Part shown: positions 1 through 64,000 of the stretch, piece after piece | How positions within the stretch are numbered: position 1 is the first letter of the stretch | Layout: the number at the start of each line of letters is the position of its first letter | Assembly (NCBI RefSeq): GCF_902459465.1 | Contig: NC_047074.1 | Span: 13,268,001 to 13,332,000, forward strand | Direction of reading: 5' to 3' | Length of the DNA: 64,000 nt | DNA from: Asterias rubens | Taxonomy: Eukaryota | Notes under the pieces: model-generated | The model's input: only the letters and a program-made list of their open reading frames with translations | Told to the model about the DNA's origin: nothing | Databases searched by the model: none | Position numbers and translations under genes: made by a program

Positions 1-320
1 GTAGCTTTACCCGGAACTCCGCACCAATACACACTGTGACGATTGTGCTTTTTGGGTTATAGCTTTCAATGCTTTGGAACGAGCTACCCGTCCACATTCA
101 AGTAGCAGTTTCATCATTACTTAAAACCCTTATGTTTTGACAATCTGAATAGTCTGATTATGGCGCTTAGAAATATACAAATCGAGTGCTATAATTTTTA
201 AAAAGTTTTCATTTTATTAATGGTAAAAACTGGCCTCATTAAGTCTCTTGTATGAAATTTATTTTATTAAACATTTCCTTATTTGTGATTTATACTTCAT
301 CTTGCATTTCTACTCCCAAG

Positions 321-2424
321 GGTCAAATGCCAAAGATCTCCCTCCTCAAGAAGTACGACCTGATGCAGTTTGCCGACGTGTCGCAGGCAGTCATCGAGGG
401 TAATTTGAAGCTGCTCAACAGTGCCATCGAGGCCCACGAGATCTTCTTCGCAAAATGCGGTGTCTACCTCATCGTGGACAAACTCAAGATTATCACATAT
501 CGCAACCTCTTCAAGAGAGTGTGAGTTTATTCTCATAGGAAGTTACTACAATAATAATACCAACTTGTTCTTATAAAGACATTTTACAAAAATACATTAA
601 TGCCCATCACTTTAGTGCCCTTGGCCCAATTTGATAAAGCTGTTAAGCAGAAAATACTGCTTAGTTTGAAAAAGAAGAAAAAAATAGTGGGGCACCAGTC
701 TCAACATTGTAAACTTCATAGAATTTTTGCTGGTAACCAGTTTTTCTGTACTTAGCAAGTTTGTCAGTCATAGCTCAGACATAAACTCTATTAACAACTT
801 TCTTCGTAAAGCACTTAGAGCCTGGCCTGCATACAAATTATTATTATTAATGTTGTTTTGTTCTTTCTACAGGCACATGATCACGAGTTCCTTCCAGCTT
901 AGCATCGAGAAGTTTGTATCAGTACTGACATTCCTTGATATCGAAGATGTAGATTCTGCGGAGGTGGAATGCATCCTTGCCAATCTTATTCATCAGGTAC
1001 AAACCAAATCATTATTGTTCACATTCTTGAAAAGATTCATTTGGAACCATTTACAACAACGCAGTGTTGTAGCCACTGTGGGTTGTGCTGGGCGGGCCTT
1101 CCCAGGGCTCGCTTTCACAAAGCAATAAAATTCATTGTAAGACAAATTGTCAGTATCACCATAGTGATTTGTATTGTGACATCACACTTTACTTAGCAAC
1201 TACGATTGATTTGCAGTTAAGATCAATCTTAGCTCTTTGTGAAATCGGCCCCAGGACTCACAATCTTTGCCCAGCACTCTGAGCAAAATACATTGTGCCG
1301 CCCAGCACAGATTTAAAAACATTGTCCACTGTGCATTGATCTGAGACACAGCTATTGATAAGGAATATCAAATGTCACAGAGAAAAACTATAGTCAAAAG
1401 GACATTCAACTTATTGTATGGCCCCATAACACGAACAGTTTGGAAACCTGGCACCACTTCAGTAATAATGACTCCATAATTCAACATAAACGATTTTGTT
1501 GATCCACTCGCCCTAGGTGGACTTTGATTACATTTAATTTAATGTCCACCACTAAAATTGGTCTAGGTACAGCCTTGTCAACCAGCTCATCATGCCCTCT
1601 ATAGACGATGTGACCTCTGACGTCACTCGAAAACCATAACATGATTCGTGCGCATACCGCCGGGCAAAACCTTTGTGTTTTGGCAGCTAGCTAGAAAGTG
1701 TATGCAATCTTACGCGTCTTTTTACCCGGCGAAACATGACGTATACAGAGTTTTGTCAACAGAGGGCGGTTTGAATGTAAACATAGGTCACATTGCTACA
1801 GTTATAACTGATAATTATAAAAGGAGAAAACCAGCTGTGATGAGTTGCCAAGTCTGGTGAAGCCACTAGCATAGTGGTGAAACCTGAACTGAAAACTTTG
1901 TGAGTTCATTCTCCATTTTTTCATCCATATATTGGAGTTGGTAAAACGACCATCTTTACTGAAATTATTGTTCACAGCTATTAATAATAGTAACAGAAAA
2001 ATGATATGGCGCGCAGTATCTGGAGGACCATTCAAAGGCGCTGGTCGCTTACAAATCACTGTGGTTAAAATTGAAGATTGAAAAGATAGGTTTTAAGATG
2101 GCGTTTGAATGATGACAGATCAGTTGGGTCCCTTAACTCCTCTGGCAAGGAAATCCAGAGACAAGGTGCACAGCTGGAAAAGGCCCGGAGGGTTGACTGC
2201 ACTGCGTAGGTGCATTCATCATCACTAGCTGGCATAGTTTATCAGTCTTTCAAATCCACAGTTGATTATATTAAATGGTCAGACAGTAGGAGGGTTAAAT
2301 TTCTAATCCATTGACTTTTTCTCGCTTACAGGGTTATATCAAGGGGTACATCTCTCATCAGCATCAGAAGTTAGTCATCAGTAAACAGAACCCCTTCCCT
2401 CCTCTGAGTTCATTCCTCTGCTGA
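321..2424 (+). CDS. PCID2: PCI domain-containing protein 2, last three coding exons (5' part lies upstream of the window)
   Basis: Exons 321-520, 873-996 and 2332-2424 join in phase at GT-AG sites. They give [17 protein letters not shown]...[20 protein letters not shown]...[42 protein letters not shown], which matches the PCID2 C-terminus. Confidence 0.96.
1106..1251. mobile_element. Harbinger-like MITE (GGCTCGATTTCACAAAG termini); related copies at ~24828-24965 and ~44765-44880
   Basis: Inverted termini flanked by a CAG direct repeat. It is inserted in a CAGTGTTGTAGCC-type element (1062-~1400) that has a second copy at 44883-45060. Confidence 0.65.
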
Positions 2425-2679
2425 GAAGTCGGGGCTCCAGTTTCACCATGGAGACGAACAAACAGACAGTCTTAGGCAGTGGCTCTGTTGGTTGTAGACA
2501 AAGATTGGCTTCACTGGATTGTTGAATAGCTCTAGCCATATCTACAGCTGTAGCCACATCTACAGCCGTAGCCAGGTTTTCAAACTTCAATTGTTTGAAG
2601 GAGGATCCATGGAGGATCTTTTTACTGCAAGCTTACTCTCTTCCCCCGATGCTAAAACATAGGATTCGAACTGCCTCTA

Positions 2680-2862
2680 GCTACCGGGCAATCTCGGTGG
2701 TCTAGTTGGTATGAGACTGCTCTAGAATTGCAAAGGCTGTGGATTTGAATCCCACTCGAGTAATTATGCCTGTGATTTTCGTTTTCACAGATCTCGGGAA
2801 ACTACTGAGGATACAGTGCTGACACACATCGGTGTATATGGGTAAAAACCAAAATTAATAAG
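2680..2862 (+). mobile_element. tRNA-derived SINE (CACACATCGGTGTATGGGTAAAAACCAAAATT tail); related copy at ~22262-22410 and tails at 57969-58070
   Basis: tRNA-like head and a shared tail in several copies. Confidence 0.65.
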
Positions 2863-3692
2863 CTTGTTTTCTATAATAAAAAAAAAGTGAAAGGGATGAC
2901 GATGAGATGACAGGGGAGTGTTGGTTTCTTCCTAATGCCCCAGTCACAATTAGCTTGTGATGGGTTTGCAAGTCGTTTGCGATGGATTTCTAGACATTTT
3001 CAGCTGCAGGCTCCATGGAACTCCTTGGGGAATCGGGTGGGCATCAAGTTGCTTTTAACTCGGACTTAAAACCTGGTGTGGCATTTTGCATCGCAAACTG
3101 GTCATCAATAAATCTGTCATTGCCTGGCCGATGTCTGACAGGGCATCGCACAAGCCGGGCCAAATTTTTGACAACCGAGACAATCCATCATTATCGTCGG
3201 GGCATAGGCAGGACATCAGACAAGTGCCTGCCGGACACTGGCCGATAAAGAGGCAAAGAAATTCCACCCGATTTCCAGTCATGGCAGCGTGCAGGGCACT
3301 ATTCAAAGGTGGAGTTTTTAATGTTGCGGTATAAATGTGAAAATGAGGGCGCCAAACCCAACCAATTCAAACAATAACATTAACTGTAGATTGTGTAAAA
3401 ATAGTTCTCAAAACAGTTAACTGTAAATTTTGTAAAACTAGCCTTAGTCTGAAAGTTACACTCTACAAACTCCTCCACAAACATTGAGGAAAATGTTTGA
3501 ATTTATTTGTTCTAAAAGATTTTTATATAATCTAAAGTGTAGTAAAGGTTAACTTCAATAAAAGTTGTCCATTTTGTATAAGATTTGAGTGATGTGCTTT
3601 GCTTTCTTGCTGATTGAGAGCCAGTGCCGATAGACCTATATTGTATGAGGTAAATTTACAAGAAAGTGTGGGTCTGGTTCACAGAAAAAGAA

Positions 3693-3758
3693 CTTGGATA
3701 AGACAGACTCCAGACGATGACAAGAGCAAGCTAGTCGAAACGTTGAGACCAACCCAAG
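3693..3758 (+). ncRNA. Degenerate minimal type-I hammerhead ribozyme motif (Penelope-like pLTR remnant), copy 1
   Basis: CTC-CAGACGA-T-GACAAG-agcaag-CTAGTC-GAAA-CGTT-GAG, plus a distal CTTGG/CCAAG pairing. Confidence 0.55.
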
Positions 3759-4000
3759 AACCGACTCCGCGGTAGTACAGTTAATTACGATCCTATAAGC
3801 TAAAGTAGTAGTCCCAGCCTATTTCTATACCATCCGCCCTGTTATTCTTTTATGAGAGTATGGAAATAACTGTATTCTTGAATTGAATTGAATAGTTAAT
3901 AAGCAGGACAGTTCTTTTCAGAACTGAGAAGTCTCCCGAAAACCCAAACAATCTACTCCGCGGTAGTAGAATTTAAGCAAGACAGTTCTGTAAGAACAAA

Positions 4001-4085
4001 CTCTACCTGGCAAGTAGATACACACATGGTGTTACCGCAAACCAAATATATATTGATACCTCACCATGCAATGCCTCAAATCATA
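4001..4085 (+). repeat. Interspersed repeat (AGTAGATACACACATGGTGTTACCGCAAACC...), next to hammerhead copy 1; further copies at ~20925-21005 and ~39105-39180
   Basis: Three recognisably similar copies within the window. Confidence 0.7.
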
Positions 4086-5976
4086 TGTTGGATAAGGTAG
4101 TTAGCCAAGTAAGTCCAGTAGTGCTAGTAGGCAGCTTTAGATTCTGGTAAACGAGAACCTTGTTCACGTCTACCATGGTGAGTGAACGTAAAAACCATTG
4201 TTTTGGGGTCCTTGACTCATGCAGACAACGTTGGTGACGACTTGACAGATGAGCAAAGCATCAGCATGACATCGCATACCAGTCGATGTACGTGGATGTG
4301 AAGTCTAAAGCTGCCTATTAATCGCTCAGCCAGGACATGTCACTGACGCGCCACTCGTCCTTCGCAAATAGCTGTATTTGATTTTCCTGTAGGCAGGATT
4401 CGAACTGGGGTCCAAAAATGTGAAATCAGGATAGACACCAATTGGCCAACCTGAATGCTAATGACAAGAACATAGTAACAAGAACAATTTACTTATGACT
4501 AATGTGCATTACATTTAATATTTAGCTGACTTATAAGCACACTTATACAAAAAACAAACCTATAACTTGGCTCACTTCTTAATGAATGGATGACAAATAC
4601 ATGATTATACAAAAAAACGGTACTGAAGGATGAAAATAAAAATTATTTTGCCTAGTCCACAAAAGTCACAACTAACATAGTGTTAAACAAGAATGTTGTG
4701 TAAATAATTAAGATTATGTATATACACAAGTTTAAATGTGTTATACAGGATTGGTAAATTGTTAAATTTTAGCCTGAAAGCTTACTGATTGTGAAGTTCA
4801 TGCTACAACAATTTTTTTCTGTGAAATATTTTCCCGTGAAAATCAACTTGTATGTCGTAAAAACTGTACCTGAAAAACTAAAAAAAAAGCAAGGATAATG
4901 GGTTAACATGCTGAAAATTGTGCATGGTTCTTTACACATTTTCTCCTGACTCTACCGAGGGATTACGCCCACATTTTCACATGTTTGTCTTTTTATGTGG
5001 TTGATCACACAAAACACGATTTTGACTATTTTGTCAGCTCTACCAATCCACACCTTTCAATACATCTTCAAGTAGCCCAACCTAACTAGTAACTACATGT
5101 ATCCCAACCCAAATAACCAAACAACAAGAACAAATAAGTGTTCCCAATCCTACATCCGTATGGACTGTAAATAGGGTAACCCTGTTTCAGCCCTAGGAGT
5201 AGGTGGCAACGGCCTCTGAAAAAATAATGAAGCCCACACCTTGAAGTGGCGTTCAGGCCTTGTGTGTCTGGCGACTTGCATAAAAAAAATTTTTTTTAAA
5301 GTGTTAGTATGTGAATAAAATAATGCACAATTCGGAACAAATATACAAATCAAGTCAAAAATACTGGTAACCACTACAAAGAATTCATAAAAACACTTTC
5401 CTGCTCAATTTGAAAACAAGATAATCATGTTTACCATTAATTAATTAGTACTTGATTGTTTTGTGGGAACTGTCTTCGTTAAAATGTCGTTTTACTTAGT
5501 TTTAAAGATTCTCTGTAACATAAAAAAAGGTACCGTCAAACGATCATTAGTTATAATTTATATATTAATAAATCCAAGCAAGTGCTTCGCACCAATTTTA
5601 AATACATTCGCTGTAATAAATCAAAAGTGAGGGTATAAAATTGAAGTATTTTTCCTCAAGGGTTGACAATAATTTCGCATAATTTTCCTGTCACAAGATC
5701 AGTCGACCTTATGATGCGTCCTGGGATAGGATGAGAAACTGTTGTCACAAATAAATAGTAAGTCCAGTTTAATTTATGAGAATATTCAAAAATAATCCTA
5801 TTACGGGTTACAAAATCATGATTTTAAGTGAAATATCTTTGCGACATTACAAATACATCTTGTGACTTCACTAAATGTACTAGCAAAAATATCCGCATAA
5901 CTATTTTGCCTAGACTTGTTGACAAGTCATCAAATATTTGTTAAGGGTATAACACTCAGGTCCGCTGTGAAGACTG

Positions 5977-6545
5977 GGGTGCGTTCCACTCTTGCAAACG
6001 ACTCGCAACTGTTCGCGCAAACGTTTTTTATCTTTTGAACGATTGGTGCGTATATGCGATGTCAATATGGCGGCGCCCTGAAATGAAGATGGCGCGCACC
6101 ATACGTAGTTTTTTTTTATACTTTATTTTGCTGCAATAGTCCTCTTTTTGACATCATTACATCAACTAATTGACTTTGTTTTTCCAAATCTGCATAATCA
6201 TCCCCTCGAAAATACAATGTAATTATGTTTGTAACAAAGAAATAATACCATATGCTTGTCCACCATTTTAAAAATCACTCGCCAACACCTCAGAAGTATG
6301 GCCATGCCCGAATTGGCGACTGCGGCTACAGCTACGGCTAGGGCGCGCGCGTCTGCTATTCTTTAACACTGACAGACGCGCTGATCTAGACGTAGCTGTA
6401 GCCGAAGTCGCCAATTCGGACACGGCCTTAGTTCGCCTAAAGTTGCCAACGTTCGCCAACGGTGGCAGCGAACAACTCGTTCCACTTGAAATTGTTGGCG
6501 AACGTGCGCAACTGTTGGTAACGTTTGCGCGAGTGGAACGCACCC
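5977..6545. mobile_element. Harbinger-like non-autonomous element (GGGTGCGTTCCACT TIRs)
   Basis: Perfect terminal inverted repeats with 3-bp flanks CTG/CAG. The empty site GAAGGCTGCTCTC is preserved in the adjacent tandem units. Confidence 0.75.
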
Positions 6546-6547
6546 CA

Positions 6548-6907
6548 GCTCTCTACAATCACTACAAATACAACATGCAACATTCATTATGCTTTCCTAT
6601 GACTGATTAAAGTCACTGTACACGTTTGTTAATTGTCAAAGACCAGTGTTCTCACTTGGTGTATCCTTTGGTGTAAGTGTATAACACTTGGGTCCACTGT
6701 GAAGGCTGCTCTCTACAATCATTACAAGTATAACATGTAACATTCATTATGCTTTCCTATGACTGATTAAAGTCACTGTACACATTTGTTAATTGTCAAA
6801 GACCAGTGTTCTCACTTGGTGTATCCCTTGATGTAAGTGTATAACACTCGGGTCCACTGTGAAGGCTGCTCTCTACAATCACTACAAGCTTTCCTATGAC
6901 TGATTAA
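6548..6907 (+). repeat. 160-bp tandem repeat (2 full units plus a partial unit)
   Basis: GCTCTCTACAATC recurs at 6548, 6708 and 6868. Each full unit contains a MITE-end fragment. Confidence 0.9.
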
Positions 6908-7280
6908 AGGCAGTGGACACTATTGGCAATTACTCAATTAGTATAAAACCTTACTTGGAAACGAGTAATGGGAGCTGTTGATAGTATAGTACAATGTATA
7001 AAACATTGTGAGAAACGGCTCCCTCTGAACTAACATAGTTTTCAAGAAAGAAGTTATTTTCCACAAATTTGGCCTCAGATTTAGAATTTCTCGAAATCAA
7101 GCATCTGAAAGCACAGAACTTCATGTGACAAGGGTGTTTTTTCTTTCATTATTATCTTGCAACTTCGAGGACCGATCGAGCTCAAATTTTCACAGGTTTG
7201 TTATTTTATGCATTAGTGAAGAATGAGATACACCAAGTGGGAAGACTGATCTTTGACAATTTAGTGTCCAGTGTTTTTAA
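6904..7280. mobile_element. TTAA-flanked MITE family A (Kolobok-like)
   Basis: TTAA-AGGCAGTGGACACTATTGG ... GTGTCCAGTGTTT-TTAA. Confidence 0.85.
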
Positions 7281-7980
7281 GTTAATGTTCAGCATTGGAT
7301 ATTTAGCAGAACTGAATCTGATTATTAACAATCAAATATTCATCCTGAGCTACTTTGCATTTTGAAATTATTATTATTATTTTTTTTACTTGTGCACTAT
7401 TTATGTGTCTGTGGCTAGCTTCAAGTATTGGAGGCTCTTTTGTTTATTTTATTACACAATCCAACAGCACAATTAGCGCCAATAACAGGATGAATAGAAA
7501 ACAAGAAGACATGCTCAGTTTTAGATGTTGGAGGAAAACCCAAATGGAAAACCAGTACAATCCGGTAGTGACTGAAAACCCAATCCATGTAGTGCCCCCA
7601 GTGGGATTCGAACTGGAGTCCTGGAGGTGGAAGACAAGGAAAGGAACCACTACCTCAACCCTGCATCTTGTTTCTATGGATGATGATGTAGCCTTCATTC
7701 CTACAATGTATATCCTGTTAGATTTCTCTGTAGTACTTGAATAAGCTAAGCTTGAAACAGCATTTGAATATCATACATAAGAGGTTAAACATCAAGTCAT
7801 TGAAGCGGCACTAAGACAAAACCCTGGTCCCTCCGCTCAAACATTTCCACAAGTTTCATCTTGGAAGTTCAAAGGCAAGACAAAAAGTCACATGGATCCA
7901 AGCTCAGGGGTAAGCCATAAGAGATTGTCCCTGGGTCCTCAATTTTGTCGTCAGCCCCGTTGAGTTTTAAGCGGACCCTG

Positions 7981-10900
7981 TCATAATAACGACTGCTCGA
8001 ACATGATTTTGTCGAATCCTGCAGGCGGTGTGTGGTAGAACTCGCTGAATTGCACGTCAAGGATTGCTCCCTCATCAACTGTTGAAAAAAATTTCAATTC
8101 ATATAAAGTCAATTCAATTCAATTCCTGAAAAATCCTTGTTTGTCGCCAGGCCTAAGCTTTTGAATATTCTTCCCCCATCTCTGCTGATTCACTTTTCAA
8201 GAAGCATCTGACATAATAATAATAAATAAACTACAGCATTTATAAGGCGCACTTTACTGAAAGAGAAAAACATTCAAAGGCGCCGGTCAAGTTTTGCCAA
8301 GATGTTGGAAAGCAAGCAAGAACAAGTGTGTTTTGAGTTTCTGCTGGAAGAGAGTGATGTTGTGGATTTGTCTGAGGTATTCCGGAAGTGAGTTCCAGAG
8401 TCTTGGTGCAATGTTGGAGTAAGCCCTGTCCCCGTAACTGGCCAGGCGAGTTCGAGGAACTGGCTCTATTCAATTTCGCTTTTATCAAGATAAATTTTAC
8501 CCTTATGCTTACCGTATGTCACTGGATAAACTGTGCCACGGATTCCAGTCAGAGGAATATTGAGCGGTGCACCGTTTTTATAAAAGTTCATCTCAATATG
8601 GTCATATGTTATACCCTGGAAAAACAACAATTATAAAATTACTTCTTTCTCGAAAACTATGGCACTTCAGAGAGAGCCGTTTCTCACAATGTTTTATACC
8701 ATCAACCTCTCCCCATTACTTGTAACCAAGAAAGGTTTTATGTTATTGCTAATAATTATTTTGAGTAATTACCAATAGTGTCCACTGCCTTTAAGACTAG
8801 TCTTATCTCCAGCTAGGGGGAGTCACTCGTCCTAACTTAGTACTAGCCATATGTTATTTAATATCACTAGTCCTAAGTCTTTGTGAAATCGAGCCCATGT
8901 AATGATAATCTCTAAATGATTTGGGGTTATTCTGAGAAGAACTGTTAGTTAAAAAAAGACAAGGTGACATTACTTTCTTGCCAAAAAAGTGAGCACTGAT
9001 CAAAAACATATCCTGTAAACTTAAAATTCTTCAATTCGAAGTAAATTTAAACTTACGATAATGTCACCCTCGGCGATATCTCCTTCTATTTTGTGTGTAA
9101 CCTCCCCATTATGACAAATGGAACCATCCGACCTAAGCACCCAACTCTCTGCTTTGCTACCAAGAGGCAGGGTGTTAAGATTACACTTTCGGGTAGCGAC
9201 TCCAAAGCCCCAGATTCCTGTTGGATAAAATGTAAGATGACAATGTTCATAAAAAAATTTAAACAAAAGTAATAAGATAAAAAAATAAAAAATTAAACCC
9301 AACATCGACTAAAATTTTCAAATATCCCTATATAAATGTATTTTCAAGCCTTTTGGATTCAATCCAAATAGTGCATAGGCCTGATCAAACAAAAAAGCTT
9401 TATTAGAATTCCATAAAGCTAACTTATGTTTCAAATATTTTACTGGTCAGATATATAGCTACTACATGTAACTAGTACTTTCTATTTATTTAATTTCAGG
9501 CAGCAGAAAAATACAAAGAAATAACAATGTAAATAAGAATTAAAGTCAGCGAAAATCAACAAAAAAACAAAAATAATTCCTATCAGAGGGGGATCCAGAC
9601 TTGAAAAACCCACAAAGGCATAACAAAAACAAGAAAATGTATCATCATACATTTTGTACACACATTTATAAAATGAGAATAATATAATTTAAGAAAAACT
9701 TAATAATTTGGGGGGCTAATTATCCTTACTTGCAGCTAAGAGCTAAATTGCGAAGGACGCGGCTATAATGTGTTCGAGAAGCAGGCATGCAAGGGCGCCT
9801 TTGGCTGCCAGCCACATCAACCCATTATGACCACGGATATTGTGTTTGATTTTTCCCAAGGGAGGAAAACCGGATGGTCTGGAAAACCCTTGTGGCACAG
9901 CACAGAACCAACGCAAACTCAACACTTACATATGGCCCTGGCCGGGAATCGAACCGGGGTCACCTAGGTGAGGAGTGAGGGCCTTACCCACAAGCCAACC
10001 ATGCCACGGTTAGTCTCTCAGTGACTTTGTGCTATTAAGAATCTGAAATAAAACCTCCATTATACATTCAGGCCTGGGCACACTTTCATAAATCTGTTTA
10101 GCAGAAAATTCTGCTTGGAAAAATCCTTTGCCAAGCAGATTGGGGTACCAATCACACCAATGTTTAATGAATGTATTTTGGCTGGTTACTTTTTTTTTGC
10201 TAAGCAAGGGTTTTCTGTGTTTAGGCAAGTTGTTGTGCTTACAGGCTTTATGAAATTGAGCCACGATGGTTCATTGAGGCAACATTTTTTGGGGAGGTTT
10301 GCGTCGGATTGTCACCGTTTTGTTGTTTTCCTTTTTATTAAAGGGGGAGGGGGGGACACAAAATAATAAAATTTACAATTTTGGTAAACAATACAATTTT
10401 GTGTGCAGGGCCAAATTCACAATCACATGCAGGCGCTGATGTGAAACTAGTGATCTAATGTCATTGGCCTCATAGTTGAGCTTGGCTTTTAGTAATTCAA
10501 AGCTACAACTGTACGCCAGTCAGTGTTGTTTAAAAGATTTCACATAATGGCGCTGACGTGAAACTAGTGATTCAATGTCCTCATAAATGTATCTCAAGCT
10601 AAAACTGTATCATCAGTCAGCGTGAATATATCTACCTGTAGATTGTAGTTTCATTTCAAAGTAGGCTTTGTCTTGGACCAATGGAGCGTTCCCAAGAGCT
10701 CCTCCTGTGCCACATATTCTTCTTCCTGATTTCACGATGACAACATCACTCCCTGAAAAAAATACAGACAAATCAAATATCTACAAAGTGAAAAATTGCA
10801 AATAAATGAAGCAAAAGATGAGGCAATTAAAGGCAATGTACACGTTTGGTAATTACTCAAAATATATATTAGCATAAAACCTTACTTGGTGACGGGCAAC

Positions 10901-11680
10901 GGAAAGCTGTCGATTGACGATAGTATAAAACTTTGTGAGAAACGACTCCCTCTGAAGTGAAGTAAAATAGTTTTTGAGAAAGAGGTAATTTCTCACTAAG
11001 ATAATAAATGACTTCTGGCCAGAAGCCTTCTAGTTTTATTCCTATCAGAAGCACACTATTTTGCACAACAAGGGTGTTGTTTCTTTCATCATTTTCTTGC
11101 AACTTCAATGACCAATTGAGTCCAAATTTCCACAGGCTTGTTATTTTACGAATATGTTGGGATACACATACCAAGTGAGAATAGGCCTACATTTACTAGT
11201 TATATTATCGCAACTATACGTTTACGTACTGGTCTTTTTGACAATTACCAAACATGTTCAGTGCCTTTTAATTAAATTAATAAATGCCATATCCGGCCTA
11301 ATTTTTTGTGGTTTGCTTCATGAGTGTTGGAAATTTGTATCCCTTTAAATAATTTGTGGGGTTAATATGAGCAGCTCTCTGGCTCTATGAAATTTTCATC
11401 AGAGACAGACTAGAGAGAGGGTCTCTGGCTTGTCTGGTAAAAAAAAAGGGTTTATCACGAAATAGATGCAATGATTGACAGCAATGTATCAAATAATTAA
11501 ATAAAACTCCACCTAATTGTACTTGAAAAAGCAAAGGAAACAAAATGTTTAAAACAATAAGATTAACTCACCCATATGTGACATGTCCAAGGTAACGGTG
11601 GGTATTTCTTTCAGTGGGACATGACCGCTGCGAAAACCACCGCCAGGCCAGCACCGAAAACAGCAAAAGCAGGCAGCCAT
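7981..11680 (-). CDS. SPRYD7: SPRY domain-containing protein 7 (CLLD6/C13orf1 orthologue), complete, 5 exons, ~196 aa
   Basis: Exons 11680-11572, 10752-10636, 9217-9057, 8615-8513 and 8078-7981 join in phase. Translation MAACFCCFRCWPGGGFRSGHVPLKEIPTVTLDMSHMGSDVVIVKSGRRICGTGG...GITYDHIEMNFY...QFSEFYHTPPAGFDKIMFEQSLL* follows human SPRYD7 throughout. Confidence 0.96.
8635..8794. mobile_element. MITE family A, partial copy
   Basis: Ends in CCAATAGTGTCCACTGCCT-TTAA. Confidence 0.8.
9711..10005 (-). mobile_element. tRNA-derived SINE with a GGGTTTTCC...CCGGTTTTCCTCCC central motif
   Basis: A/B-box-like head (GGTTCGATTCCC) followed by a non-tRNA body. Confidence 0.65.
10827..11271. mobile_element. 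MITE family A copy in SPRYD7 intron 1
   Basis: TTAA at both ends; family consensus body. Confidence 0.8.
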
Positions 11681-12048
11681 TGTCGCTGTTTATAATTTAA
11701 TCAGCACTAGGTGGCGCTATTCCTGAGTAATGGTGATGGGGGTAGGCGTGGCGAAAAGGGATCGGTTAGATGATGGAAAACAATTCCTAAAGTTGCACCT
11801 CAAGAGCTGTTTTTTAAGAAATGTTCAGTTTTGATTGTATAAAGTATTGAATAGTTGATATGAAAATTAGGTGTTAAACTGCAATTTAATTATGACAATC
11901 AACAAAAATGTGTTCAGAGAATATTGGTCATGTGACAGTCACGTGAGCATTTGATAACGAACAAACATATGCAAACTACCAGCACAATTTGTAAACATTA
12001 CATGACTGCTGGTAAAGCGGATCATATTTAATAGTTTGGTGTAAAGAA
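11681..12048. promoter_or_regulatory. Shared bidirectional promoter of SPRYD7 and PMVK
   Basis: 368 bp separate the two divergent ATGs. The interval holds a CTCF-like GCACTAGGTGGCGCT (11704-11718), an Sp/KLF-like AGGCGTGGC (~11744-11752), an inverted CCAAT (11923-11927) and tandem E-boxes GTCATGTGAC (11927-11936) and GTCACGTGAG (11938-11947). Confidence 0.7.
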
Positions 12049-13770
12049 ATGAATAAACCGGACGTCTTACTCGTTTTTAGCGGGAAGAGAAAATCTGGGA
12101 AAGATTTTGTAACTGATATTTTGCAAGAGAGGTAAGTGTAACCGAATAAATGGCAAATTCAATGCTAATTTTTGTCTGATTCGAACAACTGAACTGAATG
12201 TCAAATGAATGATCACCAAGTCAAGTGAGTGTGATTTAACTGACGGGAGTGATGGTCATTTCCCCCTATATAAGCTTGAACGGTAACTGAAATGATTAAC
12301 TGGTCAGTTAAAAAAAAAAAACATGATTCAAAAAGAAAAACATGATTCTACTTTTGTTTTGACTGTGTACTTCGTGTTGCGTACTGCTACTACTAGTACT
12401 TAGGTCTGTACTGTATAGCTAGATACATTTAGGCGCTTTCACAATATAATTGCTTTCAAGTTTAATTGAACCCCTTTAATTTAAGGCTATATTTGTTTCC
12501 ATTTCATCAGGTTTGGGTCAGCTTTGTGTGAGATATTGAGGCTTTCCGGTCCACTTAAAGAACAATATGCCAAGGTAAAGATAACCAACTCGTTATGATG
12601 ATATGTTGATAGTACTAACACTAGCATGCGCAGCCAAATGCGTTAAATTCAAGTTCTGGTTGCTGTGACTTCAGAGTTAGGATTAGAGTCCTGGTCATAA
12701 CACCTGTGTCCTTGAGCAAGGCTCTTAATTATCGATCTGCAGTTGCTGACACACAACAACTGAAAGTGGAGTTTCTACCTTGTTGCACTGACGCAATGAT
12801 TGTCGTTTTGAGGTTGAGGCAATGAAGAGCACGCATGGAAACTTTACTTAAACCCATATTCCTATAAAGCTTCATTTGCATGTGCGTAGCATTATACATT
12901 GCTGAAAGTGAAAAGCGGTTTACATCCTGAGTGTTTTTTACTCCCAAACATCTGTCATCTATCTTTTCTATTGTTTTATTTCTGTGATAAAGGAGAACAA
13001 CTTGGAATACAGCAGGCTTCTTGATGCCACAGAGTACAAGGAAGAGCACAGAGCTAAGATGATTGCCTGGGGTGAGGAGCAGAGACGAAGAGACCCTTCA
13101 TACTTCTGCTGTCTCGCTATAGAATCAGCATCTTCAAATCACAGGGTCTGGATTATCAGCGATGCACGGAGACGAACTGATGTGAAGTTTTTCAAGGAGA
13201 CGTTTCCAAGACAAACCCTAACAGTCCGAGTCTTTGCTGAAGAGAGCGTACGAGCAGCGAGGGGGTTTGTCTTTACTAAAGGTCTGTTTGAAATTGGTTC
13301 ACATAATTTTTATATTGATCATACTTTAACTAGAGCTGCAAACTCTCCTCGATTTGTCTTGAAGTTACCTTTCAATTATTTCCTAATAATTAAGTCCACT
13401 TTTTGGAAGAAGAATTACATAGAGATTACAGGTGTGAGTTGCCAGAGGAAAAGGATGTTTGCAAATGTTGACAGCTCTGCTTTACTGGATTGATTATTGA
13501 TTGGACACGCTTTTGATTGAATATTGATTTTTGCTTATAAATCTTTGCTTATTGAATATTGCATTTTGATTATTGACTATTGGGTATTAATTTTTTTTTA
13601 TTGGTTATTGGTTTTCTACAGGTATTGATGATGCAGAGTCAGAATGTGCCCTTGATGAAGGAGTGACATGGGATTTTATTATTAACAATGGCAGTGATAA
13701 AGCTCAACTTGAACCTCAACTAGAAAAACTTATCAATTGTATCCACACCAAACTGTTCACAAAATCTTAG
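12049..13770 (+). CDS. PMVK: Phosphomevalonate kinase (animal type), complete, 4 exons
   Basis: Exons 12049-12131, 12511-12574, 12993-13281 and 13622-13770. Motifs: P-loop FSGKRKSGKDF, LRLSGPLKEQYA, MIAWGEE, WIISDARR, GIDDAESEC. Confidence 0.97.
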
Positions 13771-14501
13771 TAAAAAATAAACAAAGGTACTTCCCTCCAC
13801 ACTCATCTTTTCAAATCAACTCCCTAGCCCCCCCCCCCCCCCACCACCAATACTCTGGGTACCTCTTTGATAATGTTGATATGCACTATTGCCAGTAAAA
13901 AGTTAATACAAAGTCTTGGTTGAACAAAGAAACCTTGTTGATCATAATAAAACATTGCAAGTATTTATAAATACCGCCCTCTTGTGAAAGTATTATTTGC
14001 ACAACCTAGTCTTCATTCAAGACTGAAAGTAGTTCGTGTGAGAAAAAAGTGTTCTTGTCATGTATTGTTAAGCTTCTCATAAATAACCAGTCAAACACAG
14101 TTGTATCAAAAGGCCAGACACGCCCAGAACTCGCAAAATGTTATGGGAAGATAATTTGAAACTTGCAGTGGATGCAAGTACTTTAAAAGCATTGAAGAAG
14201 GAAATCCACGAAAAGTAACTCTCCCAGCGCAGCCAAAATGTTGTACAATGTTGACATACTTGAAAGTAGTACTTATCCTAGGTTTCACATAGTAACCTTC
14301 TAGGTTTCACATAGTAACCTTAATCTCAAGGTTGATCTACGAATGCCGAATTCAACCGTTCACACACAGAAAGGACCTCGATCATTTTAAGGTTAATTTT
14401 CGCTCAATCGTCACAAAACAGAAGCTGTGTTCAAGACGCACGTGAAAACAATGTCATTACTGTGGAGAGGGCGGATTCCATTATAATTCACCACGAGGGT
14501 C

Positions 14502-15436
14502 CTAAATGGTTAATCCAATTGTATAAACAACAACCAAAACAATGACACCGAATACGCAGCTAGCTCCATAAGGGCAGATATATTCCACTTTTCTGTAGAC
14601 ACAGGAAGTTCTAGATTGATATTTTGGACATTCATAGCCAAGACTAACGTGAATTGGAGGCGCGCCACTACGTTTGTGACGTGGGCTACCCTTTATATCG
14701 ACATAAGAATAAATCGAGTTGAGCATTTCTGCGCAGCGGATCACTGAAAGGGGCAGGACTTCCCTACACTCGACATGCGGATTACCAAATCAGGCTCAGC
14801 CCTTAATCTTATGTCACTGCTGAGAGCCACATTGTGAAAACTTTGTTCGAAAGTTTCAGTTGTGTCTATTAGGCTTGTTGGGCCACTTTGGACTTCTACT
14901 ACCGTTATGGTTGAGATTACCTCGGGGCAGTATTGAGCTGTCATCAGGCAGCATATGTCTTGATCGAGTCGCTCTGACCCCTACACCCCTATCGCTACTT
15001 CTGGGTCTCCCTATACGTTCTCTACAGTTGTCCACAACGACAAGCTTCATTCAGGACTTTTTTGGCAGAGTTTCAAGTCGCGGAGAGAAGGGGAAAGAAG
15101 CTTGAGACGAAATGCCATCACGACCTGCCTCCGAAGTTACTCCACGTGCGACAGCTGTTGTATTCTGGTTAACAGCGGCGTTCGCCCTGATACCGTTGGG
15201 TAGCTGTTATTCGACAGGTGTCGCGATCGGGTATTCACGTGCCGTGGAGGATTTACCGGGAGCGAGGGAGTTTGGTGATGGGGAGATTTGGCTATATGGA
15301 CGGCGTATGCTGCGGGACGTGGAGGGGGATGGTGGCGACGGGTGGTCGTCTGGTGTGACTTGTAGCGGGGACGGTAGGTGACAGGTGTAGTGGCTGGCCA
15401 GCTGTTGGTTCGGCTCGTAAAAAGTGCGAGTAACTT
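14502..15436 (-). pseudogene. Putative decayed coding exon of unknown origin
   Basis: GC/CpG-enriched island. Three ORF-track minus ORFs (15207-15527, 14856-15050, 14502-14744) share one frame with only ~6 internal stops in ~310 codons and many C-ending codons. A candidate acceptor (TTTAG) precedes 15436. No homologue recognised. Confidence 0.35.
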
Positions 15437-16274
15437 CTAAATGTAGACGGATATATATTAAGACATAAGAGGATAAATATAAATAGACACTAAACCATTT
15501 GATATCCAGAGGGGTATCATGGTTCAAAAAATAAATAAATTTGATATTGAAGATATCAGCAATATTGCAACTACATAGATCTTTGCAACAAAAAAAAAAA
15601 CAGCAGCAAACAACTTACAGGAATTAACTCAACAACTGTTTCTGTGTTTTCCATTATTTATACCTTTTTGAGAAATACTCTGCGTTGGGGTCGAAAGAAG
15701 AGGAATTATTATCATGTTTGCGCTTTTATTTATTGAAGACACAACAAAAAAGAAATTATCTCTTCACGAAACAAAATTAAAGTAGGCTCCTTTATAGGGG
15801 TTTGTTTCATTTTGCTCGTATTCTTTTGCTCGAAGGAACTTAAAACCGGTGTATAAAAATCAACAACACGTTGTGACATTTCGCCCAATATGCATGTTTA
15901 TACTTGAATAACAAAATGGATGTCAGCTTTTCCATATAATATTAAAAACATGCCACAACAACAATGGTATGTGATTAACTCCATAGGGCCCACTTTTTAT
16001 ACCATTATCAAATCTCCACACACTGCATATAGAGCTAAAGCAATGTAAAGAGTCTGGCCCCGGACTCCCGTAGGGTAACCGAGGCTGCAATTAAATTCAT
16101 CACATCTGGATTAAATCAAAGTATATTTCGAGGCTATATTATGAACAATGAGGAATACAAATGAGGAAACAATTTCCCATTTTTAAAGGCGCATCATGGA
16201 CGCCGAATGGTGTTCATATGCACGTGGTGCATTTTGGACGCCATGTTTGAACTTGGACACCCGCTACGTTTTCA

Positions 16275-16652
16275 TTTAGAGGAACTAGACAACTTTGGTA
16301 ATTATCAAGAGCAAGGTCCTTACGGTGTATCCCAATATAACGTAACAAATCTATGACAATTTTGACTCAATTGGTCGTCGAAGTTTCAAGAGAATGAAGA
16401 AAGTGGAACACATATTGTTGCTCAAATTGTTGTGCTTTCAGATGCCTACAAAAAAGGCTTCTGAACTGAAATCTTTTAATTGAGTGAGAAACTATCATAT
16501 ACCTCTTTCTCAAAACCTCGTTTCTTAAGAGGGAGCCGTTTCTCACATTGTTTTATACAACCAACATCTTTTCATTGCTCGTTACCAAGTAAGTTTTTCT
16601 GCCAACAACTATTTCGAGTAACCATCAGGTCCCCAATGCCGAGTGCCTTTAA
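16275..16652. mobile_element. MITE family A, diverged inverted copy
   Basis: Body similarity to the family; GTGCCT-TTAA end. Confidence 0.65.
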
Positions 16653-16949
16653 AATGTAAAAGTGATGTCTATAAAGCTATTTGAACTGCTGACGTTCATC
16701 AAATTTGTTTTGGCACACGTTATTATGACAACCTATTTCCATAAGTTTGGTAAACGCCCGTGAGAGCGTCTATCTTTTTAAAGGCAAACCTTTGGTGTTT
16801 AGAACCGTTGATTGTTTTAATCCTGTGAAAATAAGTGTAGATGTATATATACAATCAAACCAACCCGTGACCATTTCAAAAGGAGGTATAGTAGCGAAAC
16901 GTTTTTCATATTGAAATGTCTAGGATCTCTAGCTCTAAAACCACATTAC

Positions 16950-17319
16950 TTAAAGCCATTGGACACTTTCGGTAAATAGTATTATCCAAGGCCCACACTT
17001 CGTGTATCACAACTTATATAAAATAACAAATCTGTGACAATTTAGGCTCAATCGGAGTCGGGAGAAAATAACGGGAAAACCCACTCTTGTTTCCGCACGT
17101 TTCGCCGTGTCATGACATAATTATATTGTGTTTAAAATAAATCCGTAATTCTCGCTATGGAGAATTGATATTGTTTTAATGTTTTCTCAAAAAGTATAAA
17201 GCATTTCTTGGATTAATATTTCAAGAGAAGTCTTTCACCATTACCTTCTGTAAACCCTGTAAATTATTTGTAAATCTGTGAACTTTTTTTTCTGTACCGA
17301 AAGTGTATAATGGCTTTAA
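16950..17319. mobile_element. TTAA-flanked MITE family B
   Basis: TTAAAGCCATTGGACACTTTCGGTA / TACCGAAAGTGTATAATGGCTTTAA terminal inverted repeats. Confidence 0.85.
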
Positions 17320-17455
17320 AGGTATTTGTTTCATAAAAGATACATTATCAACAGCTGCACTGGGTGTTCCTTGTCCAAGCAAGTTTTATGGTTAGTTTTG
17401 GAGTATTGCCAAAGGGATACCCGTACCCAGAAAGACAGGAAGTCGATTAGTTTCG

Positions 17456-17501
17456 ATGATGCAAACTTTGATTTTAATTGTGTCTCTATATAAAGCCCAC
17501 G
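17456..17501 (+). CDS. Candidate first (signal peptide) exon of the tolloid-like gene
   Basis: MMQTLILIVSLYKAH followed by a phase-1 donor (G|GTAGGC). It splices in frame to 20091 to give ...AHA|VYQRDIL, an A-X-A cleavage motif. The same stretch also reads as a TATA box (TATATAAAG), so the call is uncertain. Confidence 0.35.
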
Positions 17502-17836
17502 GTAGGCTACATGTCCGTTAATATTACCGTTCTGAAGAAGCATTTGGGTTAAATTGTTATGAAGAAGAAAAAAAATGTGAGCTATCGGTGAAATATTTAT
17601 AGAAAACGTATTTCTTAGAAAGCAGCGGACAAACCCAAGCGACTATTCGCTTGGGTTCGTCCGCTGCGGTACGATGCGCACCACGCGTTGATTTTTTTCA
17701 CAATTCGCTAGAATTGTATACAGTGTTCACGCAACTGTCCGAAACGTCGCAGGAAGGGGTTAAAGTCATAACTAAGCGCCATCAGAAGAAAAAAGAAAGA
17801 AAAAGACCTGTTCGGGACATTCTAATCGGTTTTTAT

Positions 17837-18232
17837 TTAAGGCAGTGGACACTATTGGTAATAATACTCAAAATAATTATTAGCATAAAACATTACTTGG
17901 TAACGAGTAATGGGGGTTGATAGTATAAAACATTGTGAGAAACGGCTCCTTCTGAAGTAACGTAGTTTCCGAGAAAGAAGTAATTTTCCACGAATTTGAT
18001 TTCGAGACCTCAGAATTAGAATTTGAGGTCTCGAAGTCAAGCATCTAAGCGCACACAAATGTGAAAAGGGTGTTTTTTCATTCATAATAAATTATCATCT
18101 CGAAACTTCGACAACTAATTGTGCTCAAATTTTCACAGGTTTGTTATTTTACGCATATATGTTGAGATACACCAAGTGAGAAGACTGGTCTTTGACAATA
18201 ACCAATAGTCCAATAGTGTCCAGTGTATTTAA
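17837..18232. mobile_element. MITE family A copy
   Basis: TTAA flanks; internal palindrome TGATTTCGAGACCTCA...TGAGGTCTCGAAGTCA. Confidence 0.85.
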
Positions 18233-18461
18233 TTGAATTGACCCACATTGGACACATTGGTGTTTGCTACTGAAGGATATCCACAGTGATCAAGGTCATC
18301 AAACAATCGGAATTCCGAATAGTTTGCATTTTTCGTTTTAAGTCCCTAAAATGTTGAGATAAACAAAATTAGTATTTTAATTCGATTCGTTGTATTTTGT
18401 GCGACGGATACTCCGGTTTGGCACGCTGTGGTTTAATTCTGAACTGATACCGTGAGGCCTA

Positions 18462-18651
18462 CACTCTTAAAACTCCCGACGGTCAGAGTTGACCCGGATT
18501 TCGGTCGCAGGGGGCCAGACCCATCCTGGTGTGTTTGACCCGGAATCCGTGTCAATGTGTTAAAAGCGGGGATTTTGACACGGATTCCGGGTCCTGACCC
18601 AGAAATGGGATTCGAATCCAGGTCAATTCTGACCCGGGATTATTTAGAGTG
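18462..18651. mobile_element. CACT-terminal MITE; other CACT...AGTG elements at 29510-29634 and 38264-38435 (TA flanks)
   Basis: CACTCTTAAAA / TTTAGAGTG termini with internal GACCCGG inverted repeats. Confidence 0.6.
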
Positions 18652-19333
18652 TCTCTTGACTGCAGAGTCAGTTAGGATGCCAACATTTGCAGCGGGGGGG
18701 GGGGGGGGGGGGTAGCAATGTGGACGTGTAGCTGGAAGATGGTTTACTCCCCAAACGTTCTTTGTTTTAATTGTAGCTCTCACCATGGAGACCGAGGACA
18801 AAAACTAACGGGGGGGAGGGAAACAAATGGAGAATTCTTCCTTGCTCCACAAGGAAGTTTATGTGTACATTGTTTATGGGAGGGTGTTACACGACATAGA
18901 AAAGAAAAGTAAAAAATGTATGTGGGATACACACGTGAACCGGGACATCAAAAGAGATTGCCTGTTGCGGAAGGGTTCCCATGTTGGAGAGTGACCGAAA
19001 TGTATGGGAACTTTTGCCAAGGAGAGATCATATAGCTGTGGTATACACTTCAACGAAACAAAAACATGTCTGACCTGAAGATATTTTAGTGAAAAGTTGT
19101 GGGAAAAATTGACTTCACTCTGCGTTTAACTGGTCCCCTCTTCTTTTGTGCCATAAAAAGTTACGACTTTTAGCAAACAAACAACTTTTGGACTCGACGA
19201 TTGAAACGAAAGTAAAAAAAAAAAAAACACCGCATAACATTGTGTGTATCAGTCGAAAACATGTTTTGTTTCGGTGGTTCCTATAGATTAGTGTTCACAC
19301 GCGACGGGGATGATATTCTCTACGTCACACGTA

Positions 19334-19489
19334 GGCCCTTTTCGGAACCACGGCTTTGGCTTTGGATTCGGCTTCAGGCTCCGTCCTCTCGTCTGAAGCC
19401 CTGAGCACGTACGCAAAGCACGCGCACGGGGCCAAGCAATAATTGCCTGAGCCGAATCTGGAGCCGAAGCCGTGGTTTCGAAAAGGACC
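19334..19489. mobile_element. GGCCCTTTTCGAAACCACGG-TIR MITE; further copies at 20755-20909, 26143-26281 and (partial) ~39327-39425
   Basis: ~25-bp inverted termini in four copies, three of them in introns of the protease gene and one upstream of its first confident exon. Confidence 0.8.
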
Positions 19490-20090
19490 GTGTCAAACGT
19501 CAAGACCTATAGTGGTTTCGATTTACTCGAAATATGTTGGGATTAAAAACAATACCATGACTGTGTATTGTTTGCGAGTATAATTTAATCAGTTGGCAAC
19601 AACATACAAGTCTATTTTTGTCGTCACATGTTATTGCCGGCATTTAAGGTCACAGTGTATATAGTTGATGTAGAAGGGATTACTCCGTTTACGAGGAAAG
19701 GCAAAAACAAACGTAGAGCACAAAATCACATACAATGTTATTTTTTAGCCATATTGATTGAAACTATAGAAATAAGCTTTTTAAACTCCTCAATGTTTCC
19801 TTTAAAAGTAAAGGTCTTGGTGAACAACGTGACTCACAAGTGTTATACATGTAAACATGACACTTGTACTTGTAGGTCGATTCCAAGGGCAGATTTATCT
19901 TTCCCCAAGGGTATTAATGGCAGTGGATACTATTGGTAATTATTACTCAAAATAAAACCTTACTTTGTAATGAGTATTTTGTTGTAGGCCAGACCCTTAA
20001 CATAAAACATGACGCCGAACACTTAACGCAACTCGAAACTACTTCAAAAAAGTTATTACTACATTTTATTTGATATTTTTCTCCATATAG

Positions 20091-23000
20091 CCGTCTATCA
20101 AAGAGACATACTGATTGACGGTTGGACTTCAGACGACCCCCACCCACACACGGGAACTGGGGGTGTTCACATCACCAGGGGATCCCCGTCACAAAGTCAC
20201 GAATCACCCCGCATTAAACGCCGGGCTCAACACGGTGACCAACGGAGACACTACTACAGGAGCAAGAAAGCGTCAAGGGTCGAGTTGTCTCGCAGCGCCC
20301 ACCATGACTTCGAGGAAAGGTCGCGGATGAGGCGCGGTGCCACAGCCGTGGAATCTAACCTGTGGCCTGGTGCTATCATACCGTATGAAATAGACGCTAA
20401 ATGCGACGGTAAGACCATAGTGTGGGCGAGAAATAAATCCGCAAACAATTACAGAAAGTATTAGTTCTGTAATTTCTAGGCCTATCATTTTTGTTTTGAA
20501 GCACTTTTCCAATTGCTAGTGCTTCATTGTAGGTGTGAGTGCACAGCAACAATCACGGGAACACAAAGACACCTGTACAATGAACAAGAGATACATACTA
20601 ATAAAGTTTATCTTTACAGGTCTTGTATTGGACAAACTCAAGCACTTTTTTTCCATAATTGACACAACGATTATTATTTTACATAATTATTATAAATAAC
20701 ATTGAGAAGTCTCCCGAAATCCGATAATCAACTCCCCGTTCTCTGCAGAACATAGTCCCTTTTTGAAACCACGGCTTCGGCTATTGATTCGGCTTCAGGC
20801 TCCGTCCTCTTGTCTGAAGCCCAGCACGTACGCAAAGTCAAAACAACCGCGGGGCCAAGCTAGCCTAAAAGCCGAATCTGCAGCCGAAGCCATGGTTTTG
20901 AAAAGGGCCATAATATACCTGGCTGCCAAGTTAGTAGATGTACACAACGGTGTTACCGCAAACCAAATATGTATTGATAACTCGCCATGCAATGCCTCGA
21001 ATCCCATACGTTTAGAGATAACATCAGTGGTTTTAGAACTGTTGTTCATAAATATGGACACGAACATGTGATTGTGGTTGTGGTTTTGAAAATAAACTAT
21101 GTAAGCCATAATATAGCTAAATATTGAATGCGGTTTGTTTCTGTGTTGTAGAGATTGTTAAGTCTTATTATTTTGAACCCATTTGAATTTACTTTAGAGG
21201 ATACCAAGAACCTCGTCATACGGAGCATGCGCCATTGGGAGGAGCACACGTGTCTTCGGTTCATACCAAGAGCCAATCAAACTTCCTATGTGCTATTCTA
21301 CTTTTCTGGAGGGTGCGTATATATAACGTGATGTATTAACCTTTGACCTGATCCAGTTATACGGCTTCGCCTACAGCTAAGGCTACTTATACTGTTAAAG
21401 CCAAAGCCGTAGTCAAGCGAGTGCTTTATTCGTATAGATCGTGGGTCGAGTGTGTCATGGGCAATGTCCGAATTGGTGGCTACTATACGGTTATACGGCT
21501 ACGGCTGGATTGCCTTAGTCCTTAGCAGTCCTTAGCAATACATTTAGCAACAGCCATAGCCGTAAGGGGCCTGTGTCCGTCCATTCGATTATAGTATGGC
21601 ATTACTGCAATACACAATCAGACACTCAGGAAACCAAACAAAATGTCACACCAAAGATGTTGTTGCGCATGTTCATGCCATGTTGCCTTTTCTACAAACG
21701 TAACCCGCAGAGTCTACGGGCAGCGATTTCCTAGGGCATAATCTGACCCACAGTATACAAGAAGAGCATGCAATTTGGCATACATTGGAACTTAGTTTGT
21801 GTAGAGCCCAGTTCATACTTCATGCGAATGAAGTTGACGTCACAAATTAGCAACGAACAATTTTCAACAAATGAGTTATGCTCAACTCCTGCAAAATATT
21901 CGCTGCGAACAGAGGTGTGACGTCAAAATCTGCTTCGCATTCGCAAGAGGAAATATGAACCGGGCTTTAAGGTGGCGGAATTTCCAACTATTTAATCATG
22001 GTTTTAAATTTTGAAGATGCTGCTCACACGTTGGACGATCGGGCTCCAGACAGAAAGTCTACCTCGGACCTGGCTGTAATAGATTCCGCACCATCATCCA
22101 CGAGATTGGACATGTGGTCGGCTTCTGGCACGAGCAGAGCCGGCCGGACCGGGACGAGTTCGTCACCGTGTACGAGGGCAATATCTCCCCGGGAGATCTT
22201 TCAAACTTCTTCCGGTACGACACTGCCAAGGTAACGTCCATTTAGCCATAAAACTCAGGTTGTACCTGACTGGGTTCGAATCCTTCGTGGGCTCGAATGC
22301 CATTCGAGTAAAATGCCTGTGTTTTTCCCCCTCACAGAACTCGGGAAAGTTCAGTGAGTATACAATGCCAACACATTATTAGTGTATGGGTAAAAACAAA
22401 TTAATACTCAGGTGATGAAACTCGTTTAAAAATGTTATGGACAGCGTTTGCTCGGTAGCAAGTTTCCTCCCTTAAACAATGGCTCGCTTGCCAAATGGCA
22501 GTTAAAACGCCCAAGGACCAGTCAGAATTCTGTCCAACTATAGTCACCTTGCTATTTATTGTTGAAGTCCAACTGTTTACATGTAAACTACTTTATTAGT
22601 TCAAACTTCCATGCTAAAGATAATATTGCAGGCAACCTTTAAACAATTATACTCCAGTGAAAACCCTTCCGGACCAGTGAAATGACAAGCTAAACTTAAT
22701 GGACCTGCTAGCCTGTCTCAAGAATGTAATACGGGGAAACCCTGGTAGAATGTCTTCCTAAATGTAATTTGCTGCCTTGACACAAGGCTAAGAGATCCAC
22801 CAACCTTTGTGAGCGTCAGTCAACTAAATAAACTTCACAAGTAACCAATTATGCCAAAGTAAAACCGAACTCTTCATCAAAATTCAGATCAACTCACTTG
22901 AGCAGCCCTATGACTATGACTCCGTGATGCACTACGGACAGCACTCCTTCAGTCGGAACTTCAGAAAGACAATTATCCCAAAGACAGAGTGGGCTTCAAT

Positions 23001-26000
23001 CGGACAGCAACGAGGGCTGAGTGTGGGAGACATCCTACAGGCTAATCTACTCTATCGATGCACCAACGTAGGGAGTAAGTAAACAGGACTGAAGACTCAT
23101 AATCATCTCATGTGTAAGCTCATTTTTATAAAAGAAGAGGGAAACGAAACACAACGTCAACCATCCGAAACCCTCGCCAATAAAATTCGTTGCTGTTCAA
23201 GTTTTCATGCGCACCCTTACTCTGCAAAGCAGATGGGTTCATCACCAGAGTAGATTTTCTTATCCAACACTTTTTACTCGCACTATCATCTGTACATATT
23301 TCCGCAGTCGATTATTTGACTCGTGTGCAACATGCAGTGCTTCTTATTATCACAGTGAGGCTTTACTTTTCAAGAAGGACGGAAGGGTGAACTTCTTTTT
23401 ACTGCACAGTGCAGTAACAGTGCAATCCTCGGTATATAATCGCATCCTTACGATGACCTGAGCAGACTAGTCGAAACGTTGAGACCAATTAAGAACTCAG
23501 TATTCGATCCACAAAGCGAAAGTAGTAGTAGTATGCAGCCTACCCGGCCGATTTCCTACACCGGCCCGATTTCCTCTGCAGCACAGCATTATTAAATTAA
23601 ATAACATTCTTACTTATTGGCTTCGGACTTATTGTTTGTCTTTACAGCATGTGGTGGAACCATTTTCAAATCCTTCGGGCAAATTACGTCACCCCACTAC
23701 CCAGAACCCTTTGTGCCAAACACGACATGTGATTGGTCAATTTCTGTCGGTGAGGGCTTCGCGCTGAAATTAACTTTCGTGGATATTGATCTAGAACGTA
23801 AGTATTAATAATTTTTATATTGATAACAAATTGCTTTGCTCCCCCCCCCCCCGCCTTTTTCTCATCATAACTCTCCTTTTGGGGTTTGGTAGAGGTTCCA
23901 AAAGAAATCAGTCGGTAAACATTTGGATCAACAAGTAGAAAAGAAATATATTTACAGGTACCTTTTAGCGCAAATATTTGCTGTCAAACTTCTAAACTGG
24001 AAAGACGAGCATTCCAACTACTGGTACCCACAATAACAGCTGGTATCCAGCTGCGATAGAGTTTGACAACTTCCCATGTATACGCAATTGTTGATGTTTA
24101 CAATATACATGTACAATTACATTATGTATCAGACCTCAGTACTATTATAAATGATTTATTGATGACGCAGATGGGAAAAACACAAGTCGGGTATTTTGTC
24201 TTCCTCCTTACATAAATACTCAACAGTCCAACCGCAAAAAAGCTTCAGTAAACTTGCATCAAAGAGTGTAAACATGATTTTTATGTTTGTCATGTGTTAG
24301 AAAACAGACATACACACTTGAAAGTATTGCCAATAAATCTTTCTAGTTCGGGGTAAAGTTCCGTCAACAAGTTCCCAAAACGAAGTTGTTTTGAGCGGAA
24401 GTTCATCTGTCGGCCCTCGTGCCGATTTTAAACCAAGTGAGCTTTAAAGGCACTGGACACTATTGGTAATTACGCAAAATAATTGTTAGCATAACAATTT
24501 ACTTGGTAACGAGCAATGGAGAGCTGTTGATAGTATAAAACATTGTGAGAAACGGCTCCCTCGGAGAAATTACCTAGTTTTTTTTTAGGAAGAGGTAATT
24601 TCTCACTCAAATGATAAAGGACTTAAGCTGAAACCTTTTATAAATATAATGCATCTGAACGTACACAAATTAGTGCAACGAGGGTATTTTTTCTTTCATT
24701 ATTTTTTGCAACTTCGATATGACCAATTGAGTCAAAATGTTCACAGGTTTGTTATTTTATGCATATGTTGGGATACACCAAGTGAGAGTACTGGTCTTTG
24801 ACAATAATTACCAAAACGTGTACATCCAGGGCTCGATTTCACAAAGCAATACAATTTATCGCCAGATTAATTGTCAGCATTATCATAAGGATTTGTGTTT
24901 ATGACATCACTTTACTTCAACTACGATTGAGTTGAAGTTAGGAGCAGTCTTAGCTCTTTTTCACATCGGATGGTGTGCCTTTAATGAGTTTAACAATGGT
25001 CTGAATGCAAAGTCATACCCACCGTATCAAAAGTTTCACTTCACTCTACGGGATAATATTTCCCCTGAGTGCTACTTGAAAGTTCAGGGGCTGAAATTGG
25101 AGAAGGACTTGACAGTTTTATCATCACTGAAGAGAACGAATACATAAGGGTCAGACGGCTGGGTCAGACGATTTCTGAAAGGGTCGACCCTGGGCCGTGA
25201 CAGGAAATAAAACAAACCGATCAAGGCATCGTTACAGCAGACAATACATTTATATGTCATTTTCGAAAGGAGATAACTTGTCAACCTTTCGCTTGTTGAT
25301 GTATAAATATTGGGTCTAAAAATACTCCTCGTAGATTGACAATCACTCATTCTAGTGCAGTGACAAACTACAAAGTTTAACAGCCTTCAGCCTTATGAAC
25401 GAGTTAGATATACTCTGGTTTATGTTTATAAACTCAAGTTGATTTAGTTAAAACATAGAGATCTCGGTTTGTGTTGAACATTAACAGTTTTGAATCCGAG
25501 TTGAAAGAAAACGAGATTAGGATGGAGTTTATACCACATCGGTAGGTTTCGTCAACAGATATTTTGTGACAGACGTTTCCTTGACGAATTAGGAATCCGT
25601 ATATGGGCAATACATTTATATGTCATTTTCGAAAGGAGATAACTTTTCAACCTTTCGCTTGTTGATGTATAAATATTGGGTCTATCAAAATACTCCTCGT
25701 AGATTGACAATCACTCAAACTATACTAGTGCGGGGACAAACTACAAAGTTTAACAGCCTTCAGCCTTATGAACGAGTTAGATATACTCTGGTTTATGTTT
25801 ATAACTCAAGTTGATTTAGTTAAAACATAGAGATCTCGGTTTATGTTGAACATTAACAGTTTTCAATCCGAGTTGAAAGAAAACGAGATTAGGATGGAGT
25901 TTATACCACATCGGTAAAACATTTCGGGTTTGGTAGACTGTATAAGGTTTCCTCAACAGATGTTTTGTGACAGAAGTTTCCTTGACGAAGTAGGAATCCG

Positions 26001-29000
26001 CACATGGGCAGGGCATGGCTCCTTGACGAATTAGGAATCCGTATATAGGCAGGACAGGGCTCCTTGACGAATTAGGAATCCGTACATGGGCAGGGCAGGG
26101 TAAAAGAGTCTTACATCATGCAAGGAGTGCCTGGCTTTAATAGTCCCTTTTCGAAACTACGGCTTGGGCTTATGAGCTCCGGCTTTGGCTCCCTCAAAAG
26201 GTGCGCTTTTGGTAGGGTGCTTTAGCAGGCGGATAGAGTCTAAGCAGAGACTCAGCCGGAACCCTGGGTTTCGAAAAGGCCATAGTCTCTTCCCTTGGTA
26301 AAAGTGTACATTTTTGTTGTTATTACTGAAGTTGTCACAAAGTATTTATGTGTTTAACAGCTGACAAGGATGGACAGTGTCCCGGAGACTACATTGAGGT
26401 GCGAGACGGCCTGGGCGAGCTAGGCCGTCTAATCGGTAGATATTGCGGCGGCATCTTACCGACACCTATCACGCTGGACTCGGGCCGGGTGTGGCTTCGT
26501 TTCAGGGCACGTACCAGCCCAGTGTTCCAGTCCAGAGCTGGTTTTACGGCCAAGTTTCAATCGGTGTGTAAGTGCATAGGACTTACTTTGATTATTCTAT
26601 GATTTTTGTGTCATTTTAGATTCTTGAATTTGTTTTTCTTATAATATTAGCCCTTTTCTATATGGTGATGTATGGCCGCAAACAGGAAAGTATAGACAAG
26701 TAGACACAAATTTGACATATTATTTTATCTGTGTGTAAAATTTTTGCCAAATCAACCACTCAACCAATCAATTATGAAAAAAAAACTGAAAAAAATTCAT
26801 ATTCATATTATTTTATCCAACATCCATGGAAATATTCAGAGAAAATATTTCTCAAAAATCAATTCTGACTTTGGTTAAAAAAAGAGTGTGAAAACAATCT
26901 GAAAAAGCACTTCACAACAAAACCCGATTTCTTGGTAACATCTGGTTTTGTTTATAAAATCCAATATATACTGTAACTCTTCCCCATGGTATTGATTTTG
27001 TATTGCCTAATTTTTCTGGGATGTTGTGAAAAAGAAAACACAGTTGTGTAAGGGAATCAGTTTTGGGAATATCCAGACCCACAATGTTATTTCAACTAAT
27101 AGAAAAGACCTTGTACGTACACCTGTTCAGGGAAAGTGAATAGTCACCGTTGTGCAGGTCTTGTGTCACTCAAGGGAAACTGTAATTGATTGTTATTATG
27201 CCGTCTGTGCTGTAGGTCTAACATTGATAAGATGTGGCTATGCGAGAGTACAAGACATGTGACGAGAATTTACGAGATTATGGACCATACGAAAACTATA
27301 GTCTTGGTTGGTGGCCTTTGTGTATAAATTTAGAATGATATTTTCGGACATTCTAGAACTTCTATGACATTATCTTTATTTTTTACAGCTTTTGACGAGC
27401 GACTGACGGTGAGCAGTGGGGTGCTGAAGAGCAAGAACTACCCCGACGGCTTCCCGTCAAACACAGACAGCGTCTGGCAAATCACGGTGGAAGTCGGCTT
27501 CATGATTAATTTGAGGATTATCGAGTTACGAATCCCAGGTAAAACATCAGCACAAACATGCCTCCAAATTGCGTGGTTTCCTTTTACTTGGCGAAATACT
27601 ACGGTCGGCCATTTTGTGGAGTCAAAAATTTGACTCCACAAGTTGAGTAAAATATTTGACCCCACAAGTTGGAGTGCCGTAATAAATAGTTCAAGGAAAA
27701 CCATGCCATTTTGAGGAATACTTTGTGTGGATCATCATTGTGCTATACTTTTAAAACGTCTTTCTAACCAAAGCATTTCACAATAAGCGGTTTCAAACAC
27801 TTTTCATAGAACAACTCGCCCGATCCAAGGCAACGTGTCCCTAAAACATGGGTTGAAGGAAATTTATTCAAAGAGGGCGCTTTCAGACTAAATTTCTTCA
27901 CAATTCGCCATATTGGCGGACATAATGTTGATGAGGAAAAAATCTCCTACAATGTTCTTTCTCCGCAGTTATTTTTAATTTATCCTCTTATTGCAGTTGC
28001 TTCAGAAACCGGTTGTTATGGTGATTACCTCAACATCATTGAGGGCGACACCAGCCAATCACCTTTGATAACCAAGCTATGTCACTCACAGAGCAATGTG
28101 GGTGTGGTTTCTGCCGGCGAGAGTTTGCGCATTGAGTTACATTCGGGTAACCCCGAGAGGCGTGGCGACGTGGATCAGCCAACCAGATTCCACGCTCACT
28201 ATTCACAAAGAGGTAACTGTAGACTACTACTGCGCCTGTTTAATTTCAGATCAGCAAATGGCCGTCGGTACAATGATCGGGCGCCATTTTGAAATGTTGC
28301 ATTATCTGCGAGTAATGAAACACTTTGTGCACAATAATAAAAGTTTCACCTTGTTCACTCTCTAAAAAAGAAGTGTACAACAATTTTCTGAAATTTTGCT
28401 GTGTAAATGGTTATGGTTATGACTATTTTGGTTGTAGGGGGGGCCTACCCTTCACTTGTGTGAAATTTACTACAAAAGGAAAAGGTAATACAGTACCCAG
28501 CATTGAGTAGGAATCAATAGCCTAACACCAAGGTTCACACCACTCGAGAAGTGAGTAAAACAACATTTCTTTTGCACAAGAAGTCTTACGAAGTAAGCTG
28601 CACATAGAAGTATTTTGTGACAACAATGCAGAATGGGGCTTTTCTCATTACACGAACATGTTCTCAGCAAAGTAGTATTTACTTAACAAAATAGGCTACC
28701 AGACTATAAATACCACACTACTTTCTCGGTGCAGTGATGGACAGTTTTATTAAAGTAACAGCTACTTTTCTCTACAGATATCAATGAATGCCAGAGGAAT
28801 AGTGGAGACTGTGAGCAAGCTTGCCTTAACTTGATCGGTAGCTACGTATGTGGTTGCCAATATGGCTACGTGTTGGCAGCTAACTACAGAAATTGCATAG
28901 GTATTGGATTTATAAGGGTTTGGGTATTTTTTGTAGGACACAAAACACAACGTCCATTTATTTTCATTAAACGTACACGGTTTGAAAATAAAGATGGCAG

Positions 29001-32000
29001 ACTGCGGACACTGTGTATTGTGTCCTATACAAAATGTACCCAAACCCCTCAAACATCTTATATTTAAATAAAACACTATCTTGTGAAATGCAGAACATCA
29101 TTTTGCTTGTTCGTATAGTTTTAATGCCAATACGATGTGCACGATTAAAGAGCAAGAGAAAATGGCAAATTAATTGCTGTGATGCCCTCATTTTCCAAAA
29201 GATAAAGTGCTCATGTGAGTGGGGCAAAAATTACAAGTCTCCAATCTCACGTCTATGGTGTAAATAGCCATTGAATACGACATCCTTCGGGGACAACATC
29301 CCAAACATCCGATGACTTTTCCAGTGAGAAAAAGTGGTCTGTACATTATTGTTCGGGGACATTTCGGTTCACTGGTAATGATATTCAATCAAAATGGACT
29401 TGAGTTTGACATTTTAACTGGCGAACTTTTTCTTTTTAGGAAATAAAGACCAATTGCAATTGGTTATTGTAATCTAATGACATAATGTTTCAAATGTTGA
29501 TGTAAAGTACACTCTAAAAATATATTAGTCAAAATAACACTATTTGGTCATATGAGACATGATTTCGATGTATAGTCAAAACCATGTCTCATATAACTAA
29601 TCAGTGTTGTTTTGACTTATAAGTTTTTAGAGTGCAGAATTAACCGTACACAAAATAATGTAACGACCTATTTTTCCCAGAATGATGTCAACGGATGTGG
29701 TTTTTAAGTTTGCTTTCCTCAGATGTTAGTCATCTTTGGTAAATAATTCTTATCTGGGTTTGAATTGAATGCAGACATCGACGAGTGTTTAGACAACAAT
29801 GGCGGATGTTCAGATATCTGTGTGAACACTGAGGGCGCACACTACTGCACATGCTCAGACGGCTTTCTCCTTGCTCCAGACAACGCTACTCATTGCATAG
29901 GTAATTAGTTAATTCATTCATGATTGATATTTAAATCTTTACCAACCTAATTGAGGGTGAGCGTCACGAATCTTCAAACATTGAACAGTTTTTTTGATGC
30001 AGTGTTAACGCACTTGTCAAAGACCAGCATTGTCACTTGGTGTATCCCAACATAAACATAAAAATAATAAATCTGTGAAAATTTGGACTCAATAAAAGTT
30101 GCAACGAGAGAATGATGAAAGAAAAAGCACCCTTGTCGCACAAATTGTGTGCTTTCGTATGCACTATAAAGGCTTCAGGCCTGAAGTCTTTTAATATTTG
30201 AGTGAGAAATTACCTCGTTTTCAAAAATTACGTACTTACTTCAGAGGGAGCTGTTTCTCACAATGTTTTGTACCGTATCAACAGCTCTCCATTGCTCCTT
30301 ACCATTGCAAGTATACCTTTTATGCTAAAATTTCAGTCGTTACCATTGTCCAGTGCCATTAATCATTAAGCAGGGTAGGGCAAAACTAAATAAGTTTGTT
30401 TTTATCCTCGATGTAAACATTTTCACCCGCTAAACTCAATTTTGACAAAAGAAGCGGGAACTTTACTCTGCCTGATGCGAATCAGCATGCACCGTTGCTA
30501 TGGCAACTCTGAATGCGCGGTCATTCTCGTGCAGACGATCGTTCATGGTGTGCCAACTCGTCCCCATCAGCACCAAAAGCTTGTGGACTTCGTCATCGGT
30601 GACGTAGACTGGATCGATCTGCGCATGATCCACACACTCTTGATTATCCTGGTCGAACTTGAGCAGAACTTCGAGCGACGGCACTGTAAGCCCAATTCGA
30701 TCGAACACCGCGTCACGTGCACGGACGATGTCGTCATTACTCACGTGGTGTCTCCTTTCACTTCCGGAGTGATGCTTCTTCCCCTTTGACCCTTTCTTGA
30801 CCTCTTTGGTGACCCGAGAGTGCAAGAGTTCGAGAAAGCGGTGAACGTAAGTGGCGAGCACATTCCGGAGGCAACAGTGAGGTCCGCGTGAGGCACGACG
30901 CCCTCTATGTTTGAACTGTATATTAGCACATTTGTTTCGTTTTCCAGATGTTTGTCTTCGACGATTATGTGAACTTTGGCTTGCCGATCTACTTTCGTGG
31001 TTGTGACACGGTTCGGAAATGTGAGTTGCTTCGTCCGCGTTGTATTCATCCGCGGTCAGTGTTGTTGACGAAGTTAGATCCGGACTGTCTGGTACCTGAC
31101 CGTCACACTGCTGTGAATCAATAGTAACTTCAGCTAAACGTACTCCATTCTGTGATGAACGATTGACATCATCTCGTCTACAATCTGATTGTTTTTCGTC
31201 AGCATTCCCTGCTGGTGATTGGCTGTCATCATGACACAAATGCTGGTCAGTGTTCTCGCTGGAATTCCCTGCCTTTAAGTTTTCCTCAGATTCTACAACG
31301 TCATCACATTTTTCACTGGAGTGACGTTTGATAATCTCTTGTACGTAGCTATCAAAGGCTGCATACTCCTCGCTGGCGTTTCTGGTCGCTGCATCTGCGG
31401 ATGTAACTTTATTGAGATGTTTCTCCTTTCTTGTCTCTTGTACTCGTTCCCCTCCTTCTTTTTCATGTGAGAACTGAGCTTCCAGCCAACAGTCGTCTGC
31501 CGAGTTGTCTATCCGTGTACTTGAAGGGACCTCCCTCCTGAACTCGGTTAAATCTTTAGCCATGTCGAGAAGCTGCTGTTCTGCGTCCGACACACATCTC
31601 GAACACTCACTCGAGCCCGCGGGAACCTCCGTAGGCTCGTTCACGTTGCATATCACACCGATAGAAACGAGGTTGTTCTCCTGATGGATCAAACTACCCG
31701 AGTTATCGATACTTCGAATCGGAGACTGTTCCCGGTTACAAGTAGTCGATTGTCTGTCATTTTCAATGTCACAGCCACTTGGTGGTGTCGACTCCTCTGG
31801 TTCCGGTTCTGCATTTATTCGAATAGTTACACCGTGTGTGTTTGTTCTGTTTGATACCGGTGACGACAAGTCCTCTTGATTTTGAACAAAATCAGCAGAG
31901 TTCGTAATTATTTGTTCCTGATCTGTCCGCAGTGAATCTGGCCTCAGTGAGTTTCTAGTCGATACTTGGATGTTGCATTCATATTCCAGTTGGTCCTCAA

Positions 32001-35000
32001 CCGTTTCATTATCACCATTATCAAAAGTGCTGTTCAACTCGGCAGACATCTCCGTAATTTCTCTGTCTATCCGCGAGAAGTCATCGCGGAGGGTTCTGAC
32101 CCGATCCTCGGCGGACTCACAGCGTCGTATCTGCCCGTCCAGCAGCCCGTCGAAGTCCCTCACACGGCGACGTAGTGCGTCGATGCCGGAGTCCACACGG
32201 TCTAGACGGAGCTCAACGTCCGAGTAGAGACCGGGGATGAAGACTTGCTGACGGGGTGGAATGTGGGGAAGAGACGGTGAGGCTAGGCCTGACGGCATGA
32301 CGTCCTGTCCCATAACTGAGATGAAGGACACGGCTACAGAAATCCACTCTTCAGCTCAGGCTTGCTGTAAGAAGTCCACCCTTTTTCACGAAAATAGTCG
32401 TAAAACAAAATCACCTTCTTTGATTGTAAAAGGCAGCCAGTTGATGTTATGCGTTTGTTCGAAGAGCGCGTGTTGCTCGCGCTACGCAAAGATCACGCGT
32501 GAAGACGGTTTTGCATTCTCTCTGCTGCCAGTATAAATCCACTTTTGTGTTGGGCGAACTTATACAGTAGGCCTAGAGGTTGTTTTGGCTATCATGAGAA
32601 AACATTTCCCTAAATAATTGGTAAAAGGATCATCAGTTTATAGCAGATATACCATGATAATAATGCTCACTATGTCTTCGTGTTTGGCATATCGCCACTG
32701 CGTGCACACATTATTGAATTATGAATGACCTTATAATAACGTTTATGAGAGCGAGCTCACAGTCAGCCAGCTTCCGGACATCACCGGCATCTAATGCCAT
32801 GATATTCCAGGCGTCATAACCCGCTCGCCAGTTGCATCACTTCCGGGGAATATTGTTCGTATAACAACGGTACCACCTGCTCGGTATTCCTGATGCGAAT
32901 TTTTTAAATGATGATTATCACAATTTAGTCACACTTTGTTTTGTGCCGTGGGAGCGGTCTGAGACAATTACTTATTCAGTCCACTTCAATAATCGAAAGC
33001 TTTTAAACATCTTTGTACTTTGAAGGTTGGGATTGGGAATTTTAATTCGATGTTGAGCAAAGCTGTTTGAAAAACAGTTATTTTATAAAAAACGGATGAC
33101 ACTTTTGTCTACCATGACCCTCTCATTGGGCCAAACTGCTGGGAGAGACGCCTCTCAAGTACAACAGCATTAGCTTCATCGTCTTGGTTCATCTTCCTAT
33201 GAGTATAAGGAGGAGAAGGAAGTGGGATTATAGTTTATCTCGTGGCCTGCTAATTGATCGATGTTGTACACTCTAATAGCTACGGGTCAGAATATACCCG
33301 GATTTCGGGTAAAAGGGGCCCGACCCATTTATGGTTAAGGCTGACCCGTGAAGTGTGTGTGTTTTAATGTAATTTTATCTTGGGTTTTTCATCAGATCAA
33401 AGTGACCCATTTTGGGGGTCATTTCTTTTACACAGATTTCCGGGGCATTGACCCGGGAAGGGGCAATTATTTTTTAAGGGTTTACTGCGTCTTAGGAAAA
33501 GTGAAAATGGAGCGGGCAGGACACAAAGCCCCAGAAAAATTGACCGTTAGTGCTCAGTAATCAATCACTGGATGCCATATGGGGCGGAAACAATAAAAAT
33601 AGAGTGCACCAAGATGGAGAGATGAGCTGAAACAATACTGAGGGAAAGTCAATTTGTATCAACGAGCACAAAATATATACATTTGGAGATATCATTGTTT
33701 ATAGATTTGGGCCAGAGCCGATCCGCATCGAACATCCGAAAGAAAGACTTATAGGCTAAGTACCTGAGATTTTCGAGATCTTTTCTGGTCTCGGAAACCG
33801 CTTGTGAAATAGAGGCGAAGAAGGCCCGCGCGTGTCGGAGCCTTTTCCTTCGCTTCGCCAAGAAGTTCTCCTCCTCGTCGAGAGCTTTTTGGAACGAGGC
33901 GTACTCCCCGATGACCAATTCCATTTTCTCCATTGCTGCCTTGAAGCGGGCCTCCGTGGCGTCCCATTCGACCCTTGACATGATGATGATGATGATGATG
34001 ACGTCATTAACGAATCTTTTGCGAGAATATCAAAGTCAATCGTTATAATGTGTTTGAAACAGTGGATAAGGCTTTATTTTTACACAAATTTAAAACAGCC
34101 TAAATTATTTCGAAGAGTTGATGATGACGATATGCCTAAATGAAACAGTCGGGTTCCCAGATTCACAGTATTGTAAAGATGCATATCTGAAGACTATGGA
34201 TCTCTATTGTTGCTGTTGTTGTTGTTGATGTTGCTACTGCTGCTACTGATGTTGTGCTTGTTCGCCAAGTATTAAAGGCAGTGGACACTATCTGTAATTA
34301 CTCAAAATAATTATTATCATAAAACCTTTCTTGATTACGAATATCCCTCTGAAGTGACGTAGTTTTCGAGAAAGAAATAATGTTCCACGAATTTTATTTC
34401 GAGACCTCAGATTTAGAATCTGAGGTCTCGAAATCAAGCATCTGGGAGCACACAACTTCGTGCGACCATGGTGCGACAAGGTTGTTTTCTTCTTTCCTTA
34501 ATATCTCGCAACTTCGACGACCGATTGAGCTCAAATTTTCACAGGTTTGTTATTTTATTGAGATACAACAACTGTGAAGACTAGTCTTTGACGATTACCA
34601 ATAGTGTCCAGTGTCTTTAAGTCAAAGCACTTTTATTGTTTGTAATTATACAAACTAGTTATTATACAGGACGATTTGACAGTAGCCTATTATGTGGAAT
34701 CAGGCAATCCGTGAGGTTACAGGTGCGCTTCAATCTAAAAGAGATTTTGTTTTAAATATCATTGAAGTTCGTACATCCAATCGCTAGGAGGTTGTTCGCC
34801 TTACCTTCAAAACTATAGTTATTCTTGTCTCGACGTCATTTTGATGTCATTATCAAATGCTCTTGTTCATTGAAGAAAATGTAGGCCTACTGTTTGCGAC
34901 TGCCTCTCTTTCCCAAAACAAAGTGTATGCAACTTATTTTCAAGACAGAATACGCCTGGTCGTCCTTTATCCTTTCTTGTGAAGAAGTGAGTTTGAATGC

Positions 35001-38000
35001 CGTATCACTGTTCTCGTTGTAAGGTTGTTATACTGAGTTCAAATTACTTGTTGAGTGTCGATTCGATCAACAAATCCGAAATTCAAAGTTCTGTAAACTT
35101 GCTTGTTTGTTTACAGTGTAACCTAATCATTCAAAGGAAGGTTTTGCATTCCAGTTGTTTGTATTTATTTGATAATGATCGTTGTTGTATCAAATAAAAT
35201 AAACAAAGCATCAGTTCTGAGTTCATTGTTATTAAGTGACGTAAACAGAGCGTGTAATTTAAGGTCATTGTTTTAAGGGCAGCCTTTTGTGACGTAACTG
35301 AATCTACGCACTTCTCAGTCACGCGCCTTTTAAAAAGCAACGATCTTGCATCTCATTGGTTCAATAGATTGCTTTGAATATGCCTCTCTTAGTATAATTA
35401 TTTTATGCATGAACTACGTCACAATGCTAACCCATTTTGAGGCCAAGGGCACAGCCGGCCATACATATGCAAGTGGTGGCGCACGTGCGCCCATAGCCTC
35501 AATTTGGGCAAGGATTATGACGCCATCATACCTGCCAACTGTCCCGATTTTCCCGGGACAGTCCCGGTTTCTGAGTTTCAAAGACGCCTAAAATCGGGAC
35601 TGTCCCGGTTTCTCAGATTTCACGATTTTATTATTAAAAAGTAAGAAAATTGATGATGAACGGCTGAGAACAAGACTAGATGTATTTTAGACTTGCTGAG
35701 CGAACATGCATTTCATCCCAAAGTAGCCGTGTGAGTGAACAAGTACGCACGTGTAGAGGGAGATTCGTGTGGAGGACTTGTATCAAGTTTATTAAATCAT
35801 TTGTCAAGCATGTGGTGTGTGCGTGTGTGTGTGTATATCAATAAAAACAAATATTGTAAACGACTGATGAAGAGTTTAGTTGTATCATAGACTTGTTGAA
35901 ACATGCGCTCCCTCAAAAAGTGTCCGTTTAGTCCGTGCAACAACATTGTACGCGTAGAGAGATTCGTGGAGAGGACTTGTACCAAGTTTATTGTGTCAAG
36001 CCAATACATGCGGTGCGTGAGTGTGTGCGTGTGTACATACATAATACGTTATGCACATATTATGTAATTGCTTCGTCGACGACGTCGTGGTACAAAGGGT
36101 GTTGCGGTCGCCATTTTGTTAAAACCGTAAGTTGATTTTCAAAATGAGTGGCAGTAAATCGAAGAGATCCTGCGTTTTTAACGATAATTACGCCACAGAT
36201 TTCTTGCGCATTAAAAGCTCAACAAAAAGTAGGCATCACGCTTTCTGTGGCATATGTAGAACCGATGTGAGTATTGCTCACGGTGGACGGGGCGATATTA
36301 TAGTCGCCCACCTAAAAACTGCCAAAGAGGGAAACTTGCTTCGACACAAAATACAGTCCAGCCCTCCTAAAAGTAGCAAAACAATCCACATACAAAGGTC
36401 TACACCAATAGAAAGGTGGTGAAAAGCTGTGTTATCAAATAATAATGAACTAATGTGTTGTTTTTATGCAGTAGTTCCACATTCAAAGTTAATTTACTTT
36501 ATGTTAATGTTTAACCCCCAAATGACTCTGGAAGCTGTGTAGTTCTGTTAGCTTCCAGGGGGCACTGTCCCCTGCAATGCAGAGCCCCCTGGAAGAAAAC
36601 ACTCATTCACAGTACCCCGCCTTGGTGACCCCTGGACCCCGGCCAGGCTTGTCCCTATTTCTGGGCTTCGAATGTTGGCAGGTATGCGCCATGCATAATA
36701 TTAAGAGAGACGTATAATGGCCCCGCTTCTAAACATTTCAAACGCAGTATTTTAGTTTACTTTTATGACATTATTATTTTCAGATAAGAATGAGTGTGAC
36801 GACTGGGAGCGCAACGATTGCGAACAGCACTGTTATAACACAATCGGAGAGTACGCATGCGCCTGCAAGCCGGGTTTCATCTTAGCTCCGAATGGGCGGA
36901 ACTGCGTAGGTAGGTCTCATAGAGTTATATATAACTCTATGGTAGGTCTTTACAAAACCGATGTCAGTGCCCCCCCCCCCCAAAAAAAAAAAAAAAAAAA
37001 ATTGATTTGGTAATTACTCAAAATAACTGTTAAAGGCAGTGTACACTATTGGTAAATGTCAAAGACTAGCCTTTATAGTTGGTGTATCTCAACATATGCA
37101 TAAAATAATAAACCTGTGAAAATTTGAGCTCAATCGGTCATCAAACTTGCGAGATAGTAATGAAAGAAAAAACACCCTTGCCACACCAAGTTGTGTGTGT
37201 TTACATGGTTGATTTTGAAACCTCAAGTTCTAAACTTGAGGTCTCGAAATCAAATTCATGGAAAATTACTTCTTTCTCAAAAACTAAGTCACTTCAGAGG
37301 GAGCTGTTTCTCGCAGTGTTTTATACCATCAACCTCTCCCCATTGCTCGTAATCAAGAAAGGTTTGATGACAATAATTATTTTTAGTAATTACCAATAGT
37401 GTCCACTGCCTTTAACATAAAAAGTTCTCCCTCTGAAGATATAGTTTTTGAGAAAGAGGTAATTTCTCACTCAAATAATAAAATACTTCAGGCCTGAAGC
37501 CTTTTATTGTGCAACAAGGGTGTTTTTTTTCTTTCATTGTTCTCTTGCAACTTTGATGACCATTTTTTAGTCCAAATTTTATGTCATTTTTACGCATACT
37601 ACACCAAGTGAGAATACTGCTGACAATGCCAAAGGTGTCCGGTGTCTTGAAATCCCCTTGATTTGTCATCGATGTTCAACTTTCATCAATAATTCACGTA
37701 TAGTTGATTTTACTTTATACATCAAAAAATGAAGAAAATATAACCCTGTGAGATTTCAGGTATAAAGAACTGTGGAGGAGAGTACGGAGGCTACGAAGGG
37801 ACGTTTGTTTCTCCAGAGGGACCACCGATTAACTTCAATAGCACTCTGGACTGCGTATGGCGGATTCAGGTTGACCCGGCGTTCACGGTCTCTCTCAGGT
37901 ACTGTAGACCGCTGTGTGTTGAAGGTTACACGTTTCGACGCCCTTGTGTATATTTTCCTATTCCTAACCCTAACCCTTACCCTATCGTGTAAGTAACTAC

Positions 38001-40318
38001 GAGGGGTTGTCTGAACATGGGGTGACGGCCAATAGAGTAATAGCGTGTTGCAAATACCAAGTAAAAGGACCTAGCTTACTTTGTTATGGTCATTATACAA
38101 AATTACTTTTATGTTTCAGCGCTTGGAAACCCTGTAGCGTTGTATAAACGCATGGTATTGTTATTATTATCATGGAATAAATGCAAAAGATACTTAATGG
38201 CCTGACGTTTCATCCCTAGAATTTGTGACGATCACTTAATTCATATCGCATTCGCATGAAGTACACTGCAAAAACTGGGGTGTGAAACCGATTCTCGATC
38301 TGTATGTGATAACGCAAACCAAGTGTTAATTTCACCAACGATAAAGTAGTGGGGATAAATAACATCATCGTTTGTGTTGTCAAATAATGGATATCAGGAA
38401 GAATCAATTTAACATCACAGGCAGTGTTTGCAGTGTATGAACACCGGGCTTAAGACGGGCTTTAAGGTGAAGCATACTAAAAAGGTGAGCAATCACGCCT
38501 ACGGCCGCCATTTTGTTTTTCCCTTCCAGGATTAAACTATTGCAATGGACAAACAACGATCCCTGTGAAGACTACATTGATTTCAACGAGGGCCAGGTGC
38601 CAATGGGAGTTCACGTGCAAATCTGCAACAAGGACGAAGCACCACACGTCTTCCAGACAAACTCAAACACAGTGTGGATGCACTATCGCTCTGTCTGGCC
38701 GCATGGGGGCGCCTTCCAGGTGGAGTACTTTACGCGGGAACGGGAAAACAACAATGTCGAGTGTGGTGGTGTGCTTCACGGTACGACCAAACAATAATTC
38801 TCAAATCATACAGTACAAAAGGCAAAATATAAGCGATCAAGAAAAAATACTTTTTAAAAAGTCTCAGAGCTTTTTAAAGTAAGGGACAACTTTTCATTGA
38901 CTCTGCTCAACTTAATATGGGGAGTCCCTATGGCCGTCCAGTTATTCCCCCTCCAAGTCAAAACACCCCTACACTGTGTCTAAATTTTCCAAAAGTCCAA
39001 GCATCAATCTTGAAAAATTTCATTGTTTTAGTGTTTAGGGCCTATGTCTTCAACAACCCCAGTAAATTAATGTAAAGCAAGACAAATGTTCAAAAGAACA
39101 ACATAATCTACCTGTGTCAAGTAGATACACACATGGTGTCACCGCCAACCAAACAAATTATGTGTGATACCTCACCATGTGAAGGCTGAGAGTTAAACTA
39201 TTGGTATAAGTTTACTTTTACGTTCAAATAATTGAGTCCATAAAAATATTCATTGGTTTTACTTAACCATTTCTATGATTCGAGCCCACGACCTTTGTTT
39301 AAAGAGAGCAGTGTCTTGCCAATTATGGCCCTTTTCGAAACCACGTCTTCGGCTTTGCATTCGGCTTGCTTGAGGCTCCATTCTCTCGTCAGAAACCATT
39401 GGTGCGTATACGCAAAGCACGCGCAATAATTGTCAAAACAACCGATTCCAATATTCGATTCTATTTGTTTCTAACAGCTGGTTCGAGTGGCATAATAGAA
39501 TCGCCCGGTTATCCGTTTGCCTACCCGAATGACGTCAACTGCTTGTGGCAAATTACTGGACAGAACATCCGGTTGCAATTCGAGTCCTTTGAACTTGAGA
39601 AAGAGGACAGATGCTCGTACGACTACTTGGATATCCAAGATGGCGACGATAATGAACCGAGAGCTAGGCATATAGGAAGGTAAAAACTTATCACAAATCA
39701 AAATTCTCTAGTTATGGATCCAAGGGGCCCTCAACTTCATCAACATTGTGTCAAAGGGTGATAAAATTATACATAAGAGAGGATGGTGAAGACACTCTTA
39801 AAATCACTTTACACGTCACGAACAGAAAAAAAAATATTTAAGCTTGAGTCTGTTTTTGCGCTTGACTGCTAAGATACTTCGCTGTCTGAAATGTAGCACA
39901 GGGATATAAAAACAAAAATTGTAGCCTTTTGTCAACGCCTTCGTTGCTTGGGCAGCTTGGTAGAGCCGCGTTCCGAAGCGACTGGAAGTGGAGACCACGC
40001 ATGCAAGTCAAGATATATATAGTGGCAAGGCCACAATTGATGCGTGGTCTTCCTTCAAGTGGCTGCTAGGGATCGCAGCTCTACGAAGCTGTCCAAGCCA
40101 ACAAAGGCTTGACAAAAGGCTCACACACAAACTGTGTGATGCAATGTTTGACTTTAAATTTAACAACCGCCATTTTTTTTTTTGCCCAACGCAGGTTTTG
40201 CGGCAATAGAATTCCACCGAACGAAGTGACGTCATCTACCGGGGATATTTTCATCAAATTCCAGTCGGATGCATCTGTTCGAGAAGCAGGCTTCAGGGTT
40301 ATGTTCGAAGTGAATTAA
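20091..40318 (+). CDS. Tolloid/BMP1-like astacin metalloprotease: prodomain-astacin-CUB-CUB-EGF x3-CUB-CUB (~880 aa plus an unresolved signal-peptide exon)
   Basis: Fifteen in-phase exons: 20091-20408, 21198-21312, 22017-22230, 22888-23074, 23648-23797, 26361-26567, 27389-27538, 27997-28212, 28778-28900, 29775-29900, 36784-36909, 37760-37898, 38530-38780, 39478-39679, 40195-40318. Motifs: furin site [23 protein letters not shown], zinc motif [19 protein letters not shown] (from 22099), Met-turn SVMHY, three cbEGF exons (DINEC, DIDEC, DKNEC). Confidence 0.95.
23444..23483 (+). ncRNA. Degenerate minimal hammerhead motif, copy 2 (same family as copy 1)
   Basis: ATC-CTTACGA-T-GACCTG-agcaga-CTAGTC-GAAA-CGTT-GAG, with spacing identical to copy 1. 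Confidence 0.5.
24444..24826. mobile_element. MITE family A copy with its 3' end interrupted by another MITE
   Basis: Starts TTAAAGGCACTGGACACTATTGG; consensus body. Confidence 0.8.
25242..26095 (+). repeat. 366-bp tandem duplication ending in 40-bp subrepeats
   Basis: Units start at 25242 and 25608. TCCTTGACGAATTAGGAATCCG recurs at ~25578, 25980, 26020 and 26060. Confidence 0.9.
30005..30362. mobile_element. MITE family A, inverted copy
   Basis: Consensus body on the minus strand; TTAA ends. Confidence 0.75.
30463..32313 (-). CDS. Intronless orphan protein (~616 aa; N-terminal coiled coil, long acidic/Ser-rich disordered middle, helical C-terminus), nested antisense in the tolloid-like intron
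   Basis: 1851-nt uninterrupted frame from the first ATG (32313, MGQDVMPSG) to the stop at 30463, in a window where non-coding ORFs rarely exceed ~110 aa. Composition is GC/CpG-rich and coding-like. A candidate 5'-UTR acceptor (CTTCTTACAG) lies just upstream at ~32365. Confidence 0.8.
   Translation of the reverse strand: MGQDVMPSGLASPSLPHIPPRQQVFIPGLYSDVELRLDRVDSGIDALRRRVRDFDGLLDGQIRRCESAEDRVRTLRDDFSRIDREITEMSAELNSTFDNGDNETVEDQLEYECNIQVSTRNSLRPDSLRTDQEQIITNSADFVQNQEDLSSPVSNRTNTHGVTIRINAEPEPEESTPPSGCDIENDRQSTTCNREQSPIRSIDNSGSLIHQENNLVSIGVICNVNEPTEVPAGSSECSRCVSDAEQQLLDMAKDLTEFRREVPSSTRIDNSADDCWLEAQFSHEKEGGERVQETRKEKHLNKVTSADAATRNASEEYAAFDSYVQEIIKRHSSEKCDDVVESEENLKAGNSSENTDQHLCHDDSQSPAGNADEKQSDCRRDDVNRSSQNGVRLAEVTIDSQQCDGQVPDSPDLTSSTTLTADEYNADEATHISEPCHNHESRSASQSSHNRRRQTSGKRNKCANIQFKHRGRRASRGPHCCLRNVLATYVHRFLELLHSRVTKEVKKGSKGKKHHSGSERRHHVSNDDIVRARDAVFDRIGLTVPSLEVLLKFDQDNQECVDHAQIDPVYVTDDEVHKLLVLMGTSWHTMNDRLHENDRAFRVAIATVHADSHQAE
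33649..33981 (-). CDS. Small predicted coiled-coil protein (110 aa) with a basic KRRKR patch, nested antisense in the same intron
   Basis: True ATG directly after a (CAT)n run; GC3-rich codons over the first ~90 aa; helical sequence [46 protein letters not shown]. No family recognised. Confidence 0.5.
   Translation of the reverse strand: MSRVEWDATEARFKAAMEKMELVIGEYASFQKALDEEENFLAKRRKRLRHARAFFASISQAVSETRKDLENLRYLAYKSFFRMFDADRLWPKSINNDISKCIYFVLVDTN
34272..34620. mobile_element. MITE family A copy
   Basis: TTAAAGGCAGTGGACACTAT ... ATAGTGTCCAGTGTCTTTAA. Confidence 0.85.
35527..36686 (+). mobile_element. Internally deleted hAT-like DNA transposon retaining a zinc-finger N-terminal fragment
   Basis: TIR CATACCTGCCAAC / GTTGGCAGGTATG with CGCCAT repeated on both flanks. 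Residual [17 protein letters not shown]...[20 protein letters not shown] (from ~36145). Confidence 0.85.
37030..37415. mobile_element. MITE family A inverted copy nested inside another family A copy (host ~37004-37650)
   Basis: The host sequence AAATAACTG-TTAA|TTAA-CATAAAA is split, with TTAA duplicated. Confidence 0.85.
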
Positions 40319-40798
40319 AACAAACAATGTCCACAGTAAATGGATGCCTGCCACCAAAGGGATCAGGCTACCGGCGGCTGGTTTCAGGCTCCTCTAAGTC
40401 TTCAAGTCAAGCTTTTTAACCTGCACCCTAGTTCTGTTGGATTTTGTCAATTTTTTGTGCCAATGGGAGACTTTCTGGGACGAAAGAGGCCAGCAGACTT
40501 ACCGGGTAAATCCCATTATTATATATAACTCTATGGTAAATCCATTGTTCTCAGAATTATGCGCATGTTCAGAACTACGTATAAACAATGTAAATTTACC
40601 CGATAAGTCTGCTGCCACCTAGCGTTGGAAAGTCTCCTATTGTCCCCCATTTTATTAATTTTATTTCTCCACTTGCACCTTCGGTTGTGACGACGCCACG
40701 CTGAACCATCCCAGTATTATAGCCACATGTTGTGCTGCAGCAGACTGGGGGATCACCTTACTCAAGACAAGACTCTAGATGGAGTAAAGACGCCCCCA

Positions 40799-41187
40799 TT
40801 AAAGACAGTAGACGCTATTGGTAATTGTCGAAGACTAGTCTTCATAGTTGTTGTATCTTAACTATGCATAAAATAACAAACCTGTGAAAATTTGAGCTCT
40901 ATTGGTCGTCGAAGTTGCGAGATAATAAGGAAAGAAAAAGCACCCTCGTCACACGAAATTGTGTGCTTTTAGATGGTTGATTTCGAGACCTCAAATTAAT
41001 TCTAAATCTGAGGTCTCGAAATCAAATTCGTGGAAAATTACTTCTTTCTCAAAAACTACGTCACTTCAGAGGGAGCTGTTTCTCACAATGTTCTATACAA
41101 TCAACCTCTCCCCGTTACTTGTAATCAAGAAAGGTTTTATGATGATAACCAGTTTGAGTAATTACCAATAGTGTCCACTGTCTTTAA
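40799..41187. mobile_element. MITE family A, inverted copy
   Basis: TTAA flanks, TIRs and the internal palindrome are present. Confidence 0.85.
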
Positions 41188-41192
41188 GCTTT

Positions 41193-41232
41193 CTCTTGAA
41201 GACGAGCAGAGTATACTGTTCGAAAGGTCGTG
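41193..41232 (+). ncRNA. Degenerate minimal hammerhead motif, copy 3 (different family)
   Basis: CTC-TTGAAGA-C-GAGCAG-agtata-CTGTTC-GAAA-GGTC-GTG; 6-bp helix II with the same geometry as copies 1 and 2. Confidence 0.45.
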
Positions 41233-42984
41233 ACAGACCAAACCGGCTTCAGAGCCAACACTCATCCAAAAGAGATTTTATTTCATGGTTGTACCCGCAA
41301 GTTTTATTATTACAGTTTATGCTTACGCCCTGGTTGTTGTTAGAAATAAAAAGATTAGATCATCCTTCTTTGTTAGTTTTGCAATTCAAATAAAGCAAAG
41401 TGGTTTGCCATACAATACTTCCCAACGCCATTAAAATGCCATTAAAATGATGTTTGTTGCTGCCCTTTTCTGAAAACGAAATTTTATTGTTTGAATGTAA
41501 GCCAGATGTTGTTGACTTCCTCGTTATTGTTTTGATGAATCAGATTAATAGTTAGGCCTAGTATTACCGTTTTGTTTGTTGTGGAAATTTAAAAAAAATA
41601 GTCCTCACAGAGAAAAGAACAAACAAAATCAAACACTTGAACAGTAATTTTGTTCCAACAGAATAATAATCGTTTCATGTGTTTTAACTGACTAACAATA
41701 AATATGGAAATAAACTACAACCTTGTATAAAAATAATGAGTAGGCCCTATCTAGGCCTAATTGTTATATTGGAGTCGTTGTTACAAAGGCGCGGGTAGAG
41801 GATCATGTACAGTCGTAAACTCGTAGAAGACGGTTTCGACAACCACACATGGTGCAATGTGAGTTCATGGTAAGGTATTGAGAACCAAAAGTAAACAACT
41901 CATTTACCCCCAAAATCTGGTATAGAGTAAAAACAAAATTAATATGCTCGAATACATTTCAAAATATTAATTTTTCTGCAATCAGACATTCGGATTTTTA
42001 TAGTCTATAACGGCGGCCCGAAAGTGTACAACGCAAAAAAATGTCCATAAATTATTTCTACTAAGAAGCAGAACAGTTGATAAACATTATGAGGAGCAAA
42101 TCGAATTTCAAAATGTCTGCTAGCAGAAAATTTGGATGAACGTTTAGGACCAATCCCTGGTGGTGACAGAATCTCCGGCCGGACAGATTTCTCTTGGACA
42201 GACAACAGCCGTCAATAAACAGCCGCCGGAATTTTCCTGAAGACTGGCTGCTGACTAACTATTGAGGGCGCTGTCTTTAGTGATCACGACAACAACAAAC
42301 GATGGCGAAAACAAACTTCGATCTACAATCAGTGTGGTAAAAAAACACCCAAATACGACATAATGCCCGTAAGTATTCTCAGTAAAATACGCTAGATTAT
42401 CAAATAAAGAAACAGGGTTAATCAATTCGTGGGATAACTTTTCAATAAAAAGTAGAAATGTGATCGAAGAACAAAGTTTTATTTTGTTTAGTTTCATAAT
42501 TTAATTTAAAAGTGATAAACATCCACTTCGTTCGATTCGAGAGATCGTATTGTTGTCCCAATCTGAGATCATACAGATATGAACCCTCCATGACCAGGGT
42601 GTGCACTGCATGGTTTACAGCCCAAACTTGTCCCCACAACAGCCAGGCTTGATCATGGTTTGAGCCATGTCGATTTAGAAAATCTTGGTTCAAAAATTAA
42701 GCACAAGCTTTGTAAATAAATGAGACCATAGAGGTAGAAATAGATTTCTACCTCCATGATGAGACCTGCTGACAATTAACATGCCTGAACTGCTGAACTG
42801 AAACAGTCCCAAGTCAGCGGTCCAGCTTGCAAGTTGAATGTTGAAAAGAACTCATAGAATTTAGAAATATGGACAATCTTGATGACTAGTGAGCTGACAA
42901 GCTAACAGTAACTGGTTCTGCTTGCTAGTCACTGAAAAAGTTAATAGCTAAAGTTAATTGACACCAACCAATTTGTTTTCCCAG

Positions 42985-45900
42985 AGTCACAGAAATTCAG
43001 GAGGTGGGAAACTATTGAGAAGACCACTGTCCCCAAGGACACCACCTGCTCCAAAGACTGGAGCCCCTGCCCCTGCCACAACCAAGAGAAGCAGTCACGG
43101 ATATCTTCAAAGCAAAAGCCTGCCCTCATTGGCAAGTCTTAGTCAGGATGAAGGCGATGACTTCGAGGAAGAGGAGTTGCTCTTTAGAGGTCGTGACCTC
43201 ACCCCGGTCCCAAGCGTTGTACCTTCACTAGCCTCAGAGTTTCAGGAGACTCAGTTTGCCCCTCAGAACACGCCGAAGATCCCGCTGAAGCCTTTGACGT
43301 CACGATCCCACCGATCCCACTCTGGTCCTGTGAACTCGCCCCGACTCCCAATCAGCAGGAGTGACTTGAAATTCGTCTTAGAGTCCAGGTATAAATTACA
43401 CCGGAGTGGCTCGGCGGAGACGTTCCAACCCGGATCGTTGGTTAAACCGTACAAGCCTCGCGGACGGGATGGTTTCCCACTGCGCATTCCGCGTCATATT
43501 CCTGAAGTTAAGAAGGAGTTTCTGTACCTTGATCATGAACATCTTAGATATCAGCTTCCTCCAGATTTCACACTGGAAGACTTTCAGGCTCAGTTTGCAC
43601 CCTATGGGAGACCCTTGCATCGAGACAAATTAAAGAAGGCTGTACTGTCAAAGCAGAACTTCAAGAAGATGACAACTTTATTTGCCTCCTTTGTAGATGT
43701 GCCTCTCCAGGAAAAGATCAACGTTATGGAACTTAAAGGTAATATTAACACTAACAGAGGATGTTTTTCTGCAATTAGGGTTTCAATTTAGACCAAGCCA
43801 AACTCTGCAGGTGTTACTTATTAAAATACTCTTAAAATTCTATATTTCACTAATTTATTTAAGATATCTTTGTGCGTGTTCCATATTGAGAGACTTTGAT
43901 ACTTTTAAAGAAAGGGTCATTGAACTTTTTCGTTTAACATTGGGTGCGTTCGTTTAGCTTCCCTGGGTCGCCCCCGGTCTGCCCCGGTACGTTCGAATAG
44001 CTTTGATGGGGCTCAACAGGGTCAGCCCCCAGTGCCCTGCTTGTGGAGTGGGTCACTTGGGGGTGACCTGATGTGCATGCTGTCACCACGAGAGGGTTAG
44101 TGTGATCGTTCGATTAGCTCTTGTCAGGGGCTCATCCGAGTGAGCACAGCGGGGTCGACCCATGGAAGCTAAACGAATGCACCCATTGTGTTCATTTAGA
44201 GAACAAATTATAAAGAAAGATCCATTAAAAGTCATATGTGAGAGTTTGAGTTGAATACAGAGCCAACTTTCTTAGAAAACAGCAAAAAGCTGTGTTGTAC
44301 ATTCACAAGAGACTGTTTGCGAACAGATGGACAGCAACCTTGCCAAATTTGAGAAATAAATTCATGCATGAATCATTTCTCAGATTCAAATTTTTTTTGC
44401 AGTGAACAATTTTCAAAACCATATTACTTCAAACAACCCTTATTCAAAACAGTGCTTTTACCAAGTAAGTTTTTATAGTCATTAATTTTTACTAAGTTTC
44501 ACTTTATTAATGTTTTTCTTAACCAATGTCAGGTGAGGATATTCCAGAGCAGATACCAAGAGTTCCACAACACCAGCTCCTTATCGAGATGGCTTGCATC
44601 ATCCGTCAGCAGATGAGGAACATGATCAATGAGGAGATGATCGGAAGCATGCCTGGTACCCTGGAGAACATGTCCACGGCACTGACTCCTGCAATGGCTG
44701 CCTTGACTTATGATCAGGCGGAGTCTGCGTCGAGTGCACTGGCAACAATGTCAAGGTGAGATCAGGGGGTGATTTCACAAAGAGCTAAGATTGATCTTAA
44801 CTGCAAGTCAATCGTGGTTGCTAAGTAAAGTGTGATGTCACAATACAAATCGCTATGGTAATACTGAATATTTGTCTAGCATCAGTGTTGTAGCCACGTT
44901 GGGTGGTGCTGGGCTAAGCAAAACAAATGGTGATGCCCAGCACAGATTTTCCCTAGAACAAATCAAAATATTGTCCACTGTGCATTGATCTGAGACACAG
45001 CTAATGATAAGGAACATCAAATGTCGAAGAGAAAAAACACAGTCAAAAGTACATTAAATCACTGAAAAACTTCATGTATGTGATCAACTTGTCGAAGTAA
45101 ACAATTTAAATTTTTATCAACAGACACGGAGGCACAGGTAGAGAGGCAATGTTCAGCGTGCCGGTCTCAAAATACTTCCAGGGATCCAGACGAAGCAATT
45201 CTCCCTTCAGTAAGTTTGAAAGAATAGTAGGAAGATGTTTGTGACCCTTTGGTGCTCTTATTACCCAAGTCAAACCCAAGTCTCGACACTCATGGGGTGA
45301 CAGGTCTTTTTCTTCAGCCGCGCCACGCATCTGGAACTCTCTACCACTTAATCTTAGATCTTGTCTTTGTACCACAAAATTCAAATCTCTTCTCAAAACT
45401 TCAGATAACATTAAAAGGGTAGGATTCTCCTTGTTTAATGTTTTAGCACAATCTGTGGCCGATGATCTTTGTGGTTAAACAGTTCTTTTATGTCTTGTTT
45501 TCTGTTGTTTGCAGATGAGGATGATTCTTCCACCATCACACCATCAGAGCTTGCAATACTTGACTGCCTCGTCAATGGCGGACTAGCCCTCAGCCTCAAG
45601 GTACATCTTTGTCTTTCAAAACACTATGTTTTTACACAGTCATAATCCAGTATATGTAAACTTCGTTCGTCATCACAACATCTCCTTGCAGTACACACTT
45701 GTAATGCGTACCTATGGAGACTGATCCTTTGTGGTTTCAGCTCCAGCTCCAAGGAATTCTCTGCCCTTGACTATCAGGACTACATCTTCCCGCTATGATT
45801 TTAAGAGGGCCATAAAGACACACCTTTTGTTAAAGTAGTGTTACTATTCTTGTTTTGATGTGTCGTTGTGCCTGTAGTGGTGGTATTTGTCCTCTTTATA

Positions 45901-48900
45901 CTTATGTTGTCGTAGAGTGTTATACATATATATACTCTACAGTGTAGTGCATATGGAATTAAGCATTAATTATGCACTATATAAATCTAAAGTTATTACT
46001 ATTGTATGAGAGACTCATTGGACTTTAATAGACTGAGAGAAAATTACTGGATATGCTGAACTGGAGATGTTTGGGGACGCTTTTGGATGTTTTTACCACT
46101 TCGGATGATCCCTGCCAGGACCATAAAGTTTCCTGGGAACAATGCTCTTTGTATTTGTGTAGCACTCAAGCCCTTCCACCACAATAAAGTTGCGATCCTT
46201 AGACTCTGAGAACAATGACAGATTCTTCCAAAGGATAAGTAACTTTTAAAAGTCACTGTACGGCCGAGACACAGTAAAAGAAACCATCACAAAGAAATAT
46301 ATAACTAATCTTGTGTTTTGTTTCCTATTTCTGCATAAATCTTGCAGGCTCACTTCATACTGTCTCTTCCAGAAATCTCACCTTTAACTAAGACGCTGGT
46401 GTATCTGAACCTGTCGTTTAATGATCTCAGGGTAAGTCTACACCTATTAAAGCCTACACCATGCATACATGTAGGTAAGCTCATGCACACCATGTGTTCC
46501 CTGCTTTTTCCCACTGACTTAATATCATGCTTGTATTAAGAATAAAACAAAAGTATTGTGAAAGTTTTGTGCAAGCGTGAAAGTATTTATAAGCTCTGTA
46601 AATTAACATCTATTACTGCAAACTTCTTCCATTTTCTGATTATTAATGCACTGGTCGATATCCATGTCCCGAACAGGTGTTTCCCCAGGAGTTGTTGACA
46701 CTGAGGTGCTTAGAGGTCTTGAAGCTGAGGAATAACCCCCTGAAGGAACTACCTCTTGAGATACACCGCCTTACGAAACTAAGAACCCTTGTTGTCTCCT
46801 TCAACCTCTTAACGTCGTTACCACCAAGGTAAGAGCACACCCTTTCCCTTTAATTTTCTTACTGTAAAATAAAAATTTGCTGAGGTGTAAGCATATTTCA
46901 AGAAAACTTGCGCGTTCACCATGGATTTGCATTGTGACGCCGTTAATTTTTGTGTGCTTATGGTAAGCAACGCTATGAAAAGGAAACTCGCACAGTAAGC
47001 ACAACAAGCAGCTCGTAGCCTGAAAGCACAAAAACTTGCTTAACACAAAAAGCGTTTTTTCTTGCTCTCGTTAACTAAAGACAATATTAACTTGAGAAAC
47101 GAAAAATGTGACCTGACTTTTTCATTGATCTTTATGTATGAGAGGACGATCTTGCCACTTTTGTTTTTTGTAGTGCAAGCCTCTTGTGGTCACTTTGCTC
47201 TCTAAAAAGTTTATAAAGCCCATTGTTTCTATTTTTCCAACAGCTTGTTCACCATCCCACTACAGTTTTTGGACCTTTCCTATAACAAGCTGAGCTTCTT
47301 GCCGAGTGAGATACGACATCTCAAGTAAGTATGTCGAGTTTTGTACCTGAAAGGAAGAGTTTCGGGATGCTAGGTGGCTGGCAGCAGACTTCAAGTAATC
47401 GATTATTCTTGGAAACATACACTTGCTCAGAATTACATAAAAATACCAGCCAGTCAATTTCACCAAACTCTTCTTAACTTTGGGTTAATCTTAGGACTTT
47501 GGTTAAGTTCCGCATCCAAAGACGTTAGGACACATGCAACCCACCTTAGGATAAGGTACTCTTCTTTACTTGAGATAGGATTAATCCTAGCATTTCGTGA
47601 TTCGGCTGCAGTCTAATAAAAATGAAGAACAATTATTTCTAGTAATCTATGTTGAACTTGCAGGTCAACCCTTCGTGAGTTGAATCTAGAAGGGAACCAG
47701 CTCCCTGGTATGCCGTGCTCCGCCCTGAAGTTGAGGAAATTACGCTACCTGAGGGTAACCAATAATTTCATGCATCCACTCTTCTGGAAAGAGAACAGCC
47801 GAAATGAACCACAGGTGAGATACCTTTTGCTGTTTGAGATACATTTCATGGAAGTTATCTTAAAGGCACTTGACACTATTAGTGATTACTCGAATTAATT
47901 GTTAGCATGAAAACTTACAGCTATTTATAGTGTAAAACATTGTGAGAAATGACACTCTTTGAAGTAACTTTTGAGAAAGAGGTTATTTCTCACTCAAATA
48001 TTTCAATCTGAGAAAGACTTTATGGCTGAAGCCTTTGTGCAACAAAAGTGTGTTTTTTCTCATTATTTTCTTGCACTTTCGAAAAGAAAGGAAGAAGAAA
48101 AATAGCAGGGAAGGGGGGAAGGCAGTAAAAAATCCAGATTTCATATGAACTTTTGGCTTCTTGAAAACACTGTTATTCATTTGTTTTTTTCCGGATGCCA
48201 GTGCACTGCGAAGGCTTTTTCGAATACTTCATCAACCTCTTCCCTTTGCAGGTACCATTTTATACTCCTGAGTGAAGAGAAGCATAAGTGAAGTGTCTTG
48301 CTCAATGATAAAAGTGTCATGACCGGGATTCAAACCCACACCCTGATGACAGAACATGATTCGATGCTCTTAACCGCTCGGCCATGACACCCTGTTCATT
48401 CGTATTTTTGTTTTGTTTTACAGAGGCTCTTAGATCTGTCTGCGCTCACAGTGAAACACTGCAACCTGGATGGGAACTCTCGTGCTTTGCCAGATTTCCT
48501 TTGCTCTGTTCTAGACAGGTAAGTAAAAACTTTTGTATCAAAGTTTTGCTACACAGGACAAGTTAGTCAGCACATATGCCACGATATCCCAAGTTGGACC
48601 TGCACATTCTAGAATATGTCATGTACAAAACTGTTTTGTCAATTGTCAATGGTAGATGAAACCAAATCATAAAACTTAGTCAAGCAAACACATAAGCTAC
48701 GAGAAAACTAAACAGTATCCTTAGCACTACTTTCTTAAACATGTATGTTTCTTTTCCTGCAGCTATACTATATGCGATTGCTGTCAGGGGCCTTTATACG
48801 GGCCAGGCCTGCGAGTGATCCGTCCGTGCAGCAAGGCATTCGGCGTGCGCAAGTTGCCGTTCATCTTCAATTGTTGTTCACCATACTGTCGGGATACATT

Positions 48901-48952
48901 CAACTCCAGTGTGGAGTCACTCACCCAGATGCTGTATTGGGAGGACGATTGA
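42985..48952 (+). CDS. LRRC63: Leucine-rich repeat-containing protein 63-like (start codon/first exon unresolved)
   Basis: Exons 42985-43738, 44533-44755, 45124-45209, 45515-45600, 46348-46431, 46677-46828, 47244-47324, 47664-47814, 48424-48518 and 48763-48952 join in phase. Matches LRRC63 motifs: LLRRPL, ELAILDCLVNGGLALSLK, LVYLNLSFNDL, LKLRNNPLKELP, NNFMHPLFW and the C-terminal CDCCQGPLYGPGLRVIR...CCSPYC. Confidence 0.88.
43942..44184. mobile_element. Harbinger-like MITE (GGGTGCGTTCGTTTAGCTTCC TIRs)
   Basis: 21-bp near-perfect TIRs with a 3-bp ATT direct repeat on both sides. Confidence 0.8.
47860..48080. mobile_element. MITE family A, partial copy
   Basis: Starts TTAAAGGCACTTGACACTATT; 3' truncated. 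Confidence 0.7.
48195..48390 (-). mobile_element. CORE-type SINE; second copy at ~49083-49350
   Basis: GTGTCTTGCTCAA(G)GA segment (reverse of the CORE-like TCCTTGAGCAAGACAC) and a B-box (GGATTCGAACCC) on the minus strand. Confidence 0.6.
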
Positions 48953-49933
48953 TGAATAGTCGGGTTCCTTGGAGCTGGAATTAAGGAGGCAACTTCTAAG
49001 GGATGATTAATTGGGATAAGACGGTCTTGAAAGTTCTTTAGGGGACAACATTAATAATACCCTTTTTTATTACCCTTGGTCACTGGGCCGTTTTCATTCC
49101 TTAAACCATCTCAGCTCCCTGGGGAGTATACAGCCTGTGCAACAAATATGCGCTACTCGGCTAAATCAATCACAAGAACCATCTCTGCCCTCATAGGTAC
49201 GGATTTACCCCTGGATGGAGAGAAGCAATTATAGTCAAGTGTCTTGCTCAAGGACTCAGTGTAATGACCGAGTGATTCGAACCCACAATCTGCTGAGCAG
49301 AAAAACCAGAGCTTGAGTTCCATGCTCTTAATCACTCGGCCAAGACACCTTAAGAGGGAATGGTTTAGTATAATTTGATGGGAAGGCACAAGAGGCAACA
49401 TGGGTTAGGGAGAGGTATAAATTTTAAGTCATTTAAGTTTTCGCAACCAGCAGTTGATCAAATCCAGTTTTGTTACTTTGTCACTTTGCGTAAATGTATG
49501 CAAGTAATTTGATTACTCAACCCTAAGAGAAAAAAATAAACAAAATAAAAGAACAACATTTGAAAAGATTTATAGTCACAATATTTGATTTGATTTGAAA
49601 TCGTTTATTAAAATAAAAATCATTCTCAATTACATGGTTTGTACAAGTTTTAAAACATTAAAACACATTATAGAAGTTTCAAGTGAAAGAAACATTAAAA
49701 TAATTTAGACATTAACATCAAGGGTAAAAAAAGGAAAAAATAAAATTACTTGCATTCCAGTAAGTTAAGAAAATATGATACAAAGGCAACGGAACAGAAA
49801 AATGGGAGTGGGACTCCCTAAGAAAAATAAGATCTTTACAAAAACAATTTTGATTACTTTATGAACAGTGTAAATAAAACATTTAAATTTGTATGATTGA
49901 TAAAAACAAAATTACTTTGTCCTTTTTTATGCA

Positions 49934-52900
49934 TCACTTTTCTGTGATCTTGAGATGCTCTTTAAAGAAGACTATCAAATCTTGGAAAATTTTCTCCCCA
50001 ACCTCGAATACAAGTGGCCATGTTGGTCCGAGAACACCATGGAAACCTCCAATATAATGTTCCCATCTAACGGGAACGCCAGCTTCCCGTAGCCTGAGTG
50101 CATAGAACGCCCCATGGTCTCGAATTGGATCAAACTCACAAGTTGCTAAAAAAGTTGGCGGCAGCCCTTTCATGTCCGTTCTCAGAAGTGGACTGGCTCG
50201 CTGGTCTAGAATTAACTCTTGCAGCTGCTCCCATACTGCATCATCACCCCTCTGCTCATCAACATTCGGCGCTTTATAACTACCGTAATCTTGCATTCCC
50301 AGAGGAAGTAAGGTGTGATTGACGTACTGCGCCAAAGGAGACTCGCGCTTAAAAGTTACTGATGTGTGCGTGTTGTCGATGAGGGCGTCCACAACGCGCT
50401 GCTCTGATCTTCCTAAGAAATAAAGACAAGTGAATTCGCCTGCCTCTTGCCACGTGACTATAGAACCATCCATTCCAAACAGTGACTTGGACAACATTGA
50501 ACCTGGCGTATGGTTATCAATGAACTGGGTGAGTGGGTAGATCAGCGCCTGGAAGGCGAAGTCTGGATAGCGCCCGTCGTCGTGTAAGATTTGAGACACC
50601 GATGCGGTGAGTGTACCACCGGCACTGTCCCCTGCGATGCCGATTCGCGAACGGTCCACGTTGAAGTCTTCGGCGTGGTCCATGAACCATCTGGAGGCAG
50701 TTATGCAATCTTCGAATGCAGCTGGGAATGGATGCTCCGGGGCCAACCTGTAACTATAACCAATTGCAGAATGATATTGAGGAACATGCCACTTTTAACC
50801 CTGACATTCACCCAAGCTTAACCCTAGCTTAAAATTATGCCCGTCCCCCACTCAATAAAGCCATTTGCAAGTTAGAGATGATTCAATTTCTGATACAAAG
50901 ACTTGATTATACCCACAAGTTATCCGCTTAAATTTGAATACCTCTGACTAATAATGAGACGACTGCCATGTGACACGATTCGGGCAAGTTTTTGCGTAGC
51001 TATAGGCTACAAGACAGTTTGTTGCCAACCTGGAGGTTGCTATACAAAAGATTGCTCCGAACCATTTGACATAGCAACTGTTTCTAAAATTGTCCGAGGA
51101 ATCCAAATTTAAGCGGTAACTTGTGACCAAGCAAGTCGATGCACAGACGAATTAAATTAGACTTGCAAGTGGCTTATTGCTAAAGATAAATAGTTTGTAA
51201 TAAAATTAGTCTTCTTCGTTTCAAGTCGTTTCTCTGTGAAAATACTTACTCTATGGACACAACCACGCTGTCCAGCTCTTCTGCAAACCGCCTCGTCATC
51301 ATATCAAACATATCTACACACACAAAAAACCGTCAAGATTCCAAGTTTACATTTTTGTCAAAAATTAAAAGAGGATTCGTGCTACCGCGGGCTAGTGAAA
51401 ATAATAATTTTTTCTTCTGGATTTTAATTTGTTCTTTTGCTATAGGCTGTGTGTATTGAAGACCTGACAGATCGTCAATCGTGTTATTGATCGCGTATCC
51501 ATCGTAAACATAAACAAAAACTTCCTGATCCATCACTTGTCAATTTGCACTGATAATTAAGGAACAATCCTTTCTAAAAAAGAACATCTCAGAGACATGT
51601 TTGTTTATTTGTTTGCACTGATTGTAAGACTTTGACAGTGCCTGGTCGCGGGTTCGAACCCCGCCCCAGAGAACTGCCCGAACTCAATCCTAACAGCCAC
51701 TATGCCATTTTTTATTTTTTTCAAATCTCATGATTCAATTTTGCTTCCCTCACCGGCACTTCCCAAAACGAATGCACCACCGTGTATAAACACCAGCGCC
51801 GGTCCCAGTCCAGGCTGCTTCTCGATTGGCTCGTAGAGACGAACTTTGACCCCACCAAAGGTCGTGACCGATGACCGGATGTTGGACCCTGGTACTTCTC
51901 GTTGACATTTTGGCAAAGCGTTCTCGATGAGTGAGCGAAACGGGATGATATAATGCGAGGACGTGAAGAGGGAGATCACGGAGGCCTTCCATAAAAATAA
52001 GAATATTGAAAACTTATAAAGCTGACAAATCTTTTTGCTCACGGCGCTTAATATAAACAAAGATGTACACTAACTACAATTTAACCATAAGTCTAAGCTA
52101 AGAATAAATCCAGAACGTGTAGTAGAGAACTACAATACAAAATGCAATATCTAAGAAAACATCAAAGAGTAAAGAAAACCCTCAAACATTTTCTCATTTA
52201 CTTGATTGATATTGGGTTTTAGGAAACATATTATGATAGTGCAGGCATAATGATAATTATAGTGGAATGGTCCAGAAGAGTATCAGCACAAAAAAAGGAG
52301 AAAAAGGGAACTGACATCCTCTCTAAATAGATAGTGATGTGATCCAATCTAGGACATCAAGTACGTTCAAATTGATCTGGGCACTGGTAAAACAATTAAA
52401 TGCACCACGTTGAAAGGGGTTTAAATAAATGTTTCGGGAAGTCAAATATATTATTTGAAAAGATACAAAACCCGATCTATAGCATACCATGTCGGTGACC
52501 AAACGTTTTGCACCGTCAAAACATTTGTATTGCCAGGGGTTGACGATACCATTCGGTGTAGGGGAGTTCATGTAGTAAGCAATGACGAGGACCCATGCCA
52601 GTAGGATAAAGGATGCAACAGTCCGCAATGTAAAGAACGTTGTGCTCGAAGGCAATCTGACAACGGAACAAAACAATTTTGACAATTTCACGATGACACA
52701 TTTTTTTTTTTTTTTTTATATTAAAAGCAAACCGTACAGGAGGTAAAATTTGACTGGTAGCCACAAGTTTTCCAACGTGTTTTTCTCATTGGGTTTTATC
52801 TCTGTGGGACATGGGTTGTTGCCGAAAACGAAAAGAGCAACAAATTTCAAATTGAATGTTTGTAAATACATTGTGTTTACATTACATTGTATTGTACATT

Positions 52901-54535
52901 ACATTGTACTGCGTAATGGTATATGTAAATAAACAAGAACTTGAAACTTGAACCTGCAATTAGTCATACAATTTTAATGACAGTCAAAGTGAATATTTTT
53001 TTTAATTTCTTTTATTATTCTTCGGACAAAACAATACAACAAGCACAGGCCGTCCAGGGAAGGGCAAAAGTTACAAAAAAACTGTAATAAAAAAAGAAAG
53101 GCCCTCCCAGACAGCAGGCATGCAACTGCCCGATGAAAAAAAAAGAGGAAACTTTTCGAGACCCACAATGGTACCCTAAAAAGTGTTGAGGTTTTTTATG
53201 CTCGTAGGATCAATCTTAGCATGTACATGTATGACAAAGACAAAGTGAAGTGTTTTATACAACTAAAATAACATGAAAAAACACCTTGCCTATGTATGCA
53301 CCGTAATTCTAAGGTGGCAAAGCATCGGGAGTTGATTAAGTTGAGGAAAACTAACTATTGTTTCCCAGGTAATTATGAAATTTGCAGAAAATTATTATTC
53401 CCCCCCCCCAAAAAAAAAAAAAAAAAAAATCAGATTTTTTTTTGGTTTTTGTGGGGGGGGGGGGGAATAATAATTTTATGCAAATTTCATAACTACCTGG
53501 GAAACGATAGTTAGTTTTACTCAACTTAATCAACTCCCGATGCTTTGCCGCCTTACAATGTTCGGTGAGAGCCACTTGTTCCCGCTTGCCGTCTTGCACA
53601 TCACACAATATGCCATTCCTGGCTTGTCCACTTTCCGGACGGTTTCGGAGAGCAGTTTACCGTCTACGTCTTATTTTTCCAACCAGAACCACTTCCAGGT
53701 ATTTTTTACTCCTTTATCTATGGCTTTAATTTGGCCAGGTACCACTCGGTCCCGCTCTAAAATATCTTTTCTTTTGGATGTCATTTTGACGGACGTTTGA
53801 AAATGCGACTGTTTCGTAGCGCAATGCAATGTGAGACTCGCACACAGCACAGCAGATACATGTACGTTTGGTAACTAACTCACACACACATACATACATG
53901 TACAATACGTGTATACTATTGCAAAATAGCGGGACCAGACGAAGACATGACCTCATTTCAAGGCTGTATAATAACTTGGTTTAGCACACAACTCGCCTGC
54001 GCCACGGGGTGCGTTCCACTGTTCCAGATTTTTCGACCGTACACACGGCTATTAATGACCGCACGCAGTGTGTAAACGTATGCATTGCTTGTTGTGGGCT
54101 TTAGATTGACCATGCAGTAGAATGGATTGCGTGCCGCGGCAGAGGCCAGACCATGCGTTACGATGCATTGTTGTAATTGTCTTAAGATCGCGCTAACCGC
54201 GGAATGTTTTTCTTAGCGCTAATCAGTTTTTTAAAAAGCTCATAAAAAGTTCACATTTATATACTAAACATTAAACATTATCAAATTGCAGTAAAAATTA
54301 AAACAAAAGATGCCAAGTAAAAAACAATATTAAGTGCCAGTGGACGAGCCTCCTGGCGAGCCTTTTATGTAACAAATTGTGCCAAATTATTTAGGATGAG
54401 TTCCGAGGAAATCATTGTAAAAGAATAGACGTGGCTGTTCTAATGTAATGTAATGTGGAAGGAATCATACAGTTAAATTAAGAAAAAAATAATTTAGTTG
54501 GCTTACCTTTTTGAGCCGGAGGTTGCGCTCTTCAT
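49934..54535 (-). CDS. Arylacetamide deacetylase/NCEH1-like HSL-family esterase, paralog 1 (~437 aa)
   Basis: Exons 54535-54507 (MKSATSGSK), 52656-52488 (TM anchor), 51985-51754 (IHGGAF), 51313-51250 and 50753-49934 (YRLAPEHPFP, GDSAG, EFDPIRD, FHG). All phases are consistent and the catalytic Ser/Asp/His are intact. Confidence 0.93.
53310..53555. repeat. ~120-bp-arm fold-back palindrome with a 1-nt spacer
   Basis: The left arm (53310-53430) is the reverse complement of the right arm (53432-53555), apart from a few substitutions and homopolymer length differences. Confidence 0.92.
53495..53784 (-). mobile_element. Transposase 5' remnant (zinc-finger region) in AADAC paralog 1 intron 1
   Basis: MTSKRKDIL...IDKGVKNTWKWFWLEK*DVDG...KPGMAYCVMCK..(frameshift)..ALTEHCKAAKH, a C2H2/BED-like pattern typical of hAT-type transposases. 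Confidence 0.65.
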
Positions 54536-56465
54536 GATTGATTGCTTTGCGACAGCAAAAAGGGTCAAAATAAGACAGTGGAATGTTGACGTTGTTTCCT
54601 TGACATGCCTTGTAGATTCTATTTCTTGAGATTGCAAGATGTCGCTGGGCCAACACGCAACTAAGTCCCAAGCAGTGTTGATGATGCGTTATGGTGTTTA
54701 AATACTTTCCCACACGAAGGTTTTTGAGGTTAGAGCTGATAGAACAATGGGTCGGATAAGGTGATTTAGAGGTCTGCTCTGTTATTATCTACAGCCCAGG
54801 TTCGTTGATCTGTTATTGCACTTTTGATCAGATTGTAAACCCAGTTTGTTCAATGTCCAAGGTGTGATACGTGTAGAACCGTGTTGTAAAATGGAGACAT
54901 GATGGTTTTATGCATCGATAACTAGACTGAAAAGTTATCGACTCCAAATGGAGGCCAAAGTTATGTAACAGTGCTTTAGTCTGGCAAGTCTTCATTCGAG
55001 CGTGAAATACTACAACCGTGGACAGTGCCTCCTCTCGCAGCTGCGTGCTCAAAGCCAACCCTTTCCTCACGCTATTATAGACACACTACCTTTCTGGTGG
55101 AAATAAGTTAGCAATACTAGATGGGTGAAAACAGATCGTCAAGCGCATTCAACTATAAAGGCCCGCAAAATATGCTATATTTGACAGAGTTTTGTATGTG
55201 AAAAATGTTCTTGTTTTCTAATTCATGTTAATATATTTAAATATAAAAAAGGGAACGGAGGGGGGGGGGGGGGGGCTCTACTTAACTCTGCTTTGCCTTC
55301 TGGAGACCCCCCCCCCCCCTTCCACATGAACCCATGATGGTTAAAGTATTATTGCTATGGTAAAAACTATTACTTAATGAAACCATCTCTTATGTTGTTT
55401 GATATCAAGGCTATATATTGTCATGATTTTATGCAGATTTGAGATTTCGAAAAAGGGATATACTGTGTAGTTAATAATTGCCCGATTATGACATGGGGGT
55501 CGTTGACTTTCACTTTGAGGTTTTGTGGGTGGCATAGGCCCTGAAAAAGTGGTCCTTTATTTGGCGGGGGTGGTAGGGACATTATTTTTTCAAGATTGAT
55601 GCTCTGACGTTTCTGACGTCAACCAAGAACTATCATTAGCTTAAAGTTTTGCGCGGCGCGTACACGCCTCTATGCATGTGTGTGTTGTTTGACCTCAGCA
55701 TAAAATAATGGCGGACAATGCACGATGAGGGGAGGGGGGTCTAAGTTCACGATGAGGGGGTGAAGGGGGTCTGCACCCCAGTAAATAAGGAGAAAACAGA
55801 GCGTCGAGCTCGTTCATCTTTTGTAGGCCTATTATGCTTTCATTTAAAGTATTGCAAGAAAAATCCGCCTATACGATTTAAAAGGGGTAGTTAGTCAATA
55901 AAAAAAAGAGATTATCCCACGTCCATCAGTGTACAGAAAATGCAAAAGTTTGCGTGTGTTTATTTCGTTTTAAAATAGCACAAGTCAGTAATTTGTTCTA
56001 AACATTTTTGTTTTCATACAAAAACCGCTTTCTTCCAGCAAATATCGGGCCGTGCAACCTTAAAAAACACCCTTTAAACTGCATTTTTCACAAACGACTT
56101 TTGTTTGATTAGCACCATGTCACGTGGTCTCCAAATTAACTTCATATTTGGCAGTGGTGCCAAAATGTCATACTACGGTATGACAGTAAATAAAATATAT
56201 TTATAGTTTATTGAAAGAGATTATAATCTGTCATCATCGGGTCAAAATGATATTACAGCCTTGATTTGTTTCCCTGACCCTATGGGTCCATAATTGTAAA
56301 TAACGTACGTCAGTTCTCGAGCACGCTGTTCCAAAGTGATCATCATCAAATCTACTACTAGTGGTACTGTTTACTTGTTGCTTGCCAAATGATAGCATTG
56401 TATTAAAGAATACATTTTGTACAAGTCGGAGAGGAGACTACATGAATCATAGACTTACGTAGGGA

Positions 56466-59400
56466 ATGATGATACATCTGTGGCAACGTGACCGTTCCAT
56501 TCACCAAAATAGGTAAGTAGAAGAAGAACAAAACTTATTCACAAACTTGTACTTCGATGTATTGATCATCAGCACCATCATCATAATTTCAATTCATTTC
56601 ATTTCATGTATCTATTATGGTTGTGAAGTCAAGAACTCTCAGATAAGCGAACTTGGCCTTTTCGAGATAATGGCTGACACAGCGCTACAACATTACTAGG
56701 TTAATGTAAATATGTCTGTAGACACCCAAGCCAACCAGTGCACTCCTATAGTGTTCACCATAATATCTCAAGATAGCTTAAGGATAGAAGATGATTGTTT
56801 ATGGTTTATGGTTTATTAAAAAACATTCAATAATTTGCGGTCCAATTTTCCAATGTTTCTGCAAAAAATACTAATCACTGTATATTGTTCATGGGTTTTT
56901 GTAAATGCACGCAATGTCATATAGCAGTGATGCAAGTGGTAACCATCTCCATTAAAATAATCTGCAACCTCCTAATGTAGAATATGATTTCAATTTGTTT
57001 GGCAAGACTGCATGGCTATACAACAGCTTTCAAAAAACTATGTTTGGAGTTTAAACACAAATGTTGTGCAAAATTTATATTTTGTTTAAAGGATCAAGTA
57101 ACTTTTGACACAAGTATGCTCAATCTGTTTGTAGCATTCAAAGGCACACAATAATCTAAACATGTATTAGGATATACGTATACAAAAGTGGGTAGACAAA
57201 TTTGTGTTGAAATTCTAAACACTGTGTTTACACAGTCCTAATTAATATTAATATTGCCGGTTTGTTATGACTTCCTAAAATAAATTAAATACTTCCGTTA
57301 TAGAAGGCAAGGGTACCCTTATTTTCTACACCATGGTAAATTATTATGATCTGTCCTTAATTCGTTATTCATGGCTGGATTTACGCAACCGTTACATTAT
57401 AAAGACGAGGTATAGTTCACTTTCAAGTGTGTGTGTGTGTGTACTGTAAACTTTATCTTAATTGATAGTGAAGTCACTATTACTAACCCCTGCTGCAGCG
57501 GTTCGGACATTTTTTGACTGCGCTCGAAAACTTTCGGGTGCTCTCGGCTCCAAAGTACACACACTGCCCTCTTTTACGGAAAAATATATGGCGCGACTTC
57601 ATTCTTCAATCTCCAGACAGCTACAGTGGTTATTTTGTCATTTTTTCCCCAGGGGTTCGCCTCACAGAATGAAACACCGAACCAACATGGGAAGAAGTGC
57701 AACATTAGTCATCGTGGTGTTTGTGGGATCGATACTTGCAGCTCACTACCTTGATTCCCCGACTCCAGAGGGCTTAAAAAACCCTTGGAAATACCGATGT
57801 TTTGTGGGTGGCAAGAGAATGGTGACCGATATTGTAAGTTTCAATTAAACTCGTAACTTTTAAAAACAAATTAATTAAAGGAAATCGTCGTTGATGCTTT
57901 AGTTATTCATTCCTAATTGATAATCTATTCAATAATATGTTAAATTTGCCTCGGGGATAAAGAATATTAATTTTGGTTTTTACCCATACACCGATGTGTG
58001 TTAGCACTGCCTTCCTATGTTACTGTATACAGTGCTTATCACACATCAGTGTATGGGTAAAAACCAAAATCAACAATTTACTACTTCTTATGTGCCAATT
58101 AAAACGAAGAGTAGTCATGATCACTCCTAGGTCCGGTAGGATTTGAACCCGGGTCCAAGAGGTGGAAGGCGAGGTAAGACAGTATTACACCAACCTGACC
58201 ACCCGACTCGAGTCGGTGACTTGGACTCAAGTCCAACGATCTCGAGTCGGAGACTTGACTTGACTTGGAAAAATAAAATGACTTCTGAGTTTACTTGACT
58301 TGAGTAGAAATGACTTGATTAATCCATCAACAAAATGAAGGGATCACTCAGAGGTCACGGGGTCACAAACATTGAAACAGTGGAAAATTGTATAGCTGTG
58401 AAAGAACGAACATTCAACATTATTGTGTTTTTGAACAATATGATTCAAAATGTGATTTGAATGAATGGATGCCAATTTAAAAAGGCACACTTTTATCTCA
58501 GTTTGATACAACTTTGTAGATGATTACTGTGGCATGGGCATAATTTGGTTTCCTTTTGTTACTAGTTTAAAGGTTCACCTAATCAACTACACTTTGCCTT
58601 CTCGAACTCAGCAAAGATAAACCATACACGAGGGTATAAGAATTGTACTTCAACCCCGAGTGTTTCAATTGACATTCCTGAACCATTGTTGGGGAGGTTC
58701 AAGTGGGTGTCGCTCGGCCTAGGCACCCTTCAACATATTTTGAGACTATGAAAAAAAAGATTGCAAGAAGATTTCAACAACATTTCGTCGATTTTGTTCC
58801 CTCTCTCATTTTACAGGCAAATTTCCTGTCTCTCTTGACATCTTCACCCTTCATAAGGAATTTTCGAAACCTGATGGACTTTTTGGTTCAACCTACCCCG
58901 TTTGAAGTGGACGGGTCCAACATCCGGGCAACTATAACACACTTTAACGGGGTCAAAGTTCGACTTTACCAACCAATCAACCGGAAGCCTGGTACTTTGG
59001 GGCCGGCGCTGGTGTTCACACACGGTGGTGCATTTTGTATTGGGAGTGCGTGTAAGTGATAGCTCATTGAACAGATTTGAAGTCATCAAACGCATCAGAC
59101 AAAATCATTTATTGTTAGTAATTAATTTACATGATTGCATCTCTTGCCAAAAGAAAAACATTCAACAAAACAAATGGCGTTTAGAAGAACATCAGAGAAA
59201 TACACTAAAACTATCTCGTCAGCTAAGAGTAGAAATGACGAAGTCCCAATTTACTAATAAGAAAAGAAATGACTTATGAGACACAGAAAGACCCATTTAG
59301 CTTAAAGGACAAATGAGGATAGACTTTTTGTACGACAAAAAGACACAGTTTGTTCAGAACAGAAAACACTTTTAAGATACAGCAACTCAAAGGAGAAGGG

Positions 59401-61463
59401 ACTCACAGGACATAGGAAGAGTAACTGAACAGAAAGAACAATTCAGACCTAAGACCCGGTCGGCTCAGAGCAAAAAGGACTGAAAATCTCTTAACAAGGT
59501 AAAAGAGTGAATATTACACTCTTTGTCGATTGGTGTCCGTGTCAGTTTTGCTCTTTTTGAGTGAAATTGGAACGAACTTCACTCTAATAAAAGGGAAAGT
59601 ACCCGTCTTTCACTTAACAAATAAGATATGCCGCCATATGGCTTTTAAGACCCGGTCAGCTCTTAGTGTAAAGGATGAGCCCGATATTATTCAAATCGAA
59701 TTGTCTTTGAGACAACACGGAGTCGAAACCTTTTCATGACTGTATTTTGCACAATCCACATAAAACGTATACATTACTTTCACTCAAAAGTTAGCATTTT
59801 GTCTGTTTTGGTCTCACATGGAATGAAAATTCATGTTTTATTTATGCGTTTTTCAGCTTCATATGATATGGTCACACGACGGATAGCTGAGGAGCTAGAC
59901 TGTGTCGTTGTATCAATTGAGTAAGTATAAACTTCTTGATGTTGCACATTGTCGTTAGTTGTCGATAGTTGTCGTTGTAGTTGTCGTATTTGAAAGGAAC
60001 ATGTTGCCTTGGATCGGACGAGTTTGTCTATAAAAGCGTTTGTAACCGTTTGTTATAAAATACATTGGTTGGCAAGATGTTTTAAAAGTAGAATACAATG
60101 ATCCACACAAACATGCCTCGAAATTGCACGGTTTTCCTTATACCTTGTCGACTAACACGGTCAGTCATTTATGGGAGTCACTTTGACTCCCACAAATGGC
60201 CGACCGTGTTAGTCGACGCAAAGTAAAAGGAAAACCACGCAATTTCGAGGCAAATTTGCGATAGCCAATCTCGCTCATACAAACATTGGTTTAACGTATG
60301 ATTGTGGGTTGCACAAGTCAAAACACTGTATTTCAGAAACTATAAGTTGAATAATACTCTTATGTCAAGGTGGTGAAATCAGCAGTTATAGATAAGCCGG
60401 ACTGACACCCATAAATTGTCGATGTAAGCCTGCAGTCTTATAACTTGACTTAGCCGTAGGCATGAGCCTCAGGTTGAAAATATGGAAAGTTTGAGCAGGA
60501 ATTAAGGCTATGAGTCTATAGGGCGCCACAGATTTCCACAAAATCTAGATTTGAGAAAGTCTGTAATGAGCAGGGTTTCAAGAGTTATTTAAATATTTTG
60601 TGAAATGTTGTAATTTTATTCAACATTACAGTTACAGATTGGCCCCTGAGCATCCCTACCCAGCCGCTTACCACGACACACTCAACGCCTCCAAATGGTT
60701 CATAGACCACGCCCATGACTTCATGGTAGACCGTTCGCGAGTCGGCATCGCCGGAGACAGCGCTGGTGGAACGCTCGCCGCGGCCGTAGCGCACACGATA
60801 CACGACGCCACGGACTATCCTGACTTCTCATTTCACGCTCTGATTTACCCATTCACGCAACTCCTGGACTCCCACACGCCTGCCACGGTCCTCTCCGAGC
60901 ACCTCTTCGGCCAAGACGGGTCTATAGTCACGTGGAGGGAGGCGGCCATGTTTTGTAGCTTCTATTTACTCGGTCGCTCAGACCACAGATTTGAACAAGC
61001 CCTGCTCCAAAACAAACACATTTCTGCGGAGTTTCGATTGAGCAACGCGCCACAACTCCAATATGTAAACCATTCTCTGCTGCCATTGGACATGTGGATG
61101 GACTATGCATCTCAACCACTTACCACCGAAGATGCTCTAGAAGACATTTATACATGGACCAAATTCAAAGACATGATCCTCGACCCTAGAATTTTCCCGC
61201 TCATGAGGACTGATTTGAGTGGGTTACCGCCTGCCTTCGTATCAACCGTGGAGTACGACGCCGTGAGGGACCACGGGGCTTTCTACGCCGTGAGGCTCAG
61301 AGACGCGGGAACACCGGTGCGATGGGTTCATTACGACGGGGGATTTCACGGAGTTTTCGGTCCGTCTTGGCCGTTTGTTTTTAATGTCGGTGAAAAAATG
61401 TTCCAAGATTTTATAGCATTCGCCAAAGAGCATCTACAAATAGACATGGATATAAATACTTAG
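56466..61463 (+). CDS. Arylacetamide deacetylase/NCEH1-like HSL-family esterase, paralog 2
   Basis: Exons 56466-56512 (tentative; ATG 57669 or 57687 is an alternative start), 57668-57833, 58817-59051 (THGGAF), 59857-59920 and 60632-61463 (YRLAPEHPYP, GDSAG, EYDAVRD, FHG). Intron positions and phases match paralog 1. Confidence 0.93.
59992..60255. mobile_element. MITE family C (AAAGGAACATGTTGCCTTGGATCGG end) with a long internal palindrome; related inverted copy at ~27545-27845
   Basis: The two copies share the terminus and the GGGAGTCA/TGACTCCC-centred palindrome. Confidence 0.7.
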
Positions 61464-61654
61464 TAGATTGTAACTTTGCAAACATATTTTTTATATTATA
61501 GAAAAACAATGCAATTATTTTGAACTAAGAGGTCCACACAGTGCATAGGGACTTGAAACACTAGACGACACACATCCACATCTGGCTGTTTGAATGAGTT
61601 TTGTCCCGCAGCTGACAACTAATAAAAGTTATTTTTGGGGGTTGAACAAAGAAT

Positions 61655-61728
61655 TGACTAGAGTGGGATTCGAACCAACGACCTCCGGATTAAACGTGCC
61701 GGCGCTCTACCAACTGAGCTATCTAGCC
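61655..61728 (-). mobile_element. tRNA-like SINE head (not called a functional tRNA)
   Basis: Acceptor stem and D-arm pair correctly, but the anticodon loop is oversized and the T-stem has a mismatch. Confidence 0.6.
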
Positions 61729-63198
61729 CTATATTGGCGGTGTCCCTATTTTGTCAATATCTTTGTTATATCTTTAATAAAAGTGAAAACTTCACTCTCT
61801 TTGCTTTCCGAGTGGTGTCTGTTTCGCTCCGTTTAGATTGAAAGTCAATTTGTATCACTCTTTTTGAGTGAAATTGGAACATACTTCACTCTAAATTTAT
61901 TTGAAAGTACCCGCGTCTGACACTCATAAAACAGTTGTTTGCCATGCGGCTCTCATTACGGTATAATGGAAGACAAAACGGGTAGTTTTTTCACTCTCCC
62001 ACAAAGAGACTAACTTTCTTTTAAACACCGGCTATATTTAAGGGGAAAGTACCTCATCAAAGACCTTGATTACTCCCAGACTATTATGGACTCTTAGAAT
62101 TTGTATGGAATTATCTTTTCTTGACTAATAAGTTCTCAAAATTCATAAAATGTAATTCGTAACTTGTTTAAACTTCATCTTGGTGATGATTTGTTGTTTC
62201 TTTTTACTTTTGGTACAATTTTTTGTAAAGGTTATTTTGAACTTTGACAAATCATGTAGTTCAGACTACTGAAGAGAAAGATATTAAAAAAAAACCATTT
62301 TGTTCATTTTGATTAAGTTCAATATGATAATGTGACGGTCATAAAAATTATACCCCCACTGTTATTTTTATTGCACTTACTTATTATGTAACATTTAATT
62401 ATTCAAGAGAAGCGCCCTCTCTTGGACAGCATTCCAATTTCGCGCGCTTCCGCCACCCTTATAATGATTCCAACGAAGACCTGACAACAAGTATTTTGTC
62501 TTCGTCTGTTTCAGGTAATAATCTGTTGGTTTATTTTCATACATTTTCCCTCTAAAATCATCATTCAATGTACACTATTGTAAACTGGTGTTTATCTTCA
62601 ACCACTATTGATTCTATTTTTATTCATTTCGAGATTATTAGATATTTAATGGAATTGATTGATTGCCGGACTAAAGATTTGTCCCGGTTTAGTTTTCTGA
62701 ATACAAGTTCATTATTTATTTGTTGAACTATACCCTTGTAGTTTATTTGACAAGAGTTGCTATTTATAAGTATTTGTTCTTTAAAACATTTCCGATCAGG
62801 AGCATCGGCCAAGTTTTATTTGCATTTAAGTTGTTGTTTTCCATCGATAATCAAGATGGCGCATGATGTGAAAATCACATGTCATGATCTTGAGACATAC
62901 CTGTTTACTTAAAGCCGTTTACGATTTCATTTAAAACTGTTTGTACCTAAATACTGTTCTGTGATTATTTGTTTTATAAGTTAATTAAGATAATGATTCC
63001 AGCGAAGACCTGACAACATGTATTTTGTCTTCGTCTGTTTCAGGAAATAAAATAGTGCACCGAGTGTAAAGAAAACAACTTGCCGTTAGCTTCTATCCTT
63101 ATACGACTCTCTTAAGTAATAGAGAGGGTCACAGTATAACATTTGTCCCGACTAAAGTCCTTCATAGTTTCTTCCTGATAAATTTCATGAAATCTTCG

Positions 63199-63604
63199 TC
63201 GCACACAACTCAACAAGCCAAGATGTCGCCGAAAATCTAAAAAATTGCTCTCACACGATTAGATCCCTGCTGAGTTTAAACAGAGTGGATATACAGCGCC
63301 ACCAATGGTCGAGGGTGACCAGGCGTTGTACGAGGAGCTACATCCGGGTCTTATGAATCCTGACTTTGCTCCTCTTATGCGAGAAGATCTTCAAGGTCTA
63401 CCGGAGGCGTACATCTTAAAGGCTCAATTTGATGTACTGCGAGATGAATGCATCATCTATGCTAAACGTCTTGAAGAGGCAGGTGTTAAAGTCACTTGGA
63501 AACACTACATGAATGGTTTCCACGGCATGTTTGGCCCACTCATCTCACCATCTGAGCTTGAGGCCAGCGAAGATTTCATGACATTTATCAGTAAGAATCT
63601 ATGA
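63199..63604 (+). pseudogene. Truncated AADAC-like fragment (C-terminal part only)
   Basis: PLMREDLQGLPEAYILKAQFDVLRDE...FHGMF is AADAC-like. Upstream homology carries an in-frame TAG (63260-63262) and a +1 frameshift with TAA near 63238. The GDSAG region is absent. Confidence 0.85.
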
Positions 63605-64000
63605 AGGACTTTAATCGGGACAAATTTATATTATTATATTGAACTGACTTAAATTGAATTGAAATGGTTTATCAAAATGAACATCATTCACAGCCTGTAT
63701 ACTCAGTGAAATACGTACAAGAAAAACATTAAACTGCACCTAACAATCGGTAAAACGAAATACTACAAATCACCAAAACACCAAGAAGTTAAGAAACAGC
63801 TATTAAGAAAGAGTTATAAATCACATTTGAGAATTTGTAGCCAGTATTAGTCAACACGTGAAGAGTTGATCAAGATTGTTATAGTCCACAAACGTTGCTC
63901 TGGAAGAAATCATGATTTTTGATTTTATTTTCCCGTAAAATAATGATATGTGTTTAAAAGAAAGTTTCTCCCGTAAAAATGAAAACAAGTGAAAACCACT

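What the first reader, a model, noticed from the sequence alone, without database searches (positions are those of the whole stretch)
30463..32313. 616-aa intronless orphan gene nested antisense inside the tolloid-like protease
Seen: an uninterrupted 1.85-kb frame on the minus strand, inside the 6.9-kb intron between the EGF2 and EGF3 exons. It encodes a heptad-like N-terminus ([20 protein letters not shown]...), ~350 aa of acidic/Ser-rich low complexity, a basic patch ([13 protein letters not shown]) and a helical C-terminal block ([14 protein letters not shown]...). It has no TIRs, LTRs or recognisable RT/transposase motifs. An ETS-motif-rich CpG patch at ~32760-32900 could be its promoter. 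Inference: a lineage-specific or domesticated gene (retrocopy or TE ORF1/gag-derived) living inside a secreted-protease gene, with likely transcriptional interference between the two.
Basis: partly seen in the sequence, partly recalled or inferred. Interest (0 to 1): 0.7.

Follow-up and report, generated by a model that had tools for sequence, protein, structure and literature searches.

The report
Conserved nested coiled-coil gene in tolloid intron
The 616-codon frame is a real, single-copy protein-coding gene. It has sat antisense in the same intron of a tolloid-like protease gene since before the sea-star orders split, so it is a lineage-restricted gene of unknown function and not a transposon relic.

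Summary
Window 30463-32313 (-) is an uninterrupted 616-codon frame, the longest in the window, and it is single-copy in the 417.6-Mb genome.

It has full-length orthologues in Asterias amurensis (90% identity), Patiria miniata (41%) and Acanthaster planci (38%). Each is a single coding exon lying antisense in the same EGF2-EGF3 intron of an astacin/CUB/EGF gene. A 1089-aa homologue on a marine metagenome contig sits beside the orthologous EGF exons.

Selection is purifying: dN/dS is 0.06 for the N-terminal coiled coil, 0 for the C-terminal helical domain and about 0.5 for the disordered middle.

No TE domain, flanking repeat or extra copy was found. A profile search of 1.84 billion proteins found relatives only in this small group. 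The one outside resemblance is structural and weak: SMCO1's C-terminal region (TM 0.64), with no support from sequence.

Two additions:
- A conserved 101-aa two-exon coiled-coil gene lies 0.8-1.3 kb upstream on the same strand. Spliced RNA-like contigs from a close relative tile from it through the big ORF.

Function remains uncharacterised. Interest is modest.

The parts
30463..32313 (-). Complete coding sequence of the nested gene (616 aa plus stop), in one exon
   Evidence: ORF listing and sequence. Single copy in the genome. Full-length orthologues start at the same MGQD. dN/dS against A. amurensis is 0.36 overall.
32020..32229 (-). N-terminal coiled coil, aa 29-98
   Evidence: One helix at pLDDT 80-94 in the full-length model. 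16 of 20 a/d heptad positions are hydrophobic in one register. dN/dS is 0.06. 30 columns are invariant across six homologues, including the distant ones. The only PDB hits are generic coiled coils.
30880..32019 (-). Acidic, Ser/Thr-rich disordered middle, aa 99-478. It has two conserved islands: [12 protein letters not shown] (aa 217-228) and [16 protein letters not shown] (aa 317-332).
   Evidence: pLDDT is mostly below 40, with weak helices at 243-261 and 308-332. Composition. dN/dS is 0.49. The islands are visible in alignment A1, and a related (V)xDIIRKYT island is visible by eye in the sequences of P0005 and P0006.
30466..30879 (-). C-terminal all-helical domain, aa 479-616
   Evidence: Domain model has pLDDT 78 and pTM 0.75, with helices at 7-36, 51-65, 69-81, 83-86, 98-112 and 119-139. 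There are 0 nonsynonymous against 8 synonymous differences versus A. amurensis. It is conserved in the 1089-aa homologue P0006. The only structural match that stands out is SMCO1 residues 72-197, TM 0.64.
32835..32879 (-). Conserved non-coding block CAGGTG-N16/17-ACAAT-N-CCGGAA-N-GATG (E-box plus ETS core). Candidate core promoter or TSS-proximal element of the 616-aa gene.
   Evidence: It is the best 4-way conserved block in the spacer. The composite pattern occurs exactly once, on the gene's strand, in the 64-kb window and in each 22-kb locus of the other three sea stars, 512-621 nt upstream of the ATG. Its function is inferred.
32354..32356 (-). Candidate 3' splice site (AG|CTGAA) of a possible 5'UTR intron. 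Inferred only.
   Evidence: AG followed by CTGAA is present 18-58 nt upstream of the ATG in all four sea stars, and GTGAG donor-like sites follow the ETS block. No read evidence was obtained.
33764..33981 (-). Exon 1 of a neighbouring conserved 101-aa coiled-coil gene on the same strand, in the same host intron
   Evidence: ORF. The orthologous ATG and exon are present in three other sea stars. Called as a 101-aa gene in Patiria and A. amurensis. The splice junction is seen in an RNA-like contig.
33109..33196 (-). Exon 2 of the 101-aa gene, stop included. The intron 33197-33763 is GT..AG.
   Evidence: Contig record 6 of run X1 joins 33763 to 33195 directly. The spliced CDS is 306 nt and 101 aa in all four species, with omega 0.13-0.17. 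Single copy in the genome.
29747..29905 (+). Host tolloid-like gene, second EGF exon (approximate limits). It forms the 5' side of the host intron.
   Evidence: tblastn to the Patiria and Acanthaster host genes. Pfam FXa_inhibition 4e-12 and EGF_CA 1e-7.
36762..36914 (+). Host tolloid-like gene, third EGF exon (approximate limits). It forms the 3' side of the host intron.
   Evidence: tblastn. Pfam cEGF 4e-8 and EGF_CA 3e-7.

Best explanation
This is a genuine, single-copy, protein-coding gene that is restricted to an echinoderm-like lineage. It has sat antisense in the EGF2-EGF3 intron of a tolloid/BMP1-like protease gene since before the forcipulatid and valvatid sea stars diverged, and apparently earlier.

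Shown: the protein has three parts. The first is a 70-residue heptad coiled coil near the N-terminus. The second is about 380 residues of acidic, Ser/Thr-rich disorder with two short conserved islands. The third is a 135-residue all-helical C-terminal domain. The two ends are under strong purifying selection and the middle is nearly free to change.

Inferred: it works as a non-enzymatic scaffold or adaptor. It would oligomerise through the coiled coil, and use the helical domain and the short conserved islands as binding surfaces held apart by a flexible acidic linker.

Inferred: it is transcribed from its own ETS/E-box promoter about 520 nt upstream of the ATG, possibly with a short non-coding first exon. 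The RNA-like contigs also allow read-through from the adjacent 101-aa coiled-coil gene.
For: - Real and single-copy.
- Orthologues at 90%, 41% and 38% identity with the same start and end.
- Only five hits among 1.84e9 representative proteins, all from this group.
- dN/dS against A. amurensis is 0.06 (N-terminus), 0.49 (middle) and 0 (C-terminus). Patiria against Acanthaster gives 0.10, 0.43 and 0.18.
- Single coding exon nested antisense in an Astacin+CUB+EGF gene in Patiria, Acanthaster and A. amurensis.
- The 1089-aa homologue on contig L004 lies next to antisense EGF exons that are orthologous to window exons 28765-28902 and 29747-29905.
- Architecture from the models and the heptad count.
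- Expression: in run X1, from a relative about 92% identical in DNA, a contig lacks the 567-nt intron of the upstream gene and is therefore RNA-derived. Contigs tile 33971 down to 30120 across the ORF.
- Conserved E-box/ETS block.
Against: - No biochemical function is indicated by any family. There is no significant Pfam hit and no solved fold (Foldseek PDB E at least 0.8; best VIA Z 5.1).
- Scaffold or adaptor is a default reading of this kind of architecture, not a tested one.
- The expression evidence comes from assembled contigs of a related species whose library type is only guessed. No run labelled RNA-Seq was listed for this sequence.
- The putative promoter block is itself covered by the spliced contig of the upstream gene. 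An internal transcription start is therefore not demonstrated.
- The spacer holds 13-34 upstream ATGs. These are awkward for translation unless a 5'UTR intron or a downstream start site removes them.
Confidence: 0.8

Rival explanations
1. Dicistronic unit. The 101-aa gene and the 616-aa ORF would be two cistrons of one transcription unit. The big ORF would be expressed from the shared mRNA, or only after internal initiation or processing. It would then not be an independent gene.
For: - Same strand, 795-1288 nt apart, in all four sea stars.
- Both are single-copy and both are under purifying selection.
- In run X1 a spliced contig carrying both exons of the small gene runs on about 500 nt past its stop. 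Overlapping or near-abutting contigs continue through the big ORF, with one roughly 40-nt gap in the listed pieces at 32110-32149. Contig depths are similar (201, 222, 247), apart from one contig at 60 around the ATG.
Against: - The tool itself warns that contigs across two genes do not show a single transcript and that contig depth cannot rank parts of a gene.
- 13-34 upstream ATGs in the spacer make scanning or reinitiation implausible.
- A conserved ETS/E-box block and candidate splice sites suggest a separate promoter.
- The public gene calls list the two coding sequences as separate genes in Patiria and A. amurensis.
- No upstream small ORF was detectable in the 1.1 kb available upstream on L004.
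Confidence: 0.3
2. Highly diverged SMCO1 (C3orf43 / DUF4547) relative. This would be an animal-wide small coiled-coil protein that acquired a roughly 380-residue disordered insertion in echinoderms.
For: - In both AlphaFold DB searches the only hits that stand out match the C-terminal domain to the C-terminal two-thirds of small proteins. These are human and mouse SMCO1 (residues 72-197 of 214; TM by query 0.64; Foldseek probability 1.00 and 0.96) and unnamed 190-250-aa entries, one of them labelled only as uncharacterized LOC100177486.
- All other rows have TM of about 0.25.
- By its name and by where the match begins (residue 72), SMCO1 appears to place a coiled coil before the matched region. 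I did not inspect that region.
- No canonical DUF4547 match exists elsewhere in this genome.
Against: - Foldseek E-values are only 0.08-1.4, identity is 13-18% and rmsd 5-8 A.
- Pfam DUF4547 does not match the protein or its C-terminal domain, even at E up to 10.
- The 1.84e9-protein profile search found no SMCO1-like protein.
- Helical bundles match each other easily.
- By its name SMCO1 is predicted to be a single-pass membrane protein, whereas the last helix here is amphipathic and charged.
- I could not obtain SMCO1 sequences for a profile-profile test.
Confidence: 0.2
3. Domesticated or decaying transposable-element ORF (gag/ORF1-like), or a retrocopy of a multi-exon parent gene.
For: - The coding sequence is a single exon and begins with a coiled coil, as LINE ORF1 proteins do.
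- A LINE-1 ORF1p chain appears among the weak coiled-coil hits, at E 6.8.
- High-copy interspersed repeats lie near both ends of the cassette, at about 29879-30300 and 34213-34400.
Against: - One copy in 417.6 Mb, and no second match even to the C-terminal profile.
- No RT, integrase, transposase, gag or zinc-knuckle domain.
- No direct or terminal inverted repeats of note. The only pair spanning the cassette is 33 nt at 88%.
- The position and orientation are the same in four sea stars and in a more distant animal.
- The E 6.8 hit is one of 32 generic coiled-coil matches.
- An ancient retroposition cannot be excluded, but no parent gene is detectable.
Confidence: 0.04

Closest known systems
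NCBI 'uncharacterized protein' LOC119724303 (Patiria miniata), LOC110985364 (Acanthaster planci) and the 618-aa Asterias amurensis protein
   Same: They are full-length orthologues at 41%, 38% and 90% identity, with the same start (MGQD...) and the same C-terminus. Each has a single coding exon nested antisense in the same astacin/CUB/EGF gene.
   Different: The disordered middle differs in length (616 to 689 aa). None of them carries any functional annotation or Pfam domain.
SMCO1 / C3orf43 (single-pass membrane and coiled-coil domain-containing protein 1; Pfam DUF4547)
   Same: The predicted C-terminal helical domain superposes on SMCO1 residues 72-197 (TM 0.64, Foldseek probability up to 1.00), and it is the only hit that stands out. 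By name and by where the match begins, SMCO1 appears to have the same coiled-coil-then-helical-domain order.
   Different: There is no sequence-level similarity: DUF4547 does not match. This protein is three times longer, with a roughly 380-aa disordered insert, and has no hydrophobic transmembrane helix. SMCO1 itself is barely characterised; the one functional paper found is PMC5603091, seen by title and abstract only.
Nested (intronic, opposite-strand) genes of animals, as a class
   Same: A complete gene with its own coding exon and a probable promoter lies inside an intron of a larger host gene on the other strand. This is established general knowledge of nested genes.
   Different: Here two adjacent genes share the intron. 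The arrangement is conserved across asteroid orders and in a more distant animal. Nothing on this case was found in the literature searches.

Membership tests
Transposable-element ORF1/gag-derived gene | Multiple dispersed copies, or detectable homology to a TE-encoded protein | tested here: not met
   One match in the whole genome with the protein and one with the C-terminal profile. No TE-related Pfam family was found. The LINE-1 ORF1p match at E 6.8 is noise among generic coiled coils.
Transposable-element ORF1/gag-derived gene | Terminal repeats (LTR/TIR) or target-site duplications flanking the unit | tested here: not met
   There are no direct-repeat families. The only inverted pair spanning the unit is 33 nt at 88%.
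Retrocopy | An intron-containing parent gene elsewhere in the genome, a poly(A) remnant and target-site duplications | tested here: not met
   No second locus matches. An ancient event whose parent was later lost cannot be excluded.
SMCO1 / DUF4547 (PF15080) | A match to the Pfam DUF4547 profile at or above its gathering score (27 bits) | tested here: not met
   DUF4547 is not listed for the whole protein at E up to 1, nor for the C-terminal domains of five homologues at E up to 10. There is no match in the genome. The tool warned that its control genomes also gave nothing, so the genome result is weak.
SMCO1 / DUF4547 (PF15080) | The same fold in the C-terminal helical region | tested here: inconclusive
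   TM 0.64 and probability 1.00, but E 0.08-1.4 and rmsd 5-8 A, comparing one predicted model with another.
SMCO1 / DUF4547 (PF15080) | A single transmembrane helix | tested here: not met
   No hydrophobic segment is present. The last helix ([15 protein letters not shown]) is charged and amphipathic. The C-terminal domain is 37% hydrophobic with D+E 15% and K+R 14%.
Nested intronic gene (opposite strand) | The whole coding sequence lies within one intron of a host gene, on the other strand | tested here: met
   Host EGF exons end at about 29905 and resume at about 36762 on the + strand. The ORF is at 30463-32313 on the - strand. The same holds in three other sea stars.
Nested intronic gene (opposite strand) | An independent transcript with its own promoter | tested here: inconclusive
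   RNA-like contigs cover the ORF in a relative, and a conserved ETS/E-box block lies upstream. The start site was not mapped, and read-through from the upstream gene is possible.
Protein-coding gene under selection (as opposed to a chance or decaying ORF) | dN/dS well below 1 and a reading frame kept open in distant species | tested here: met
   Omega is 0.06, 0.49 and 0 by region against A. amurensis, and 0.35 overall for Patiria against Acanthaster. Frames of 616-689 aa are intact in four species, and 1089 aa in the metagenomic homologue.

The most novel reading that the evidence does not exclude
The tolloid-like intron would harbour an ancient two-gene cassette, with a 101-aa coiled-coil protein followed by the 616-1089-aa protein. 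The cassette would be transcribed as one dicistronic unit whose products act together. The large protein would be the echinoderm counterpart of the uncharacterised animal protein SMCO1, expanded by a disordered insert. That would give a conserved deuterostome dicistron and a first genomic handle on SMCO1 function.
Probability: 0.1. Interest if true: 0.55.

Novelty: new member of a known kind. Interest (0 to 1): 0.35.

Why it matters
It replaces a possible 'TE relic or orphan' with a defined, selectively constrained gene family that has no detectable relatives outside an echinoderm-like group.

The nesting inside a key developmental protease gene (tolloid/BMP1-like) has been stable over a long period. 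That makes this a clean case for testing whether host and nested genes are co-regulated or interfere with each other.

The adjacent conserved 101-aa gene and the conserved E-box/ETS block give concrete targets for experiments in sea-star embryos.

The gene is already listed as 'uncharacterized protein' in public annotations, and no function emerges here. The value is descriptive rather than surprising.

Tried and rejected
- Pfam on the whole protein, on the N- and C-terminal blocks of all homologues and on the 101-aa protein. Only sub-threshold coiled-coil noise came back: AATF-Che1 at 0.007, KxDL at 0.014, DUF7310 and FlaC.
- PDB sequence profiles. Only generic coiled coils matched.
- Foldseek against PDB, VIA-align wide and ESM-Atlas fold search on the C-terminal model. 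Nothing rose above background: E at least 0.8, Z at most 5.1, TM at most 0.40.
- ESM Atlas feature searches on the C-terminus, the N-terminus and the small protein. No usable hit.
- A second word-indexed search with the widened alignment A4 returned only the sea stars.
- The JGI metagenome contig scan found no relative.
- Search of the own genome with PF15080 gave nothing. The tool's control genomes gave nothing either.
- hhalign of the small protein against the big N-terminus shows no homology (probability 3.5%).
- Complex prediction of the big N-terminus with the 101-aa protein gave no verdict (score 0.19 against a mark of 0.34). This is evidence neither for nor against binding.
- tblastn of the small protein on L004 and L005 gave no convincing upstream exon within the 1.1 kb available.
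- N-myristoylation. The invariant Met-Gly fits the PROSITE pattern, as I recall it, in the distant homologues (MGLPNS). It fails in the sea stars, where the position that should be S/T/A/G/C/N is Met. The conserved G may simply reflect the ATGG start context.
- The sigma-70 promoter and terminator scan is irrelevant for a eukaryote.
- A second query for runs labelled RNA-Seq listed none.
- Literature searches for this nesting, and for the TARA sample that yielded the metagenomic homologue (L005), found nothing.

Full report
**Observation**

The frame is real. The ORF listing reports 30463..32331 (-), 622 aa from a GTG.

It is by far the longest open frame in the window: 630 codons stop-to-stop against 297 for the next. 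At the window's base composition about 3e-13 such frames are expected by chance.

G+C rises from about 0.37 in the flanks to 0.46-0.53 over the ORF.

The host context is also as described. Plus-strand exons hitting Astacin (22015-22239), CUB and three successive EGF_CA/FXa_inhibition exons (about 28765-28902, 29747-29905 and 36762-36914) surround the ORF. It therefore lies in a roughly 6.86-kb intron between the second and third EGF exons.

**Not a transposon and not a species-level orphan**

The protein matches only its own locus in the 417.6-Mb genome. So does a profile of its C-terminal domain.

There is no significant Pfam domain and no flanking LTR- or TIR-like repeat.

A word-indexed search found three full-length relatives annotated 'uncharacterized protein':
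- Asterias amurensis, 618 aa, 90% identity
- Patiria miniata LOC119724303, 689 aa, 41% identity
- Acanthaster planci LOC110985364, 668 aa, 38% identity

The alignment shows three conserved regions. The N-terminus (aa 1-95) is nearly invariant, and so is the C-terminus (aa 480-616). Two islands stand out in the middle: [12 protein letters not shown] and [16 protein letters not shown].

An exhaustive HMMER profile search of 1.84 billion representative proteins found only five hits:
- the two valvatid proteins
- a 93-aa fragment identical to the C-terminus
- two metagenome-derived proteins, P0005 (563 aa) and P0006 (1089 aa)

P0006 shares both terminal blocks. P0005 shares the N-terminal block; it ends before the C-terminal region and appears to be the first half of a split ORF.

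**Selection**

Nei-Gojobori estimates against A. amurensis (dS 0.15) give dN/dS of 0.36 overall. By region the values are 0.06 for aa 1-95, 0.49 for aa 96-478 and 0 for aa 479-616, where there are 0 nonsynonymous against 8 synonymous differences.

Patiria against Acanthaster gives 0.10, 0.43 and 0.18 for the same regions.

This is the signature of a translated protein with two constrained ends and a fast-evolving linker.

**Conserved nesting**

In A. amurensis, Patiria and Acanthaster the orthologue is a single coding exon lying antisense inside a gene whose product carries Astacin, CUB and EGF domains.

The 5.8-kb metagenome contig L004 encodes the 1089-aa homologue. Two EGF_CA/FXa_inhibition exons lie on the opposite strand, 160 and 760 nt beyond its stop. 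Each is most similar to one particular sea-star exon. L004 5174-5392 pairs with window 28765-28902 (28 of 43 identical). L004 4572-4766 pairs with window 29747-29905 (24 of 45 identical).

So the same intron of the orthologous host gene already held this gene in a more distant animal, which remains unidentified.

**Architecture**

The full-length AlphaFold model gives one long helix at aa 29-98 (pLDDT 80-94). The stretch aa 99-478 is disordered, with two weak helices at the conserved islands. A helical domain spans aa 480-612. Modelled alone, the C-terminal domain has pLDDT 78 and pTM 0.75.

The N-terminal helix has a continuous heptad: 16 of 20 a/d positions are hydrophobic in one register. 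It matches only generic coiled coils in the PDB.

The C-terminal domain has no convincing solved counterpart. In AlphaFold DB one group stands clear of the background. It consists of human and mouse SMCO1 (residues 72-197 of 214; TM 0.64; probability 1.00 and 0.96) and unnamed 190-250-aa entries.

Sequence gives no support for that link. Pfam DUF4547, the SMCO1 family, does not match, and nothing in the genome matches it. I treat this as a lead at about 20%.

A second gene lies on the same strand in the same intron. Exon 1 is 33981-33764 and exon 2 is 33196-33109, separated by a GT..AG intron. It encodes a 101-aa helical protein.

Its length and exon structure are the same in all four sea stars, with omega 0.13-0.17. 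It is single-copy and was called as a 101-aa gene in Patiria and A. amurensis. It has no family assignment.

**Transcription**

Four runs were laid on 28500-34400. Three cover the introns and behave like DNA.

The fourth is X1, a 52-Mb contig set from an organism about 92% identical in DNA. It has essentially no depth over host-intron sequence at 29091-29878 or over the small gene's intron. One of its contigs joins 33763 directly to 33195, so it is RNA-derived.

That same contig continues about 500 nt past the small gene's stop, to 32595. Three further contigs then cover 32620-32150, 32109-30550 and 30579-30120.

The ORF is therefore transcribed in a close relative. The tiling is compatible with a dicistronic transcript and equally with overlapping mRNAs. 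The tool warns that contigs cannot decide between these.

Two things argue against translation from a dicistronic mRNA. The spacer holds 13-34 upstream ATGs. It also contains a composite E-box/ETS block, CAGGTG-N16/17-ACAAT-N-CCGGAA-N-GATG, at window 32879-32835. This block occurs exactly once per locus, on the gene's strand, 512-621 nt before the ATG in all four sea stars.

Donor-like GTGAG sites just after the block, and a conserved AG|CTGAA 18-58 nt before each ATG, suggest a 5'UTR intron that would remove the upstream ATGs. This is inference only, so 'intronless' is established only for the coding sequence.

**Most likely mechanism**

I read the product as a non-enzymatic scaffold or adaptor. 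It would oligomerise through the conserved coiled coil. It would present a conserved helical domain and two short motifs on a long acidic linker.

The gene's reality, conservation and nesting are shown, and I put them at about 95%. The scaffold reading is inferred from architecture, at about 50%. My 0.8 confidence applies to the statement as a whole, weighted toward the parts that are shown.

A test of whether the 101-aa protein binds the big protein's N-terminus gave no verdict. The two are not homologous.

**Novelty**

The gene is already present in public annotations as an uncharacterised protein.

New here are three things: the deep conservation of its nesting in the tolloid-like intron, the linked 101-aa gene, and the conserved promoter-like block.

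It is a new, well-documented member of a known kind: a nested, lineage-restricted gene. Interest is modest.

Noticed in passing
window 33109-33196 and 33764-33981 (-): A conserved two-exon gene for a 101-aa helical protein with no family assignment lies 795 nt upstream of the 616-aa ORF, in the same host intron. It is present with identical length and exon structure in four sea stars (omega 0.13-0.17).
   Followed up: yes
window about 29879-30300 and about 34213-34400: Very high-copy interspersed repeats lie just outside the two-gene cassette. Summed contig depth is 1e5-1e6 in all four runs, with many joints between the two places. The first lies in the 3'UTR region of the nested gene. The repeat family was not identified.
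   Followed up: partly
window 33972-34011: A (TCA)n/(ATC)n microsatellite sits immediately upstream of the ATG of the 101-aa gene, inside its likely 5'UTR. Read laying was cut there.
   Followed up: no
window 28765-28902, 29747-29905, 36762-36914 (+): The host astacin/CUB protease has three consecutive calcium-binding EGF exons between CUB domains. Canonical BMP1/tolloid, as I recall it, has single EGFs alternating with CUBs, so this looks like a lineage variant of the tolloid architecture.
   Followed up: partly
window 29510-29634: A near-perfect hairpin (59-nt arms, 83% complementary, 7-nt loop) lies in the host intron between the first and second EGF exons. It looks like a MITE or foldback element.
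   Followed up: no
window 42973-45217 (+); L002 1-2783, L003 1-2027, L006 1-1162: The next gene downstream of the tolloid-like gene is a leucine-rich-repeat protein of about 635 aa, on the same strand as the tolloid-like gene. The arrangement is the same in all four sea stars.
   Followed up: no
unfetched 28.6-kb ENA contig carrying P0005: The 563-aa homologue is followed 17 nt later by a 565-aa ORF on the same strand. This is probably one ORF of about 1100 aa split by a frameshift or stop.
   Followed up: no
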